DNA of 64,000 bases from an uncultured Solirubrobacteraceae bacterium. Its GTDB lineage: Bacteria; Actinomycetota; Thermoleophilia; Solirubrobacterales; Solirubrobacteraceae. Within the stretch, counting starts at the first letter, position 1. Every line of letters starts with the position of its first letter. Shown here piece by piece: positions 1 to 64,000 of the stretch. The translations under genes and the position numbers were made by a program. Location: contig CAZPQW010000006.1 of NCBI GenBank assembly GCA_964588985.1, forward strand, positions 32,001 to 96,000, given 5' to 3'. The notes beneath the pieces are model-generated. The model searched no databases. It was given only the letters and a program-made list of their open reading frames with translations, and had not been told where the DNA came from.

Positions 1-210
1 ATATCGAAAACTATGGCAATCGATATGCGCATATCCGGAAACGTGGCAATAAGGGTGTGATTGCACTCCTAAAAAAGAGTCGGAGACGCCTCTAGCATCT
101 AGTTCTAGCGAAAGATATAAGTTATGAGATAGTGCCCTGCTAGCAGGCTGCCAGTAGGTGATGTTGTATCCACTGCCATGACTCGGGGAGATGATAAGTT
201 GGAGGAGATT

Positions 211-3200
211 GTGCGATACGCAAAGCGTCCGACTCTGTGGTGTGTCGTGGCGTGTGTAGGTGCTTGTGTCGTGCTTGCGTTTGCGGCTGCTCCAGCATTT
301 GCTGGCCGCAGCAAGCTCTCCCCGATTACCGAAGCCAACAGCAGGCCGTTCGGTGGACTGAGCTCGCTAGGGGTCGCAGGTGTCGCGGTCGATGACTCCG
401 ATAATCTATGGATCGGGGAAACGGGAGGGCAGGTGATTGACGAGGTCAGTTCCTCCGGTGCCTTCGTTGGCGAAAGTACCGGCTCGTGGAGCGGCCTGTA
501 CCCACAGACCGTTGCTTTCTCCGACGCCTCAAAACATCTTTATTTTACAGATTTCTTCAGCGGCGATATTTGGGGCTTGGAACCGAGCGGAGCTTATGCC
601 GGCATCGATCTGACGGGTCCGTGGAGCGCGGGGTACCTCACTGTCGGGATCGCAGCTGATAACTCCAGCGGTCCGACCGGCGGAGATCTCTACCTCGCTG
701 GCGAAGGCAGTTCGGTATATCGTATCGACGGTGCGGGTGGGGAAGTGCCCTTTTCCGCTAGCGAGCCATACATCGGCGGCAACCGGCTCACCGGCTTTGC
801 GCCTGGCGAATCCTTCTACGCGCCGGTGGCTATCGCGGTCGCTTCTACCGGCGACTTCTATGTTGTTGATGCGGGTAGGGACGCAGTTTATGAGTTCAGT
901 TCGTCCGGTGAATTCCTGCGGTCTTTCGCCGAAGCGGAAAATGGGCCCTTCGGCTCGGTCTCAGCTATCGCGGTCGACCCAACTAACGGTCATGTCCTCG
1001 TCGCAGACCAGGCTAACGGCTTTATAGACGAGTTTGACTCGACTGGAACCTATCTGGACAACCTCGAAGAAGTGAGCGGGCCCACGAGCCTTGCCGTTGA
1101 CTCCTCAGGCAAGCTATATGTCACAGAAAGCGCCGGAAATCAGATTGGAGTGTATGGGCCTTACAGTGCGCCGTTGCACCTACCCAAGATCGAAGGTCGC
1201 GCGGTCTCAAGCGTCGCCTCGACGTCCGCAACACTCAATGCAAGTGTCAAGCCAAAGGGTGGGGGTGAAGTCAGTGAATGTCGCTTTGAATACGGCAGTA
1301 GCGAAAGCTATGGCCAGAGTGTGCCGTGCGCTCCCGCCACATTTTCAAGCACGAGTGCCGTGTCAGCACAGTTGAGGGGGCTGCTGCCCGACAGGACGTA
1401 TCACTATCGTCTACGCGTCGTAGACACGTCGACCGGGTTTGCCGGATTGTCTGGGCTCGACCATGTCTTCGCAACAAACCCTGCCGCAGCTGGTTCGCCG
1501 ACTGCTGGTTGCTCCAATCCGGCCCGTACGGGTCCGTCTGTACGGCTTCCCGATTGCCGTGGCTATGAGCTTCTGACGCCGGCGGATAAGGGTGACGCTG
1601 AAGATATGTTCGGAGACACTGGCGAACAGTCGGTAAATGGTGGCAGTTATGAGGTTGGTTACCCGGATGAAAATCCGCTTGCGGAAGGTGGAAAGTTTTT
1701 TCTTAGCACGACTGCCGCTTTTGGTCCCGGCGCGACTGGCGGGCAGAATGGGTACGTGTTTTCACGTGATGCCGGTGGTTGGCAGCAGGATTCGCTTGCC
1801 GCTCCGATTCCGGGGGTTCAGAGCGTTGATGTTGAATCGCTCTTTAGTCCGAACTTTTCCCATGTCGCGAGCCTTCCGAAGCTCGGGTCGAATGCGAATG
1901 CGGGAGCAAAACAGTCTATGGGCCTTGTCGGCTTGCTCGGGGGCCCGTACGACACCATTTTTGAAGGCAACGAAGGGACTTTCACGGGTGCTTCGACAGA
2001 TTTCACGCGTGTCTTTTTCCAATCGGCAGATCATAGCTTCGCGGCTCCCGCGGGAGAACAGCTTGTGGGCAGTAAAGCTGTGTACGAATATTCTGGTGGG
2101 CGTTATACGCTTATCAACGTTGATGACGAAGGTAAGCTACTAAATGAATGTGGAGCTGTATCGCCAGCGGAAAACACGCAGATAGTCGGGGTCTACAGTC
2201 ATGCGGTGTCGGCGGACGGATCGCGCGTGTTCTTTTTGAGTCCCGACCCAACGGATCTTAGCTGCTTCCACGAAAGAGAAGAAGGGTTTACTGGTTCTCC
2301 TCCGCAGTTGTTTGTTCGTATGGGCCGGCGTACGGTTGAGATGTCGGCGCCAGTAGCAGGGGTGGTTGATCCAGCGGGACCGCAACCCGTGGCGTTTGCT
2401 GGTGCGGCTGCAGATGGTTCGCGTGTGTTCTTTATTACTCGCGAGGAGTTGACGGCCGACGATGCGGGTAATCATGCGCCTGAGTTGTATGAATACGATT
2501 TTGCAACGGAAGGATTGACGCGTATTTCACGCGGTGCTTCGAAGAGTGGCGTCGGTAATGTGAGTTGGGTTGTCCCAGCGGCGAGTGGGGCAGCGATCTA
2601 CTATACGACGGCTAATGGGCACCTGTATCGGTATGACACTCATACGGGGACTACGACGTACATCACGACGGTAAGCGGCGGCGACTGGAATGAAACGAAT
2701 GCGAGTGGCTATAAGACGCTAAATGTCCACCAGCCGTTGAATGTGCGTTCGTCGTGGGAGGCGACTCCGGATGGCCGGTTCTTGTTGTTTATTGCGAGGG
2801 AGAACGTGACGGGTTATGACTCCGCCGGACACAGTGAGGTTTATAGGTTTGACGCTGTGACGGGTGGCTTGTTGTGCATATCGTGTAATCCAGACGGGTC
2901 TGCGCCGTCTGCGGATGCGCAGTTTGATCGTACGACGCGCAATCGTGAGGTGCGGGGCATCTCGGACGACGGGGCTTTTGTATTTTTTGATACTCCTGAA
3001 TCCTTGGTGCCCGCTGATACGAATGGACGGTTGGATGTGTATGAGTGGCACGAAGGCGGCTTGTCGTTGATTAGTTCAGGTCAAGATGCAAGTAACTCAT
3101 ATTTCCTTGGTACTGATCCGTCGGGTGGTGATGTGTTTTTTGGTACTCATGCGCGCTTGGCTCCGCAGGATGTCGATGGCGCGGGAGATCTCTACGACGC

Positions 3201-3468
3201 GCGTATTAATGGTGGTTTTCCGGTGGTGCAGGGCGCGATGGGCTGTGAAGGCGATGGCTGCCGGAACCCTTCGCCAACGTCGTCTGGAGCGTCTGGTGAA
3301 GCAGGCCCGCTGTCGTTCTCGTTCACAGGCCCAGGGAATTGGGTTGCCCCAAAACCCCCTGCGGGGACTCAATGCAAAAAAGGCGTCAAGAAGCACGGTA
3401 AGTGCGTGAGAGTTCGGAAGAAGCGGGTGCGGGCTAGGAAAGCCGGCCACAACGGGAGGGCACGTTGA
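211..3468 (+). CDS. Large secreted multidomain protein: NHL-like beta-propeller, fibronectin type III-like domain, TolB/PD40-like propeller, basic Cys-containing C-terminal tail
   Basis: GTG at 211 follows the SD GGAGGAG (ORF track start is 178). Signal peptide ends AAAPAFA. NHL-like repeats: GVAVDDSDNLWI, AIAVDPTNGHVLV, SLAVDSSGKLYV. FN3-like segment LLPDRTYHYRL. Repeats SADGSRVFF, TPDGRFLLF, SDDGAFVFF. Confidence 0.75.
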   Translation: MRYAKRPTLWCVVACVGACVVLAFAAAPAFAGRSKLSPITEANSRPFGGLSSLGVAGVAVDDSDNLWIGETGGQVIDEVSSSGAFVGESTGSWSGLYPQTVAFSDASKHLYFTDFFSGDIWGLEPSGAYAGIDLTGPWSAGYLTVGIAADNSSGPTGGDLYLAGEGSSVYRIDGAGGEVPFSASEPYIGGNRLTGFAPGESFYAPVAIAVASTGDFYVVDAGRDAVYEFSSSGEFLRSFAEAENGPFGSVSAIAVDPTNGHVLVADQANGFIDEFDSTGTYLDNLEEVSGPTSLAVDSSGKLYVTESAGNQIGVYGPYSAPLHLPKIEGRAVSSVASTSATLNASVKPKGGGEVSECRFEYGSSESYGQSVPCAPATFSSTSAVSAQLRGLLPDRTYHYRLRVVDTSTGFAGLSGLDHVFATNPAAAGSPTAGCSNPARTGPSVRLPDCRGYELLTPADKGDAEDMFGDTGEQSVNGGSYEVGYPDENPLAEGGKFFLSTTAAFGPGATGGQNGYVFSRDAGGWQQDSLAAPIPGVQSVDVESLFSPNFSHVASLPKLGSNANAGAKQSMGLVGLLGGPYDTIFEGNEGTFTGASTDFTRVFFQSADHSFAAPAGEQLVGSKAVYEYSGGRYTLINVDDEGKLLNECGAVSPAENTQIVGVYSHAVSADGSRVFFLSPDPTDLSCFHEREEGFTGSPPQLFVRMGRRTVEMSAPVAGVVDPAGPQPVAFAGAAADGSRVFFITREELTADDAGNHAPELYEYDFATEGLTRISRGASKSGVGNVSWVVPAASGAAIYYTTANGHLYRYDTHTGTTTYITTVSGGDWNETNASGYKTLNVHQPLNVRSSWEATPDGRFLLFIARENVTGYDSAGHSEVYRFDAVTGGLLCISCNPDGSAPSADAQFDRTTRNREVRGISDDGAFVFFDTPESLVPADTNGRLDVYEWHEGGLSLISSGQDASNSYFLGTDPSGGDVFFGTHARLAPQDVDGAGDLYDARINGGFPVVQGAMGCEGDGCRNPSPTSSGASGEAGPLSFSFTGPGNWVAPKPPAGTQCKKGVKKHGKCVRVRKKRVRARKAGHNGRAR

Positions 3469-6400
3469 TGAGGGTTCCTGCACGTTTGATGCTGGCTGTG
3501 GCCGTTGCGGTAGCTGGGTTTGGGGTGTTTTGTGTGCCAGGAGCACTTGCTGTGCAGGCTGGGGCGCAGTGGACAGTGACCGCAGTCTCCCTTCCGACGA
3601 ACTTCCCTCCGAATGCTTTGACGAGTGGCGCGAATGAGTATCGAGTGGTGGTCATCAATACGGGTGACACGCCAAGCAGCGGCACCGTGACGATCACGGA
3701 CGCGCTCCCGGCGGGTGTGTCTTTGGATCCGTTGGGTGCATCGGGAACGGAGCAGATCAGCGGTGCCCCGTTGAGCTGCTCGGGCCTTGAATGCACGTAC
3801 TCCGAACCTGTGCAGCCTGGTGATGCCTTGCAGGTCACGATCCCGGTTGATACGGGCGCGGCAGGTGTGGTTGAAAACCTAGTCACGGTGTCGGGTGGTG
3901 CGCCGGAAGTGTCTCAGACGACGCCGACTGTGATTGGGGTGCCAGCTCGATTTGGTGTTGCCCCTGGGTCGGCGCATACAACGCTTTCGAGCTTGCAGGC
4001 TGGTGCGCATGCGGATTTGACAAGCACGCTTGCGTTCAGCACGATCAACGACGAAGGGATCCTCGCTGGAGACCCTAAGGACACGACGTTCAACCTGCCC
4101 GCTGGGTTTGCCGGGGATGTGGTGGATGTGCCTGCGTGTGCAGTGTCGTATTTCGCGGCGCATAATGAATGCCCGATCGATACGCAGGTTGGTAGTGTGA
4201 CGCTATTTGTTGAAGCAGGGAACAACAGTGGTCGGATTAGTACCTCTCCGGTTTATAACCTTGCGGCGAGTCCGGGGGCGGTTGCAAAGCTAGGGTTCTT
4301 CGCGGGCCGGACCCTGGATATTCAGGGCAACGTGTTCGTGCGCCCTGGCGCGAACGGTCTTGAGCACCTGGAAACGACGTTCGAAAACATCGACGAGTCG
4401 CTCGCCGAGCTCGACAGCGTGGTTCTCACGATCTGGGGTGTCCCGAACGATCCGGCTCACAACGCTGTTCGAGGCTTGAACTGCCTAGCGGCGGGGAACT
4501 GCTTTCAGGTCAATGGTGGGATCCCGGACGGATTGTTGACTCCGTTTCTGACGAACCCCACGAGCTGCTCTGGGGCACCCCTGCATTCGGAATTCAAAGT
4601 CGACTCATGGCAGCATCCGAGCGAAGGCCCGCCTCCAACCCTGATGCAGTTCGGCACTCTCACGGGCTGCGAACAGCTAACGATGACGCCGAGCTTGATC
4701 GTCGAACCGTCCAACACATCCGCCTACTCCCCGACCGGGCTCAAGGTTGGCCTGGAAGTACCCCAGACCTTCGAAAACCCGTACGGCCTCGCGACCTCGC
4801 ACCTGAAGGACGCGGTCATCACGCTGCCCGAAGGGATGACTTTGAACCCATCGGCCGCTGCCGGCCTCGGCTCCTGTACCGAAGCGCAGGTCGAAGCAGA
4901 GACCGCCGCGTCGCTCCAGGACGAAGGCTGCCCGAACGCCTCGAAAATCGGCACCGTGCATGTCAAGAGCCCCGCGATCTCCGAGGAAGCGACCGGCTCC
5001 GTCTACGTAGCCACGCCATTCGCGAATCGCTTCGACTCGCTGCTCGCGCTGTACGTCGTGGCGAAGATCCCCGACCGCGGCATCGTCGTCCGCCTGGCGG
5101 GCAAGGTGGAACCGAACCCGCTGACAGGGCAGCTCACGACCACGTTCGACGAAAACCCACAGCTGCCGTTCAGCGACTTCACACTCAGTTTCAACCAGGG
5201 CGCCGGTGCGCCTCTGGTGACCCCCGCGACCTGCGGGGAATACACCACGAGCGGTGAAATGAGCCCGTGGTCGGAACCGAGCGCGTTCAGTCTGGTCTCC
5301 TCGGTCTTCTCGATCACGAGCGGCATCGGTGGGGCGCCCTGTCCGGCTGGTGCGGCGGCGTTTGCTCCGCAGCTCGTAGCAGGCACGCTCAACAACGTCG
5401 CCGGCTCCTACAGCCCGTTCGATCTCCACATCACGCGTGGCGATGGAGAACAGGAGATCACGGGCATCTCCGCGCAGCTGCCGCCGGGCCTGTCCGCGAA
5501 CCTGACGGGCGTCCCGTTCTGCCCCGAAGCGGACATTGCGCTTGCGCGGACCAAGACCGGTGCACAGGAGGAAGTCGAACCCTCGTGTCCGGCCGCGAGC
5601 CAGATCGGACACAGTCTCGCGGGCGCCGGCGTGGGATCGCAGCTGGTCTACGCGCCCGGCAAGCTCTACATGGCCGGGCCGTTCGAAGGCGCGCCGTTCT
5701 CGATCGTGTCGATCACCTCGGCGAAGGTCGGGCCGTATGACCTCGGCACGGTCGTCCTGCACCTGCCGCTGCAGATCAACCCCACGACAGCGATCGTGAC
5801 GGTCGGCGCCGGCAGCGCCGACCAGATACCGCACATAATCAAAGGAATCGTCATCCATCTGCGAGACATCCGCGTCTACGTGGATCGATCGAACTTCACG
5901 CTCAACCCAACCAGCTGCAACCCGATGAGCTTGACGGCCAGCGTCATCGGTTCGGGCCAGAGCTTCACCAGCTCAGCCGACGACGGAGCCGTGAGCGTGA
6001 GCAACCACTACCAGGCATCTGACTGCGCGAACCTGGCGTTCAAACCGAGCTTCAAGCTCTCCATCCCGGCAAGGGCCTCGAAAGTCGCCGGCATGGGGCT
6101 CACGACGAAGCTCACCTTCCCGGCCGGCACGCAGGGCACACAGGCGAACGTGAGGTACGTCAAAGTGGTCCTGCCGCGGGCGTTGCCTTCGCGCTTCTCT
6201 ACTTTGCAGAAAGCGTGCCTTGCCGGCGTCTTCGACGCCAATCCGGCAGCATGCCCGGCCGGCTCTGTCGTCGGCCACGCTCGTGCCGTCACGCCGATCC
6301 TGCCCGTTCCATTGACGGGACCGGCGTATTTCGTCTCACATGGTGGAGCGAAGTTCCCCGAACTCGTCCTCGTGCTCCAGGGCTACGGCGTCACGATCGA

Positions 6401-6764
6401 GCTGCACGGCGAAACAAACATAAAATCGGGGGTCACCAGCTCGACCTTCCGCACGGTGCCCGACCAGCCCGTCAGCAGCTTCGAACTGACGCTGCCGCAG
6501 GGCAAGGACTCAGCTCTGGCAGCCTTCCTGCCAGCCAAGGACAAAGGCGACTTCTGCGGCCAGAAGCTCACGGCCCCGACCAACATCATCGGGCAGAACG
6601 GCCTCGAAATCCGTCAGAGCACACCGATCACGGTCACCGGATGCTCCGGTAAGGCGCAGAAGCTCGCGGCGGCGCTCAAAGCGTGCCGGAAGAAGGCGCG
6701 GGCCAAGCGTGGGTCATGCGCCAGGGCAGCCCGCAGGAGGTATGGCTCCTCGAAGAAGGGTTAG
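3468..6764 (+). CDS. Large secreted protein with a DUF11-like N-terminal domain and four ~230-aa Cys-containing repeats
   Basis: TGATG coupling to the upstream gene; signal peptide; DUF11-like NTGDTPSSGTVTITDALPAG; repeated LPxG...C...CP motifs; Lys/Arg-rich tail. Confidence 0.7.
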   Translation: MRVPARLMLAVAVAVAGFGVFCVPGALAVQAGAQWTVTAVSLPTNFPPNALTSGANEYRVVVINTGDTPSSGTVTITDALPAGVSLDPLGASGTEQISGAPLSCSGLECTYSEPVQPGDALQVTIPVDTGAAGVVENLVTVSGGAPEVSQTTPTVIGVPARFGVAPGSAHTTLSSLQAGAHADLTSTLAFSTINDEGILAGDPKDTTFNLPAGFAGDVVDVPACAVSYFAAHNECPIDTQVGSVTLFVEAGNNSGRISTSPVYNLAASPGAVAKLGFFAGRTLDIQGNVFVRPGANGLEHLETTFENIDESLAELDSVVLTIWGVPNDPAHNAVRGLNCLAAGNCFQVNGGIPDGLLTPFLTNPTSCSGAPLHSEFKVDSWQHPSEGPPPTLMQFGTLTGCEQLTMTPSLIVEPSNTSAYSPTGLKVGLEVPQTFENPYGLATSHLKDAVITLPEGMTLNPSAAAGLGSCTEAQVEAETAASLQDEGCPNASKIGTVHVKSPAISEEATGSVYVATPFANRFDSLLALYVVAKIPDRGIVVRLAGKVEPNPLTGQLTTTFDENPQLPFSDFTLSFNQGAGAPLVTPATCGEYTTSGEMSPWSEPSAFSLVSSVFSITSGIGGAPCPAGAAAFAPQLVAGTLNNVAGSYSPFDLHITRGDGEQEITGISAQLPPGLSANLTGVPFCPEADIALARTKTGAQEEVEPSCPAASQIGHSLAGAGVGSQLVYAPGKLYMAGPFEGAPFSIVSITSAKVGPYDLGTVVLHLPLQINPTTAIVTVGAGSADQIPHIIKGIVIHLRDIRVYVDRSNFTLNPTSCNPMSLTASVIGSGQSFTSSADDGAVSVSNHYQASDCANLAFKPSFKLSIPARASKVAGMGLTTKLTFPAGTQGTQANVRYVKVVLPRALPSRFSTLQKACLAGVFDANPAACPAGSVVGHARAVTPILPVPLTGPAYFVSHGGAKFPELVLVLQGYGVTIELHGETNIKSGVTSSTFRTVPDQPVSSFELTLPQGKDSALAAFLPAKDKGDFCGQKLTAPTNIIGQNGLEIRQSTPITVTGCSGKAQKLAAALKACRKKARAKRGSCARAARRRYGSSKKG

Positions 6765-6768
6765 CAAG

Positions 6769-6783
6769 CTAGCCGCGTTGCAT
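6769..6783 (-). pseudogene. Possible 4-codon remnant of a mazF/pemK toxin gene (MQRG*)
   Basis: The ATG overlaps the TGA of the MazE-like tail (TGATG). MxRG is the typical MazF/PemK N-terminus. A TAG follows immediately. Confidence 0.4.
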
Positions 6784-7601
6784 CAGGGAGCGAGACCGTC
6801 GTCTGTCGCGGGCTCCCACGACGTGGCATCGCCGGAGGACTCCCAGGCATCCCAAGCATCCTCGTAGGCGCCGCCCAGCTCTGTTGCTCGCAGATCGCGG
6901 ATCAGCAGTCTGTACGCCAGCTCGGCACGACGCATCGCGTCGGCGTTCTGCACACTGGGGGTCGATAGGCGCAGACGCTGCTCGGCGACACGCAGCCACC
7001 TACGCTCGCTCTTGCGTAGGGAGGTCGCCATCTCGCGAGGATCCTCGATGAGCGACAGCAGCCGCAGGAGATCCTCGCGCTGCGATTCCGGGTCGCTGTG
7101 GACCATCAGGGATCTGGCCTTGATGAGCACCGCCCCGAGCAATGTCGGCCTGCGCAGCTCGAACGAAGATCCCTCGACAGTCACGGTGACCACCTCCGAT
7201 CGAGCGAGGGCCTGAGAGCCGCCTGGCGCGCTGATGGCTTTGAGTCCGGACCGGAGAATCGGCGGCGGCTGGATGCCATCCGGCGCCAGTACGTCGACGA
7301 TCAGCCCGTCGCGCTCGTAACGATGGGCATAGCCGTCCAGGTCTGGCGCCACGAGCTCGAAGCCCGCGTCGCGGAGCCCCGCGTCGATGGCGGCAAGTGC
7401 ACCCTGAGGGCGCGCTTGACCGAGCACGTCGATGTCGCCGGTAATCCGCACGTTGCCGACGCCGTGCTCGAGGGCATGCAACTGCACCATCAGGCCACCG
7501 ATGAGCACCCACTCGGCCGGGAGTCGTCTGGAGAGCTCGCCGACGGCTGCCCATAGCTCCAGGGCCGCTCGATCGTCGATGGCAATGTCGATCTCACTCA
7601 T
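6783..7601 (-). CDS. Nucleotidyltransferase-fold (AbiEii-like) toxin with a MazE-antitoxin-like acidic C-terminal extension
   Basis: Polbeta-like NTase motif WVLIGGLMV...TGDIDVL, later VDVLAP and KARS...EDLLRLL; ATGA overlap with the upstream HTH gene. Confidence 0.7.
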   Translation of the reverse strand: MSEIDIAIDDRAALELWAAVGELSRRLPAEWVLIGGLMVQLHALEHGVGNVRITGDIDVLGQARPQGALAAIDAGLRDAGFELVAPDLDGYAHRYERDGLIVDVLAPDGIQPPPILRSGLKAISAPGGSQALARSEVVTVTVEGSSFELRRPTLLGAVLIKARSLMVHSDPESQREDLLRLLSLIEDPREMATSLRKSERRWLRVAEQRLRLSTPSVQNADAMRRAELAYRLLIRDLRATELGGAYEDAWDAWESSGDATSWEPATDDGLAP

Positions 7602-8284
7602 GGCTCAAGAGCGCGCGCGGCCTCACGGCGCGCGCGCGGCTCGTCGCTCTCGAGCAGGTCCACCAGGATCGCGGCGTGCGGCGCGCGGTGACTACCACGG
7701 CTATCCAATCGCAGCCAGATGTCGTCGGACACCCAGCGGATGCGAACCGGCCCCGTCCCCGGCAAGAGAGCGTGCTCGTCGACGATGAGGTTGCGATGGC
7801 TGGCCGGCGCATACACCTCCACTTCCGATGTCGGGCCGAGGACACCCACCACGTCGCCGGCTGAGATGCCGGTGGCCAGCACGTCTGGCCGGCCGAGGAT
7901 TCGTCTCAGCTCCGACGGATGGACATCGAATTCCTCCATCTCAGCGCGGGCTCGAAGTCGCGGCGCATAGTCCCGCAAGGGGTGCTCACGCAACCAGGCG
8001 CGCATACGTTGGGAGTAGCGCTCCCGGCCGGCCATCTCCTCGGCCGCGGTGTCCTCCCCGGATGCCAGCAGGAGGACAGCCCAAGCCATCGCCTGTGACA
8101 GGGGCCGTCCGCCACCGGGTCGCTGTCGGGCCAGTCGTTCCACGGCCCGCTCGTCCAGCCACCAGCTGCGCCCGCGCTTGACTGCGGGCAGGCGTCCCGA
8201 GGCGATGTGCTGGCGCACAGCGACCGGGCCGACTCCGAGCCGGTCGGCGGCCTCACGGACGCTGAGGAGCGAAGGATCAGGCAC
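7598..8284 (-). CDS. Excisionase-like HTH protein; putative type IV TA antitoxin (AbiEi-like)
   Basis: N-terminal LLSVREAADRLGV...IASGRLPAVKRGRSW (HTH_17-like); C-terminal AILVDLLES...RAREAA; coupled to the NTase gene; leaderless TAGGAT-6nt-GTG. Confidence 0.65.
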   Translation of the reverse strand: MPDPSLLSVREAADRLGVGPVAVRQHIASGRLPAVKRGRSWWLDERAVERLARQRPGGGRPLSQAMAWAVLLLASGEDTAAEEMAGRERYSQRMRAWLREHPLRDYAPRLRARAEMEEFDVHPSELRRILGRPDVLATGISAGDVVGVLGPTSEVEVYAPASHRNLIVDEHALLPGTGPVRIRWVSDDIWLRLDSRGSHRAPHAAILVDLLESDEPRARREAARALEP

Positions 8285-8507
8285 GACAGAATCCTATCGC
8301 TAGCGCAGTGGTTCTGTCCACGTCATCGTTACGCTGCATACGCCGCGATCTGCTCACACGACATAGCGGGCTCCAATCGTCAGTCATGAGATGAGGAACA
8401 CTGCGACGAATTGCTTGACCGACAACGTTGAATATGTTGAACTTATGAGTGCAATGTTAATCAGTCGATCTATAGGCTGAGCAGGCAAACTCTATTAGGA
8501 GCAGAAA

Positions 8508-9149
8508 GTGAAACAGATAAGAAGTCTGGGGCTCATGGTTGTGGTGGTTTTCGCGATGCCCGCGGCAGCGTCTTCGACAGCTTCCGCTTTGGAATGGTTA
8601 GACAACGGGCATCCAATCACGAACCCGGTATTAGTCTTAGCGAAAACTATCGGGCAGCTCGAGCTAGCCGATTTAGCCGCTACGGGTGGTGCGGTGGTGC
8701 TCCTTTGCGAAGGTAGGGGTCATGGGACGGTGGGTCCGGGGGCCAACGACACGATCAAATCGATCGAGGTGACGAGTTGTAGTTTCGAAGCCGGGAAAAA
8801 CGGGTCTTGCGAAGCCAGTAAATCGGTTACCGGTAGCGCGCTGAATCTGCCGTGGGCCACGCGACTATTAACGGTCGGCGGCGTTACCCATGACATGATC
8901 GAAAACTCAGGTGTTGGAGTTCCCGGCTGGAGGTTCGAATGCGCCGTGGCTGGAATCTTCAAAGTTCAAGATGAATGCCATTCGGAAGCGAGAGATCCGC
9001 GGATAGATAATAACGCTTTCGACGTAACAGCCTTATTCGAAGCGTCCGAAACGGGAAGCTGTAGTCTCGGGACTAGCACCTCTGGCATGCTTGTGGGCTC
9101 GATCTTAATCTTCTCTAGCGGGCCGTTAAAAATCTCAGTCAGTCCCTAG
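8508..9149 (+). CDS. Secreted Cys-containing hypothetical protein
   Basis: SD AGGAG; signal peptide ending STASA; six Cys; low-GC codon usage. Confidence 0.7.
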   Translation: MKQIRSLGLMVVVVFAMPAAASSTASALEWLDNGHPITNPVLVLAKTIGQLELADLAATGGAVVLLCEGRGHGTVGPGANDTIKSIEVTSCSFEAGKNGSCEASKSVTGSALNLPWATRLLTVGGVTHDMIENSGVGVPGWRFECAVAGIFKVQDECHSEARDPRIDNNAFDVTALFEASETGSCSLGTSTSGMLVGSILIFSSGPLKISVSP

Positions 9150-9162
9150 GCGGCTCGAATGC

Positions 9163-10230
9163 TTAGTTCGTAGTCACACTGCTGTGGGTCGCTATACCTA
9201 AGCGACCCACAGCACCACTCCCGAGTCCACCTGGGCCAGTCTGCGCCGCCAACTGCCCACAAGCCGCGGCAATATCCCTTCCCCGAGTCAACCGCACCGT
9301 CGCGGGTATGCCGTTCGCTTCGAGCGTCGTCCGGAACGCCGCGATCGACTCCCGGCTGGACCCCTCGAACTCCGAATCGGTGGGGTTATACGGGATCAGG
9401 TTGACCTTGAAGATCGACTGCTCCTCGTCCCGCCGTTTCAAAGCCCTCGTCAGCGCCACCGCCTGCTCGTAACGGTCGTTGACACCAGCGAGCATCACGT
9501 ACTCCACGAACACCCGCCTGCGCTTGCGCGCATAGAAAGCCCTACACGCCTCGATCACGTCCGCGAGCGGGTAGCGGTCGTTCACCGGCATCAGCTCCGA
9601 TCGCAGAGCTTCCTCGGCCGCGTGCAGCGACAGCGCCAGCCGTATCGGCATCTCGGACTCGGTCAGTCGTTCGATGCCGGGGATCCAGCCGACCGTGGAG
9701 ATCGTGGTGCGGCGGTGCGTGACGCCGATCTCAGGCAGCCGCTCGCATGCCTCCAGCACGTTGTCGAGGTTCAGCATCGGCTCGCCCATGCCCATGAACA
9801 CGCAGTGGTCGATCGCTTCGGTGCGGCGGAAGTGAAGCGCCTGCTCGAGGATCTCCGAGGCGGTGAGGTTGCGCGCGAACTTCATCTTGCCCGTCGCGCA
9901 GAACCTGCACGTCAGCGGACAGCCGGACTGCGAGGAGACGCAGATAGAGCGCCGCCCGTCGCGGAAGCGCATCAGCACCGCCTCCAGCGGCCGCCCGTCT
10001 GGCGTCGCGAACAGAGCCTTGACGGTGCCGTCGTCGGAGTGCGCTTCCTCGCGGAGCTGCAGCGCGCTGAACGGGAGCTCGCGCTGCAGCGTCTCGCGCA
10101 GTGCGGCAGGGATATTCGTCATCTCCTCATAGCCGTTCGCCCCGCGCGTCGCCCACGCCCAGATCTGGCGGGCGCGAAAGGCCGGCTCTCCGCGGTCGGC
10201 GAGGGTCTGGTCGAGCAGCTTCAGATCCAT
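9163..10230 (-). CDS. rlmN: 23S rRNA m2A2503/tRNA radical SAM methyltransferase RlmN
   Basis: CVSSQSGCPLTCRFC, FMGMGEP, NLIPYNP, RGRDIAAACGQL. Confidence 0.95.
   Translation of the reverse strand: MDLKLLDQTLADRGEPAFRARQIWAWATRGANGYEEMTNIPAALRETLQRELPFSALQLREEAHSDDGTVKALFATPDGRPLEAVLMRFRDGRRSICVSSQSGCPLTCRFCATGKMKFARNLTASEILEQALHFRRTEAIDHCVFMGMGEPMLNLDNVLEACERLPEIGVTHRRTTISTVGWIPGIERLTESEMPIRLALSLHAAEEALRSELMPVNDRYPLADVIEACRAFYARKRRRVFVEYVMLAGVNDRYEQAVALTRALKRRDEEQSIFKVNLIPYNPTDSEFEGSSRESIAAFRTTLEANGIPATVRLTRGRDIAAACGQLAAQTGPGGLGSGAVGRLGIATHSSVTTN
9180..9214. terminator. Perfect 14-bp stem hairpin near the junction of converging genes (possible bidirectional terminator)
   Basis: TGCTGTGGGTCGCT-ataccta-AGCGACCCACAGCA; no U-tract. 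Confidence 0.5.
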
Positions 10231-10250
10231 GGGGCCTATGGTGGCAGCAC

Positions 10251-10946
10251 ATGCGCCTCGCCAAGTACCTCGCCCACGCCGGCGTCGCCTCCCGGCGCGC
10301 CGCCGAGACGCTGATAGCGGACGGTCGAGTGAGCGTGGACGGGGCGCTCGTTACCGATCCCGCGCACGACGTCGGTGAGGACGCGCGCGTCGCACTCGAC
10401 GGGCGCCCGGTCGAAGGCGCCGAGCCCCGGGTGCTCTACGCCCTGCACAAGCCCGTCGGGGTGGTGTCCACCGCGCGCGACACGCACGGGCGCAAGACCG
10501 TGCTCGACCTCGTACCCGCGCGCGGGCTGCGCCTCTACCCGGTGGGGCGTCTCGACGCTGACAGCAGCGGCCTGATCCTGCTCACCAACGACGGCGAGCT
10601 CGCCAACCGCCTCACGCACCCGCGCTTCGAGGTCCCCAAGACCTACCGCGCGAAACTCGCAGGGCCGCCCGTCACCGACAGGGCTCTCCGTTCGCTGCGG
10701 GCAGGCGTGCAGCTCGAGGACGGCGTCACCGCGCCCGCGCGCGCACGACGCGTCAGCGAGCACGTGATCGAGCTGACGATCCACGAGGGGCGAAACCGCC
10801 AGGTGCGGCGCATGTGCAAGGCCGTCGGGCACTCCGTCGTCGAGCTCACCCGGATCGCCTTCGGCCCGCTGGAGCTGGGGGAGCTGAAGCCCGGCGCGCA
10901 CCGGCGCCTGAGCGAGGGGGAGCTGCAGCGGCTGCGCGACCTGTAG
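10251..10946 (+). CDS. rluB: S4-domain pseudouridine synthase (RsuA/RluB family)
   Basis: MRLAKYLAHAGVASRR, YPVGRLDADSSGL, EGRNRQVRRM; true start is the ATG at 10251. Confidence 0.9.
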   Translation: MRLAKYLAHAGVASRRAAETLIADGRVSVDGALVTDPAHDVGEDARVALDGRPVEGAEPRVLYALHKPVGVVSTARDTHGRKTVLDLVPARGLRLYPVGRLDADSSGLILLTNDGELANRLTHPRFEVPKTYRAKLAGPPVTDRALRSLRAGVQLEDGVTAPARARRVSEHVIELTIHEGRNRQVRRMCKAVGHSVVELTRIAFGPLELGELKPGAHRRLSEGELQRLRDL

Positions 10947-10988
10947 CTGTGACGCCTGTTTTTAGGGGTTCTGCCACAATCGCCGCCA

Positions 10989-11354
10989 ATGCGACTCTTC
11001 GCCCTGCGGGGGGCCATCAGCGTTGAGCGCAACGACGCGCAGGACATCCTCGGCGCCACCACCGAGCTGATGCAGACGATCATGGATCGCAACGCGCTCT
11101 CGCCCGCAAACGTCGTCAGCTGCATCTTCACCGCCACCCGCGACCTCAACGCCGAGTTCCCCGCGGTCGCCGCGCGCGCCCTCGGCTTCGAGCTCGTGCC
11201 GCTGCTGTGCGCCCAGGAGATACCCGTGCCGCGCTCGATGCCGCGCGTCATCAGGGTCCTGATCCACTACCACGCCCCCGAGCACCACATCCCCGCGCAC
11301 GTGTACCTCGGCGACGCGCGAGAGCTGCGCGCGGACCTGCACGCGGCACAATAG
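10989..11354 (+). CDS. aroH: Chorismate mutase, AroH type
   Basis: ALRGAI, FTATRDLNAEFPA, HVYLGDARELRADL. Confidence 0.92.
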   Translation: MRLFALRGAISVERNDAQDILGATTELMQTIMDRNALSPANVVSCIFTATRDLNAEFPAVAARALGFELVPLLCAQEIPVPRSMPRVIRVLIHYHAPEHHIPAHVYLGDARELRADLHAAQ

Positions 11355-11358
11355 GCGC

Positions 11359-12441
11359 GTGGCGATCGAGTTCTCACAGCGCATCCGGCGCATCCCCACC
11401 TACCCCGCCGCGGGCGGCTACGCCCAGCAGGAGCCGCTCGTTCGGCTTGCCTCCAACGAGGCGCCGTTCCCGCCGCTGCCCGAGGTGCGCGCCGCGATCG
11501 ACCGTGCGATGGGCACGCTCAACCGCTACCCCGACCCCTCCAACTCGCTGCTGCGCACGCGCATCGGCGAGCGCTACGGCCTGCCCAGCTCGCGGATCGC
11601 GATCGGCAACGGCTCCTGCGACATCCTGCTCGCCGCCGGCGAGGCGCTGCTCGAGCCCGGCGCGGAGATCGTCTACGCGTGGCCGTCGTTCTCCGTCTAC
11701 CCGCACCTCGCCGCCGCCTCCGGCGCGCGCGCGATCACCGTCCCGCTCGACGCCGATGAGCGCCACGACCTGCCCGCGATGCTCCGCGAGATCACCGTCG
11801 CGACGCGCCTCGTGATCGTTTGCAACCCCAACAACCCCACTAGCACCGCCCTGCCGCTCGCGGAGATCGCGGAGTTCGTCGCGGAGGTTCCGCCGCACGT
11901 GTGCGTGATCGTCGACGAGGCCTACTGCGAGTTCAACCTGCTCGACGACCCGGACGCGTCGATCGACCTGCTCGCCGCGCACCCCAACCTCGCGCTGCTG
12001 CGCACCTTCTCCAAGGTCCACGGGCTGTGCGGGCTGCGCGTCGGCTTCGCGCTATGCGGATCGGAGGAACTGCCGCGCGCCCTCGACCAGGTACGCCAGC
12101 CGTTCTTCTGCAACGCGCTTGCCCAGGCCGCCGCCGTCGAGGCGCTCGCACACCAGGACACGGTGATCGACCGCGTCACGCGCACCGTCGCCGAGCGCAT
12201 CTCCGTCGACGAGCGCCTGCAGGCGCTCGGGCTCACCGCCGCCGAGTCACAGGCGAACTTCTGTTGGGTGCACCTCGGAGACGATCGCGACGAGGCGCAG
12301 ATCATGCGAGGCCTGCAGGAACGCGGCGTGCTAGTGCGCGCCGGCGCGGCGCTCGGCAGCGACACGCCCGCGCTGCGCGTCACCTACGGGCTGCCCGAGG
12401 AGAACAGGCGCTTCCTCGACGCGCTCGCCGAAGTCCTCTGA
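11359..12441 (+). CDS. hisC: Histidinol-phosphate/aromatic aminotransferase
   Basis: LASNEAP, NRYPD, CNPNNPT, VDEAY, RTFSKVHGLCGLRVG. Confidence 0.9.
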   Translation: MAIEFSQRIRRIPTYPAAGGYAQQEPLVRLASNEAPFPPLPEVRAAIDRAMGTLNRYPDPSNSLLRTRIGERYGLPSSRIAIGNGSCDILLAAGEALLEPGAEIVYAWPSFSVYPHLAAASGARAITVPLDADERHDLPAMLREITVATRLVIVCNPNNPTSTALPLAEIAEFVAEVPPHVCVIVDEAYCEFNLLDDPDASIDLLAAHPNLALLRTFSKVHGLCGLRVGFALCGSEELPRALDQVRQPFFCNALAQAAAVEALAHQDTVIDRVTRTVAERISVDERLQALGLTAAESQANFCWVHLGDDRDEAQIMRGLQERGVLVRAGAALGSDTPALRVTYGLPEENRRFLDALAEVL

Positions 12442-12508
12442 GCGTTATCGCCGTCTCTCATTCCTTTACCGCGGCGCGATTGTCTGCTACAACGCACTGA
12501 GGACGACC

Positions 12509-12592
12509 ATGAACACTTCGGCTCCCGCAACCTCACGCCCCACCCTCGCGTATGCCGCCTGGTCGCTCCGTCACGCCTGGCGATTTAGCTAG
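12509..12592 (+). CDS. Putative leader peptide MNTSAPATSRPTLAYAAWSLRHAWRFS (aromatic amino acid attenuator)
   Basis: GAGG SD before the ATG; Tyr, Trp, Trp and Phe codons clustered near the stop; lies directly upstream of DAHP synthase. Confidence 0.65.
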   Translation: MNTSAPATSRPTLAYAAWSLRHAWRFS

Positions 12593-12770
12593 GCGCTTCG
12601 GCCCGCACCCGTTCGTGAGCGGATGCAGATGGGTCGCAGGGGTCCCGTCGGGGACCGAGCGCCACTCACGCGGGTGCGATTTGCGCCCTCCCTCACGGAG
12701 CCGGACGAGCGTCAGCTGAAGCGCGGATGCTCGGCACCTCTAACATCCCCCAGGCGTCAGTGAAAGGATG
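12573..12770 (+). promoter_or_regulatory. Structured leader RNA upstream of aroF
   Basis: Stems CGCACCCG(12604-11)/CGGGTGCG(12671-78), CGTGAG/CTCACG and GGTCCC-gtcg-GGGACC. CATCC(12744-48) can pair with GGATG at the aroF SD (12766-70). Confidence 0.55.
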
Positions 12771-12775
12771 AATCG

Positions 12776-13810
12776 ATGATGATCGTCATGAAAGAGACCG
12801 CGACCGAGGAAGAGGTCGCCGCGGTCGTAGCCAAGATCGAGCGAGCCGGCGCGCGGGCGCACCGCAGCTCCGGCGCCCGCGTGACCGTGATCGGGGCGAT
12901 CGGCGACGTGGAGCAGGACGCGAACATCGAGAGCCTCGGCCTCGAGGGCCAGCCCGGCGTGGACAGGGTCGTGCCGATCCTCAAGCCCTACAAGCTCGCC
13001 TCCGCGCAGATCACCCACGGCGAGCGCACCGTGCTCGACATCGACGGACGCAAGGTGGGTGGAGAGAACTTCGCGCTGATCGCCGGGCCGTGCACGGTCG
13101 AGTCGCGCGATCAGATGCTCACCACCGCGCGGGTAGTGCGCGACGCCGGCGCGACGCTGCTTCGCGGCGGCGCCTACAAGCCGCGCACCTCTCCCTACGC
13201 CTTCCAGGGGCTCGGGCAGGAGGGGCTGCGGCTGCTCGCGGAGGCCAAGGCAGAGACAGGCCTGCCGATCGTCACGGAGCTGATGGACATCTCCGACCTC
13301 GACGCGGTGCTCGAGGTCGCCGACGTGATCCAGATCGGTGCGCGCAACATGCAGAACTACCCGCTGCTCGCCGAGATCGGCCGCTCCGGGCGCCCCGCGC
13401 TGCTCAAGCGCGGGCTGTCCGCCACACTCGACGAGCTGCTGATGGCCGCCGAGTACATCCTCAAGGAAGGCAACCCCAACGTGATGCTCTGCGAGCGGGG
13501 GATCCGCACGTTCGAGACCGCGTACCGCTTCACGCTCGACCTGATGGCGGTTCCCGTGTTGAAGGAGCTCACGCACCTGCCGATCATCGTCGACCCCAGC
13601 CACGCCGCCGGCCGGCGCGACCTCGTCGGCCCGCTGTCGCTCGCCGCTGCCGCCGTGGGCGCCGACGGGATAATCGTCGAGGTGCACCCCAACCCCGACG
13701 AGGCGATCTGCGACGGTCCCCAGGCGCTGAGGGCGGACGGCTTCGCGGAGTACGCGCAGACGGTCGAGCGCGCCGCCGCATTGGCTGGCAAGGCGCTCAG
13801 CGCCGTCTGA
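12776..13810 (+). CDS. aroF: DAHP synthase type I-beta with N-terminal regulatory domain
   Basis: [43 protein letters not shown]. Confidence 0.93.
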
Positions 13811-13835
13811 TGGGGCGCAGCACAGAAAGAGCTCG

Positions 13836-14927
13836 TTGAAGATCGCGGTCGTTGGCGTTGGCCTGATCGGAGGCTCGATCGGTCTCGCCGCGCGCGAGCG
13901 CGCTGGGGCCGAGGTGTGCGGGTTCGATCCCGACGAGCGGGTGCGTGCCCGTGCGCTGGAGCTCGGCGCGATCGACACGCAGGCCGCTGACATCGCCGGT
14001 GCGGTGGCAGGCGCGGACGTCGTGTTCGTGGCCGCGCCCGTCGGCGCGCTCGCCGAGACCGTGCGCCTCGCACTCGACGCCGCCGGCCCCGACTGCGTGG
14101 TCAGCGACGTGGGCTCCACCAAGCGCGTGCTCGCCGACGTGGGGGCGGACGAGCGCTTCATAGGCGGGCACCCGCTCGCCGGCGCCGAGACGGCCGGCGT
14201 GGAGCACGCGCGCGCCGACCTGTTCGACGGCGCCACCTGGTACCTCACGCCCGCCAAAGGCTCCACCGCGGGCGTCCTCTACGAGCGCCTGCATCGGCTG
14301 CTCGCCAGCTTCGGCGCGCACCCCACCGCGATCGACGCCGACACCCACGACCGGCTGATGGCGTGCGTGTCGCACCTGCCGCACGTGCTCGCCAACCTGC
14401 TGGTGACCCAGGCCGCGGGCGTGCTCGGCGGGGAGGAGTCCGAGCGCATGCCGGCCGTCGGGCCGAGCTTCCGCGACGCCACGCGCGTGGCCGGCGCCAA
14501 CAGCGCGATCTGGACCGACATCTACCTCTCCAACCGCGACGCGCTGATCGCGGCCATCGACGAGCTCACGGGGCGCCTCGGCGAGGTGCGCGGGCTGCTC
14601 TTGCAGGGCCAGGCCGCCGAGGTGACCTCGTGGAACGAGCGCGTGCGCGCCGAGCGCGACGCGCTGCTGCACACGGGCCTGCTCGACGGTGTGGACGACG
14701 GCGAGGCGCCGCGCGAGCTGCGCGCGTCGGTGCCCAACCGGCCGGGCGTGATCGCCGAGATCGCGCTCGCGCTCGGGCACGCGGGCGTGAACATCGCCGA
14801 CATGGCGCTCTCGCCCTCCGCCGACAACCGCCAGGGCGTCGTCGCGCTGTGGATCCGCGGCGAAGGGCAGGCGGCACGGGCCGGCGAGCTGATCTCCGGC
14901 CTCGGCTTCCCAGTCGTGCAAGCATGA
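13836..14927 (+). CDS. tyrA: Prephenate dehydrogenase with C-terminal ACT domain
   Basis: [34 protein letters not shown]; ACT motif [11 protein letters not shown]. Confidence 0.92.
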
Positions 14928-14951
14928 GGGGTACGGCATGAGGGGCACGAG

Positions 14952-16265
14952 ATGAACATGCGCTTCGAGCCCGCCCGAGGACTGACCGGCAAGCTGCGCG
15001 TGCCCGGCGACAAGTCGATCTCCCATCGCGCCGCACTGCTCGGCGCGATGTCCTCGGAGCCCGTGCACATCGACGGCTACCTGCACGCCGCCGACACCAT
15101 CTCCACGCTCGACGCGGTGCGCGCGCTCGGCGCGCTCGTTGAGATCAACGGCAACCGGGTTGGCGCCGCCGAGGAGGTCGTTGTGCGCGGCACGGGCTTG
15201 CGCGAGGCGCGCGAACCGGACGGGCCGATCGACGTCGGCAACGCCGGCACCCTGCTGCGGCTGCTGCCAGGCTGGCTGGCCGCCCAGGACGGACGCACGT
15301 TCACGCTCGACGGCGACGAGTCGATTCGCCGCCGCCCGGTCGACAGGATCGCCGCGCCGCTGCGCCAGATGGGCGCGCAGCTGAGCGCGCGCGAGGACCG
15401 CTTCGCGCCGCTCGAGATCCGCGGCGCGCGCCTGCACGCGATCTCCTACGAGCTGGACGTGGCGAGCGCCCAGGTCAAGTCGTGCATCCTGCTCGCGGCG
15501 CTCGCCGCTGACGGCGCGACCACGGTAGGCGAGCCCGAGCGCAGCCGCGACCACACCGAGCGGATGCTGTTGCGCGCCGGCGCGGCGATCCACCGCAACG
15601 GCAAGCACGTGACGGTCGTCAACGCCGACGAGCTGCTGCTCGAGCGCGTGACAGTCCCCGGCGACCCCAGCTCCGCGGCGTTCATGATCGCCGCCGGCGT
15701 GCTCGTCCCCGGCTCGCGCCTGCTGCTACGCGATGTCGGCGTCAACTGGACCCGCACCGGCTTCATGCGCATCCTGCGCCGCATGGAGGGGATCGTGCTC
15801 GGCGACCTCGAGGACGAGACCGGCGAGTTGATCGCCGAGGAGCCGATCAGCGATCTCGATGTCGCCCACGGAGCGCTCGAGGGCACCGTCGTCGAGGCGG
15901 ACGAGGTGCCGCTCGCGATCGACGAGCTGCCGCTGGTCGCGCTGCTCGGCTGCTTCGCCGAGGGCGAGACGGTCGTGCACGGCGCCCAGGAGCTGCGCAT
16001 CAAGGAGTCCGACCGCATCGCCGTGGTGGTCGACGGCCTGCGCGGGCTCGGCGCCGACATCGAGGACAGCCACGACGGCTTCCTGGTGCGCGGCACCGGA
16101 GGATTGCGCGGTGGCACGATCGACGCGCACGGCGACCACCGCATGGCGATGCTGGGCGCCGTCGCGGGGCTCGCCTCCAAGGAGGGCGTCGAGGTGATCG
16201 GCATGGACGCCGCCGATGTGTCCTACCCGTCGTTCGTCGAGGACCTGAGCCGGCTTTGCTCATAG
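14952..16265 (+). CDS. aroA: EPSP synthase
   Basis: PGDKSISHR, GNAGT, ASAQVKS, RDHTE, KESDR, DHRMAM. Confidence 0.95.
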   Translation: MNMRFEPARGLTGKLRVPGDKSISHRAALLGAMSSEPVHIDGYLHAADTISTLDAVRALGALVEINGNRVGAAEEVVVRGTGLREAREPDGPIDVGNAGTLLRLLPGWLAAQDGRTFTLDGDESIRRRPVDRIAAPLRQMGAQLSAREDRFAPLEIRGARLHAISYELDVASAQVKSCILLAALAADGATTVGEPERSRDHTERMLLRAGAAIHRNGKHVTVVNADELLLERVTVPGDPSSAAFMIAAGVLVPGSRLLLRDVGVNWTRTGFMRILRRMEGIVLGDLEDETGELIAEEPISDLDVAHGALEGTVVEADEVPLAIDELPLVALLGCFAEGETVVHGAQELRIKESDRIAVVVDGLRGLGADIEDSHDGFLVRGTGGLRGGTIDAHGDHRMAMLGAVAGLASKEGVEVIGMDAADVSYPSFVEDLSRLCS

Positions 16266-16906
16266 CGATCGACGGCCCCGCCGGCGCCGGCAAGTCCACC
16301 GTCGCGAGGGCGCTCGCTCGCGAGCTCGGGTTCACCTACCTCGACAGCGGGGCGATGTATCGGTGCGTGGCGTTGTTGGGACTGGATCAGGGGGGAGGAG
16401 CATTGCCTGAGCGGCCCGGAGCACTGGGGGAGCTGGCGCGGGCCGCGGCGATCGATTTCGTCCCTGGCGACAGCGATGACGCGCCGAGCCGCGTGCTGCT
16501 CGCCGGGCGCGACGTGAGCGATCAGATCCGCACGCCCGCGGTGTCCGAGGCGGCATCGGTGGTCGCCGCCGATCCGGACGTGCGCGCCGCGCTAGTCGCC
16601 AAGCAGCGCGAGCTGATCGGCGCGGGCGACTGGGTGGCCGAGGGTCGCGACATCGGCACGGTCGTCGCGCCCGACGCGGAGCTGAAGATCTTCCTCACCG
16701 CCGACTCGAGCGAGCGCGCACGGCGGCGGGCAGCCGAGCTTGGCGCCGACGTCGCCACCGTGCTCGCCGAGCAGACGATGCGCGACGAGCGCGACAGCAG
16801 CCGCGAGCACAGCCCGCTGCAATCTGCCCCCGATGCGGTCACGCTCGACACGACGGGGCTGGGGATCGATGAGGTGGTGGAGCGGATCGCCATACTGGCC
16901 AGATGA
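16256..16906 (+). CDS. cmk: Cytidylate kinase
   Basis: [25 protein letters not shown]. Confidence 0.95.
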
Positions 16907-18255
16907 AGGTCGCCATCGTCGGGTACCCAAACGTGGGGAAGTCCTCGCTGATCAACCGCCTCACGGGCACCCGCGAGGCGGTCGTGCACGAGCGCCCGGG
17001 GGTGACGCGCGACCGCAAGGAGCTGGACTGCGAGTGGAACGGGCGACGTTTCACGCTGATCGACACCGGCGGCATCGACTTCGAAGACGAGGACCCGCTC
17101 GCGGGCTCGATCCGCGACCAGGCGCGCGCCGGCCTGGCGGACGCGCAGGTGGCCGTGCTCGTGGTGGACGCACGCGCCGGCATGCGGCCCGGTGATCAGG
17201 AGATGGCTGACCTGCTGCGCCGCTCCAAGCTGCCGACGATCGTCGCGGCGAACAAGTGCGACAGCGTCAACGAGCTGACCCTCGCCTCGGAGTTCCACGG
17301 CCTCGGCCTCGGCGACCCGCTGGCTGTCTCCGCCGCCCAGGGCCTCGGTACGGGCGATCTGCTCGACCGGATCGTCGAGCTGCTGCCCGAGGGGGAAAGC
17401 GCGGAGGCGGACGACACGGTCCGCCTGGCCGTGATCGGCAGGCCGAACGTGGGGAAGTCCTCGCTCGTGAACCGCTTCCTAGGCGAGGAGCGCGTGATCG
17501 TCTCCGATCTCGCCGGCACCACCCGCGACGCGATCGACATGCCGCTGATGGTCGGTGATCGCAAGATGATCCTCGTGGACACCGCGGGGATGCGCCGGCA
17601 GTCCAAGGTGGCCGACTCGGTCGAGTACTACACCGCCCTGCGCTCGCAGCGCGCGGCCGAGCGCGCGGACGTGGCGCTGGTCGTATGCGACGCCGCCGAC
17701 GGCATCACCGCGCAGGATCTGCGGATCGCGGAGCTCGCGATGAAGGCCGGCTGCGCGACGGCGATCGTGCTCAACAAGTGGGACGTGCAGGAGCCGGTCG
17801 ACAGCGAGACCGGCGGGCACCTGGACCTCGAGCACGAGCGCGCGCGGGTCGCCGCGAAGCTGCGCCTGCGCCCGCGGGTGCTGACCGTCAGCGCGAAGAC
17901 CGGCCGGCACGTGGCGCGGCTGCTGAACGAAGCGATCGCGCTCGGCGACCGCATGTCGGGGCGCATCCCCACGCCGGAGCTGAACCGCTTCCTGTCCGAG
18001 GCCGTGCAGGCGCGCCAGCCTCCGATCGGCACCCGCCGGGGCTCGAGCGGGCACCGCCTGAAGCTGATCTACATGGCTCAGATCGACGAGCGCCCGCCGC
18101 GCTTCGCGATCCAGGTCAACTCGCGCACTCGCGTGACCCGCGACTACGCGTATTTCATCGAGAACCGGCTGCGGGCCCGCTACGCGCTCGACGGGGTGCC
18201 GCTGATCATCGACTTCGTGGAGCGCGGCCAGCGCGGACGCGCTCGCGCCGCATAG
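16903..18255 (+). CDS. der: Ribosome biogenesis GTPase Der (EngA)
   Basis: Two G domains ([16 protein letters not shown]), DTGG/DTAG, NKCD/NKWD. Confidence 0.95.
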
Positions 18256-18360
18256 ACTTCTGCGATCTTCGCTCGCGGGACTCGAGAGTCCCGCCGACCC
18301 TAGTCCCGTCCCGCACGTGTTTCCGCCCACCACGAATAGCTGGAGCTAATCGACCAAGTC

Positions 18361-19578
18361 ATGACTGAGCTAACCGAGAACGAGTTCCTGTTCACCTCCG
18401 AGTCGGTGACGGAGGGCCACCCCGACAAGATCGCCGACCAGATCTCCGACGGGGTGCTCGACGCCGTGCTGAAAGACGACCCCTACGGCCGTGTCGCGTG
18501 CGAGACGCTCGTGAACACCGGCCTGGTCGTCGTCTCCGGCGAGATCTCGACGAACACGTACGTCGACATCCAGGAGATCGCGCGCGAGACGATCCGCAAG
18601 ATCGGCTACACCGACGCCGACCTCGGGTTCTCGGCCGACTCCTGCGCGGTGCTCAACGCGATCGACAAGCAGTCTCCCGACATCGCGCAGGGCGTCGACA
18701 AGGCCTACGAGGCGCGCACCGACGCGAACGACGAGGACGAGCTCGACGTCGCCGGCGCGGGCGACCAGGGAATGATGTTCGGCTACGCCACAAGCGAGAC
18801 AGACACACTGATGCCGCTGCCGATCTCGCTCGCCCACCGTCTCGCCGAGCGTCTCGCGGCGGTACGCAAGTCCGGCACGCTCGACTACCTGCGCCCCGAC
18901 GGCAAGACGCAGGTCAGCGTGCGCTACCAGGACGGCAGGCCGGTCGAGGTCGAGAAGCTCCTGATCTCCACCCAGCACGCCGAAGGCGCCGAGGCGCTGA
19001 TCCCCGACGACCTCTGGGAGCACGTCGTCGAGCCGATCCTGCCGGAACACCTCTACGACGCGGCGAAGCTGCGCAAGAACTTCCTCGTCAACCCCACCGG
19101 CCGCTTCGTGATCGGCGGCCCCGTCGGCGACGCGGGCCTCACGGGGCGCAAGATCATCGTCGACACCTACGGCGGCATGGCGCGCCACGGCGGCGGCGCG
19201 TTCTCCGGCAAGGACCCCTCCAAGGTCGACCGCTCGGCCGCCTACGCCGCGCGCTGGGTCGCCAAGAACATCGTCGCCGCGGGTCTCGCCGACCGCGCCG
19301 AAGTCCAGGTCGCCTACGCGATCGGCGTCGCGCACCCCGTCTCGGTGATGGTCGAGACGTTCGGCACCGAGAAGGAGGGCCGCACGCGCGGGCAGATCGC
19401 ACGCGCGGTCGACGAGGTGTTCGACCTGCGCCCGGGGGCGTTCCGGGAGGAGCTCAACCTGCACCGCCCGATCTACCAGAAGACCGCCGCGTACGGGCAC
19501 TTCGGTCGCGACGACCACGACTTCACGTGGGAGCGGACCGACAAGGCGGACGCCCTGCGCGCAGCCGTGGGGCTCTGA
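18361..19578 (+). CDS. metK: S-adenosylmethionine synthetase
   Basis: [28 protein letters not shown]. Confidence 0.97.
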
Positions 19579-19604
19579 CCGCAGAGCCCCATAACCTCAG
19601 GGCG

Positions 19605-21566
19605 ATGCCAGTCTTCGCCCAGGTAGAGCCGATGACGACGGCCCGCTCGCTTCAGGGGCCGTTCGACTACCGGCTGCCGGAGGAGCTGCGGGGGGGAGTG
19701 GACGTCGGCTCGATGCTGGTCGTCCCGTTCGGCAGGCGCGAGGTGCTGGGCGTCGTCGTCGGGCTCGCCGACAGCAGCGAGGTCGCCGAGGAGAAGCTGC
19801 TCGCGCCGCTGAGGGCCCTCGAGCTGGGCGTTCCGGTCGACCTGGTCGCGCTGGCCGAATGGATCGCGGCTGAGTACTGCTCGACGATCGCCCGTGCGCT
19901 GAACCTGGTGCTCCCGCCCGGTGCGGCGAAGCGCCTGAGCGGGCGCAAGCGCCGCGCGGTCGCGCGGCCGCGGCACCTCGCGGTCGGCGCGCGCAGCCCG
20001 ACCCCGCCCGCGCTGACCGCCGAACAGCAGGCCGTGCTCGAGCCGATCGTTGAGGCGTTGCGCGCGCGGCGCTCCGAGCAGCGGCTTCTGCACGGTGTCA
20101 CCGGCTCGGGCAAGACCGAGGTGTACCTGCGCGCCGCGGCCGCCGCGCTCGAGCAGGGGAGAGGAGCGATCGTGCTCGTGCCCGAGATCGCGCTCACCCC
20201 GCAGATTGTGGGGCGCTTCATCGAACGCTTCGGCGACACCGTCGCGGTCCTGCACTCCCAGATGCGCCCCGCAGCGCGCTACGCGGAGTGGCGCCGCCTG
20301 CGCGAGGGCGAGGCGCGGGTGTGCGTGGGTCCGCGCTCGGCGGTGTTCGCGCCGATCGAAGATCTCGGGCTGATCGTGATCGACGAGGAGCACGACTCCT
20401 CCTACAAGCACGAGGGCGATCCCCGCTACGACGCCCGTGACGTCGCCGCCGAGCGCGCCGTGCGCTGCGGCGCGGTGCTGGTCGCGGGCACGGCCACGCC
20501 ACGCCCGGAGACCGTCCACCGACTCCCGGCCTCGGTGCTCGCCAACCGCGTCGACGGACGACCACTGCCCGCGGTGGAGGTGCTCGACATGCGCGGGCAG
20601 ACCCAGGGCCTTCACCCCGTCACCGCACAGGCGCTCGCGGAAGTCCGCGCCGCTCGCGGGAAGGCGATCGTGTTGCTCAACCGCCGCGGCTGGTCGAACT
20701 TCCTCTCCTGCCGCTCGTGTGGACGCGTGTGGAGCTGCCCCGAATGCGACGTCGCGCTCGTGCTGCACCGTGGCGGCGGATACGTGGCCTGCCACCACTG
20801 CGGCCATCGCGAGTCGGCGCCCGCGCGCTGCGAGGACTGCGGCTCCACGTCGGTCGCCCGTCACGGCGCCGGCACCGAGCGCCTCCAGCACGACCTCTCG
20901 AGTGTGTTCGACGATGGCGGCTTCCCCGTGTTCCGTCTCGACGCGGACGTCGGCGAGAGCGCCGGCGAGCTGCTGCGCAGCTTCGAGGGGGCCGACTGCG
21001 GCGTGCTGATCGGCACGCAGATGGTCGCCAAGGGGCACGACTTCCCCGACGTGACGCTCGGCGTGGTGCTCGACGCGGACGCCACGCTGCGCTTCCCCGA
21101 CTTCCGGGCGGAGGAGCGCACGTTCGCGCTGATCGCACAGCTCGCCGGCCGCGCCGGCCGCGGTGGAGATGGCCGCGTGCTCGTCCAGACGATCGCCCCC
21201 GAAGCACGCGCGATCGTGCACGCCGCCCAGCACGACAGCGATGGGTTCCTGGCAGACGAGCTCGAGCGCCGCCAGGCGCTCAACTACCCGCCGTTCTCAC
21301 ACCTCATCAGAATCACCTGCTCGGCCGTGGACGCACACGACGCGCAGGACGCCGCCGTCGCGGTGCGCGAAGCGCTCGCCGAGGGCCCCAACGTGCTCGG
21401 TCCCGCGACGCTGTTTCGCCTGCGAGGGAGAGAACGTCGAGTGCTGGTGGTGAAGGCCTCCGAGCGTCGCCCCGCGGTGAAGGCCGTGGGAGACGCGGTG
21501 CGACGTGTGACGGCCACGCGCGCGCACGCCGGTGTGAACTTCAGTGTGGACGTCGATCCGCAGTAG
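19605..21566 (+). CDS. priA: Primosomal protein N'
   Basis: HGVTGSGKT, PEIALTPQ, DEEH, four CxxC motifs, GTQMVAKG, C-terminal VDVDPQ; start at ATG 19605. Confidence 0.93.
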   Translation: MPVFAQVEPMTTARSLQGPFDYRLPEELRGGVDVGSMLVVPFGRREVLGVVVGLADSSEVAEEKLLAPLRALELGVPVDLVALAEWIAAEYCSTIARALNLVLPPGAAKRLSGRKRRAVARPRHLAVGARSPTPPALTAEQQAVLEPIVEALRARRSEQRLLHGVTGSGKTEVYLRAAAAALEQGRGAIVLVPEIALTPQIVGRFIERFGDTVAVLHSQMRPAARYAEWRRLREGEARVCVGPRSAVFAPIEDLGLIVIDEEHDSSYKHEGDPRYDARDVAAERAVRCGAVLVAGTATPRPETVHRLPASVLANRVDGRPLPAVEVLDMRGQTQGLHPVTAQALAEVRAARGKAIVLLNRRGWSNFLSCRSCGRVWSCPECDVALVLHRGGGYVACHHCGHRESAPARCEDCGSTSVARHGAGTERLQHDLSSVFDDGGFPVFRLDADVGESAGELLRSFEGADCGVLIGTQMVAKGHDFPDVTLGVVLDADATLRFPDFRAEERTFALIAQLAGRAGRGGDGRVLVQTIAPEARAIVHAAQHDSDGFLADELERRQALNYPPFSHLIRITCSAVDAHDAQDAAVAVREALAEGPNVLGPATLFRLRGRERRVLVVKASERRPAVKAVGDAVRRVTATRAHAGVNFSVDVDPQ

Positions 21567-21625
21567 TGGAGCTCCGCTAGACTCCGCGTCCCGATAATTG
21601 AGAAATTACGGATGGGGGCGCAAGA

Positions 21626-24001
21626 ATGGGCGCAAGCTGCGCGTTTGCATCTTTGGTGAGACCATGGGCCATAGCCGCGGTGCTCCTCGGGAGCCTGTTG
21701 ATCGCACCGGCAGCTTCGGCCAGTCCGCCGCGCTCGCCGGCGAAGACGCGCTACGCGCAGACGCGTCGGGCGTGTCAGTCGCCCACGGTCCGGCGTGCCA
21801 GCTGCTTTGCGCTGGTGCGCGTGCCGGTCGCGGCTAGCTCTGCCGCTCGTGCCGGCGCGCTGCCCTACACCGTCAACGACGGCGCGTCCTCATCCGGCCC
21901 CGCCGGCGGGCTGACTCCTCAGCAGATCGCCACCGCCTACGGCTATACCCCGAGTCCCGGCGGAGTCGGGCAGACCGTCGCGATCGTGGACGCATACGAC
22001 GATCCGCAGATCGAAGCGGATCTCGCGACGTTCGACAGTCACTACGCGCTCCCCGCCTGCACCGAAGCGAACGGCTGCTTCGAAAAGGTCGGGCAGACCG
22101 GCAGCAGGAGCGCGCTTCCCGCCGCGGACACGAGCGGCTGGTCGGTCGAGATAGCGCTTGATGTGGAGACGGTCCACAGCTCGTGCGAGAAGTGCAAGGT
22201 ACTGCTGGTCGAGGCAAACGAACCAACCTACGAAGATCTCGCCATAGCGGTGAACAGGGCCGTCGCAAAGGGTGCGACGGAGGTATCCAACTCATACGGT
22301 GGCCCCGAGGCGGGACTGCACGCGACCGAACGCGCCGCGTACAACCACCCTGGGGTCGTGATCACGGCCTCCACGGGAGACGACGGCTACTACGACTGGG
22401 ACGAGGTCGACGAACTCGTGTTCTTCGAAGGAGAACTGTATTTCGGACCGAGCCCGGAAATGCCGAACGTCCCTGCAACCCCGCCGTCCGTCGTGGCGGT
22501 CGGCGGTACCACGCTCGAACTGAACGAAGCGGGCGAACGCGCCAGCGAGACCGTCTGGAACAACAACGGTCCCGGCGATTCCGTCGGACTCGAATATGGC
22601 TACGCGCAGGGTGCCACCGGCGGCGGCTGCAGCAAACTGTTCTCGGCCCAGCCGTGGCAGCAGAGCGCACCGAGCTTCTCCGCGGCCGGCTGCGGCGGTA
22701 AACGCCTCGCGGCCGATGTCGCGGCCGTCGCCAACCCCAATACGGGCTTCGACATATACGACAGCTACAACTGTGGTTCCTACTGCAAAGAAACCGGCCT
22801 CGGCAAAGGCTGGCTCACGATCGGCGGCACCTCGTTGTCGGCGCCCCTCGTCACCGCGCTCTACGCGCTCGCCGGGGGCAGCGACGGGGTTCAATATCCG
22901 GCGCTCACGCTATACGGGCACCTCGGTAGCTCCTCCGCCCTGTACGACGTCACACAAGGCGCCAACGGCTTTTGCGGGGGCGAATCGGTCCCCTCGTGCC
23001 GAAACCCGAACGGGTTCTTCGGCTTGGTGGATTGCGAAGGCACCACCGCGTGCAACGCTCAGCCCGGGTTCGACGGCCCGTCCGGCGTGGGTACGCCAGT
23101 TGGGCTGAGCGCATTTCAACCGCTCCTCCCAACCGCCGCGATCGCTCCCTCGGGCTCGCTGAGAGAAGGCGTCGCCGCCGGCTTCGATGGATCCGGGTCG
23201 ACCGATCCATATCCAGGCGGGTCCATAGCCAGTTACTCCTGGGACTGGGGCGATGGCACACCCACGAGCAGCGGCATCTCACCCAAACACACTTATGCGG
23301 CTGCAGGCGAATACTCCGTAACGCTCACCGTCACCGACAGCTACGGGCTTGTCGGCAAAACGACCCACTCGGTCACCGTCGAAGAAAAGTCGCTGGCGGA
23401 AAGGGAAGCAGAAGCGAAGAAGAGTGAAGAAGAAGAAGCCAAGAAGAAGGCCGAAGAAGCAGAAGCGAAGAAGAAAGCTGAAGAAGAAGCGACGAAGAAG
23501 ACTGAAGAAGAAGAAGCGAAGCGGAAAGCTGAAGAGGAAGCAGCAAACAAGAAGGCTGAAGAACAGGCACACACTGGGCTGGGCAATCAGGGCGTCGGTG
23601 GGTTCCAGATCGTGAAAGCCGCAGCGGTTCCCGACGCAGTCTTGGCGAGCGCCGCGCTGCATGCGAGCTCGGCGGGTTACGTCACCTTGGCGATCAGCTG
23701 CCCGACCGGTGAGAGCAGTTGCGCAGGCACCGTGACGCTGCGTACGCAGGGCGCCGTGGTCACCTCGGCGCTGGCGCGGAAGAGCGTGGTGTCGCTCGCC
23801 GCCGGGGCCTTCGACATCCCCGGCGGCCAGACGAAGGTCGTGAAGCTGCGCCTCTCCCGCAGGGCGCGTGTCCTGCTCGCTCGTATGCACGTGCTGAAGG
23901 CGAGAGTGACGATCCTCGCTCACGATCAGGCGGGCGCGACGCACACGACCGAGGTCGTGGTGCCGTTGCGCGCGGTCCAAGCTCACCGCGGCAGGCACTA
24001 G
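21626..24001 (+). CDS. Secreted S53/sedolisin-like serine protease with PKD domain, KE-rich linker and C-terminal beta-rich domain
   Basis: Signal peptide; EIALDVE, ASTGDDG, GGTSLSAP; PKD motif SYSWDWGDG...HTYAAAGEYSVTLTVTD. Confidence 0.8.
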   Translation: MGASCAFASLVRPWAIAAVLLGSLLIAPAASASPPRSPAKTRYAQTRRACQSPTVRRASCFALVRVPVAASSAARAGALPYTVNDGASSSGPAGGLTPQQIATAYGYTPSPGGVGQTVAIVDAYDDPQIEADLATFDSHYALPACTEANGCFEKVGQTGSRSALPAADTSGWSVEIALDVETVHSSCEKCKVLLVEANEPTYEDLAIAVNRAVAKGATEVSNSYGGPEAGLHATERAAYNHPGVVITASTGDDGYYDWDEVDELVFFEGELYFGPSPEMPNVPATPPSVVAVGGTTLELNEAGERASETVWNNNGPGDSVGLEYGYAQGATGGGCSKLFSAQPWQQSAPSFSAAGCGGKRLAADVAAVANPNTGFDIYDSYNCGSYCKETGLGKGWLTIGGTSLSAPLVTALYALAGGSDGVQYPALTLYGHLGSSSALYDVTQGANGFCGGESVPSCRNPNGFFGLVDCEGTTACNAQPGFDGPSGVGTPVGLSAFQPLLPTAAIAPSGSLREGVAAGFDGSGSTDPYPGGSIASYSWDWGDGTPTSSGISPKHTYAAAGEYSVTLTVTDSYGLVGKTTHSVTVEEKSLAEREAEAKKSEEEEAKKKAEEAEAKKKAEEEATKKTEEEEAKRKAEEEAANKKAEEQAHTGLGNQGVGGFQIVKAAAVPDAVLASAALHASSAGYVTLAISCPTGESSCAGTVTLRTQGAVVTSALARKSVVSLAAGAFDIPGGQTKVVKLRLSRRARVLLARMHVLKARVTILAHDQAGATHTTEVVVPLRAVQAHRGRH
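23385..23565 (+). repeat. Low-complexity A/G-rich coding repeat (EEEAKKKA-like units)
   Basis: Tandem gaagaagaagc(g/c)aagaagaag-type units encoding EAKKSEEEEAKKKAEEAEAKKKAEEE... Confidence 0.8.
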
Positions 24002-24049
24002 GTCGAAGACCAAACGCTAGCCACGTATCGGCCGCTCCTCATACACTCA

Positions 24050-24706
24050 ATGCCCATGGCTGAAGAGGACACAAGGGCCGAGCTCCAGACGCCGACCTCC
24101 GAGGAGGCCGACGTGGAGGTCGAGCGCGAGCAGGACGCGCCGGAGCCTGCGGAGCTCGATCCGGAGACGCGGGCGCGCCGCGATGCGGCGCTGCGCCACG
24201 TGCGCAAGTTCGGCGACCCGGTGCTGCGCGCGACAGCGCTCCCGGTGGAGCGCTTCGACGCGGAGCTGGCCACCGAGATCGAGCGCATGGGGGAGTTGAT
24301 GCACGACGCCCTCGGCGTCGGGCTCGCAGCCACGCAGATCGGCGTTCTGCACCGTGTGCTCGTCTACCGCGCCTACACCGACGACCCCCTCACCGCGCTG
24401 GTCAACCCGCGTCTGACGTGGTCGAGCGACGAGCGCGAGCTCGGCGAAGAGGGGTGCCTGAGCCTGCCGACCGTGCACGTCGAGGTGGAGCGCGCCGTGC
24501 GGGTGCGCGTCCAGGCTCAGGATGAGACCGGCGCGGAGATCGAGGTCGAGGCGGAGGGTCTCGAGGCGCGGATCATCCAGCACGAGCTCGACCATCTCGA
24601 AGGCATCCTGATCCTCGACCGCATCTCGCGCCAGGACCGCAAGGAGGCGATGCGCACGATGCGCGAAGCGCAGATGCCGGTCAAAGAGCCGGCGAGCCTC
24701 GCCTAG
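24050..24706 (+). CDS. def: Peptide deformylase
   Basis: GVGLAATQIG, EGCLS, QHELDHLEG. Confidence 0.95.
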   Translation: MPMAEEDTRAELQTPTSEEADVEVEREQDAPEPAELDPETRARRDAALRHVRKFGDPVLRATALPVERFDAELATEIERMGELMHDALGVGLAATQIGVLHRVLVYRAYTDDPLTALVNPRLTWSSDERELGEEGCLSLPTVHVEVERAVRVRVQAQDETGAEIEVEAEGLEARIIQHELDHLEGILILDRISRQDRKEAMRTMREAQMPVKEPASLA

Positions 24707-24730
24707 CCACGCCGAACGGGTAGATCAGCC

Positions 24731-25675
24731 TTGAGCATCGTCTACCTCGGCACGTCCGAGTTCGCCGCACACATCCTCGAGCGTCTCGCGCGCAGCGAGG
24801 AGCACCGCCCGGCGCTAGTCGTCACACGCCCGGACCGGCCGAGCGGCCGCGGCCGTCGGGTCACCTCCCCGCCGGTGGCCGAGGCCGCGCGCGCGCTCGG
24901 TCTCGCGCTCGAGCAACCCGAGAGAGTCAACGACGAGGCCGCCCGGGAGTCGATCGCGCGGGCGGGGCTCTCCGCGCCGTCGCGCCAGACGGTGATCGTG
25001 TGCGCGTTCGGCGCCCTGATCAAGGAGCCGCTGCTCTCCGAGCACGAGATCCTCAACGTCCATCCCTCGCTGCTGCCTCGCTGGCGCGGCGCCGCCCCGG
25101 TCGAGCGGGCGATCATGGCCGGCGACGAGACCACGGGCGTGTCGATCATGCGCCTCACCGCCGGTCTCGACAGCGGCCCCGTGTGTCTCGCCGAGCGGGA
25201 GCCGATCCGTCCCGAGGACACCTACGGCTCGCTCGCGCAGCGGCTGCGGGAGCTCGGCGCGGATCTGCTCCTGCGCGCCCTGCGCGACTCGCCGCCATTC
25301 AAAGAGCAGCCCGAGGACGGCGTCACCTACGCCGAGAAGATCACGGGCGAGGACCGCCAGCTGGACCCGAACCGGCCGGCCGTCGAGTTGGAGCGCACGG
25401 TGCGCGCCCTGCAGCCGCAGGTGGGGGCGCGGGTCGCGCTCGCCGACGGGACGCTGATCGGAGTTCATCGCGCCGTGCTCCTGGAGGGCGAGCAGTCCGA
25501 GCTTGCGGTGAGCGCCGGCGCGCATACGGCCCCGGGCGTCTTCGCGCACGAGGGGCGGCTGCTGCTCGGCTGCTCGCCAGGGCTGCTCGAGCTGCTCGTC
25601 GTGCAGCCGCCGGGCGGGCGCGCGATGGACGCCGCGGCGTATCTACGCGGTCACGGGGCGCCCGGGCGCGCGTAG
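24731..25675 (+). CDS. fmt: Methionyl-tRNA formyltransferase
   Basis: YLGTSEFA, NVHPSLLPRWRGAAP, GLDSGP. Confidence 0.95.
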   Translation: MSIVYLGTSEFAAHILERLARSEEHRPALVVTRPDRPSGRGRRVTSPPVAEAARALGLALEQPERVNDEAARESIARAGLSAPSRQTVIVCAFGALIKEPLLSEHEILNVHPSLLPRWRGAAPVERAIMAGDETTGVSIMRLTAGLDSGPVCLAEREPIRPEDTYGSLAQRLRELGADLLLRALRDSPPFKEQPEDGVTYAEKITGEDRQLDPNRPAVELERTVRALQPQVGARVALADGTLIGVHRAVLLEGEQSELAVSAGAHTAPGVFAHEGRLLLGCSPGLLELLVVQPPGGRAMDAAAYLRGHGAPGRA

Positions 25676-26343
25676 GCGGACGCGTGCGGCGGAGGCTCGA
25701 TCCCGGCGCGCAGCCGCGGGTCGGCCTGGAGCGCGCCGATGCGCGTGACGAGCGGGATCACGCCGGCCCACGCGTCCAGCGCGTAGTCCTCCTCGTCATC
25801 CATCGGCGGACCCGTGCGGATCTTCGCGGAGGCCTGCTCGATTCCCAGCTCCAGCACGGCGGTCGCCTTCAGCTCGTTCGCGCTCGGAGGGCGCACGTGC
25901 GCCCAGCGCCCGGGCACGATGTGCTCGACGACCGCCTCGAGCGCCGTGAGCTTCTCCTCGGGGTCATCCAGCACGCGCGCGGAGCCCATCACGACCACCG
26001 AGCGGTAGTTGGCCGAGTGGTGCATCGCCGAGCGGGCGAGCACGAGCCCGTCGATCAGCGACACGGTCAGGCACGCCGGCGCGCCCGTCGCGAGCGCCTT
26101 CAGCGTGCGGCTGGCGACCGCGCCGTGGCAATAGAGGACGTCGCCGCGGCGCGCGTGCAGGGTGGGGGTCACGATCGGCTGTCCGTCCGGCTCGACGATG
26201 CCGAGGTGCGCGATCAGCGCCTCGTCGAGGATCGCGTCGATCGTGGCGCGGTCGTAGCTGCCGCGTTCGCGCTTGCGCCGCAGACGCACGCGATCGGATG
26301 GTGGCTCGGTCGTGGCGCGGGGCTCGGATGCGGAGGAGGACAC
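25651..26343 (-). CDS. Pyridoxamine 5'-phosphate oxidase-like flavin-binding protein
   Basis: RGSYDRATIDAILD, DGLVLARSAMHHSANYRSV, WAGVIP. Confidence 0.85.
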   Translation of the reverse strand: MSSSASEPRATTEPPSDRVRLRRKRERGSYDRATIDAILDEALIAHLGIVEPDGQPIVTPTLHARRGDVLYCHGAVASRTLKALATGAPACLTVSLIDGLVLARSAMHHSANYRSVVVMGSARVLDDPEEKLTALEAVVEHIVPGRWAHVRPPSANELKATAVLELGIEQASAKIRTGPPMDDEEDYALDAWAGVIPLVTRIGALQADPRLRAGIEPPPHASAYARPGAP

Positions 26344-26358
26344 AACGCTCCCTTCAAT

Positions 26359-26372
26359 CTGTAATAGTACAG
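26359..26372. promoter_or_regulatory. Inverted repeat, putative operator of the MocR regulator
   Basis: CTGTA-atag-TACAG in the 33-bp AT-rich divergent intergenic region. Confidence 0.5.
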
Positions 26373-26376
26373 AATT

Positions 26377-27708
26377 ATGTCTGCACTGACACAGTATCGA
26401 ATCACGGCGAGCAGCGCTTCGGAGCTGGCGAACAGCATCGAGGCGGCGGTCGCCAGCGGCGAGTTCTCCCCCGGAGAGCGTCTTCCTTCTGTGAGGCGCC
26501 TGGCCGCCGAGGTCGGTCTCAGCCCCGTCACCGTCGCCGCCGGGCTCGCCGAGCTGCGCCGGCGCGGGGTGGTGGTGAGCGAACCGCGACGCGGAACGCG
26601 GATCGGCGACGCGCCTCCGATCGGCTCCTCACTGAGGCCGCTGCCGGTGCCGGTGGGCGCCCGCGACCTCTCGCGTGGCAACCCGGACCCGGCGCTGCTG
26701 CCGAACCTCGAGCGTGCGCTTGCTCACACGCGTCTTCCAGTTCACCTGTACGGCGATCCCGCGGATCTCCCCGAGCTGGTTGCGCATGCCCGCGAGCGGC
26801 TGCGGGCGGACGGCCTGCCGAGCGAGGAGCTGTGCGTCACGAGCGGCGCCCTCGACGCGATCGAGCGCGTGCTCCAAGCACACCTTCGCACCGGCGACAG
26901 GGTGGCCGTAGAGAGCCCCGGATACGCGGCGCTGTTCGACGTGCTGCGCGCTCACGGGCTCGTCACGGAGCCGGTCGAGGTGGACGACCGTGGGATGCTG
27001 CCCGAGAGGCTGCGCGACGCGCTGGCGAGAGGCGCGGACGCCGTGATCATCGTTCCTCGCGGACAGAACCCCACCGGGGCGGCGCTCGACCAAGCGCGCG
27101 CGCGGGAGCTGCGCGACGTGCTCGACGAGTTCCCGCGAGCGCTCGTCGTCGAGGACGACCATCTTGGCCCGGTGGCGGGCTGCGAGCTGCACACCACGCT
27201 CGGCGACCGCGAGCGCTGGGCCGCGACGCGCTCGGTGGCAAAGGCGCTCGGACCCGACCTGCGTCTGGCGATCCTGACCGGAGACCCCCAGACGATCGCG
27301 CGAGTGCAGGGACGTCAGCGGTGCGGGCCCGGATGGGTCAGCCACATCCTGCAGGCGCTCGTGCTCAGGCTGTGGACCGACCCGGTGGTGACCGAGCAGA
27401 TCGCCCGCGCGAGCGACACCTACGCGCGACGGCGAATGCTGCTGCTGGAGCGCCTCGGCGCGCGCGGCGTGCGCGCGCACGGCGCCTCGGGCCTGAACGT
27501 CTGGGTGCCTGTGGAGGACGAAGCGGTGGCGGTTGCGGCGCTGCTGCAACGAGGCTGGGTGGCGGCGCCCGGAGCGCCCTACAGGCTCACCGACGACGCC
27601 CCGGCGATCCGTGTGACCACGGCCACTCTCACGGAGCCCGAGGCCGAGCGGCTGTCGCTCGACATCGCCGAGATACTGCTCGCAGCCGGCCCCACCCGCA
27701 GCGGATAG
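26377..27708 (+). CDS. MocR/GabR family GntR regulator with PLP aminotransferase-like domain
   Basis: LPSVRRLAAEVGLSPVTV HTH; GQNPTG, VEDDH, RSVAKALGPDLRLA. Confidence 0.9.
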   Translation: MSALTQYRITASSASELANSIEAAVASGEFSPGERLPSVRRLAAEVGLSPVTVAAGLAELRRRGVVVSEPRRGTRIGDAPPIGSSLRPLPVPVGARDLSRGNPDPALLPNLERALAHTRLPVHLYGDPADLPELVAHARERLRADGLPSEELCVTSGALDAIERVLQAHLRTGDRVAVESPGYAALFDVLRAHGLVTEPVEVDDRGMLPERLRDALARGADAVIIVPRGQNPTGAALDQARARELRDVLDEFPRALVVEDDHLGPVAGCELHTTLGDRERWAATRSVAKALGPDLRLAILTGDPQTIARVQGRQRCGPGWVSHILQALVLRLWTDPVVTEQIARASDTYARRRMLLLERLGARGVRAHGASGLNVWVPVEDEAVAVAALLQRGWVAAPGAPYRLTDDAPAIRVTTATLTEPEAERLSLDIAEILLAAGPTRSG

Positions 27709-27710
27709 CC

Positions 27711-29018
27711 ATGATGAGCGCCATGACGACGACCTCCCCAGCCAAGATCGCGCCCGCCCGCAGCTGCGCGTACACGGTGCTGCGCCGCGTGTTCGAGCGC
27801 GGCGCGTACACCGACGAGGCGCTGAACGCGGAGTCCAGAGAGCTCGAGGCGCGCGACCGTGCGCTCGCGATGCGCCTCGCCTACGGCGCGGTTCAGCGCA
27901 GGGGCACGCTCGACCACCTGATCGAGGGGCTTGCCGGCCGTCCCGCCGCGCGACTGGACCCGCCGCTGCTGGCCGCGCTGCGACTCGGCATGTACGAGCT
28001 GCTGTACCTGCGCGGCTCGCCCGACTACGCGGTCGTCGGCGACGCCGTCGAGCTGGCCAAGCGCGACGCGCGCGCGGGGCACGGCCTCGTCAACGCGGTG
28101 CTGCGCCGCGCGGCGCGCGAGGGCGCGGAGGCGCTCCTCGGCGGGCTCGGCGAGGACACGCCCGAGCGCGCGGCGGTCAAGCACTCCCACCCGGAGTGGA
28201 TCGCGCGCCTGTGGTGGCAGGAGCTCGGCCCCGAGGACGCGCTCGCACTGATGGTCGCCGACAACGAGCCCGGCGAGGTCGCGCTGCGCGCCAACACGCT
28301 GCGCACCGACGCGAGCACGCTCGCCGCGGAGATCCCCGTGCGCACCCACCCGGACCCCGCGATCCCCGAGGCGCTCGTGCTCGAGGAGCCCTTCGACGTG
28401 CACGGCTCGCCGCTGTGGAAGACGGGCGCGTTCCACGCGCAGTCGCGCGCCGCGATGCTCGTAGCGCGCACGCTCGACCCGCAGCCGGGCCAGCGCGTGC
28501 TCGACCTGTGCGCCGCCCCGGGCGGCAAGACCACGCACCTCGCGGCGCTGATGGGAGGCAGCGGCGAGGTGCTCGCCGTCGAGAGCAACCGTCGCCGCGC
28601 CGGCTCGCTCGCGCGCACCGCCGAGCGACTCGGCGCGGGCAACGTGCGCGTAGAGGTCGCCGACGCGACGCTCGCGAGGCCCGAGGGCCCGGTCTTCGAC
28701 CGTGTGCTCGTCGACCCGCCGTGCTCGGGACTTGGGACGCTGCAGGCACGTCCCGACCTGCGCTGGCGCGTAACGCCCGAGGCGATCGCGGAGATGTCTC
28801 TCGTCCAGGCGAAGATCCTCGCCGTCGGCGCCGATGCGCTCTGTCCGGGAGGCGTGCTTGTCTACTCTACCTGCACGATCTCAACCGTTGAGAACGAGCG
28901 CCAGATCGCCGCCTTCCTGGATTCCCACCCCGACTTCGTCCTGGATGAGATGCTTAGCACGCTGCCGCACCGCGACCACACAGCCGGTTTCTTCATCGCC
29001 CGGCTGAGCCGGAGCTGA
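27711..29018 (+). CDS. rsmB: 16S rRNA m5C967 methyltransferase RsmB (Sun)
   Basis: NusB-like N-terminus GLVNAVLR, DLCAAPGGKT, DPPCSGLG, YSTCT. Start is one of ATG 27711, 27714 or 27723. Confidence 0.92.
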   Translation: MMSAMTTTSPAKIAPARSCAYTVLRRVFERGAYTDEALNAESRELEARDRALAMRLAYGAVQRRGTLDHLIEGLAGRPAARLDPPLLAALRLGMYELLYLRGSPDYAVVGDAVELAKRDARAGHGLVNAVLRRAAREGAEALLGGLGEDTPERAAVKHSHPEWIARLWWQELGPEDALALMVADNEPGEVALRANTLRTDASTLAAEIPVRTHPDPAIPEALVLEEPFDVHGSPLWKTGAFHAQSRAAMLVARTLDPQPGQRVLDLCAAPGGKTTHLAALMGGSGEVLAVESNRRRAGSLARTAERLGAGNVRVEVADATLARPEGPVFDRVLVDPPCSGLGTLQARPDLRWRVTPEAIAEMSLVQAKILAVGADALCPGGVLVYSTCTISTVENERQIAAFLDSHPDFVLDEMLSTLPHRDHTAGFFIARLSRS

Positions 29019-29022
29019 CGCC

Positions 29023-29271
29023 ATGGATCCCGAGCAGGAGACGCCGCCCAAGACCTCGATCGACCTCGGGCCGCAGTGCCCGAACTGCGGCGAGCCGTGG
29101 CTGCGCCCCACGAACCTCCCCGGCCGCTACCGCTGCGTGTACTGCCTGCACCGCTTCGAGCTGACCTCCGTCTGCCCGAACTGCGGCGAGCACTCCACAA
29201 TCGTGCGGATGTCATCGACGGCGATCCTGAAGTGCAACAACTGCGGCGACTCCATGCTCCAGGCCGTATGA
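29023..29271 (+). CDS. Small double zinc-ribbon protein
   Basis: 82 aa with CPNC, CVYC, CPNC and CNNC; SD GGAG; ATGA coupling to rpe. Confidence 0.75.
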   Translation: MDPEQETPPKTSIDLGPQCPNCGEPWLRPTNLPGRYRCVYCLHRFELTSVCPNCGEHSTIVRMSSTAILKCNNCGDSMLQAV

Positions 29272-29960
29272 GCCAGAGCACGCCTCGGGAGCTGCTGCGC
29301 GAGGTGCGCGTGGCGCCGTCGATCCTGTCGGCGGACTTCGGTCGGCTGCGAGAGCAGGTCGTCGACGTGCTCGCGGCGGGCGCTCGGGTGATCCACGTGG
29401 ACATCATGGACGGGCACTTCGTGCCGTCGCTGACGGTCGGGCCGCTCGTGGTGCAGGCGCTCTCGGAGACGGTGCGCGAGGTGGGAGCGATCCTCGACGT
29501 GCACCTGATGGTCGAACGCCCCGAGCGCCACGTCGCCGAGTTCGTCCGCGCCGGCGCGCACTCGATCACGTTCCACACCGAGGCCACCCCGCACATCGCC
29601 TACACCGCGAACCTGATCCGCGAGAGCGGCGCGTGCGTGGGCGTGGCGATCAACCCCGGCACGCCCGTGGAAGCGCTGATGGAGGTCGTCGGCCTGCTCG
29701 ACATGGCGCTGTGCATGACCGTCAACCCCGGCTGGGGCGGTCAGCCCTTCATCGCGCACTCGCTCGTCAAGCTGCCGCGCCTACGCAAGCTCGTCGGAGA
29801 GGACGTGGCGGTCGAGGTGGACGGCGGGATCGACGCGGAGAAGGCGCCGACGGTGCGTCGCGCGGGCGCGAACCTGTTCGTGGCTGGCTCGGCGATCTTC
29901 GGCGCCGCTAACCCCGGCGAGGCCTACAGCGCGATCGTCAACTCGCTCGCGCCGGCCTGA
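29268..29960 (+). CDS. rpe: Ribulose-phosphate 3-epimerase
   Basis: APSILSADF, HVDIMDGHFVP, MTVNPGWGGQ, VDGG, VAGSA. Confidence 0.95.
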   Translation: MSQSTPRELLREVRVAPSILSADFGRLREQVVDVLAAGARVIHVDIMDGHFVPSLTVGPLVVQALSETVREVGAILDVHLMVERPERHVAEFVRAGAHSITFHTEATPHIAYTANLIRESGACVGVAINPGTPVEALMEVVGLLDMALCMTVNPGWGGQPFIAHSLVKLPRLRKLVGEDVAVEVDGGIDAEKAPTVRRAGANLFVAGSAIFGAANPGEAYSAIVNSLAPA

Positions 29961-31371
29961 GCGTCTCCAGGCGTCTGCTGCCCTGCCGGTAGAGCGTGGC
30001 GAGGCTCAGCGCGAGCACGCCGGTCGCGCCCGCGTAGCCGATCTCCGCGCGCAGCAGCTGATCCGACACCGCCGGGATCAGCATCCAGGCGAGGAACACG
30101 ACCGCCGCCGCCATCCAGCAGCCCGCGGCCGCGCGCGCCCGGTCGCGCGCTAGCGCCGCCTGGTTGAGCGCGCCGGAGGCCAGGTGCAGCCCCATCCCGA
30201 CGCCGATCAGCGCGAGGCCGAAGCGGTTGTACTCATACGCCTGCCCGAAGAACACGTGGCGCAGGGCAAACGGGCCGACCACGAGCAGGCCGACCGCGAC
30301 CGCGGCCGCGAACGCTGCGATCGCGAGGACCGTGGTGCGGATCGCGCGCGCGAACGCGTCGTGCCCAGCGGTCGCCTCGAGGCCCGTGAGGTGCGGCAGC
30401 AGCGAGGTCTGGATCGCCTGGAACAGCTGCAGTGGGGCGCGCGCGATCAGCAGCACGTTGAACACGATCCCCGCGAGCGCCTTGTCCGGGGATGTCGCGT
30501 CGACCGTCAGCACCGCCGCGTTCAGCAACGTCTGCTCGGAGAGCATGATGCTCGACACCCACACCGCGAAGCCGCCCCCGCGGCGCAGCGAGAGCTCCTC
30601 GTGCGCGCTCACCTCCTGGACGCCCTCCGCGCCCGGGCCCGCGAGCGCCGCGTCGGCCTCGTCGACGGTGATCGGTGCGGCGAGCGCTTCGTCGCTGTGG
30701 GAGATGTGGTCGACGGAGCGCTCGGAGCCCTGACGGGCAAACGCCGCGGGCACGACCACGAGCGACACGAACGGCGCCGCCGCGATGCCGAGCGCCACCG
30801 CGGTCTGGCCGCTGGCGATGCCGACCGCGACCGCGACCGCGAAGCTGATCCGCGAGACCGACTCCATCAACACGAGGCCGCCGAACAGCGCGAAGCGCTC
30901 GTGCCCAGCCAGCCAGCCGCGCGCGAAGTAGCTGGCCGCGTAGGCGAGCGTGCCCACCACCAGCACGTCATACAGCGCGCCCTCGCCTTCGAATACGTGG
31001 TTCACCAGCTCGTCGTGCAGCGCGAGCGCCACCGCGAGGAAGACGAGCGCGAAGCTCCCCTGGATCAGCATCGGCACGCGCAGCTTGTGCGCAGCGTGCC
31101 CGCGTGCGCGGCGTTCGGCGATCGTGCGCGAGAGCAGCTGTTCGATCGGCCGGTAGATCACCGAGATGATCACGAACATCACCGACCACAGCAGGTCGAT
31201 CCGCTTCGCGGAGGCTTCCCCGAGGACGTGGCTCGCGATCGAGAAGTACGCGAACGTCAACAGGCCCGTCGAGGCGATCCCGATCGAGAGGATCCTTGCG
31301 CCGCTGCCGTATGAGCGCTTCGCCGGCGCGGGGGAGACCGCGGGGACCGACGGGCTCTTAGAGGCGGACAA
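29938..31371 (-). CDS. Polysaccharide/oligosaccharide flippase-like (MATE/Wzx-like) membrane protein
   Basis: About 12 hydrophobic segments in two halves separated by an acidic loop. Probable TTG start at 31371 overlaps the methyltransferase stop. Confidence 0.6.
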   Translation of the reverse strand: MSASKSPSVPAVSPAPAKRSYGSGARILSIGIASTGLLTFAYFSIASHVLGEASAKRIDLLWSVMFVIISVIYRPIEQLLSRTIAERRARGHAAHKLRVPMLIQGSFALVFLAVALALHDELVNHVFEGEGALYDVLVVGTLAYAASYFARGWLAGHERFALFGGLVLMESVSRISFAVAVAVGIASGQTAVALGIAAAPFVSLVVVPAAFARQGSERSVDHISHSDEALAAPITVDEADAALAGPGAEGVQEVSAHEELSLRRGGGFAVWVSSIMLSEQTLLNAAVLTVDATSPDKALAGIVFNVLLIARAPLQLFQAIQTSLLPHLTGLEATAGHDAFARAIRTTVLAIAAFAAAVAVGLLVVGPFALRHVFFGQAYEYNRFGLALIGVGMGLHLASGALNQAALARDRARAAAGCWMAAAVVFLAWMLIPAVSDQLLRAEIGYAGATGVLALSLATLYRQGSRRLETLRPARAS

Positions 31372-31981
31372 GCAACATCGTCCAGGGGAACGGCGAGCGG
31401 ACCTCGACGACCTCGCCGTGACGCGAGAGCAGCTCCACGAACGACCGCCGCGACCAGTGGTTGAGATGGCCCGGGGTGTTGCCCAGGTCCGACCAGTAGG
31501 CGCCGCGGGCCATGTTGAGCATCCGCCACAGCGGCTCGTGGGGCACCGACACGAGCAGGTGCCGGGCGGCGCAGCGCGCCATCTCGCCGACCGTGTGTTC
31601 CGGGTTGGGCACGTGCTCGAGGACCTCGATCGCGCACGCCAGGTCGAACTCGCCGTCCGCGAACGGCAAATTCTCCGCCTCCATAACGCGGTATTCGAGG
31701 TTCGGCGCTTGGCGCTCGCGCCAGCCGGCCTGGATCGACTCCTCCTCGAGGTCGATGCCGACGACGCGCGCGGAGCCCAGCCGCTGCGCCCACTGGTGCA
31801 CGAGCACACCCTCGCCGCAGCCGACGTCGAGCAGCGAGGTGGGTGCGGCCTTCGTGAACAGCTCCTCGAGGTTGCGCTCGAAGCCCGCCATCAGCCGTCG
31901 CACGACGGGGTTGCCCGAGCCGTACTTGTCGTAGGTGTTGCCCGTGACGACGCCGTCCTTGGAGACGGTCACCCCGCTCAC
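31358..31981 (-). CDS. Class I SAM-dependent methyltransferase
   Basis: LLDVGCGEG, LPFADGEFDL, EVLEHV, SVPHEP; GTGA coupling with the GT2 gene. Confidence 0.85.
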   Translation of the reverse strand: MSGVTVSKDGVVTGNTYDKYGSGNPVVRRLMAGFERNLEELFTKAAPTSLLDVGCGEGVLVHQWAQRLGSARVVGIDLEEESIQAGWRERQAPNLEYRVMEAENLPFADGEFDLACAIEVLEHVPNPEHTVGEMARCAARHLLVSVPHEPLWRMLNMARGAYWSDLGNTPGHLNHWSRRSFVELLSRHGEVVEVRSPFPWTMLLVRL

Positions 31982-33012
31982 AGCCGGCCCGCCTCGATCG
32001 GGTCGGCGGCGCCAACCCGGTTGCGGTCGTGCGCGGGCTCCTGGCCGGGCTCGTAGTGCGAGGGGGCGACCCCGAGCTGCAGCTCGATCCTGCGCATCCG
32101 CTCGAACGTCTTCTGCGTCATCACGCGCTGGGCGGCCAGCAGGTCCCCGATCACGCCGAGCGCCCACATCACGACCGCGGCGATGAACAGGATCGCAGCG
32201 AGGATCAGCGACTGCACGTGCCCCTTGCCGTTTCCATCGATGTAGGCGACCGCGAAGCGGATCCACACGCCGATCGAGACGAGCCCGATCAGCAGCGCGA
32301 GGCTCCAGAACACGCGCAGCGGCTCGTACTGGGCGTAGATGCGGAAGATCGAGACCGCGTTGCGTCGCACGTAGGCGCCCATCGACGGGAACAGCCGCGA
32401 CTCGCGCGTCTTCGGGTTGGTGCGAATCGGGACGTGGTCGACCGCCACGAGCAGCTTGCCGGCCTGGATGATCGACTCGAGCGTATACGTGAAGCGCGAG
32501 ACGACCATGATCTGGATCGCCGCCTCGCGGTTGTACGCGCGAAAGCCCGACGTCGTGTCCGGGATCGACGTGGAGGACGCCTGACGCACGACCCACGAGC
32601 CGAGGCGCTGCAGCATCTTCTTCAGCGGCGAGAAGTGCTCGATCTCGCCGACCTCGCGGTCGCCGATCACCATGTCCGCGCGCCCCTCGAGGATCGGCTG
32701 CACGAGGCGGGCTATGTCCGGTCCGTAGTACTGGTTGTCGGCGTCCGTGTTCACGATCACGTCCGCGCCGAGCTTCAGCGCGGTGTCGATGCCCGCCTGG
32801 AATCCGGCGGCCAGACCCTTGTTGTTGGTCAGCCTCACGAGATGGTCGACGCCGTGCTCGCGGGCCACCGCGACGGTCTCGTCGGTCGAGCCGTCGTCGA
32901 TCACGAGCCACTCGACCGTGTCGAAGCCGTCGAGCTCGCGCGGCAGGTCGGCGAGCGTCTGCGGCAGCTGCTCGGCCTCGTTGAAGCAGGGGATCTGGAT
33001 GATGAGCTTGAT
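31978..33012 (-). CDS. GT2 family glycosyltransferase (polyprenol-phosphate glycosyltransferase-like, two C-terminal TM helices)
   Basis: IPCFNEA, IDDGSTD, NTDADNQY, DTTSGFRA. The position of the expected Met is an ATC codon (33012-33010). Confidence 0.8.
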   Translation of the reverse strand: MKLIIQIPCFNEAEQLPQTLADLPRELDGFDTVEWLVIDDGSTDETVAVAREHGVDHLVRLTNNKGLAAGFQAGIDTALKLGADVIVNTDADNQYYGPDIARLVQPILEGRADMVIGDREVGEIEHFSPLKKMLQRLGSWVVRQASSTSIPDTTSGFRAYNREAAIQIMVVSRFTYTLESIIQAGKLLVAVDHVPIRTNPKTRESRLFPSMGAYVRRNAVSIFRIYAQYEPLRVFWSLALLIGLVSIGVWIRFAVAYIDGNGKGHVQSLILAAILFIAAVVMWALGVIGDLLAAQRVMTQKTFERMRRIELQLGVAPSHYEPGQEPAHDRNRVGAADPIEAGRL

Positions 33013-33037
33013 GGGTGGAGGATAGGCTCTGCGCGCA

Positions 33038-34564
33038 GTGCGAGGCGCGACGCTCACCCGGCCGGGAACGACGCCGGGCTCCACCCGGCCTGCGCCGCTG
33101 CGTGCCGTGAGCGTCCCCACGTGGGCGCGGATCGGCCTCGCGGCGATGTGCGTGGGGGCGGTGGTCGGCTACTTCGCCTTCCCCACATATCCCACGTACG
33201 ACTCGTTCTACGCGCTGCTGTGGGGCCGGGACCTGCTGCACCTGCACCTGCCGGACTTCCGGGTCTACCGCGGTCCGACCGAGCATCCGCTGGCGATCGC
33301 GTTCGGGATGCTCTGCTCGATCTTCGGGCAGGGCGGCGCGCGGCTGATGGTGTTCGGCTCGATCGCGTCGTTCGTCGCGGCGGTGGCCGGCGTCTACCGG
33401 CTGGGGCGGCTGTGCTTCGGGCCGGTCGTCGGCCTGCTCGCGGCGCTGCTGCTGCTGAGCCGCTTCTTCGTCGAGAACCTCGCCGCCCAGGGCTACCTGG
33501 ACATCTCCTACCTCGCGCTGATCGTGTGGGCGATCGTGCTCGAGGTCGAACGATCCCGCCGCGGGGTGCCCGTCTTCCTCGTGCTCGCCGCCGCCGGCCT
33601 GCTGCGTCCCGACGCGTGGGTGCTGAGCGGCGTGTACTGGCTGTGGTGCGCGTGGCCCGCAAACAGCCGCACGCGCCTGCGATATCTCGCGCTGGCGGCG
33701 ATCGCGCCCGTGCTGTGGGTCGGGACGGACTGGGTGGTGACGGGCAACCCGCTGTACTCGCTGACCGCCACCGCGGGCCTCGCCCAGGAACTGGAACGCA
33801 CCCAGGGGTTCGGGAGCGTGTTGGGATCGACATGGAGCTACACCGACAGGATCGACAAGCTCCCCGTGCTGCTCGGCGCGATCGTCGGGCTTCCGTTGGC
33901 GGTCTGGATGGCCCCACGACGGGTGCTCGTGCCGCTGGTGGCGCTGATCCTGCTGTTCGGTGTGTTCCTCGCCGAGGGCGCGGTCGGCGCGTCGGTGATC
34001 GACCGCTACCTGATCGGCGCGGCGAGCGTGGCGCTGCTGTTCTGCGCGGTCACGCTCGGCGGCTGGGCGATGCTCGAGCGCGGCTCGAAGCTACGCCGCG
34101 CGTGGATCGCGGGCGCGGCCGCGCTGCTGCTGTTCGGTGCGGCCTCGGCGGCTAAAACGCTCAGCCTGACGAGCCTGCGCACCACGCTCGCCTACCACGA
34201 GGACTTCCACCAGGGTCTCGCGAGCGCGCTGAAGAGTCCCGCGGTGAAGTCGGTCCTGCGACGCTGCCCGCTGCTGTCGCTGCCCAACAACAAGCTGATT
34301 CCCGACGCCCGCTGGATCCTCGACACGGTCGGCCAGCACGACATCGTCGCGCGCAGCGAGTCGCGGGCGGATGTCGAAAAAGGCTCGCACGCGCTCGAGC
34401 ACCGTCTAGCCCACGGCAGTGTGGCCGTCTACCCGCTCGGCAGCGCCGTGTTCGTGGAGGCGATCGTCGACGTGGGCGACGACCCACGCGACCAGGTGCC
34501 GCTCCCCGGATACCGGCGGATCTACAACAGCCGCTACTACGCGGTGTATGACAACTGCCGATAG
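33038..34564 (+). CDS. Multi-pass membrane protein, GT-C-like
   Basis: N-terminal TM followed by loop PTYDSFY; many TMs; LRPDAW and DRYL motifs; soluble C-terminus. Confidence 0.55.
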   Translation: MRGATLTRPGTTPGSTRPAPLRAVSVPTWARIGLAAMCVGAVVGYFAFPTYPTYDSFYALLWGRDLLHLHLPDFRVYRGPTEHPLAIAFGMLCSIFGQGGARLMVFGSIASFVAAVAGVYRLGRLCFGPVVGLLAALLLLSRFFVENLAAQGYLDISYLALIVWAIVLEVERSRRGVPVFLVLAAAGLLRPDAWVLSGVYWLWCAWPANSRTRLRYLALAAIAPVLWVGTDWVVTGNPLYSLTATAGLAQELERTQGFGSVLGSTWSYTDRIDKLPVLLGAIVGLPLAVWMAPRRVLVPLVALILLFGVFLAEGAVGASVIDRYLIGAASVALLFCAVTLGGWAMLERGSKLRRAWIAGAAALLLFGAASAAKTLSLTSLRTTLAYHEDFHQGLASALKSPAVKSVLRRCPLLSLPNNKLIPDARWILDTVGQHDIVARSESRADVEKGSHALEHRLAHGSVAVYPLGSAVFVEAIVDVGDDPRDQVPLPGYRRIYNSRYYAVYDNCR

Positions 34565-36305
34565 CAGCCTGAGCGACGGACCCGGCCGCGCCCGGCGCTG
34601 GGCGTGGCCGGCGCTCGCGGTCGTGCTGATCGCGGGACTGGGACTGCGACTGTGGGGCGTGCGCCAGGGGCTGCCCTACGCGTACAACACCGATGAGGCC
34701 GACCACTTCGTCCCGCACGCGGTGAAGATGTTCGCCGACGGGACCCTCAACCCGAAGTACTTCGCCAACCCGCCCGCGTTCACGTACGTGCTGCACGTCC
34801 TGTTCGCGCTCTGGTACGGCGGCGGGGCCGGTGTTCGTCGGGCGTTCGCGCTGCACCCCGAGGGGGTGTACACGCTCGCACGCGTCGCCGCCGCGCTGCT
34901 CGGCACGAGCGCGCTGTGGCTGCTGTACGCGACCGGCGCGCGGCTGTTCGGCCGTGCGGTCGGGCTGTTGGCGGCGGCGATCGAGGCGGTCGCGTTCCTA
35001 CCGGTGTTCTACGCGCACCTCGCGCTCAACGACGTGCCCACGCTCGCGCCGTTGACGCTGTCGCTGCTGGGGACCGCGGGCGTGATGAGCAAAGGCCGTG
35101 TGCGCGACTACGTGCTCGCGGGCGTCGGGCTCGGCCTGGCGTGCGCGACCAAGTACACCGCCGGCATCGTGCTCCTCCCGCTGCTCGCGGCTGCCGGCGC
35201 TAGCTACATCGACGCAGACGACCCAGCCAAACGGCGCGTGCTCCTCGGCCTGCCCGCCGCCGGGGCGATCGCGCTCGTGGCGTTCCTGGTCGCGAACCCC
35301 TACGCGGTCCTCGACTACCACGCCTTCCACGCCGAACTGGTGCACCAGTCGACGCTGTCGGCGGAATCGCAGGGCAAGCTGGGCGCCCCCAGGCAGGGAG
35401 GGCTCCTCTACTACCTCTGGTCGCTCGCGTGGGGGCTCGGCTGGGCGCCAGCGCTGGCGGCGCTCGGCGGCTCGCTCGTGGTGTGGCGCTCGAACCGTCG
35501 ACTCGGGGCGCTGCTCGTGCCGGCGATGCTGCTGTTCCTGCTGTTCATGGGTCTGCAGGGTCGCTACTTCGGGCGCTGGCTGCTGCCGATCTTCCCGCTC
35601 GTGTGCCTGCTCGCGGCGTACTTCGTCGTGCGCCTGATCATCTGGGGTACGAGCCTGCGCCGTCTGCCCGTGGCCGGTCGCGCGGCGGTCGCGGCTGCGC
35701 TCGTGGCGGCGCTGCTCGCGCAGGGGCTCATCTACAGCGTCCACTCCGGCCTCGTGCTCTCCCGGGCCGACACGCGCACGCTCACCCGCGAATGGATGGT
35801 CGCGAACATCCCCGCGGGGTCCAGGATCGTGGTCGAGCCGGTCGCGCCGAACGAATGGGCCAAGCAAACCAACCCTGGGACCTCAACCGCCGCGAACTCC
35901 TACCTGTGGCCGAAGTACCCCGGCTTGCTCCCCCGCGTGTCCGCCAGCGGCCAGCTTGAAGCACATACTCGGCCCGAAGTGGGCATCGAGAACTACGAGA
36001 CGACGCTCGCGCCGGCGCTGGTCGGCTACTACGAGGCCAACGGCTACTGCTGGGTGATCAGCGGCTCGACGCAATCCGGACGCGCGTACGCCGATCCGGG
36101 CGCGGTCCCGCACGCGATCGCCTACTACGAGGCGCTCGCCCGCCAGGGCGAAGTGGTGTACCGCGCCTCGCCGTACTCACGCGCGCACGGGCCGGTGTCG
36201 TTCGGCTTCGACTGGAGCTTCGACTACTACCCGCTCGCCTACGAGCGCCCCGGCCCGCAGATGACCGTCTACAGGCTGCGCGGGGGTCGCTGCGCCACGC
36301 CGTAG
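34548..36305 (+). CDS. ArnT/PMT-like (GT-C) glycosyltransferase
   Basis: LRLWGVRQGLPYAYNTDE, YFANPP, LARVAAALLG, ACATKYTA, GRWLLPIFP; start at ATG 34548. Confidence 0.75.
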   Translation: MTTADSSLSDGPGRARRWAWPALAVVLIAGLGLRLWGVRQGLPYAYNTDEADHFVPHAVKMFADGTLNPKYFANPPAFTYVLHVLFALWYGGGAGVRRAFALHPEGVYTLARVAAALLGTSALWLLYATGARLFGRAVGLLAAAIEAVAFLPVFYAHLALNDVPTLAPLTLSLLGTAGVMSKGRVRDYVLAGVGLGLACATKYTAGIVLLPLLAAAGASYIDADDPAKRRVLLGLPAAGAIALVAFLVANPYAVLDYHAFHAELVHQSTLSAESQGKLGAPRQGGLLYYLWSLAWGLGWAPALAALGGSLVVWRSNRRLGALLVPAMLLFLLFMGLQGRYFGRWLLPIFPLVCLLAAYFVVRLIIWGTSLRRLPVAGRAAVAAALVAALLAQGLIYSVHSGLVLSRADTRTLTREWMVANIPAGSRIVVEPVAPNEWAKQTNPGTSTAANSYLWPKYPGLLPRVSASGQLEAHTRPEVGIENYETTLAPALVGYYEANGYCWVISGSTQSGRAYADPGAVPHAIAYYEALARQGEVVYRASPYSRAHGPVSFGFDWSFDYYPLAYERPGPQMTVYRLRGGRCATP

Positions 36306-36366
36306 CTTTCATGCGCGGCCCGCTCTCCTGCGACCAAGCCCTGCGGGGCTATCCTTAAAAATAGAC

Positions 36367-37500
36367 ATGCCCAGTTGCACCGATACCGACAGGGTATGCC
36401 TGTCGCGAGCGATCGAGCTCGCCGCCAAGGGGGCCGGCGCGGTCAGGCCGAATCCGGTCGTGGGTGCGGTCGTCGCCCGCGACGGCGAGATCCTCGGCGA
36501 GGGCTGGCACCAGGAATACGGGGGAGCGCACGCTGAGGTGAACGCGATCGAGGCGTGTGGCCTGGAGGACCTGAGCGCGGCAACGCTGTACGTGTCGCTG
36601 GAGCCGTGCTGCCACGAGGGCAAGACCCCTCCTTGTACGGACGCGATCCTCGGCGCGGGGATCAGGCGCGTGGTCGTCGCCTCTGATGACCCGACCGAGA
36701 AGGCGTCCGGGCGCGGCCTGGGGATCCTGCGCGACGAGGGCGTCGAGGTGATCGTCGCCGACGGCGAGTTGGCCGCCAGCGCCCGTCTGCTCAACCAGGC
36801 CTTTCGCAAGCACGCCCGTGTGGGACGCCCGTGGGTGCTGTTCAAGTCCGCGATGACGCTCGACGGCAAGGTCGCGACGCGCACCGGCGACTCGAAGTGG
36901 ATCAGCGGCGAGGACAGCCGCAGCCTCGCTCACCACTGGCGCGCCTCCGTCGACGCGGTCGTCGTCGGGATCGGCACCGCCCTGGCGGACGATCCGCAGC
37001 TCACCGCCCGCCCCGACGGTCTGCCCGCCGAGCCCGACTCCCAACCTCGGCGCGTGGTGTTCGACTCGCTCGCGCGCCTGCCGCTCAGCTCGCAGCTGGT
37101 GGCGGCCGTCGCGGAGATACCGCTCACGATCGTCGTCTCGAGGGCGGCCGCGCGCGCGGACACCGACGCGCTCGAAGCGGCCGGCGTGCAGGTGCTCGTG
37201 GCGACGGGAGAAAACGAGCCCGCGCGGGTGCGCTCGGCGCTCGACCAGCTCGGTGCGCTCGGCGTGGCCTCGGTGCTCCTGGAGGGCGGCCCACACCTCG
37301 CGGGCGCGTTCCTCGACGCTGGGGAGATCGACGAACTGAGGCTGTTCCTCGCGCCGCTGCTGCTCGGCGGGAGCGCCGCACGCGACCCGCTGGAGGGCGA
37401 AGGGGTCGGGCAGATCTCCGAGGCGATGCGCGCGCTCACATTCGACTGCGAGCGGATCGGCCAGGATCTCTTGATCTCGGCGCGTCTGCGCGAGTGGTAA
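36367..37500 (+). CDS. ribD: Bifunctional deaminase/reductase RibD
   Basis: PNPVVGA, HAE, LEPCCH...PPC, TLDGK, EGG. Confidence 0.95.
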   Translation: MPSCTDTDRVCLSRAIELAAKGAGAVRPNPVVGAVVARDGEILGEGWHQEYGGAHAEVNAIEACGLEDLSAATLYVSLEPCCHEGKTPPCTDAILGAGIRRVVVASDDPTEKASGRGLGILRDEGVEVIVADGELAASARLLNQAFRKHARVGRPWVLFKSAMTLDGKVATRTGDSKWISGEDSRSLAHHWRASVDAVVVGIGTALADDPQLTARPDGLPAEPDSQPRRVVFDSLARLPLSSQLVAAVAEIPLTIVVSRAAARADTDALEAAGVQVLVATGENEPARVRSALDQLGALGVASVLLEGGPHLAGAFLDAGEIDELRLFLAPLLLGGSAARDPLEGEGVGQISEAMRALTFDCERIGQDLLISARLREW

Positions 37501-37507
37501 GGCAAGA

Positions 37508-38116
37508 GTGTTCACCGGCCTGATCGCGGATCTCGGCAGCGTGACCGCGCTCGAAAGGGACGGCGAGGGGGCGACGCTTGCGATCGCGAGCCGGCTCGCG
37601 GGGGAGATCGGCGAGGGCGACTCGGTAGCTGTCAACGGGGTGTGCCTGACGGCCACCGACGTCGATGCCGGCGGTTTTCGGGCGCAGGCGATGAACGAGA
37701 CGCTCGCGCGCTCATCGCTCGGAGCGCTGCAGGTCGGCTCGCCGGTGAACCTCGAGCTGGCGCTGCGCGCCGCCGATCGTCTCGGCGGGCACGTGGTGCA
37801 GGGGCACGTGGACGGTGTCGGCAGCGTGCGCTCCATCCGTGAGGAGGGGTTCTCGCGAGTGATCGAGATCGATCTGGAGCCCCAGCTGCTGCGCTATCTG
37901 GTGGAGAAGGGGTCGATCGCGATCGACGGCGTGAGTCTCACCGTCAGCGCGCTCGACGACCGTGGCTTCGCGGTCTCGCTGATACCCGAGACCCTCGGTA
38001 GGACGAACCTCGGCCAGCTCGGCGAGGGCGCGGTCGTGAACATCGAGGTCGACATTCTGGCCAAGCACGTGGAGCGGTTGCTCGATCAGCCTCATTATTC
38101 GAAGGAGCCCGTATGA
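37508..38116 (+). CDS. ribE: Riboflavin synthase alpha chain
   Basis: [29 protein letters not shown]. Confidence 0.95.
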
Positions 38117-39411
38117 GCCAGCCGAGGACAACAACGCCGTTCGTGACCATCGAGCAGGCGATCGAGGAGATCCGCGAGGGCAAGATGGTCGTCGTGTGCG
38201 ACGACGAGGACCGCGAGAACGAGGGCGACCTGACGCTCGCGGCGCAGTTCGCCACCCCCGAGGCGATCAACTTCATGGCCAAGGAGGGGCGTGGGCTGAT
38301 CTGCCTGTCGCTGACCTCCGAGCGCTGCGACGAACTGGGCCTCGACCTGATGGCGGCGAAGAACGAGTCGCCGTTCGAAACGCCGTTCACGGTCTCGGTG
38401 GAGGCGCGCGAGGGCGTCACCACGGGGATCTCCGCGCACGATCGCGCGCACACGATCCAGGTCGCGATCGACCCCGCGAGCCGACCCGTGGACCTCGTCC
38501 AGCCCGGACACGTCTTCCCGCTCAAGAGCCGCGCCGGCGGCGTGCTCGAGCGCGCCGGGCAGACCGAGGCGGCGGTCGACCTCGCGCGCCTCGCGGGGCT
38601 GAACCCCGCCGGGGTGATCTGCGAGATCATGAACGACGACGGCACGATGGCGCGGGTGCCGGAACTCGTCGACTACTGCGCCGTGCACGGGCTGAGCATG
38701 ATCACGGTCGCCGACCTGATCGCCTACCGCCGCCGCCACGACAAGCTCGTCGAAAGGGTCGTCTCCACGCGTCTGCCGACCACGTTCGGCGACTTCGAGG
38801 CAATTGGCTACCGCTCGCTCGTGGACGACAAGCACCACGTCGCGCTCGTCAAGGGCGAGGTCGCGGGCAAGCCGGACGTGCTCGTGCGGGTGCACTCGGA
38901 GTGCCTCACCGGCGACGTGTTCCACTCGCTGCGCTGCGACTGCGGCGAGCAGCTCGAATCGGCGCTCGCGATGATCGAGCGCGAGGGCGAGGGGGTGCTG
39001 CTGTACCTCTCACAGGAGGGGCGCGGCATCGGGTTGCTGAACAAGCTGCGCGCCTACCGCCTGCAGGAGGAGGGCCTCGACACGGTCGAAGCCAACGAGC
39101 GACTCGGCCTGCCCGCGGACCTGCGCGACTACGGGATCGGCGCCCAGATCCTCGTCGACCTGGGGCTCGGCTCGATCAGGATCCTCACCAACAACCCCAA
39201 GAAGATCAAGGGGCTCGAGGGCTACGGCCTGTCTGTCAGCGGGCAGATCCCGATCGAGCACGCACCCAACGAGCACAACGAGGCCTACCTCCGAACGAAG
39301 GCGCAGCGGATGGGACACACGCTGCACCACCAGGGGCTGAACCTCGACGAGGAGATGCTGCACGCCGAGCAGGGACGCGGCGAGAACGTCGACGGGAAGG
39401 ACGGGGGATGA
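38113..39411 (+). CDS. ribBA: DHBP synthase / GTP cyclohydrolase II
   Basis: [43 protein letters not shown]. Confidence 0.95.
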
Positions 39412-39839
39412 GCGAATACGCGATCGCGCTCGGGCGCTTCTACGAGGAATTGGCCGAGCGCCTGCTCGCCGGCGCGCAGTCCGCGTTCGCCGAGCAGGGC
39501 TTCGAGGAGGTCACGGTGCTCGAGGTCCCGGGGGCGTACGAGCTGCCGCTCGCGGCCAGCTACGCGGCGCGCTCCGGCCGTTTCGACGGCGTGGTTTGCC
39601 TCGGCGCGGTGATCCGCGGGGAGACCAGCCACTACGACTTCGTGTGCGCGGAGACCGCCAGCGGCATCATGCGCGTGCAGCTCGATACCGGGGTCCCGTG
39701 CTCGTTCGGCGTGCTCACCTGCGAGACGATGCAGCAGGCGCTCGCACGCACCGGAGGCGGCAAGCGCGACCAGGGCCGCCACGCCGCCGAAGCGGTGATG
39801 CAGATGGCGTCGCTACGGCGAGAGCTCGAGAGCGGCTAG
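39408..39839 (+). CDS. ribH: Lumazine synthase
   Basis: [25 protein letters not shown]; start at ATG 39408. Confidence 0.92.
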
Positions 39840-39849
39840 ACTGCCGCGC

Positions 39850-40041
39850 ATGGCGAAGATCTGTCACAGCTGTGGGAAGGGCCCCGCGTTCGGCAATAGC
39901 CGCAGCCACTCGATGGTCGCGACCAAGCGGCGCTTCGACCCGAACCTGCAGAAGGTCCGGATCCTGGTGGGCAAGACGCCCAAGCGCGAGTACGTCTGCA
40001 CCAGGTGCCTCAAAGCCGGCAAGGTAACGAAGGCCCTGTAG
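39850..40041 (+). CDS. rpmB: 50S ribosomal protein L28 (Zn-binding form)
   Basis: CHSCGK...[16 protein letters not shown]...CTRC. Confidence 0.95.
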
Positions 40042-40114
40042 CTTTCGGCGCGGTCAAGCGCCTGGACGTCCAGTATCTGGTGGACGATCGCTCGAAGCTG
40101 ATAGACCTGTCGCC

Positions 40115-41893
40115 GTGACGGATACCAATCTGGTCCGCTTCCGTGCCGCCGTGGCCGGAGCGCTCGCTCACCTGGAATCGCGCCGCCAGGAGGTCAACGA
40201 CCTCAACGTGTTCCCGGTCGCCGACGGCGACACGGGAGACAACATGGCGCTGACGCTCCGTGCGGTGCTGGAGGAGCTCGACCGCCTGCAGGGCGCGGAC
40301 GAGAACCGCACGATCGACGAGATCGGACGCGAGGAGATCGTGCAGTCGGTCGCGCGCGCGGCGCTGCTGGGGGCGCGCGGCAACTCGGGCGTGATCCTCT
40401 CCCAGCTGATCCGCGGCGCAGCGGAGGAGCTGATCAGCCGGCCTGGGCAGCTGATCGACGCGCCGCTGATCGGCGCGGCGCTCGCGAACGCCGCCGACCG
40501 CGCGTACTCCTCGGTGCGCGAGCCCGCCGAGGGCACGATCCTGACGGTGGCGCGCGAGATGGCGCACAAGATCGTCACCGATGTGGCGCACAGCCCGGAG
40601 AACCCGCGGCTGAGCCCGACCACCGAGCCGCGCGCGCAGGACACCGCGATCGCGGGCGCGCTCGAGCGCGCGGTGCAGGCCGGGCAGGACTCCGTCAAGC
40701 GCGGTCCCGAGCTGCTCGCGGCGCTGCGCGACGCGGGCGTGGTCGACGCGGGCGGCTACGGCCTGACGATCATCTTCGCGGGCGTGGTGGCGGCGCTGCG
40801 CGGCGAGGACCCGCCGCCGCTGGACCACTACGAGCCGGCGCGCATCACGCATCCTCAGCACAGCTCCGGCACGTACCGCTTCTGCACCAACTTCGCCGTC
40901 ACAGGCAGCGGGCTGAGCCCGAGCCGCTTCATCGAGCCGTTGGAGAAGCTCGGCGACTCGGTGCTGGTGGTGGGGGACGCGAGCACCCTGAAGGTACACC
41001 TGCACACCGACGATCCGGAGCTCGCTACGGCGGTGTTCGCCGACGCTGGGGAGGTCTCGCGTCTGGACGTCGCCGACATGCGCGCGCAGGTCGCCGAGCG
41101 CGACGGGCGGCTCGCCGGCGCCCTCGCTGGCGCCGAGTCGGCAAACGGGACTCCCGCACCACCGCAGACCCTGTTCGCGGTCGGCGCTGTGGGCGGGGAG
41201 GGCGAGGGGCTCGTGCTGGCGCCCCCGCCGCTCCTCGGCGGCGAGCTGCGCTGCGGCGCGGTGGCGGTCGTGAGCGGCGACGGGCTGCGCGAGATGTTCC
41301 ACGAGCTCGGCGTGCACACACTCGACGGCGGGCCGACGCTGAACCCCTCCACGTACGACCTGCTCGCGGCGATCCACGAGGTGCCCGCTGAGGAGGTGGT
41401 GCTGCTGACGAACAGCGCGAACGTGATCATGTCCGCGGAGCACGCCGCAAGGCTTTCGGACAAGCAGGTGCTGGTGGTGGCGACGGCCAGTCAGCAGGCG
41501 GGGCTGGCGGCGGCGGTGGCGCTGATGCGCGAGCGCTCGCTCGAGGAGAACGCCCAGGCGCTGAACGACGCGCTCGAGCACGTGCGGACCGGCGCGGTGG
41601 CGCCCGCCGCGCGCGACGACGCGCAGGGACGCTTCAAGGTCGGCGACGCGGTCGGCTTCGTCGAGGAAGAGGTGACCGCGTGGGGCGACCCGCTCGAGAC
41701 GCTGCGCTCGGTGCTCGGCGCGCTCGCGCAGGGCAGCGACAGCGACGGTCCCCCGGAGCTGATCAGCGTGCTCTCGGGCGAGGAGGCTCCGGTCGGTCTG
41801 GGCGAGCTCGAGGGGATGGTCAACGGTGGGATCGAGCTGGAGCTGCGCCACGGCGGCCAGCCCGCCTACTGGTGGCTGCTCGCGGCCGAGTAG
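40115..41893 (+). CDS. DAK2 domain protein (fatty acid kinase FakA/YloV-like)
   Basis: LNVFPVADGDTGDNM, GARGNSGVILSQ, VVDAGG, GGQPAY. Confidence 0.9.
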   Translation: MTDTNLVRFRAAVAGALAHLESRRQEVNDLNVFPVADGDTGDNMALTLRAVLEELDRLQGADENRTIDEIGREEIVQSVARAALLGARGNSGVILSQLIRGAAEELISRPGQLIDAPLIGAALANAADRAYSSVREPAEGTILTVAREMAHKIVTDVAHSPENPRLSPTTEPRAQDTAIAGALERAVQAGQDSVKRGPELLAALRDAGVVDAGGYGLTIIFAGVVAALRGEDPPPLDHYEPARITHPQHSSGTYRFCTNFAVTGSGLSPSRFIEPLEKLGDSVLVVGDASTLKVHLHTDDPELATAVFADAGEVSRLDVADMRAQVAERDGRLAGALAGAESANGTPAPPQTLFAVGAVGGEGEGLVLAPPPLLGGELRCGAVAVVSGDGLREMFHELGVHTLDGGPTLNPSTYDLLAAIHEVPAEEVVLLTNSANVIMSAEHAARLSDKQVLVVATASQQAGLAAAVALMRERSLEENAQALNDALEHVRTGAVAPAARDDAQGRFKVGDAVGFVEEEVTAWGDPLETLRSVLGALAQGSDSDGPPELISVLSGEEAPVGLGELEGMVNGGIELELRHGGQPAYWWLLAAE

Positions 41894-41956
41894 CGCGAGC
41901 CCCGCGCCGGCCGCCCAGCCGGTTACGACCGCCAGCACGATCATGATGAGGACCGG

Positions 41957-44209
41957 ATGGGGGCGACGACACCGCTGAGACAGCCGGCGCAACCGGGCGG
42001 TGAAACCGAGCGCGTGCGACCGCCCGCGCGAGCGTTCGCATCGACGGATGGGCTGACACGCCAGGAACTGATCGACGCGCCGGTCGGTTGGCCTCGGCCC
42101 TCGCGTCTGCTGACGGCGCTCGAGCCTCCGGCGAAGAAGATGGCGGCGGGGATGCGCGCGCTGGGGCTGCTGACGGTCGGCGACCTGCTCGAGCACCTGC
42201 CGAGCGACAGCCGCGAGGCGCGGACGGTCGGCGCGCTGCGCGCCGGCGAGCAGGCGACTGTGGCTGTGCAGGTGCGGACGATCTCCGCGCGCAGCGTGCG
42301 CAGCCGGCGGATGCGCCCGCTGGTCGAGGCGACGGTGTTCGACGCGACCGCGACGATGCGCGCGACGTTCTTCAACCAGCCGTGGCTGGTCGAGCGCTAC
42401 CCGCCTGGGACGCGGCTGATGCTGCACGGCAAGGCGGATGGGCGCGGCGGCTTTGGCGTCTCACACCACGCGCTCGCCGGGGAGGCCGACGGCGCTGGGG
42501 AGCCTGGCGACGAGCGGATCGAGGGCGACGCGGTCGCGCACTACCCGGCGGCCGAGGGCGTCACCTCGACGCAGATCCTCACGCTCGTGCGTGGCGCGAG
42601 GAGGGCACTCGCAGACGTGGTCGAGGCGCTGCCCGCCGCGGCGCGCGTAGCCGACGGGCTGCCGGATCGCCCGACGGCGCTCGCGGCGATGCACTTCGCG
42701 CGCGCGCCGCAGGAGGCCGAGGCGGGCAGACAGCGCCTCGCCTACGAGGAGCTGCTGCTCACCCAGCTGCTGTTCCTGCGCCGACGCGCGATCCGCGCCG
42801 CGCGCACCGGCGCGCACGTGCTCGATCAGCAGGCGACGCTCAGCGAGCGCTGGCTGCGCGAGTGCCTGCCGTTCGCGCTCACCGGCGATCAGCGCGCGGC
42901 GATCGACGCGATCTCGGAGGACCTGACGCGGGAGGCGGCGATGCAGCGGCTGCTGATGGGGGAGGTCGGCAGCGGCAAGACGGTGGTGGCGCTTCACGCG
43001 ATGCTGCGCGCGGTCGAGCACGGCCGCCAGGCGGCGCTGATGGCGCCGACGGAGACGCTCGCGGAGCAGCACTTCGCGACGATCCAGCGGCTGCTGGGGG
43101 CGGAGTCGGTGACGGCGGCGCTGCTGAGCGGCTCGACGCCGGCGCGCCGGCGCGCGGACACCCTGGCGAAGCTCTCCAGCGGCGAGCTGTCGCTGATCGT
43201 TGGCACGCACGCGCTGATCGAGCCCGACGTGGAGTTCCGCGAGCTGGCGGTCGTGGTGATCGACGAGCAGCACCGCTTCGGCGTGCGCCAGCGCGCGGCC
43301 CTCGAAGAGCGCGAACCGGCGCACCCGCCGCACACGCTGCACATGACCGCGACGCCGATCCCGCGCACGCTCGCGCTGGCCCGCTACGGCGACCTCGACA
43401 CGACCGCGCTGCACGAGCTGCCGCAGGGCCGCCAGCCGGTCGATACGCGCCTCGTGAGCGGCGAGTCCGAGCGCGCGAGCGCATATGAGCACCTTCGTGC
43501 GCAGCTGAAGGCGGGCCGGCAGGCGTTCGTGGTGTGCCCGCTGATCGAGGAGCCCGAGCCGCTCGCGGCTGGTGACGGCACACCCGCCGGTGGCGGCGAC
43601 GCGTCCCGGGTCGGGCTTCGCGCGGCGACCGCCGAGCTGGCGCGGCTGCGCGACGGTGAGCTGAAGGGCTTCGAGCTGGCGCTGCTGCACGGCGGGATGC
43701 GCCCGCGCGAGAAGCAGGAGGCGATGGCGGCGTTCGCGTCGGGCAGCGCGGACGTGCTCGTGGCGACGACGGTGATCGAGGTGGGGATCGACGTGCCGAA
43801 CGCGACGGTGATGCTGATCGAGAACGCGGAGCGCTTCGGGATCTCACAGCTGCACCAGCTGCGCGGGCGCGTCGGGCGCGGCGAGCACCGCTCGAGCTGC
43901 TTCCTCGTGGGGCCGCCGACGCCGCGGCTGCGGGCGCTGGCGGAGCACACGGACGGCTTTCGCCTGGCGGAGATCGATCTCGAGCTGCGCAGCGAGGGCG
44001 AGCTGACGGGCACCCGCCAATCCGGGTTTGGGCACTTCCGCGTGGCGTGCATGCCCGACGACACGCCGCTGCTCGAGCTCGCGCGCGAGCGGGCGCAGGC
44101 GATCTTTGCCGCCGACCCGGAGCTGCGCTCGCCGGAGCACGCGCTGCTCGCGACGGCGCTCGAGCAGATGCTCGGTGGTGAGGAGTCGCTGCAGCCGATC
44201 CCGGCTTGA
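41957..44209 (+). CDS. recG: ATP-dependent DNA helicase RecG
   Basis: FFNQPW, GEVGSGKT, DEQHRFG, TATPIPRT, QLRGRVGRG, GTRQSG. Confidence 0.95.
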   Translation: MGATTPLRQPAQPGGETERVRPPARAFASTDGLTRQELIDAPVGWPRPSRLLTALEPPAKKMAAGMRALGLLTVGDLLEHLPSDSREARTVGALRAGEQATVAVQVRTISARSVRSRRMRPLVEATVFDATATMRATFFNQPWLVERYPPGTRLMLHGKADGRGGFGVSHHALAGEADGAGEPGDERIEGDAVAHYPAAEGVTSTQILTLVRGARRALADVVEALPAAARVADGLPDRPTALAAMHFARAPQEAEAGRQRLAYEELLLTQLLFLRRRAIRAARTGAHVLDQQATLSERWLRECLPFALTGDQRAAIDAISEDLTREAAMQRLLMGEVGSGKTVVALHAMLRAVEHGRQAALMAPTETLAEQHFATIQRLLGAESVTAALLSGSTPARRRADTLAKLSSGELSLIVGTHALIEPDVEFRELAVVVIDEQHRFGVRQRAALEEREPAHPPHTLHMTATPIPRTLALARYGDLDTTALHELPQGRQPVDTRLVSGESERASAYEHLRAQLKAGRQAFVVCPLIEEPEPLAAGDGTPAGGGDASRVGLRAATAELARLRDGELKGFELALLHGGMRPREKQEAMAAFASGSADVLVATTVIEVGIDVPNATVMLIENAERFGISQLHQLRGRVGRGEHRSSCFLVGPPTPRLRALAEHTDGFRLAEIDLELRSEGELTGTRQSGFGHFRVACMPDDTPLLELARERAQAIFAADPELRSPEHALLATALEQMLGGEESLQPIPA

Positions 44210-44347
44210 AATTGCGCCGGGGTTCCTGCTTACGACCGCTCGTTGTGGCGGTGGGGCGCCGTCGAGCCGAGCTACGGGTAGGATCTCGGAGTGGCCCATG
44301 AAGTTGGTCCCACCCTCGCTCAGAACCTCCGAGCGTCCTGGTACAGT

Positions 44348-44361
44348 CGAACGTATGTTCG
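44348..44361 (+). promoter_or_regulatory. LexA (SOS/Cheo) box overlapping a leaderless start, directly after an extended -10
   Basis: CGAAC-GTAT-GTTCG perfect match; TGgTACAGT at 44339-44347. Confidence 0.75.
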
Positions 44362-45284
44362 TAATGACTAGTCAGGATCGAGAGCACGCGGCCGTCCTCG
44401 CCCTCACGGAGGCATCCTCCGTCGCTTGGTATCAGGTCGCAGACATCATCGAGCAGGCCGGGAGCGCGCTAGCCGTCGCCAGTGGCGAATATGCGCTCAC
44501 CACCGAGGAGCCCCAGGCGATAGTCGCTCGCCAGCTAGCTGAGCGCGTCACCGAGAAGGCCATCGATCACTGGCTGGAGATGATCGAGAAAACAATCGAC
44601 TCATGCCCCGGGACACGGCTGATCAGCGTCCTTGACGATGAGTACCCGCACAACCTGCGCCGCGTCTATAACCGCCCGCCGTTCCTGTTCGTCAGAGGAA
44701 CCCTGTGTGAGCAGGACTCTCGATCCGTCGCGATCGTCGGAACTCGCAACGCCTCAGACGCGGGCCGGACCCTCGCGCGCAACATGGCCGCTGCGCTCGC
44801 TGAGCGTGGCGTGACCGTCATCTCCGGTATGGCCGCTGGAATCGATACCGAGGCTCACACAGCGGCGCTTTCCTCCGGTGGGCGTACGATCGCTGTGATG
44901 GGCACCGGGATAGATCGTGTTTATCCCGCCGGGAACGCGCACTTGTCCGAGCAGATCACCGAGAATGGCGCGCTCCTCTCACAGTTCTGGCCGGGCTCGC
45001 CGCCACGCGGCAGCAATTTCCCGCTGCGGAATGTCGTCACCAGCGGAGTCGCGGTCGGGACGATCGTGATTGAGGCAAGCTCCACCAGCGGGGCCAAGAT
45101 GCAGGCTCGCCTGGCATTGGAGCACGGCAAGCAACTGTTCCTCGTCGAGAGCCTGGTCCTGCAAGAGGAGTGGGCGCAGCAGTACAGGAGCCGCCGTGGA
45201 GCGCATGTCGTAGGAGGCGTCGAGGACATCGTGGCGGCGCTTGAAGCTGAGCACGAGCCGGTCACAGAGCTACAGCTCTTCTAG
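44355..45284 (+). CDS. DprA/Smf-like protein without the C-terminal winged-helix domain
   Basis: YPHNL...PPFLFVRG, VAIVGTR, VISGMAAGIDT, FPLRN, EASSTSGA. Start is ATG 44355 or 44364. Confidence 0.85.
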   Translation: MFVMTSQDREHAAVLALTEASSVAWYQVADIIEQAGSALAVASGEYALTTEEPQAIVARQLAERVTEKAIDHWLEMIEKTIDSCPGTRLISVLDDEYPHNLRRVYNRPPFLFVRGTLCEQDSRSVAIVGTRNASDAGRTLARNMAAALAERGVTVISGMAAGIDTEAHTAALSSGGRTIAVMGTGIDRVYPAGNAHLSEQITENGALLSQFWPGSPPRGSNFPLRNVVTSGVAVGTIVIEASSTSGAKMQARLALEHGKQLFLVESLVLQEEWAQQYRSRRGAHVVGGVEDIVAALEAEHEPVTELQLF

Positions 45285-45295
45285 GACTCCGGCCT

Positions 45296-46033
45296 GTGGC
45301 GAGCGTTCGTGACTATGCGCGACCACTCGCCTCTATCTGCCGGACAGTTCCGATTGCGGCGGAGGGTGTCTGCGATCGTTGCCACGGCTGCCCGAACCCT
45401 GGATGGTCGACATGCTGGAGCTGCTCGCAGGTCGAGGGACAGCTCTCCGCACCTTGCCCGCTCATCGTGCCGATCAGCTTGTACGAGGTAGGGCATCAGC
45501 TCCATCACCAGCTTCGCAACTACAAGGCCGCGTCATCAGACATGTCATGGAACTTCCTCGTCAAGACCGCAGCTATTCTCGGCTACTTCTTGCAGCTGCA
45601 TTCCGTGTGTATCGCTGCTGCAGCGGGCGGTCCGTGGGATCTGATCACCTCGGTCCCGTCCTCGGCCGGCCGTGAAGGTGAGCACCCCCTGATGCGGGCC
45701 ATAAAGCTGCTTCCCGACATCCGCGATGAATATGAGCTGCTGCTGAAGCGCGGCGAGGGCGAGATCACGCATACCGTCGCAAGCGATAAGGGCTTCAAGG
45801 CGCTCAGGCGTCTGGACGGCGAGCGGATCCTGCTGATCGACGACACGCTCACATCCGGCGCGCGAGCGCAGAGCGCGGCGTCCGCTCTCAGCAACGCGGG
45901 CGCGACGGTTGCTGCGATCCTGCCGATCGGTCGGGTGATCACGCCCAGCTTTGGCCCGCACGTCGAGGCGTACTGGAAGAAGCAGGGCGTGAGCGTCTTC
46001 GACTTCAACTTCTGCTGCATCGGCGATCACTGA
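45296..46033 (+). CDS. Phosphoribosyltransferase-fold protein with N-terminal Cys cluster (ComF/ShosT-like)
   Basis: CDRC...CWSC, LRNYK, VPSS, PRPP-binding loop LLIDDTLTSGA. Confidence 0.75.
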   Translation: MASVRDYARPLASICRTVPIAAEGVCDRCHGCPNPGWSTCWSCSQVEGQLSAPCPLIVPISLYEVGHQLHHQLRNYKAASSDMSWNFLVKTAAILGYFLQLHSVCIAAAAGGPWDLITSVPSSAGREGEHPLMRAIKLLPDIRDEYELLLKRGEGEITHTVASDKGFKALRRLDGERILLIDDTLTSGARAQSAASALSNAGATVAAILPIGRVITPSFGPHVEAYWKKQGVSVFDFNFCCIGDH

Positions 46034-46044
46034 GGGTTGTTTGC

Positions 46045-46587
46045 GTGCGTGTGATCGCGGGAACCCTCGGGGGGAGGCGCTTGAAGGCTCCTCAGGGTCG
46101 GTTCACGCGACCGACCTCAGACCGCGTGAAGGAGGCGCTGTTCTCGATGCTCGGCCCGCTGGAGGGAGCGACGGTGCTCGACCTGTTCGCGGGCACCGGG
46201 GCGCTCGGGATCGAGGCGCTCTCCCGAGGCGCGGAGCGGGCGGTGTTCGTGGAGCGCGACCCGCGCGCGATGCACGTCCTGCAGGACAACCTCGCCGCGC
46301 TCGACCTGGCGCCGCCGCGGGCGCAGACCCACTGCGCGGACGTGCTCGCGACGCTGCGGAGCGCACGCGGACGCGAAGAGACATACGATCTTCTCCTCAT
46401 CGACCCTCCCTACGCGCAGGCCGAGGAGGCGGGCGCGGAGCTGTCGGCGGCGCTGCCGCCGGTGCTCGGGCCGGGAGCGCGCATAGTCGTGGAGAGCGAC
46501 CGACGCGCGCCGATGGAGCTTGGGCTCGATATCGAGACGCAGAGACGCTACGGCGACACGTTGATCACAATCCACCGGCACACATGA
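46045..46587 (+). CDS. rsmD: 16S rRNA m2G966 methyltransferase RsmD
   Basis: RVIAG, RPTSDRVKEALF, DLFAGTGALG, DPPY. Confidence 0.93.
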   Translation: MRVIAGTLGGRRLKAPQGRFTRPTSDRVKEALFSMLGPLEGATVLDLFAGTGALGIEALSRGAERAVFVERDPRAMHVLQDNLAALDLAPPRAQTHCADVLATLRSARGREETYDLLLIDPPYAQAEEAGAELSAALPPVLGPGARIVVESDRRAPMELGLDIETQRRYGDTLITIHRHT

Positions 46588-47084
46588 CCAGACCAGACAA
46601 GGCCATCGCCGTATGCCCGGGCAGCTACGACCCGATCACGAACGGGCACCTGGACGTGATCCGCCGCGCGGCGAACCTGTACGACGAAGTGGTCGTGGCG
46701 GTGGTGAACCGCTCGGTGCGCAAGAGCAGCGCGCTGTTCGGGATCGAGGATCGCGTGGGGTTCATCGAGCGCGCGCTCGCGGACCTGGACACGGTGCGCG
46801 TGGAGCCGTTCTCGACGCTGGTGGTGGACTTCGCGCGCGCGGTCGGCGCGACCGCGATCGTGAAGGGCCTGCGCGCGATATCGGACTTCGAGTACGAGCT
46901 GGAGATGAACCAGCTCAACCGCCGCGAGGCCCCGGAGATCGAGTCCGTGTACCTGATGGCCTCTCCGCAGTACAGTTTCCTGTCATCGAGCGGAGTGAAG
47001 GAGCTCGCGACGTTCGGCGGGCGAATCGACGATCTTGTCCCCGACGAGGTGGTCGGCCGCTTGCAGGAAGAGTTGACGCGTTGA
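46584..47084 (+). CDS. coaD: Phosphopantetheine adenylyltransferase
   Basis: PGSYDPITNGH, KGLRAISDFEYE, LSSSGVKE. Confidence 0.95.
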   Translation: MTRPDKAIAVCPGSYDPITNGHLDVIRRAANLYDEVVVAVVNRSVRKSSALFGIEDRVGFIERALADLDTVRVEPFSTLVVDFARAVGATAIVKGLRAISDFEYELEMNQLNRREAPEIESVYLMASPQYSFLSSSGVKELATFGGRIDDLVPDEVVGRLQEELTR

Positions 47085-47139
47085 CGAAATTCACGGTGAG
47101 GAAGTGGGGCGGGAAGCCCTGCAGAGGTGAGCGATAACG

Positions 47140-47604
47140 ATGGATGTCCTGGTTCTCATAGACAAGCTCGACGACTTGGTGCACAACGCCAAGACGATTC
47201 CCCTGAGCGACTCCGTGCGGGTCGACAAGGAGGAGATCTACGACATCCTCGACCAGATGCGCGCGACGATCCCCGAGGAGATCAAGCAGGCGCGGTGGAT
47301 CGTGAAGGAGCGTCAGGAGATGCTCGCGGAGGCCAAGAAGGAGGCCGAGCGGATCATCAAGGACGCGCGCGAGCGCCAGGAGCGCCTCGTGGGTGAGGAG
47401 GAGGTCACGAAGCAGGCCGAGCGTGCGGCGGAGGACATCGTCGAGGACGCCCGTGCCCGCGAGCGCGAGATTCGTCTCGGCGCCGAGGACTACGCGGATG
47501 AGATCCTGAACACGCTCGAGGTGAACCTGTCGAAGTTCATCGCGGCGGTGCAGCGTGGCCGCGAGCGGCTGCAGGGCAAGGACGAGCCCGCCGAAGTCAG
47601 CTAG
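47140..47604 (+). CDS. Conserved coiled-coil protein (ATP synthase b/DivIVA-like, typically downstream of coaD)
   Basis: IPEEIKQARWIVKER, AEDYADEIL; typical gene position. Confidence 0.75.
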   Translation: MDVLVLIDKLDDLVHNAKTIPLSDSVRVDKEEIYDILDQMRATIPEEIKQARWIVKERQEMLAEAKKEAERIIKDARERQERLVGEEEVTKQAERAAEDIVEDARAREREIRLGAEDYADEILNTLEVNLSKFIAAVQRGRERLQGKDEPAEVS

Positions 47605-47627
47605 CGCTCACCCGGTTTTCTCCGCTT

Positions 47628-49268
47628 TTGAGTAGGGTCAACCTCGTGGACGCGCAACGTGTCAAGTACAAGCTTTCGGTAGCCAAGACGCTGCTGGATA
47701 CGGGAATGCTCGCGCCGACGCGGCCGGACAAGGCGGTCCGCTCGATCGGCGCGCTGAAGCGCTGGGGGCCGACCCCCGCGGCCGCGTACCTGGGCTCGGC
47801 GATCCGCTACCCGGACCGCGCGGCGATCGTGGACGAGCGCGGAACCCTCACTTTCGCCGAGATGCACAGGCGCACGAACGCGCTGGCACACGAGCTGCGC
47901 AGGGCGGGGATCGGCGAGCAGGACGGGGTGGCGATCATGTGCCGCAACCACCGCGGGTTCATCGACGTGACGATCGCGTGCTCGAAGCTCGGCGCGAGCG
48001 CGCTGTACCTGAACACGGCGTTCGCCGGCCCGCAGATCGCGGACGTGCTCGCACGCGAGGACCCGGTGGCGGTCGTCTACGACGAGGAGTTCGCGGATCT
48101 GATCGACGCGGGGGCCGCTGGTAGGAAACGATTCGTCGCGTGGAGCGAGCCCTCCTCGCGCCCCTCGGACCCCTTGCTGGAGGACCTGATCGCGGCGGGC
48201 GATGAGTCGGATCTGAAGCCGCCGGCGGAGAAAGGCCGGGTGGTGATCCTGACGTCGGGGACGACCGGGACGCCGAAGGGGGCGGCGCGCAAGCAGCCCG
48301 ACTCGCTGGAGCCGGTGGCGGCGCTGTTCTCGAAGATCCCGCTGCGCGCGCGCGAGGTGACGATGGTGGCGGCGCCGATGTTCCACTCGTGGGGGTTCGC
48401 GCACTTCACGCTCGGCCTGCCGCTGTCCTCGACGATCGTGCTGCGGCGCAGGTTCGACCCGGAGGACACGCTGCGCGCGATGGCCCACCACCGCGCGACG
48501 GCGCTGGCGGTTGTGCCGGTGATGCTGCAGCGGATCCTCGACCTTGGCCCGGAGACGATCGCGCGCTATGACCTGCGCGCGCTGAAGATCATCGCGGTGA
48601 GCGGCTCGGCGCTGCCGGGCGAGCTGGCGACGCGCGCGATGGACGCGTTCGGCGAGGTGCTCTACAACCTCTACGGCTCGACGGAGGTGGCGTGGGCGAC
48701 GATCGCGACTCCCGAGGACCTGCGCGCGGCTCCCGGCACCGCCGGCCGGCCTCCGCTGGGGACGGTGGTGAAGCTGCTCGACGCCGAGGGCCGCGAGGTC
48801 GGTCCGGGCGAGGGCGGGCGGATCTTCGTTGCGAACGAGATGATGTTCGAGGGCTACACGGGCGGCGGCGGCAAGGAGATCATCGGCGGCCTGATGAGCA
48901 CCGGCGACGTGGGGCACCTCGACGCGGGCGGGCGCCTGTTCGTGGACGGCCGCGACGACGAAATGATCGTCTCTGGAGGCGAGAACGTGTTCCCGCGCGA
49001 GGTGGAGGACCTGCTCGCCGACCACGGCGAGATCGAGGAGGCGGCGGTGGTGGGTGTGGTCGACCAGGAGTTCGGCCAGCGCCTGCGTGCGTTCGTGGTG
49101 GCGCGCAACGGGACGGTGCTGACCGAGGAAGAGGTGAAGTCTTACGTGAAGCAGAACCTCGCGCGCTTCAAGGTCCCGCGCGAGGTGGTGTTCCTGGAGG
49201 AGCTGCCGCGCAACGCGACAGGCAAGGTCCTCAAGCGGGAGCTGCAGGGCGAACCCGCCGAGCAGTAG
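47628..49268 (+). CDS. Acyl-CoA synthetase (AMP-binding)
   Basis: LTSGTTGTPKG, YGSTE, TGDVG, GRDDEMIVSGGENV, LPRNATGK; exact start uncertain. Confidence 0.9.
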   Translation: MSRVNLVDAQRVKYKLSVAKTLLDTGMLAPTRPDKAVRSIGALKRWGPTPAAAYLGSAIRYPDRAAIVDERGTLTFAEMHRRTNALAHELRRAGIGEQDGVAIMCRNHRGFIDVTIACSKLGASALYLNTAFAGPQIADVLAREDPVAVVYDEEFADLIDAGAAGRKRFVAWSEPSSRPSDPLLEDLIAAGDESDLKPPAEKGRVVILTSGTTGTPKGAARKQPDSLEPVAALFSKIPLRAREVTMVAAPMFHSWGFAHFTLGLPLSSTIVLRRRFDPEDTLRAMAHHRATALAVVPVMLQRILDLGPETIARYDLRALKIIAVSGSALPGELATRAMDAFGEVLYNLYGSTEVAWATIATPEDLRAAPGTAGRPPLGTVVKLLDAEGREVGPGEGGRIFVANEMMFEGYTGGGGKEIIGGLMSTGDVGHLDAGGRLFVDGRDDEMIVSGGENVFPREVEDLLADHGEIEEAAVVGVVDQEFGQRLRAFVVARNGTVLTEEEVKSYVKQNLARFKVPREVVFLEELPRNATGKVLKRELQGEPAEQ

Positions 49269-49306
49269 CGAGAGCCCGCTCCGGGCTCGCTAGCCTGGGC
49301 AGCGCG

Positions 49307-49822
49307 ATGGCACCCAGGGCTCACGACTTCGACCTAGCCGGCCTGCGTCTCACCGCGGGTGAGGGCCGCAAGCTCACGCTGGAGGTGCCGATCGAGCCGT
49401 TGACGCTCGGCAGCGAGTCCTACGAGGCCGAGCCGTCAGTTGTCCCGGTCGAGCTGAACGTCTCGCGGATGGTGGGCGGCGGCTACGCGCTGCATATCCG
49501 CTTCGCGGCGAACGTGCACGGCCCGTGCATGCGCTGCCTGAAGGACGCTCGCCCGCGCATGGAGGTGGACGCGCGCGAGGTCGACCGGCCTGGATCCGGC
49601 GAGGAGCTCGACAGCCCGTACGTGAACGAGGAGGTTCTCGACCTCGCGGGCTGGGTGCGCGACGCGTTCGCGCTGGCGATGCCGGCGAAGATCCTGTGCC
49701 GCGAGGACTGCGCGGGACTGTGCCCGGTGTGCGCTGTGGACCTCAACGAAGCCGGCCCCGAGCACCATCACCAGTCGGCGCCGGATCCACGCTGGGCGAA
49801 GCTCCGGGAGCTGGAGTTGTAG
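49307..49822 (+). CDS. yceD: DUF177/YceD family protein
   Basis: CMRCL, LCREDCAGLCPVC, DPRWAKL; precedes rpmF. Confidence 0.88.
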   Translation: MAPRAHDFDLAGLRLTAGEGRKLTLEVPIEPLTLGSESYEAEPSVVPVELNVSRMVGGGYALHIRFAANVHGPCMRCLKDARPRMEVDAREVDRPGSGEELDSPYVNEEVLDLAGWVRDAFALAMPAKILCREDCAGLCPVCAVDLNEAGPEHHHQSAPDPRWAKLRELEL

Positions 49823-49879
49823 TTATAGATTCGCTGCCACACCGGTGTGTGGCGCCACACTGCTAGCCTTCCGTCTTCG

Positions 49880-50089
49880 ATGGCCGTCCCCAAGAAAAAG
49901 CAATCGCACGCGCGCACCGCCCAGCGGCGCGCGCAGCACAAGATCGGCACGCCGTCGTTGAACGCGTGCCCGACGTGCCACAGCCCGCGCAGACCCCACC
50001 GTGTGTGCGGCGTGTGCGGCACGTATGCGGGCCGTGAGATCGTGACGCAGGGCGTGCACGAGCACGACCACGATCACGATCACGACTAG
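49880..50089 (+). CDS. rpmF: 50S ribosomal protein L32 with His/Asp tail
   Basis: MAVPKKKQS, CPTC, PHRVCGVCGTY. Confidence 0.95.
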   Translation: MAVPKKKQSHARTAQRRAQHKIGTPSLNACPTCHSPRRPHRVCGVCGTYAGREIVTQGVHEHDHDHDHD

Positions 50090-50095
50090 AGGGCA

Positions 50096-51184
50096 GTGAC
50101 GCCAGAGGTCTCGACCTCCTCGGCACCCTCCGTCGCGGCAGACGTGCGCTCGCCGGTGGTCGCGGTCGACTGCAACGGCGCCGATCTCGGCCCCGCGGAG
50201 GTGGCGGCGGGAGCGGCTCTGGCCGCGAGTCAGGGCGCGCGCGTGATCCTGTTCGGGCCGGCCGCGGAGTTGGGTGAGATGCCCGCTTGCGTGGAGGTGG
50301 TGGACGCGCCGGTGTCGATCGCGAAGGCGCAGGACCCGGTGAGCGCGGCTCGCGCGACGCCGGACGCGTCGATCGTGATGGCGGCGCGCGCGGTCGCGGA
50401 GGACCGGGCGCAGGCGCTGGTGTGCGCGGGCGGGACGGGGGCGGCGCTCGCGGCGGGGACGTTCAACATCAAGCGCGCGCGCGGCATCTACCGTCCGGCG
50501 CTCGCGATCCCGCTGCCCGTGCCCCACCATCCGGTGACACTGCTGGACGTGGGCGCGAACGCGGAGGCCAGGCGCGAGCACCTGGTGCAGTTCGCGTTCA
50601 TGGGCGCGGCGCTCGCGCGGACGGTGCTCGGCGTGGAGCGCCCGCGCGTGGGATTGCTATCGAACGGCGAGGAGGCGGCGCGCGGCAGCACGCTGGTGCT
50701 GGAGGCGCACGCGGAGCTCTCCGCGCAGGACGGCGCGGCGTTCGAGTTCGTCGGCAACGTGGAGGGCGGCGACGTGATGGCGGGCGTGGCGGATGTGATC
50801 GTGACCGACGGCCTGACGGGCAACATCGCGCTGAAGCTGATGGAGGCGGTCTCTCAGACGATGCTCGGCGCGGTGCGCGAGGCAGCGATGTCGTCAACGC
50901 GCGCGAAGCTCGGCGGGATGCTGCTGCGCCCGGCGCTGCGCGGCTTTCGCGACGAGATCGACCCGGAAGCGAACGGCGGCGCGTACCTGCTAGGCCTGCG
51001 CAGGCTCGGGGTCGTGCCGCACGGGCGCTTCACGCGCGTCGGCTTCGCCCAGGCGATCCTGCGCGCGCAGCGCGGCGCGGCCGAGGACATCGTCGGGCAG
51101 ACCCACCGAGCGCTCGAGGAGGCGGGAGCGCTGCGCCGGGCGCCGGTGTCCGCGCCGGACGCTAGCCTGCCGCGCACAGGATGA
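50096..51184 (+). CDS. plsX: Phosphate acyltransferase PlsX
   Basis: RPALA, LDVGANAE, GLLSNGEE, GNVEG, DGLTGNIALK. Confidence 0.88.
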   Translation: MTPEVSTSSAPSVAADVRSPVVAVDCNGADLGPAEVAAGAALAASQGARVILFGPAAELGEMPACVEVVDAPVSIAKAQDPVSAARATPDASIVMAARAVAEDRAQALVCAGGTGAALAAGTFNIKRARGIYRPALAIPLPVPHHPVTLLDVGANAEARREHLVQFAFMGAALARTVLGVERPRVGLLSNGEEAARGSTLVLEAHAELSAQDGAAFEFVGNVEGGDVMAGVADVIVTDGLTGNIALKLMEAVSQTMLGAVREAAMSSTRAKLGGMLLRPALRGFRDEIDPEANGGAYLLGLRRLGVVPHGRFTRVGFAQAILRAQRGAAEDIVGQTHRALEEAGALRRAPVSAPDASLPRTG

Positions 51185-51453
51185 CCCAGGCACCCTCTCG
51201 CGAGCAGATATTCGCGCTCATCCAGGCCCACTTGGCGGACGAGCTCGACATCGATCAGGACAAGATCGACCCCGGCACCCGCTTCAAGGAGGACCTCGAG
51301 GCGGACTCGCTGGACCTCTACACGCTCGTGCAGGAGCTCGAGGACACCTACGGCGTGAGCATGTCCGACGAGCAGGCCGCGAAGATCCTGACCGTCGAGC
51401 AGGCGGTGGATTTCGTGATGACGCACGCGGGGACCACAGATGCGGGGCGATGA
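51181..51453 (+). CDS. acpP: Acyl carrier protein
   Basis: DLEADSLD, LEDTYG, TVEQAVD. Confidence 0.92.
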   Translation: MTQAPSREQIFALIQAHLADELDIDQDKIDPGTRFKEDLEADSLDLYTLVQELEDTYGVSMSDEQAAKILTVEQAVDFVMTHAGTTDAGR

Positions 51454-52124
51454 TGCTGCTGGGCGAGCTGCTCGACGAACTGCCGGCGGACCTTGCGCGC
51501 CAGGTGGTCACGCACGCGTCGTGGAGCGAGCGGCGCAGCGACTCCTACGCGCGTCTGGCGTTCCTCGGCGACAGCGTGCTGTCGCTGGCGGTGACGACGT
51601 ACCTGTATCCGCGGCTGGAGGCCGAGCGCTTCGGTGCGGGGCGCCTGACGAAGATCCGCGCGCAGGCGGTCTCCGGGGTCTCCTGCAGGGCGGTGGCGGA
51701 ACGTCTGGGGATCCCCGCGCGGCTGCGCGCGGCGGCGCCGGAGAGCGTGCGGGAGAACGCGGCCGCGCTGGTGGGGACCGAGCGGGTGCTCGCGTCGGTG
51801 ATCGAGGCGGTGATCGGCGCGGTGTACCTGCACGCGGGCTACGAGCGCACGGCGGAGGCTGTGGTGGAGGCGTTCGTGCCGGAGATCGAGCGGGCGTTGG
51901 ATCACCCGGTGGACTTCAAGTCGGCGCTGCAGGAGCTGCTGGCGCGTCGCGGCGAGGAGGTCGAGTACGAGGTGACGGGCGAGGACGGCCCGCCGCACGA
52001 GCGCACCTACACGGTGCTCGCGCGCGTCGACGGGCGCGAGCTGGGCAGCGGCAGTGGGCGCTCCAAGAAGCACGCCGAGCAGGAGGCAGCGAAGGCGGCC
52101 GTGAGCAAGCTGGGCACGGAATGA
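51450..52124 (+). CDS. rnc: Ribonuclease III with degenerate catalytic signature
   Basis: THAS, ARLAFLGDSVL, ASVIEAVIGA; dsRBD DFKSALQE...GRSKKHAEQEAA. Confidence 0.88.
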   Translation: MMLLGELLDELPADLARQVVTHASWSERRSDSYARLAFLGDSVLSLAVTTYLYPRLEAERFGAGRLTKIRAQAVSGVSCRAVAERLGIPARLRAAAPESVRENAAALVGTERVLASVIEAVIGAVYLHAGYERTAEAVVEAFVPEIERALDHPVDFKSALQELLARRGEEVEYEVTGEDGPPHERTYTVLARVDGRELGSGSGRSKKHAEQEAAKAAVSKLGTE

Positions 52125-52143
52125 CCCGCATGGAGGTGCTCGC

Positions 52144-55100
52144 ATGCGCCTGAAGTCGCTGACCCTGACGGGCTTCAAGTCGTTCCCGGACCGCACACGG
52201 CTGGACTTCGGGCCCGGCGTGAGCGTGGTGGTGGGGCCGAACGGCTCGGGCAAGTCGAACGTGACCGACGCGGTGCTGTGGGCGATGGGCGAGCAGTCGC
52301 CGCTGGCGATCCGCGGCCAGTCGATGCAGGACGTGATCTTCGGCGGCGGCCGCGGCGTGCAGGCTCGCAGCGCGGCGGAAGTGGAGATCGTGCTCGACAA
52401 CTCCGACGGCACGGTCGACCTGCCGCTGAGCGAGATCTCGATCGTGCGGCGCCTGGACCGCAACGGCGAGGGCGGCTACAAGCTCAACGGCGCGCGCTGC
52501 CGACTGACGGACGTGATCGAGGTGCTCTCCGACACGGGCCTCGGCAAGGAGACCCACTCGGTGATCTCGCAGGGACGCGTGGACGCGATCGTGACGTCCA
52601 AGCCGCGCGACCGACGGCTGCTGATCGAGGAGGCGGCGGGCCTGGGCAAGCACCGCAAGCGCCGCCGCCGCGCACAGCTGAAGCTCGAGCACACGCAGGA
52701 GAACCTCGACCGGGCGCTGGACATCGAGCGCGAGGCGCGCACGCGCCTGCGTCCGCTGAAGCGCCAGGCCGAAGCGGCGGAGCTGCACGAGCGCCTCGAG
52801 CACCAGATCCTGCAGGCGCGCTGGGAGCTGGCCCGCGACACCGCGCGCACGCGGGCGCTGGAGCTGGCGGGCGCGGAGGCGCTCGTGACCGAGGCCCGCA
52901 GCACCCGCGCGGAGATCGAGGCGCGTCTGACGCAGACGATCGAGCGACGCGGCGAGGCCGAGCGCGCGCTGTCCGAGCGCTCCGAGCGCCACGACGCGCT
53001 CTCGCGACGTGTGTACGAGGCGCGCTCGGCGCACGAGCGCCTGGGGCTGCGCGGCGAGCAGGCGAGCGCGAGCGCGCAGACGCTGACGCGGCGGATCGAG
53101 CGGATCGAGCGGGAGCTGGCGGGTCTGGAGCAGCCGGGCGCGGAGGACTCGCAGGACGGCTTCACGGCGGCGGGCGCGGAGCGGATCGCGGCGCTGGAAG
53201 CGCAGCTGGCGGAGATCGAGAGCAGCCGCGAGCAGGAGATCGAGCGCGAGGTCGCCGAGCTGGAGGGCGCGCGCGAGCGCGAGCAGGCGCTCGTACAGCA
53301 GCTCGAAGGCGAGGTCGAGCAGGCGCGGGCGGCTCGCAAGCAGGCCGACGAGGAGGCCGAGGGCGCACGCGAGCGCCTCGCGGCCGCCGAGCGAACCGTG
53401 CAGGAGGCCCGTCGTGAGGCGGCGCGCGTGGGCGCGGAGCTTGCGGCGGCGAACCAGTTCCTGCGCAGCCACACGCACATCGCGGGCGACCAGGCCGGGC
53501 GGCCGAAGGCGCTGAGCGAGGAGCTGCGCGTGCAGGACGGCTTCGAGCTGGCGCTGGCGGCGGCGCTCGGCGGCAGGCTCGACGCGGCGCTCGTGGAGGA
53601 CGTGGCGGGAGCCGAGGCGCTGCTCGACCGCTCGGGGCCCGACGGCGGCACGGCGCTGCTGGCCGACCGCGCCGCAACGGCAGGCGACGAGTCGTCCGCG
53701 GGGGACGCCGACGCGCCCGCACCCGGCGCGCAGCGACTGCTGGAGCTGGTGAGCGGACCCGAGGAGGTCCTGGGGCTCGCGCGACGTCTGCTGGCGGACG
53801 CGTGGGTGGTGGAGCGCCTGGAGGATCTGCCGGAGGACTTCGCGGGGATAGCGGCGACGCGTCAGGGGCGCGTTTGGTTCGGCTCCTGGGGCGAGGTGCG
53901 CCAGCTGAGCGAGGGCGGAACCGAGCGCGTGCTGGCGAGACGCAACGAACGCGACCGGCTGATCGCGTCCTCGGAGCAGGCGGCGCAGGCCGAGCACGCC
54001 GCTCGCGGAGCGTGTGATGAGGCGATCGAGCAGGTGCGCCTCGCCGAAGAGGCTCGCGGCGCCGGGGATCGCGATCTGCGTGAAGCCGAGCGTCGCCAGT
54101 CGGAGGCCGCGGAGGCGCGGCGCCGGACGGAGTGGCTGATCGAGCAGCGCAGGGCCGCGCCGGCGGACGGGCCGCTGGCGGTCCGCAAGGCCGAGCTGGA
54201 GGGCGAGCTGGCCTCAGAGCGCAGGCAGGTAGAGCGCCTGGAGCGCGAACGGGTCGAGCGCCTCAGCCGCGTCGAGCGGTTGCGCGCGCAGCTCGCCGCG
54301 GACACGGCCGCGGTGCCGCGCGCCCAGCGCCTTTTGGCTGTGCTGGCGCTGGCGGCTGAGGCTGTGAGCGTCCGTCGTGCGGCGGTCGAGCAGGAGCTCG
54401 CGGCCGACCGTGAGGCGGGCGAGAAGATGGCGGCGGAGCTGCGCGCGTGCGCCGCGCAGGAGGCCGAGATCCAGTCGGCGCTGCGGGCGGCGGGCGAGAC
54501 GGTGACCGACGCGGAGGTCGCGGCGCAGCGCCTGCGCGATCAGGTCGCGGAGATCGAGCTGGAGCTGGCGAGCGTGATCGAGCGTCTCGGCAAGCCCGAG
54601 GAGCAGGAGCAGGAGTCACAGCCGCTCGGCGAGGAGGAGATCGCGTCGCTGAAAGCTCGCGTGGAGCGCCTGGAGCGCAGGCGCGAGCAGCTCGGCCCGG
54701 TGAACCCGCTCGCGCAGGAGGAGTACGCGGAGGCGCTCGCGCACGTCGAGGAGCTCGAGCGCCAGCGCACCGACCTGGAGACGGCGCTGCGCGAGCTGCG
54801 CTCGGTGATCCGCGAAACCGACCGCCAGATCCAGGAGACCTTCGAGGAGACCTTCGAGGCCGCGGCGCGCAACTTCGAGGAGCTGGTGGGCGACGTGTTC
54901 CCGGGCGGCAGCGGACGGCTGCGGCTGGTGAGCGAAGAGCAGGCGCCGCGTCCGGTGCTCGGCGGCCAGCCGCTGCCCGAGGGCGAAACGGACGAGGACG
55001 CGGTCGAGGCGGCGGCGGAGGCGGAGGCCGAGGCGGAGCTGAACGGGCAGGAGGAGCAGCTGCCGGGAGTGGAGATAGAAATCACGCCCGCGGGCAAGTC

Positions 55101-55461
55101 GACGAAGCGCCTGACGCTGCTCTCCGGCGGGGAGAAGTCGATGACCGCGCTGGCGTTCCTGTTCGCGGTGTTCCTCGCGCGTCCGTGCCCCTTCTACATC
55201 ATGGACGAGGTCGAGGCGGCGCTCGACGACCTCAACCTCGACCGCTTCCTGGCTCTGCTGCGCCGCTACGCCAACCGCGCGCAGTTCATCGTGATCACTC
55301 ACCAGAAGCGCACGATGGAGGCGGCGGACTACCTCTACGGCGTCTCGATGGGCCTCGACGGCGTTTCGAAGGTGATCTCCAGGCGCCTGCCGCCCGAGCA
55401 GCAGGCCGAGGCCGACGCGGAGAGCAACGCCGAGGCGCCGGAAGTGGCCGAGGTCGCTTAG
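52144..55461 (+). CDS. smc: Chromosome segregation protein SMC
   Basis: GFKSF, GPNGSGKSN, coiled coils, LSGGEK, DEVEAALD, ITH. Confidence 0.93.
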   Translation: MRLKSLTLTGFKSFPDRTRLDFGPGVSVVVGPNGSGKSNVTDAVLWAMGEQSPLAIRGQSMQDVIFGGGRGVQARSAAEVEIVLDNSDGTVDLPLSEISIVRRLDRNGEGGYKLNGARCRLTDVIEVLSDTGLGKETHSVISQGRVDAIVTSKPRDRRLLIEEAAGLGKHRKRRRRAQLKLEHTQENLDRALDIEREARTRLRPLKRQAEAAELHERLEHQILQARWELARDTARTRALELAGAEALVTEARSTRAEIEARLTQTIERRGEAERALSERSERHDALSRRVYEARSAHERLGLRGEQASASAQTLTRRIERIERELAGLEQPGAEDSQDGFTAAGAERIAALEAQLAEIESSREQEIEREVAELEGAREREQALVQQLEGEVEQARAARKQADEEAEGARERLAAAERTVQEARREAARVGAELAAANQFLRSHTHIAGDQAGRPKALSEELRVQDGFELALAAALGGRLDAALVEDVAGAEALLDRSGPDGGTALLADRAATAGDESSAGDADAPAPGAQRLLELVSGPEEVLGLARRLLADAWVVERLEDLPEDFAGIAATRQGRVWFGSWGEVRQLSEGGTERVLARRNERDRLIASSEQAAQAEHAARGACDEAIEQVRLAEEARGAGDRDLREAERRQSEAAEARRRTEWLIEQRRAAPADGPLAVRKAELEGELASERRQVERLERERVERLSRVERLRAQLAADTAAVPRAQRLLAVLALAAEAVSVRRAAVEQELAADREAGEKMAAELRACAAQEAEIQSALRAAGETVTDAEVAAQRLRDQVAEIELELASVIERLGKPEEQEQESQPLGEEEIASLKARVERLERRREQLGPVNPLAQEEYAEALAHVEELERQRTDLETALRELRSVIRETDRQIQETFEETFEAAARNFEELVGDVFPGGSGRLRLVSEEQAPRPVLGGQPLPEGETDEDAVEAAAEAEAEAELNGQEEQLPGVEIEITPAGKSTKRLTLLSGGEKSMTALAFLFAVFLARPCPFYIMDEVEAALDDLNLDRFLALLRRYANRAQFIVITHQKRTMEAADYLYGVSMGLDGVSKVISRRLPPEQQAEADAESNAEAPEVAEVA

Positions 55462-55489
55462 CGCTCAGGCGCTGTTACAGTCGCGCCCC

Positions 55490-56500
55490 GTGGCGCGCGA
55501 CTGGAGCGATCTGTTCATCACCGCCGATGCCGGCGACACCCTCGCGGTAGGACAGGACGCGGGCGAGCGGGAGAGCGGACGAAAAAGGGGCGGCCTATTC
55601 AGGCGGCTGCGCGAGAGCATGGCGAAGACCCGTCAGGCGCTCGGCTCGGAGATCCAGGCGACGCTGTTCGGCGAGCTGGACGAGCAGACGTGGGAACGGC
55701 TGGAGGAGGCGCTGATCATGGCCGACGTGGGCGCGAGCACGACCGCGTCGGTGGTCGCGACGCTCGAGGCCGAGGCGACGTCGGGCCAGCTGGAGGGCGG
55801 CGAGGCGTTGAGCGAGCGGTTGATCGGACTGCTGGCAGAGACCGCGGACGTGGGGGAGTGGCGGATCGACGTGCGCGCGAAGCCGACGGTGATCATGGCG
55901 GTGGGCGTGAACGGCACCGGCAAGACGACGACGATCGGCAAGCTCGCGTGGCACCTGCACAACGAGCTCGGCTACACAGTCCTCCTCGGAGCGGCGGACA
56001 CGTTTCGCGCGGCCGCGAGCGAGCAGCTCGAAGGGTGGGCGCAGCGCGCGGGCTGCGAGATCGTGACGGGGCCGGAGGGGTCGGACCCCGGAGCGGTCGC
56101 GTTCGAGGCGATCGCGCAGGCGCGCAGCAAAGAAGTGGACGTGGTGATCATCGACACCGCCGGGCGCCTACACACCCAGGACGACCTGATGGGCGAGCTC
56201 GGCAAGGTGCGGCGCGTGATCTCACGCCAGCTCGAGGGCGCCCCCCACGAGACGCTGCTGACGATCGACTCGACGACCGGGCAGAACGGCCTGCGCCAGG
56301 CGCGGCTGTTCGCGCAGACCGCGGATGTGAGCGGCGTGGTGCTGACGAAGCTCGACGGAACCGCCCGCGGCGGCATCGCGCTGGCGATCGCGCGCGAGCT
56401 CGATCTGCCGGTGAAGCTGATCGGCGTGGGCGAGGCGCTGGAGGATCTGCGCCCGTTCGATCCGCGGGAGTTCGCGCGCGCTTTGATCGCGGAGAGCTAA
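55490..56500 (+). CDS. ftsY: SRP receptor FtsY
   Basis: GVNGTGKTT, DTFRAAA, DTAGR, TKLDGTARGG. Confidence 0.95.
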   Translation: MARDWSDLFITADAGDTLAVGQDAGERESGRKRGGLFRRLRESMAKTRQALGSEIQATLFGELDEQTWERLEEALIMADVGASTTASVVATLEAEATSGQLEGGEALSERLIGLLAETADVGEWRIDVRAKPTVIMAVGVNGTGKTTTIGKLAWHLHNELGYTVLLGAADTFRAAASEQLEGWAQRAGCEIVTGPEGSDPGAVAFEAIAQARSKEVDVVIIDTAGRLHTQDDLMGELGKVRRVISRQLEGAPHETLLTIDSTTGQNGLRQARLFAQTADVSGVVLTKLDGTARGGIALAIARELDLPVKLIGVGEALEDLRPFDPREFARALIAES

Positions 56501-56510
56501 CCTCCCTCCT

Positions 56511-56945
56511 ATGGACTGGTGGATCCTGTGGTTGGTCGCGGCCTGCATCCTCGGTATCGGGGAGATGCACCAGGGCGGGCTGTACCTGCTGCCGTTCGCT
56601 GTCGGGGCGGCGCTGGCGGGCGCGGTGAGCGTCCTCGGCGTGAGCGCTGGGCTGTCGGCGATCATGTTCGTGGCCACCTCCGCGGTCGTCGTCGGCGCGC
56701 TGCGCCCGGTGGCGCAGCGCCACCGCCAGCTGCCCCCCTCGATCAGGACGGGCGCGGCGGCGCTGGTGGGCAAGCGCGCGACGGTGCTCGAGCGGATCGC
56801 CAACGACGAGGGCGTGGGCTGCGTGCGGATCGAGGGCGGCGAGGTGTGGACCGCCCGCAGCTACGACGAGGACGAGGTGATCGACGCGGGCGAGCGCGTC
56901 GAGGTGGTGGAGATTCGCGGCGCGACCGCTCTGGTGATGCATTGA
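56511..56945 (+). CDS. Short NfeD-family membrane protein
   Basis: TM helices plus OB-like GEVWTARS...VEVVEIRGATALV. Confidence 0.85.
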   Translation: MDWWILWLVAACILGIGEMHQGGLYLLPFAVGAALAGAVSVLGVSAGLSAIMFVATSAVVVGALRPVAQRHRQLPPSIRTGAAALVGKRATVLERIANDEGVGCVRIEGGEVWTARSYDEDEVIDAGERVEVVEIRGATALVMH

Positions 56946-57004
56946 GCCGTCTGTCGCCCAGCGGGTAGGCTCTGCGAAGCAGTCAATAGAAAGGAACCCG
57001 TCAC

Positions 57005-57925
57005 ATGGCCGGCCTGATCGTCCTCGCAGTGATCGTCGTGTTCGCGCTGTTCGTCGCCGCGCGCGCCATCCGCGTGATCCCGCAGGCACGCGCCGGGGTG
57101 GTGGAGCGCCTTGGCCGCTACAGCCGCACACTCGAGCCGGGGCTGACGATCGTGACGCCGTTCATCGACCGCGTGAAGCCGCTGGTGGACCTGCGCGAGC
57201 AGGTGGTGAACTTCTCGCCGCAGTCGGTGATCACCGAAGACAACGTGGTGGTGGGGATCGAGACGGTGCTGTATTTCACGATCACCGACCCGAAGTCCGC
57301 GACGTATGAAATCGCGAACCCGCTGCAGGCGATCGAGCAGCTGACGGTGACGACGCTGAGGAACGTGATCGGCGGGCTCTCGCTCGAGGCGACGCTGACG
57401 GCGCGCGAGAACGTCAACACAGAGCTGCGCGTGGTGCTCGACGAGGCGACCGGCAAGTGGGGCATCCGCATCAACCGCGTGGAGATCAAGTCGGTCGACC
57501 CGCCGGCGGACATCCGCACGGCGATGGAGAAGCAGATGCGCGCCGAGCGCGACCGGCGCGCGGCGATCCTCACCGCGGAAGGCGAAAAGCAGGCGCAGAT
57601 CCTCACCGCGGAGGGCGCCAAGACGGCCGCGATCCTCACCGCGGAGGGCGAGCGCCAGGCGGCGATCCTGCGCGCGGAGGGCGAAGCGAAGGCGATCGAC
57701 ACGGTGTTCAGCGCGATCCACGAGGGCAAGCCGGACCGTGCGCTTTTGAGCTACGAATACCTGCAGATGCTCCCGCAGCTCGCCGAAGGCGACGCGAACA
57801 AGGTGTTCGTTGTGCCGTCGGAGTTCGCGGAGGCGTTTGGCGGCATCGGCGAGGCGCTCAAGCGCGGCGCGGAGAAGGACACGGGCGGATCCGCAGACGC
57901 GTTGCCACCGGCGCCCGCCAGCTGA
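57005..57925 (+). CDS. SPFH/band 7 stomatin-like protein
   Basis: VVERLGRY, ITEDNV, WGIRINRVEI, QMRAERDRRA, four 11-aa AILTAEG repeats. Confidence 0.9.
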   Translation: MAGLIVLAVIVVFALFVAARAIRVIPQARAGVVERLGRYSRTLEPGLTIVTPFIDRVKPLVDLREQVVNFSPQSVITEDNVVVGIETVLYFTITDPKSATYEIANPLQAIEQLTVTTLRNVIGGLSLEATLTARENVNTELRVVLDEATGKWGIRINRVEIKSVDPPADIRTAMEKQMRAERDRRAAILTAEGEKQAQILTAEGAKTAAILTAEGERQAAILRAEGEAKAIDTVFSAIHEGKPDRALLSYEYLQMLPQLAEGDANKVFVVPSEFAEAFGGIGEALKRGAEKDTGGSADALPPAPAS

Positions 57926-57990
57926 GCCTGAGCAGCCCGACCGCCGTCGTGCCGTAGGTTCGGCGCGGCGGCTGCGAGAATCAACCGGCG

Positions 57991-59325
57991 ATGTTCGACT
58001 CCCTCGCAGAGAAACTCCAGACGACGCTCGCGGACGTGCGCCAGCGCGGCACGCTGACCGAGCAGGACGTCGACGCGGCGATGCGCGAGATCCGCCTCGC
58101 GCTGCTCGAGGCGGACGTGAACTTCAAGGTGGTTCGGCAGTTCACCTCGCAGCTGAAGGAGCGCTGCATGGGCGCGGAGGTGGTCGGCAAGCTCAACCCC
58201 GGCCATCAGGTGGTGAAGATCGTCGGCGAGGAGCTGACCGCGCTGATGGGCGGCGCGTCGGGAGGGCTGAGCTTCTCTCCGCGTCCGCCGACGGTGATCC
58301 TGATGGCGGGTCTGCAGGGCTCGGGCAAGACGACGGCGACGGCGAAGCTCGCGCGCTACCTGCGCGAGGAGCACTCCTCGACGGTCGCGGTGGCGGCGTG
58401 CGACGTATACCGCCCCGCGGCGGTCGACCAGCTCGTGAAGGTCGGCGCGCAGGCCGGGGCGGAGGTTTACGAGCAGGGCACCGACCGCGACCCGGTGGAG
58501 ATCGCGAAGTGGGCGCTCGAGCGCGCGAAGACGGAGGGCAAGGATGTGCTGATCGTCGACACGAGCGGGCGCCTGCACGTGGACGAGCAGCTGATGGCGG
58601 AGCTGGTGCGGATCCGCGACGCGGTCAAACCGCACAACGTGCTGCTGGTGGTCGACGCGATGACCGGCCAGGACGCGGTGAACGTGGCGGAGAGCTTCGC
58701 CGAGGCGGTGCAGTTCGACGGGGTGGTGATGAGCAAGCTCGACGGCGACGCGCGCGGCGGCGCGGCGCTGTCGGTGAAGGCGGTGACGGGCAAGCCGATC
58801 ATGTTCGCCTCCACGGGCGAGAAGCTCGACCAGTTCGAGCGCTTCCACCCCGACCGGATGGCGCAGCGGATCCTCGGGATGGGCGACGTGATGAGCCTGA
58901 TCGAGAAGGCCGAGCGCCAGTTCGACGAGGACGACGCGCTCGCGCTGGAGCGCAAGATGCGCCGCAACGAATTCGGCCTCGACGACTTCCTCTCGCAGCT
59001 GAAGACGATCCGCAAAATGGGGCCGCTGACGAGCATCCTCGGGATGATCCCCGGCTTCGCGGGCCACCAGCTGCAGAACATGAAGGTCGACGAGCGCGAG
59101 CTCGACCGCATCCAGGCGATCATCCTGTCGATGACACCGGAGGAGCGACGCCACCCGGAGCTGATCAAGGGCTCGCGCCGTCTGCGGATCGCCAAAGGCT
59201 CGGGCACGAACGTCCAGCAGGTCAACAAACTCGTCAAGCAGTTCGGGCAGATGCGCAAGGTTATGCGCCAGATGGGGCGCGGCAAGATGCCCGACATCGG
59301 CGCCCTGATGCGCGGCGCGCGCTGA
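57991..59325 (+). CDS. ffh: Signal recognition particle protein Ffh
   Basis: GLQGSGKTT, DVYRPAA, DTSGR, KLDGDARGG, RIAKGSG. Confidence 0.97.
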   Translation: MFDSLAEKLQTTLADVRQRGTLTEQDVDAAMREIRLALLEADVNFKVVRQFTSQLKERCMGAEVVGKLNPGHQVVKIVGEELTALMGGASGGLSFSPRPPTVILMAGLQGSGKTTATAKLARYLREEHSSTVAVAACDVYRPAAVDQLVKVGAQAGAEVYEQGTDRDPVEIAKWALERAKTEGKDVLIVDTSGRLHVDEQLMAELVRIRDAVKPHNVLLVVDAMTGQDAVNVAESFAEAVQFDGVVMSKLDGDARGGAALSVKAVTGKPIMFASTGEKLDQFERFHPDRMAQRILGMGDVMSLIEKAERQFDEDDALALERKMRRNEFGLDDFLSQLKTIRKMGPLTSILGMIPGFAGHQLQNMKVDERELDRIQAIILSMTPEERRHPELIKGSRRLRIAKGSGTNVQQVNKLVKQFGQMRKVMRQMGRGKMPDIGALMRGAR

Positions 59326-59372
59326 AGCGGCTAAGCTCTGTCGCAGCTTTTGTCAATGATCGAGAGGAATAA

Positions 59373-59615
59373 GTGTCGGTAAGGCTCAGGCTCACCCGAG
59401 TGGGCGGCAAGAAGGACCCGATATGGCGTGTGGTCGTCGCAGACCAGCGCTCCCCCCGCGATGGGCGCGTGATCGAGACGATCGGCCACTACAACGCGCA
59501 GACGGAGCCGTCGACGATCGTGATCGACGGGGATCGCGCTCGCAGCTGGCTCGCCCGTGGCGCGCAGCCTTCGAACACCGTAAAGAAGCTGCTCCGCATC
59601 CAGGGCATCGCCTAG
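59373..59615 (+). CDS. rpsP: 30S ribosomal protein S16
   Basis: RLRLTRVG, SPRDGRVIE, GAQPSNTV. Confidence 0.95.
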   Translation: MSVRLRLTRVGGKKDPIWRVVVADQRSPRDGRVIETIGHYNAQTEPSTIVIDGDRARSWLARGAQPSNTVKKLLRIQGIA

Positions 59616-59639
59616 GACCACGGTCCTGGGGAGTCGTAG

Positions 59640-59888
59640 ATGCCCTCTGAGAACCCCAAGCGCCTGCTGGAGTACCTAGCCGAAGGGCTGGTCGACGATC
59701 CCGAGGCGGTGGCGGTGGAGCAGTTCGACGAGGACGACGGCACGGTCGTGCTCGAGCTGTGCGTGGCGGCGGACGACTACGGACGCGTGATCGGACGCGG
59801 CGGGCGCACGGCCCACGCGTTGCGCACCGTGGTGAAAGCCGCGGCCGCCGGCGAGGGCAGTCACGTGCTCGTCGACATCGTCGATTGA
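59640..59888 (+). CDS. khpA: KH-domain RNA-binding protein KhpA
   Basis: GRVIGRGGRTA; located between rpsP and rimM. Confidence 0.88.
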   Translation: MPSENPKRLLEYLAEGLVDDPEAVAVEQFDEDDGTVVLELCVAADDYGRVIGRGGRTAHALRTVVKAAAAGEGSHVLVDIVD

Positions 59889-60442
59889 CCGAGCAGCCCG
59901 AGCGCCTGCCCGCGGGCCGGATCGGACGCGCACACGGCCTCGATGGCAGCTTCTACGTCACCCGCCCGCAGGCGCGGCTGCTGAAGCTCGGCACGACCGT
60001 GGCGGTCGCGGGTCGCGAGCTGGAGATCGTGCGTCGCTCCGGCACCGAGCAGCGTCCGATCCTGCGCCTGGAGGGCATCGACGGCCGCGAGTCGATCGAG
60101 CCGCTGCGCGGAGAGGAGCTGACGGTGGCGCGCAGCGAGGCGCCGGCGCTGGCGGATGGGGAGTGGTGGGCGCACGAACTGGAGGGCTGCTCGGTGGTGG
60201 ACGGCGAGCATCTCCTGGGAACCGTCAGCCGGCTGCTGGTGCTGCCATCGTGCGAGGCTCTAGAGGTGCGCCCCGCCCAGGGCGGCGAGCCGGTGCTCGT
60301 GCCGATGGTCAAAGACGCGGTTCGCAGCGTGACGCCGGCGGAGCGACGGATCGAGATCGACCTCGACTTCCTCGGCCTTGCCGCCGAGCCGCGCTGGACG
60401 CGCGAGCCGGCGAAGCGACGTGGGGACGGAGGTTGCCCATGA
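59885..60442 (+). CDS. rimM: Ribosome maturation factor RimM
   Basis: GRIGRAHGLDG, WWAHELEG, LVPMV; TTG start overlapping the khpA stop. Confidence 0.88.
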   Translation: MTEQPERLPAGRIGRAHGLDGSFYVTRPQARLLKLGTTVAVAGRELEIVRRSGTEQRPILRLEGIDGRESIEPLRGEELTVARSEAPALADGEWWAHELEGCSVVDGEHLLGTVSRLLVLPSCEALEVRPAQGGEPVLVPMVKDAVRSVTPAERRIEIDLDFLGLAAEPRWTREPAKRRGDGGCP

Positions 60443-61176
60443 ACGTCGATGTGTTCACGCTGTTTCCCGAGTGGTTCGACTGGTTCGCCTCCCAGCGCCA
60501 CGTGAGCAACGCGATCGCGGCCGGGTCGAGCCTTCGGTGCGTGAACATCCGCGACCACACGACGCTCTCGGGCGGGCAGGTGGACGACACGCCGTTCGGC
60601 GGTGGCGCGGGGATGGTGCTGCGCGTGGACGTGCTCGACAGCGCGCTGCGCGGCCACTACGGCGTCGACCCGGTGGAGCTGCGCGAGAGCCGGCGAGTGA
60701 TCGCGCTCGCGCCCGGCGGGAGGCTGCTGGACGATCGTCTGGTGGACGAGCTCGCGGCCGAGCCGGCGCTGACGCTGCTGTGCGGGCGCTACGAGGGCTT
60801 CGACGAGCGGATCGTGGAGCACTTCGCGAGCGACGTGGTGTCGATCGGCCGCTACGTGCTCAGCGGCGGCGAGCTCGCGGCGATGGTCGTGTGCGATGCG
60901 GTGATGCGCAAGCTGCCGGGCGCGCTCGGGCACGAGGAGTCCGCCGCGGAGGAGTCCTTCAGCGTGGCGCTCGACGGGGACCCCGAGTACCCGCACTACA
61001 CCCGCCCGGCGGAGTATCGGGGGTGGCGCGTGCCGGACGTGCTGCTCTCCGGCCATCACGAGCGGATTCGCGAGTGGCGTCGAGAGCGCAGCCGCGAACG
61101 GGGCGCGAACGCGGGGCTGGAGACACCTTCGAGCGGCGATTCGGGCGCGCACGGAGGCTCATTCGGAGGCCGGTGA
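60439..61176 (+). CDS. trmD: tRNA m1G37 methyltransferase
   Basis: TLFPE, DDTPFGGGAGMV, CGRYEGFDER, LSGGE, YPHYTRP. Confidence 0.95.
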   Translation: MNVDVFTLFPEWFDWFASQRHVSNAIAAGSSLRCVNIRDHTTLSGGQVDDTPFGGGAGMVLRVDVLDSALRGHYGVDPVELRESRRVIALAPGGRLLDDRLVDELAAEPALTLLCGRYEGFDERIVEHFASDVVSIGRYVLSGGELAAMVVCDAVMRKLPGALGHEESAAEESFSVALDGDPEYPHYTRPAEYRGWRVPDVLLSGHHERIREWRRERSRERGANAGLETPSSGDSGAHGGSFGGR

Positions 61177-61284
61177 GGCGAACCTCGGCGACGGTTCGCT
61201 ACCATTGCTGCTCGCGCTGGCCGTGAGCCCCGTTCGGGGGTCGCCCTGGTCGATCGAGGCGCGCCCCTCTTTTCCCTTTACGTC

Positions 61285-61920
61285 ATGAGCAGCGTCATCG
61301 AAACCATCGAGCGCGCGCAACTGCGCCGCGTTCCAAACTTTGCGCCGGGCGACCGCGTTAAGGTTCACTTCCAGGTGATCGAGGGCGCCCGCAGCCGTGT
61401 GCAGGTGTTCGAGGGCGTGGTCATAAAGCGTCAGGGCCACGGCGCGCGCGAGACGTTCACCGTGCGCAAGCAGTCCTTCGGCGTCGGCGTGGAGCGCATG
61501 TTCCCGGTGCACTCCCCGAAGATCGAGCGCATCGAGCTGGCCGCGCGAGGCGACGTGCGCCGCGCGAAGCTCTACTACCTGCGCGACCGGGTGGGCAAGC
61601 GTGCCCGCGTGCGCGAGCGCCGCTACACGGGCCCGGAGGAGATCGTCCAGCCGGGTCTGCTCCACGAGCCTTCGGGGGCGACGGACGCGGACGGCATGAC
61701 CGCGGAGGAGGCCGTCGCCGAGGTCACGACCGACGCTCAGCTCGGCGGTGACGCGGTCGAGGCCACCAGTCAGGAACACGCGGACTCGTCTGAGGCCGTG
61801 GTCGAGGCGGAGTCCGAGACCGACACCGAGGCGTCTGCGTCGGCTGCGGATGCAACCGACGCCTCCTCCGATGCCGGCGACGCTCAGGACGACGTTCCCG
61901 CCGGCGACCAGCCGGCGTGA
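61285..61920 (+). CDS. rplS: 50S ribosomal protein L19 with long acidic C-terminal extension
   Basis: [35 protein letters not shown]. Confidence 0.95.
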
Positions 61921-62597
61921 AGCTCGGCGTAGGGTCCGCCGCAAAGGGGGGCGTGAAGCGCCCCAAAACTCTGGCCGGCTCGCTGATCGAGCTGGTCATC
62001 ATCGTTGCGATCGCGCTTGGGCTCGCGGTCGGCATCCAGGCGTTCATCGTGAAGCCCTACCGCATCCCGAGCGGCTCGATGGAACCGACCTTGAAGATCG
62101 GCCAGCGCGTGCTCGTGGATCGCATCGGCATGCACTTCGGCGGCCCGCACGTTGGCCAGATCGCGGTGTTCCACCCGCCGAAGGGCGCAGAACAGGCGAT
62201 CTGCGGCCCGACGCCGCACAGGGTCACGCCGGGCTCCGGACCGCCGTGCGGGCAGGCCGTCTCGGAAATGGATTCGAGCGTGAACTTCATCAAGCGGATC
62301 GTGGCCGGTCCGGGCGATGAAATCTACGTCAAGGAAGGGCACGCCTACCGCAAGGCCGCGGGTACGACGAAGTTCATCGTCGAGAAGGACTCCTACATCG
62401 CGCCGTGCTCGCCCGGGTCGCTGCCCGAATGCAACTTCCCGACCCCGATCAAGGTCCCCCCGGGCTACTGGTTCATGATGGGCGACAACCGCGCCCACTC
62501 CGACGACAGCCGCTTCTGGGGTCCGGTGCCGAGGAGCTGGATCATCGGCTCGGCGTTCGCCACCTACTGGCCCATCAACAGGATCGGCACTCTTTAG
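61917..62597 (+). CDS. lepB: Signal peptidase I
   Basis: [30 protein letters not shown]. Confidence 0.93.
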
Positions 62598-62659
62598 AGC
62601 GAGGTGGACTGGGGGCAGCGATTTGGTTCCGGCCGATCGTTGCTGCATGATGGTGCACC

Positions 62660-63397
62660 GTGAGCGACCCGGCCCCAGAGAACTCCGCGGAGTCCTCGCC
62701 CGCGGTGCGGCAGGCCGGCTCGACCGCCAGATCGAGGCGTCGCGGTAGGCGCGCGAGCAGCGGCCAGCGCCTGTTCGCGTTCGACCGTCGTCTCGACGTC
62801 CGTTTCGTCGCCGGCGCCGACGAGGCTGGCAGGGGCTGCTTGGCTGGCCCGCTGGTCGCGGCGGGCGTGCTGTTCGACTACGACGCGCTAACAACACGCG
62901 AGCTGCGCGCGTTGAGCGCGCTCAACGACTCCAAGCAGCACACGCACGAGGCGCGCGAGGAGCTGTATCCGCTCGTCTTACGCAGCGCGGCGCGCGTCGT
63001 GGTCGTCTCGCGCTGCGTGCGCGGGATCGACGACCGCGGTCTGCACAAGACCAATCTCGCCGCCCTGCGCGACGCGCTGCGAGGCGTGACCGCCGACATC
63101 GCCGAGGACGTGCTGTGTCTCGTGGACGGCTTCTCCGTCGCGGAGTTCGGGCGCCCGCAACGCGCGATCGTCGAAGGCGACGCGACCAGCGCGGCGATCG
63201 CCGCGGCGTCGATCGTCGCGAAGGTGACCCGCGACCGCTACATGCGCCACGCCGACGTCGCACACCCCGGCTGGCGCTTTGCCGAGCACGTCGGCTACTC
63301 GACCCCGTCGCACCGCGAGGCGATCCTGCAGAACGGCGTCTCGCCGCTGCACCGCATGTCGTTCCAGTCGACTGCATACCAGCAGCTCGCGCTCTAA
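62660..63397 (+). CDS. rnhB: Ribonuclease HII
   Basis: GADEAGRG, DSKQ, VDG, AASIVAKVTRD, HRMSF. Confidence 0.93.
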   Translation: MSDPAPENSAESSPAVRQAGSTARSRRRGRRASSGQRLFAFDRRLDVRFVAGADEAGRGCLAGPLVAAGVLFDYDALTTRELRALSALNDSKQHTHEAREELYPLVLRSAARVVVVSRCVRGIDDRGLHKTNLAALRDALRGVTADIAEDVLCLVDGFSVAEFGRPQRAIVEGDATSAAIAAASIVAKVTRDRYMRHADVAHPGWRFAEHVGYSTPSHREAILQNGVSPLHRMSFQSTAYQQLAL

Positions 63398-63406
63398 ACG
63401 TCTCTG

Positions 63407-63847
63407 CTACCACGCCGCTTCGAGATGGTCGAGGCGCAGCAGTCGATCGTTAGCGTCGACGGTCACGCCGATCGCGTCGAATCGGATCTCGCGTGCGGTT
63501 GGGCGGTCGGCGCGTCGCTCGCTGAGCCACGCCACGGCGAGACGCCGCAGGCGCATCCTCTGCCGGGGCCGCAGCCGCTCCAAGGGACCCTCGACCATTG
63601 GCGTCCTTCCGCGGCCGGTCGAGCGCGCGGTCTTGACCTCTACGAATACGAGCGCCCGCCCGTCGAAGGCGATCAGGTCGATCTCGCCGTGGCGAGTGCG
63701 CACGTTGCGCGCCAGGATGGCGAAGCCCAGGCGGGCGAGGTGCTCCGCCGCTAGCTGCTCCCCGAGCCGGCCGAGGGCGTGCCGAGGGTCACGGGGGCAG
63801 GGAAACAGCTGCGCTCCTTCGGATGATGGTCGCTGAGCGATCGGCAC
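63407..63847 (-). CDS. yraN: YraN/UPF0102 family endonuclease-like protein
   Basis: GRLGEQLA, RN...GEIDLIA, FVEVK, RFDAIGV; leaderless TAGCGT-7nt-GTG. Confidence 0.88.
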   Translation of the reverse strand: MPIAQRPSSEGAQLFPCPRDPRHALGRLGEQLAAEHLARLGFAILARNVRTRHGEIDLIAFDGRALVFVEVKTARSTGRGRTPMVEGPLERLRPRQRMRLRRLAVAWLSERRADRPTAREIRFDAIGVTVDANDRLLRLDHLEAAW

Positions 63848-64000
63848 GACAACGACGCTACGAGGCGGGGTGTGTCAGCAGAGCGTCGGTTGTGCCAATT
63901 CGGCGTCAACTTTGTGTCAAAACACGGTCCGCCTGTCGAGCGTCCGTGTAATGGCGCTCCTTGCACCCCCAAGCCTGTCGAGTTTTGCTCAACTCTGGAA

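Follow-up and report, generated by a model that had tools for sequence, protein, structure and literature searches.

Leader-peptide control of DAHP synthase is, from the accounts cited here, already known in Corynebacterium glutamicum, and the leaders described below are a new family of such elements. The C. glutamicum leader aroR (Phe-Tyr-Phe) lies before aroF; stalling is reported to raise transcription, and the response is to Phe and not to Tyr (PMC11802643; PMC4046766, citing Neshat et al., 2014). The enterobacterial trpL and pheL are described as leader-peptide transcription attenuators (PMC11802643). In Mycobacterium tuberculosis, the ilvB1 uORF carries the regulatory codons LVVI, a ribosome at its stop codon is said to mask about 26 nt and to prevent the anti-terminator, and the terminator is Rho-independent, with a U-tract at +126; SD-occlusion systems are reported in the same source for mycobacterial cysteine genes (PMC13236596). 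Rho-linked conditional termination at translated uORFs is also reported for M. tuberculosis (bioRxiv 10.1101/2022.06.01.494293). The leader peptides reported for Streptomyces lividans are leaderless, and trpL2 has hairpins without a U-rich stretch (PMC8079986).

No description of DAHP synthase gene regulation in Thermoleophilia was found in the portions of the literature that our search returned, and none of an aromatic aroF leader for this class, either there or in Rfam. Thermoleophilia are an abundant, barely cultured class of soil actinobacteria, and the shikimate pathway begins with DAHP synthase. In the trpL/pheL geometry a few codons separate the control codons from the stop, a helix just past the stop is blocked by the terminating ribosome and competes with a local hairpin, and the terminator is a 3:4 hairpin with a U-tract. 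Multivalent attenuators exist in the ilv and thr systems. The arrest peptides TnaC and SpeFL turn genes ON in the presence of ligand and have conserved residues spread along the tunnel. Here, we describe a leader ORF and an RNA helix upstream of aroF in a member of the Solirubrobacterales which, read together as sensor and switch, probably constitute a ribosome-mediated attenuator for aroF-tyrA-aroA (a probability of roughly 70%).

The aroF locus and its leader ORF

The window, that is, the whole stretch of 64 000 nucleotides that was analysed, carries aroF, encoding DAHP synthase (3-deoxy-7-phosphoheptulonate synthase), at 12776–13810 (NF006421, 1.6e-141; TIGR01361 over residues 79–330), with tyrA and aroA downstream; this and all features below lie on the + strand. 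The enzyme is of the Bacillus type, and the Corynebacterium DAHP synthase is presumably of another subtype. The gap between hisC and aroF (12442–12775, 334 bp) holds a leader ORF of 27 codons plus TAG (12509–12592; MNTSAPATSRPTLAYAAWSLRHAWRFS), recognized by ORF reading and by its conservation in relatives; the peptide has no NCBIfam match. The first-pass annotation had proposed this ORF, its aromatic codons and a set of competing pairings as a candidate attenuator, and all of them are present in the window where it had placed them. It had also stated that the lack of a conserved ORF or of aromatic codons in relatives would refute the proposal, which has withstood this comparison. A short ORF ending in Arg-Phe-x-TAG precedes aroF in 61 of the comparison loci, which were the best 80 aroF loci of the 596 relatives matched, as well as in the window.

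These 62 sequences, with aroF identities of 68–92%, form the basis of the analysis; a near group of 24 sequences was the subset used for the finer RNA elements (P1a, P1b, the pseudoknot and the small hairpin). The members were collected by a search anchored on the motif RF-x-TAG-GCG, so that diverged forms such as L051, which retains TGG CGA TTT despite a shifted stop, are under-represented, and the motif owes part of its invariance to this selection. Because the sequences are related, the shuffle controls given below overstate their independence.

The Arg is preceded by Trp in 58 of the 62 sequences, the stop codon is TAG followed by G in every leader, and 59 of the 80 loci (the best 80 of 596) have the 15-nt block CGATTT-NN-C-TAGGCG in identical form. 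The peptide ranges from 14 to 46 residues, and its N-terminal two thirds are conserved in neither length nor sequence; in L038 and L072 the sole nearby ATG is out of frame. The spacing from the leader stop to aroF is long and variable (86–234 nt). The leader is kept at aroF where hisC is absent or 750–2735 nt away (L025, L026, L027, L030, L031, L032, L043, L044, L049, L050, L052 and L058), and aroF is most likely the gene under its predicted control. Taken alone, the window provides weak evidence, 2 of its 360 short ORFs having at least four aromatic residues in the last 13 codons; on the comparison, many soil Solirubrobacterales carry this predicted aromatic leader before aroF.

Putative aromatic control codons

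The sole aromatic residues of the window leader, Y15, W18, W24 and F26, all lie within its last 13 codons. The control-codon zone, delimited by codon counts across the leaders, spans 12551–12586 and contains Tyr15 (TAT, 12551–12553), Trp18 (TGG, 12560–12562), Trp24 (TGG, 12578–12580) and, at its 3' end, Arg25 (CGA, 12581–12583) and Phe26 (TTT, 12584–12586). Across the leaders, aromatic residues account for 293 of 780 residues (37.6%) in the last 13 positions compared with 24 of 951 (2.5%) in the N-terminal parts; their share in the aroF proteins is 3.9%. The proposal that a single leader carries codons for Trp, Tyr and Phe holds well, with all three found within the last 13 residues of 58 of the 60 leaders. 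The enrichment is specific to the reading frame: at codons −13 to −5 there are 176 aromatic triplets among 558 in the leader frame, whereas the other two frames, also with 558 triplets each, have 13 and 29.

The leaders also differ from the aroF genes in synonymous codon choice, with TAT:TAC ratios of 48:45 versus 10:411 and TTT:TTC ratios of 17:36 versus 8:355, respectively. The CGA and TTT codons near the stop are fixed in all 62 sequences and the TGG before them in 58, while CGA makes up 103 of the 1480 Arg codons in the aroF genes. The last residue is variable (S, I, T, R or L), and the aromatic positions drift between members with the aromatic content retained. Such drift with retained content is, as far as sequence comparison goes, the signature of control codons and not of a folded peptide. 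The element therefore has the upstream short ORF enriched in end-product codons that is looked for in attenuators.

Probable promoters and ribosome-binding sites

The transcript that carries the leader is probably served by a TGn motif with a −10-like box (12485–12493; TACAAC at 12488–12493), which ends 15 nt before the leader ATG; a −35-like hexamer, TTTACC (12464–12469), lies 18 nt ahead of the box. Of the 60 leaders, 48 have a −10-like box, 45 of these with TGn; the box reads most often TACAAA (26 times) or TACAAC (13 times) and ends 8–16 nt ahead of the start codon in 44 of the 48. TTG is found 16–18 nt ahead of the box in 20 of 60 relatives, and the arrangement TTGCCN-17 nt-TACAAA occurs even where hisC is non-adjacent. 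The leader promoter was not called by a consensus promoter scan. The Shine–Dalgarno sequence reported at first pass (GAGGA, 12499–12503, upstream of the window leader) is not a general feature, a Shine–Dalgarno-like 4-mer preceding only seven of the 60 leaders, and translation of the leader is therefore an assumption.

A second promoter, serving aroF directly, is probably represented by TAACAT (12741–12746), a TAnnnT box 30 nt ahead of the aroF ATG that stands out by its positional conservation. Exactly one TAnnnT occurs at −40 to −25 in 37 of the 62 sequences compared with about three expected from base composition, in forms that include TAGAGT, TAGGAT, TAAGAT and TAACAT; no evident −35 box accompanies it. 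A promoter at this place, between leader and aroF (37/62), would bypass the attenuator. TAnnnT was also considered as an RNA partner of the leader ATTTAG, about 25 of the 37 hexamers fitting a bulged pairing by eye; this was dropped, as the fixed T1, A2 and T6 and the common C at position 3 fit a −10 box better than pairing. The aroF gene itself has the Shine–Dalgarno sequence GAAAGGA (12762–12768), which is invariant in the 24 near-group sequences.

RNA fold after the stop codon

Two predicted helices meet at the leader stop codon and have its GGCG in common. The P0 hairpin (12574–12595; CGCCTGGC, loop GATTTA, GCTAGGCG) covers the last four codons and the stop, with an energy of −15.7 kcal/mol in the window and a family median of −12.6 kcal/mol. 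It corresponds to the local pairing over the stop proposed earlier, between ACGCCTGG (12573–12580) and CTAGGC (12589–12594), which lies within the almost invariant block and shows no covariation; P0 is conserved in sequence only. P0 is weak (−0.8 to about −4 kcal/mol) where the Trp or the preceding codon differs and is therefore not universal.

The P1 domain (12592–12663), in contrast to P0, is identified by covariation. Its 5' arm, GGCGCT(T)CGG (12592–12601), pairs with the 3' arm CCGAGCGCC (12655–12663), and the first pair involves the G of the TAG stop in all 62 sequences. The six outer pairs are formed in 99.5% of 372 cells compared with 24–66% for slid controls, and compensatory change at two pairs (28 cells) was matched by none of 500 shuffles. 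The median fold energy of the domain is −36 kcal/mol. The expectation of covarying stems was thus borne out by the helix that starts at the stop codon, and not by the stems that the first-pass annotation had stressed. The long hairpin it had drawn at 12604–12678 has an 8-bp complement in the window (12604–12611 with 12671–12678), but a complement of at least 7 nt is found in only two of 24 sequences, and comparison yields P1 with P1a and P1b in its place. By comparison of the sequences, then, the predicted ORF, its codon bias, the P1 helix and the position of that helix are well established.

In the window, P1 closes a three-way junction (12592–12663), for which 36 doubly changed cells were counted compared with 14.4 ± 2.8 in shuffles, and 88% of cells are paired compared with 27–47% on sliding; distant members have a plain hairpin only in its place. 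The P1a hairpin (12605–12626; GCACCCG, loop TTCGTGAG, CGGATGC) includes the conserved loop CGTGAG (12614–12619) and is 78% paired, with compensatory change at three pairs among the 23 sequences aligned of the 24 in the near group. P1b (12641–12656; GGTCCC, GTCG, GGGACC), taken from the near-group alignment, is 90% paired with compensatory changes at all five pairs; its two 3'-terminal bases fall within the inner end of P1, which makes the junction ambiguous. CTCACG (12692–12697, with a second copy at 12665–12670) is complementary to the P1a loop. A 6-nt complement of the loop lies 3' of P1 in 21 of 24 sequences (15 by Watson–Crick pairs only) compared with about five from shuffles, and in L001 the pair covaries (CGCGAG with CTCGCG); we regard this as a candidate pseudoknot with moderate confidence, the sequences being related.

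Evidence is weak for a small GC-rich hairpin after P1 (12672–12688; GGGTGC, GATTT, GCGCCC): a script finds a hairpin of at least five pairs at this site in 19 of the 24 near-group sequences, and RNAalifold applied to the stretch past P1 did not recover it. A chain of six GGCG/CGCC segments running through P0, P1, the small hairpin and the distal site discussed below was traced by eye in the near group; it fails in distant members and was discarded. The fold of the whole gap is no more stable than shuffles on either strand (z = −0.61 and −0.92).

The strict conservation around the stop could also be taken to mean that the element does not act as a cis-regulatory leader at all, the ORF encoding a small functional peptide or being an incidental frame within an RNA or DNA site bound by a protein or a ligand. 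The identity of CGATTT-NN-C-TAGGCG in 59 of the best 80 of 596 loci goes beyond the needs of a stall zone, and the near-group junction with its candidate pseudoknot resembles a ligand-binding fold. Against this stand the variable length and sequence of the N-terminal two thirds, the shifting aromatic positions with their content kept, the frame specificity of the enrichment and the plain hairpin of the distant members. A search of the 64-kb window against Rfam, whose families include the Trp, Phe, His, Leu and Thr leaders and the T-box, gave nothing at gathering score, and in 12300–12900 there were chance-level hits only (E >= 1). We consider this explanation very improbable.

Distal pairing and the aroF ribosome-binding site

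The alternative, distal partner proposed for ACGCCTGG is CCAGGCGT (12750–12757), 5 nt ahead of the aroF Shine–Dalgarno sequence. This pairing is enriched, with a complement of at least 6 nt in 23 of the 62 sequences compared with 8.9 expected, but it is missing in the other 39; it is absent from the group L010, L012, L013, L015 and L019, and it makes no contact with the aroF Shine–Dalgarno sequence. A duplex search gave a mean z of −0.57, with eight of 62 sequences at p <= 0.05. Occlusion of the aroF ribosome-binding site by pairing of CATCC (12744–12748) with GGATG at 12766–12770, the GGATG at 12725–12729 being the alternative partner, had likewise been suggested; the CATCC/GGATG pairing is found in five of 22 sequences against 5.7 expected, which is the level of chance.

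Occlusion was modelled in the 62 sequences with the ribosome at the stop and at Trp −4, −6 and −10, using a thermodynamic model that is blind to pseudoknots and kinetics. The predicted accessibility of the Shine–Dalgarno sequence and start codon is the same at all modelled ribosome positions (means of 0.44–0.46; Wilcoxon p of 0.11–0.87), and a translational output through occlusion of this site, as first envisaged, is not supported by the model. These results bear on the possibility of translational attenuation, in which the leader and P1 would control ribosome access to the aroF ribosome-binding site and not transcript elongation. The lack of a terminator and the enriched distal complement close to the Shine–Dalgarno sequence are in its favour, and uORF–SD pairing is mentioned for cysteine genes of M. 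smegmatis (PMC13236596). Given the constant predicted accessibility, the chance-level CATCC/GGATG pairing and a distal pairing that misses the Shine–Dalgarno sequence, we judge translational attenuation to be unlikely.

Termination and a possible role for Rho

The first reading of the locus had found no U-tract terminator, and this is confirmed: there is no hairpin with a T-run on the + strand in 12000–13200, and none was seen in the relatives. Over the whole window, 16 such terminators were found compared with about 19 expected, i.e. no excess. A duplex search of the P1 3' arm against everything downstream detected no conserved partner (mean z = −0.05; four of 62 sequences at p <= 0.05), so that the classical 3:4 element is missing. 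As regards mutually exclusive helices, P0 and P1 share GGCG, P1 covaries, P0 does not and a third helix was not found. With neither a canonical terminator nor a conserved partner for the 3' arm, premature ends would most likely be produced by Rho or by a hairpin-only terminator.

The leader RNA is skewed towards C, with a pooled C/G ratio of 1.39 compared with 0.92–0.99 in the flanking genes, and the ratio exceeds 1.3 in 69% of leaders and in 0% of flanking segments. In the window it reaches 2.3 at 12500–12559; the C-rich stretch is only about 60–80 nt long and is itself presumably translated. The skew fits a Rho loading site, and we tentatively name Rho-type premature termination as the output, at somewhat less than even odds.

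The opposite logic was also considered. P1 could be a terminator without a U-tract for the hisC/leader transcript, with aroF expressed from the TAnnnT promoter and a ribosome on the last codons (Trp −4, Arg −3, Phe −2 and the stop) covering the P1 5' arm and adding readthrough. Such a role would suit a stable GC-rich helix that follows the stop codon directly and has a promoter-like box downstream of it, the invariance of precisely those codons that are nearest to P1, the TTT immediately 3' of P1 in L005, L011 and L038, and a genome window with no excess of canonical terminators. However, a ribosome stalled at the enriched codons at −13 to −5 (176/558) would be too distant to cover P1. The helix would then form in starvation and expression would drop, which is the wrong direction for a biosynthetic gene. 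Even with Trp −4 in the A site the ribosome is estimated to end just short of P1, and most members have no T-run after P1. The chance that P1 acts in this way appears slim.

Proposed mechanism

In the ribosome-mediated attenuator that we favour, a short transcript would begin a few bases ahead of the 27-codon leader ORF, and the leader would most likely let the cell read its supply of aromatic amino acids through ribosome stalling. A shortage of charged aromatic tRNAs would stall the ribosome in the last 13 codons. Held on the upstream ones among the aromatic codons, it would leave both arms of P1 free, and P1 would fold once its 3' arm had been made. A ribosome that reaches the end of the leader, slowed by the rare CGA, TTT and the stop, would occupy the P1 5' arm, so that P1 would be unable to fold while the polymerase proceeds. 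Folded P1 would be the state that lets transcription reach aroF, and blocked P1 would lead to early transcript ends, with either Rho, loaded on the C-rich RNA of the leader, or a hairpin-only terminator most likely producing them. The TAnnnT box 30 nt ahead of aroF would probably provide a basal, unregulated transcript.

The occurrence of stalling, the identity of the ON state and the output step are what we infer here. A ribosome on the aromatic codons at −13 to −5 would be too distant from P1 to melt the helix; if these codons are functional stall sites, stalling would coincide with folded P1, which would accordingly be the ON state. The stability of P1 (median −36 kcal/mol) greatly exceeds that of P0 (−12.6 kcal/mol), so that P1 would form in both states at equilibrium, and the model needs a kinetic window.

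The fixed C-terminus would also be compatible with an arrest-peptide sensor, in which Trp-Arg-Phe-x-stop slows release from within the ribosome tunnel, perhaps on sensing a free aromatic amino acid, besides or in place of the sensing of charged tRNA. Arg and Phe are kept in 62 and Trp in 58 of the 62 sequences with a varying last residue and an otherwise free peptide, L051 retains TGG CGA TTT although its stop has moved, the stop is always TAG followed by G, and occupation of the P1 5' arm by the ribosome would act in the right direction (OFF when the amino acid is plentiful). Yet the synonymous positions of CGA and TTT are fixed too, which suggests a constraint on the RNA or on codon speed rather than on peptide identity; the same bases form the loop and stem of P0, and the variable upstream aromatic codons would be left unexplained. 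We therefore think such a sensor improbable. A wider version, in which Trp-Arg-Phe-x-TAG is a device for programmed slow release or arrest and keeps the ribosome standing on the P1 5' arm, possibly responding to free aromatic amino acids, and belongs to a two-signal leader with a terminator-less switch of junction plus pseudoknot, is speculative and also unlikely. If true, the leader would read two signals, charged tRNA upstream and free amino acid at the stop, and the output would be Rho loading or a kinetic folding trap and not a classical 3:4 terminator.

Comparison with known systems

The element, carried by at least 61 species-level genomes, is a conserved, testable candidate signal for the regulation of aroF-tyrA-aroA. 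It is annotated neither as a gene nor as an RNA family and could enter both types of annotation. It offers a natural case of one leader with predicted control codons for all three aromatic amino acids and has rare synonymous codons at the putative stall sites without a canonical terminator, and it may be useful for studying attenuation in bacteria of high GC content with few U-tract terminators in their genomes.

The invariant C-terminal pattern beside the stop, with an RNA element just downstream, is shared with TnaC and SpeFL; unlike in those peptides, the fixed part is only three residues here and synonymous sites are fixed as well. The likeness to trpL and pheL lies in the putative control codons near the stop, the helix just past the stop and a local hairpin (P0) that may compete with it, whereas the present leaders have no 3'-arm partner, no U-tract, no match to the Rfam leader models and 86–234 nt between stop and gene.

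Among actinobacterial systems, ilvB1 as described is likewise a uORF with several kinds of regulatory codon, but its U-tract terminator has no counterpart seen at the aroF leader. The resemblance to the Rho-linked uORFs reported for M. tuberculosis would lie in premature termination tied to short ORFs in a high-GC actinobacterial host, and the C>G skew of the present leaders would fit Rho loading. A parallel to the leaderless peptides of S. lividans is the −10-like box, which in 44 of 48 cases ends only 8–16 nt ahead of the start of the leader; none of the eight leaders listed in that source serves a DAHP synthase gene or mixes three aromatic residues (PMC8079986). As far as the published descriptions of aroR-aroF go, which are the sole basis of this comparison, the two systems differ in that no terminator was found here and in that Trp, Tyr and Phe codons occur together in 58 of 60 leaders, compared with Phe-Tyr-Phe only in aroR. 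What they share is a short leader ORF with aromatic codons placed directly before the DAHP synthase gene of an actinobacterium.

The leader ORF and its distribution

In the window, a 334 bp gap separates hisC (11359–12441) from aroF, the DAHP synthase gene (12776–13810), within a cluster identified by NCBIfam as an aroH-type chorismate mutase, hisC, DAHP synthase, prephenate dehydrogenase and aroA. The motifs listed for this gap in the first-pass annotation were all found in place in the window sequence. The leader, a short aromatic-rich ORF, occupies 12509–12592 on the plus strand (translation MNTSAPATSRPTLAYAAWSLRHAWRFS*). At least four aromatic residues in the last 13 codons are found in only two of the 360 short ORFs in the window, a rarity that is suggestive, but not decisive, of a non-chance leader. 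The other such ORF (34192–34344, minus strand), which has four, ends in ...ARPWWKSSW and overlaps long ORFs. No Rfam family matched the window, nor was there a real match at a permissive E-value in 12300–12900. An archaeal C/D-box snoRNA model scored 17.7 bits at 12772–12809 (gathering score 40, E = 1), a chance match attributable to the ATCGATGATGATCG run at the start of aroF. The fold of the whole gap is no more stable than that of shuffled sequence (z = −0.61).

Relatives were collected by comparing the aroF protein with species-representative genomes and taking the best 80 of 596 confirmed matches (62–92% identity), nearly all of which come from Solirubrobacterales or Thermoleophilia MAGs. 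The proposed uORF is conserved among them: an ORF with the ending Arg-Phe-x-TAG, followed by GCG, lies 86–234 nt upstream of aroF at 61 of the 80 loci, and the 15 nt block CGATTT-NN-C-TAGGCG is exact in 59 of the 80, with one copy per locus. The 19 loci that lack a standard leader comprise L039, with just 38 nt of upstream sequence present, L051, and 17 loci of 62–65% aroF identity and mostly different gene context, in which no Arg-Phe-x-TAG ORF was found. The leader still accompanies aroF where hisC is 750–2735 nt distant or absent, and therefore belongs to aroF and not to hisC. Two contigs carry unexpected labels: L018 (Chlamydiae bacterium; aroF 81% identical to that of the window, with the full leader and operon) and L063 (Bifidobacterium breve MAG; aroF 64% identical). 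Both appear to be Solirubrobacterales or Thermoleophilia contigs that were binned wrongly.

Putative control codons of the peptide

A start codon could be placed in 60 of the 62 sequences (the 61 leader-bearing loci and the window). In the exceptions, L038 and L072, the sole ATG close to the −10-like box does not share a frame with the conserved WRFS end, a shift of the kind that a 1 nt indel would cause; a MAG sequencing error is possible. The 60 leaders have 14–46 residues (median 28.5). Aromatic residues make up 37.6% of their last 13 positions (293/780), compared with 2.5% of earlier positions (24/951) and 3.9% of the residues in aroF proteins. The claim that Trp, Tyr and Phe codons are combined in one leader holds for 58 of the 60, all three lying within the last 13 codons. 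Except at the fixed end, the positions and identities of the aromatic residues vary among members. Over codons −13 to −5, 176 of the 558 triplets read in the leader frame are aromatic; the other two frames give 13 and 29 of 558. The leaders favour rare codons, with TAT:TAC at 48:45 (10:411 in aroF genes) and TTT:TTC at 17:36 (8:355). All 62 sequences have CGA at codon −3 and TTT at codon −2; in aroF genes CGA makes up 103 of the 1480 codons for Arg. The peptide thus behaves like a set of control codons.

RNA structure

The stop-codon G together with GCGCTCGG pairs with CCGAGCGCC, 30–110 nt downstream, to give a helix, P1. Its six outer pairs are formed in 99.5% of cells of the 62-sequence alignment (slid controls, 24–66%), and compensatory change is seen at two of these pairs (C-G to U-A and U-A to C-G, 28 cells), a result that 0 of 500 shuffles matched. 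Two hairpins, P1a and P1b, lie inside P1 in a near group made up of the 24 closest sequences (the window among them), and members further off have a simple hairpin in place of this junction. With L018 left out, 88% of junction cells are paired in the 23 aligned near-group sequences (27–47% when slid), and all five pairs of P1b show compensatory changes. Beyond the 3′ end of P1, 21 of the 24 sequences (about five expected) contain a 6 nt complement to the P1a loop, CGTGAG; in L001 the loop and complement co-change (CGCGAG with CTCGCG). The two may form a pseudoknot.

A local hairpin over the last codons and stop, P0 (12574–12595, −15.7 kcal/mol), has GGCG in common with P1. Its conservation is at the sequence level only, and leaders with a different codon in place of Trp form it only weakly. 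Other elements of the first-pass annotation fared less well in relatives. Occlusion of the SD by CATCC occurs at chance level (5 of 22 sequences; 5.7 expected), the long hairpin at 12604–12678 is found in 2 of 24 sequences only, and an SD-like 4-mer precedes the leader in just 7 of 60. The distal pairing of ACGCCTGG with CCAGGCGT is enriched (23 of 62; 8.9 expected), but over half of the family lacks it, and its duplex energies across the 62 sequences do not reach significance.

L051 (locus start 3233) has a variant leader about 150–230 nt before aroF, ending in ...RYLRWRF. It retains TGG CGA TTT but has lost the following stop, and the ORF reads on through ten extra codons, entering the 5′ arm of a helix that resembles P1 (GGTGCTCG with CGAGCGCC). 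This could be true divergence or an assembly error.

Promoters and variant operons

A −10-like box of the TGn-TACAA(A/C) type was found for 48 of 60 leaders and in 44 of these 48 ends 8–16 nt before the leader start. It is often preceded, at a distance of 17 nt, by TTGCCN, also at loci where hisC is not the neighbouring gene. With the box so near the start, very little RNA probably precedes the leader ORF in its transcript, much as for the leaderless leader peptides described in Streptomyces lividans (PMC8079986). In 37 of the 62 sequences a single TAnnnT box (TAGAGT, TAGGAT, TAAGAT or TAACAT) stands 25–40 nt upstream of the aroF start codon; it is probably a second promoter, which would give aroF a route bypassing the leader.

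At 12 loci aroF and tyrA are separated by an additional gene of ~1.1 kb, seen directly in L002 and, by spacing, in L006, L008, L009, L011, L014, L032, L053, L068, L069, L074 and L078. In L002 alone was it identified, as a second DAHP synthase of the AroFGH type (5043–6152, 7e-145); two different DAHP synthases would thus stand in tandem behind one leader. The aroF genes of L053 (start 3965), L068 (3968), L069 (3968), L074 (3950) and L078 (3977) are without the first ~66–86 residues, the N-terminal domain of the window enzyme; leader and P1 are still kept.

A possible mechanism

The leader as sensor and the position of P1 fit classical attenuator geometry. With a ribosome stalled at the aromatic codons, P1 would be free to fold, and a ribosome at the last codons or stop would cover its 5′ arm. 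The abundant upstream aromatic codons are too distant for a ribosome there to melt P1, so that stalling would coincide with folded P1, which should then be the ON state. Across the 62 sequences, the 3′ arm of P1 has no conserved alternative partner (mean z = −0.05), and accessibility of the aroF SD does not change with modelled ribosome position (means 0.44–0.46). The median energy of P1 is −36 kcal/mol, compared with −12.6 kcal/mol for P0. With P1 so stable, only a kinetic window that opens once the 3′ arm has been made would separate the states, and the fixed slow CGA and TTT codons may prolong it.

As first noted, there is no U-tract terminator: the plus strand of the hisC–aroF region has no hairpin followed by a T-run. 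Positions 1–60000 of the window contain 16 such terminators, with ~19 expected from shuffled sequence, which suggests that canonical intrinsic terminators are rarely employed in this organism. The leader RNA is skewed to C over G (pooled C/G of 1.39 in the 62 sequences, 0.92–0.99 in flanking genes), and the C-rich, G-poor leader coding RNA at 12500–12579 of the window reaches 2.3. Given this skew and the lack of an excess of canonical terminators, Rho-type termination is favoured as the output (OFF step). Rho-linked translated uORFs have been reported in M. tuberculosis (bioRxiv 10.1101/2022.06.01.494293).

Comparison with known systems

The text of a 2005 survey of actinobacterial attenuators makes no mention of aroF, aroG, DAHP or pheA, and among the matches listed nothing relevant was found on leader peptides or attenuation in Solirubrobacter or Thermoleophilia. 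In Corynebacterium glutamicum, a leader peptide, aroR (Phe-Tyr-Phe), precedes aroF and is reported to respond to Phe, not Tyr (PMC11802643, PMC4046766). Attenuation of DAHP synthase is therefore not a new idea, and the Thermoleophilia aroF leader is best classed as a new family within an established kind of element. Two of its features, the absolutely fixed TGG CGA TTT NNC TAG block and the missing terminator, could make it more than that.
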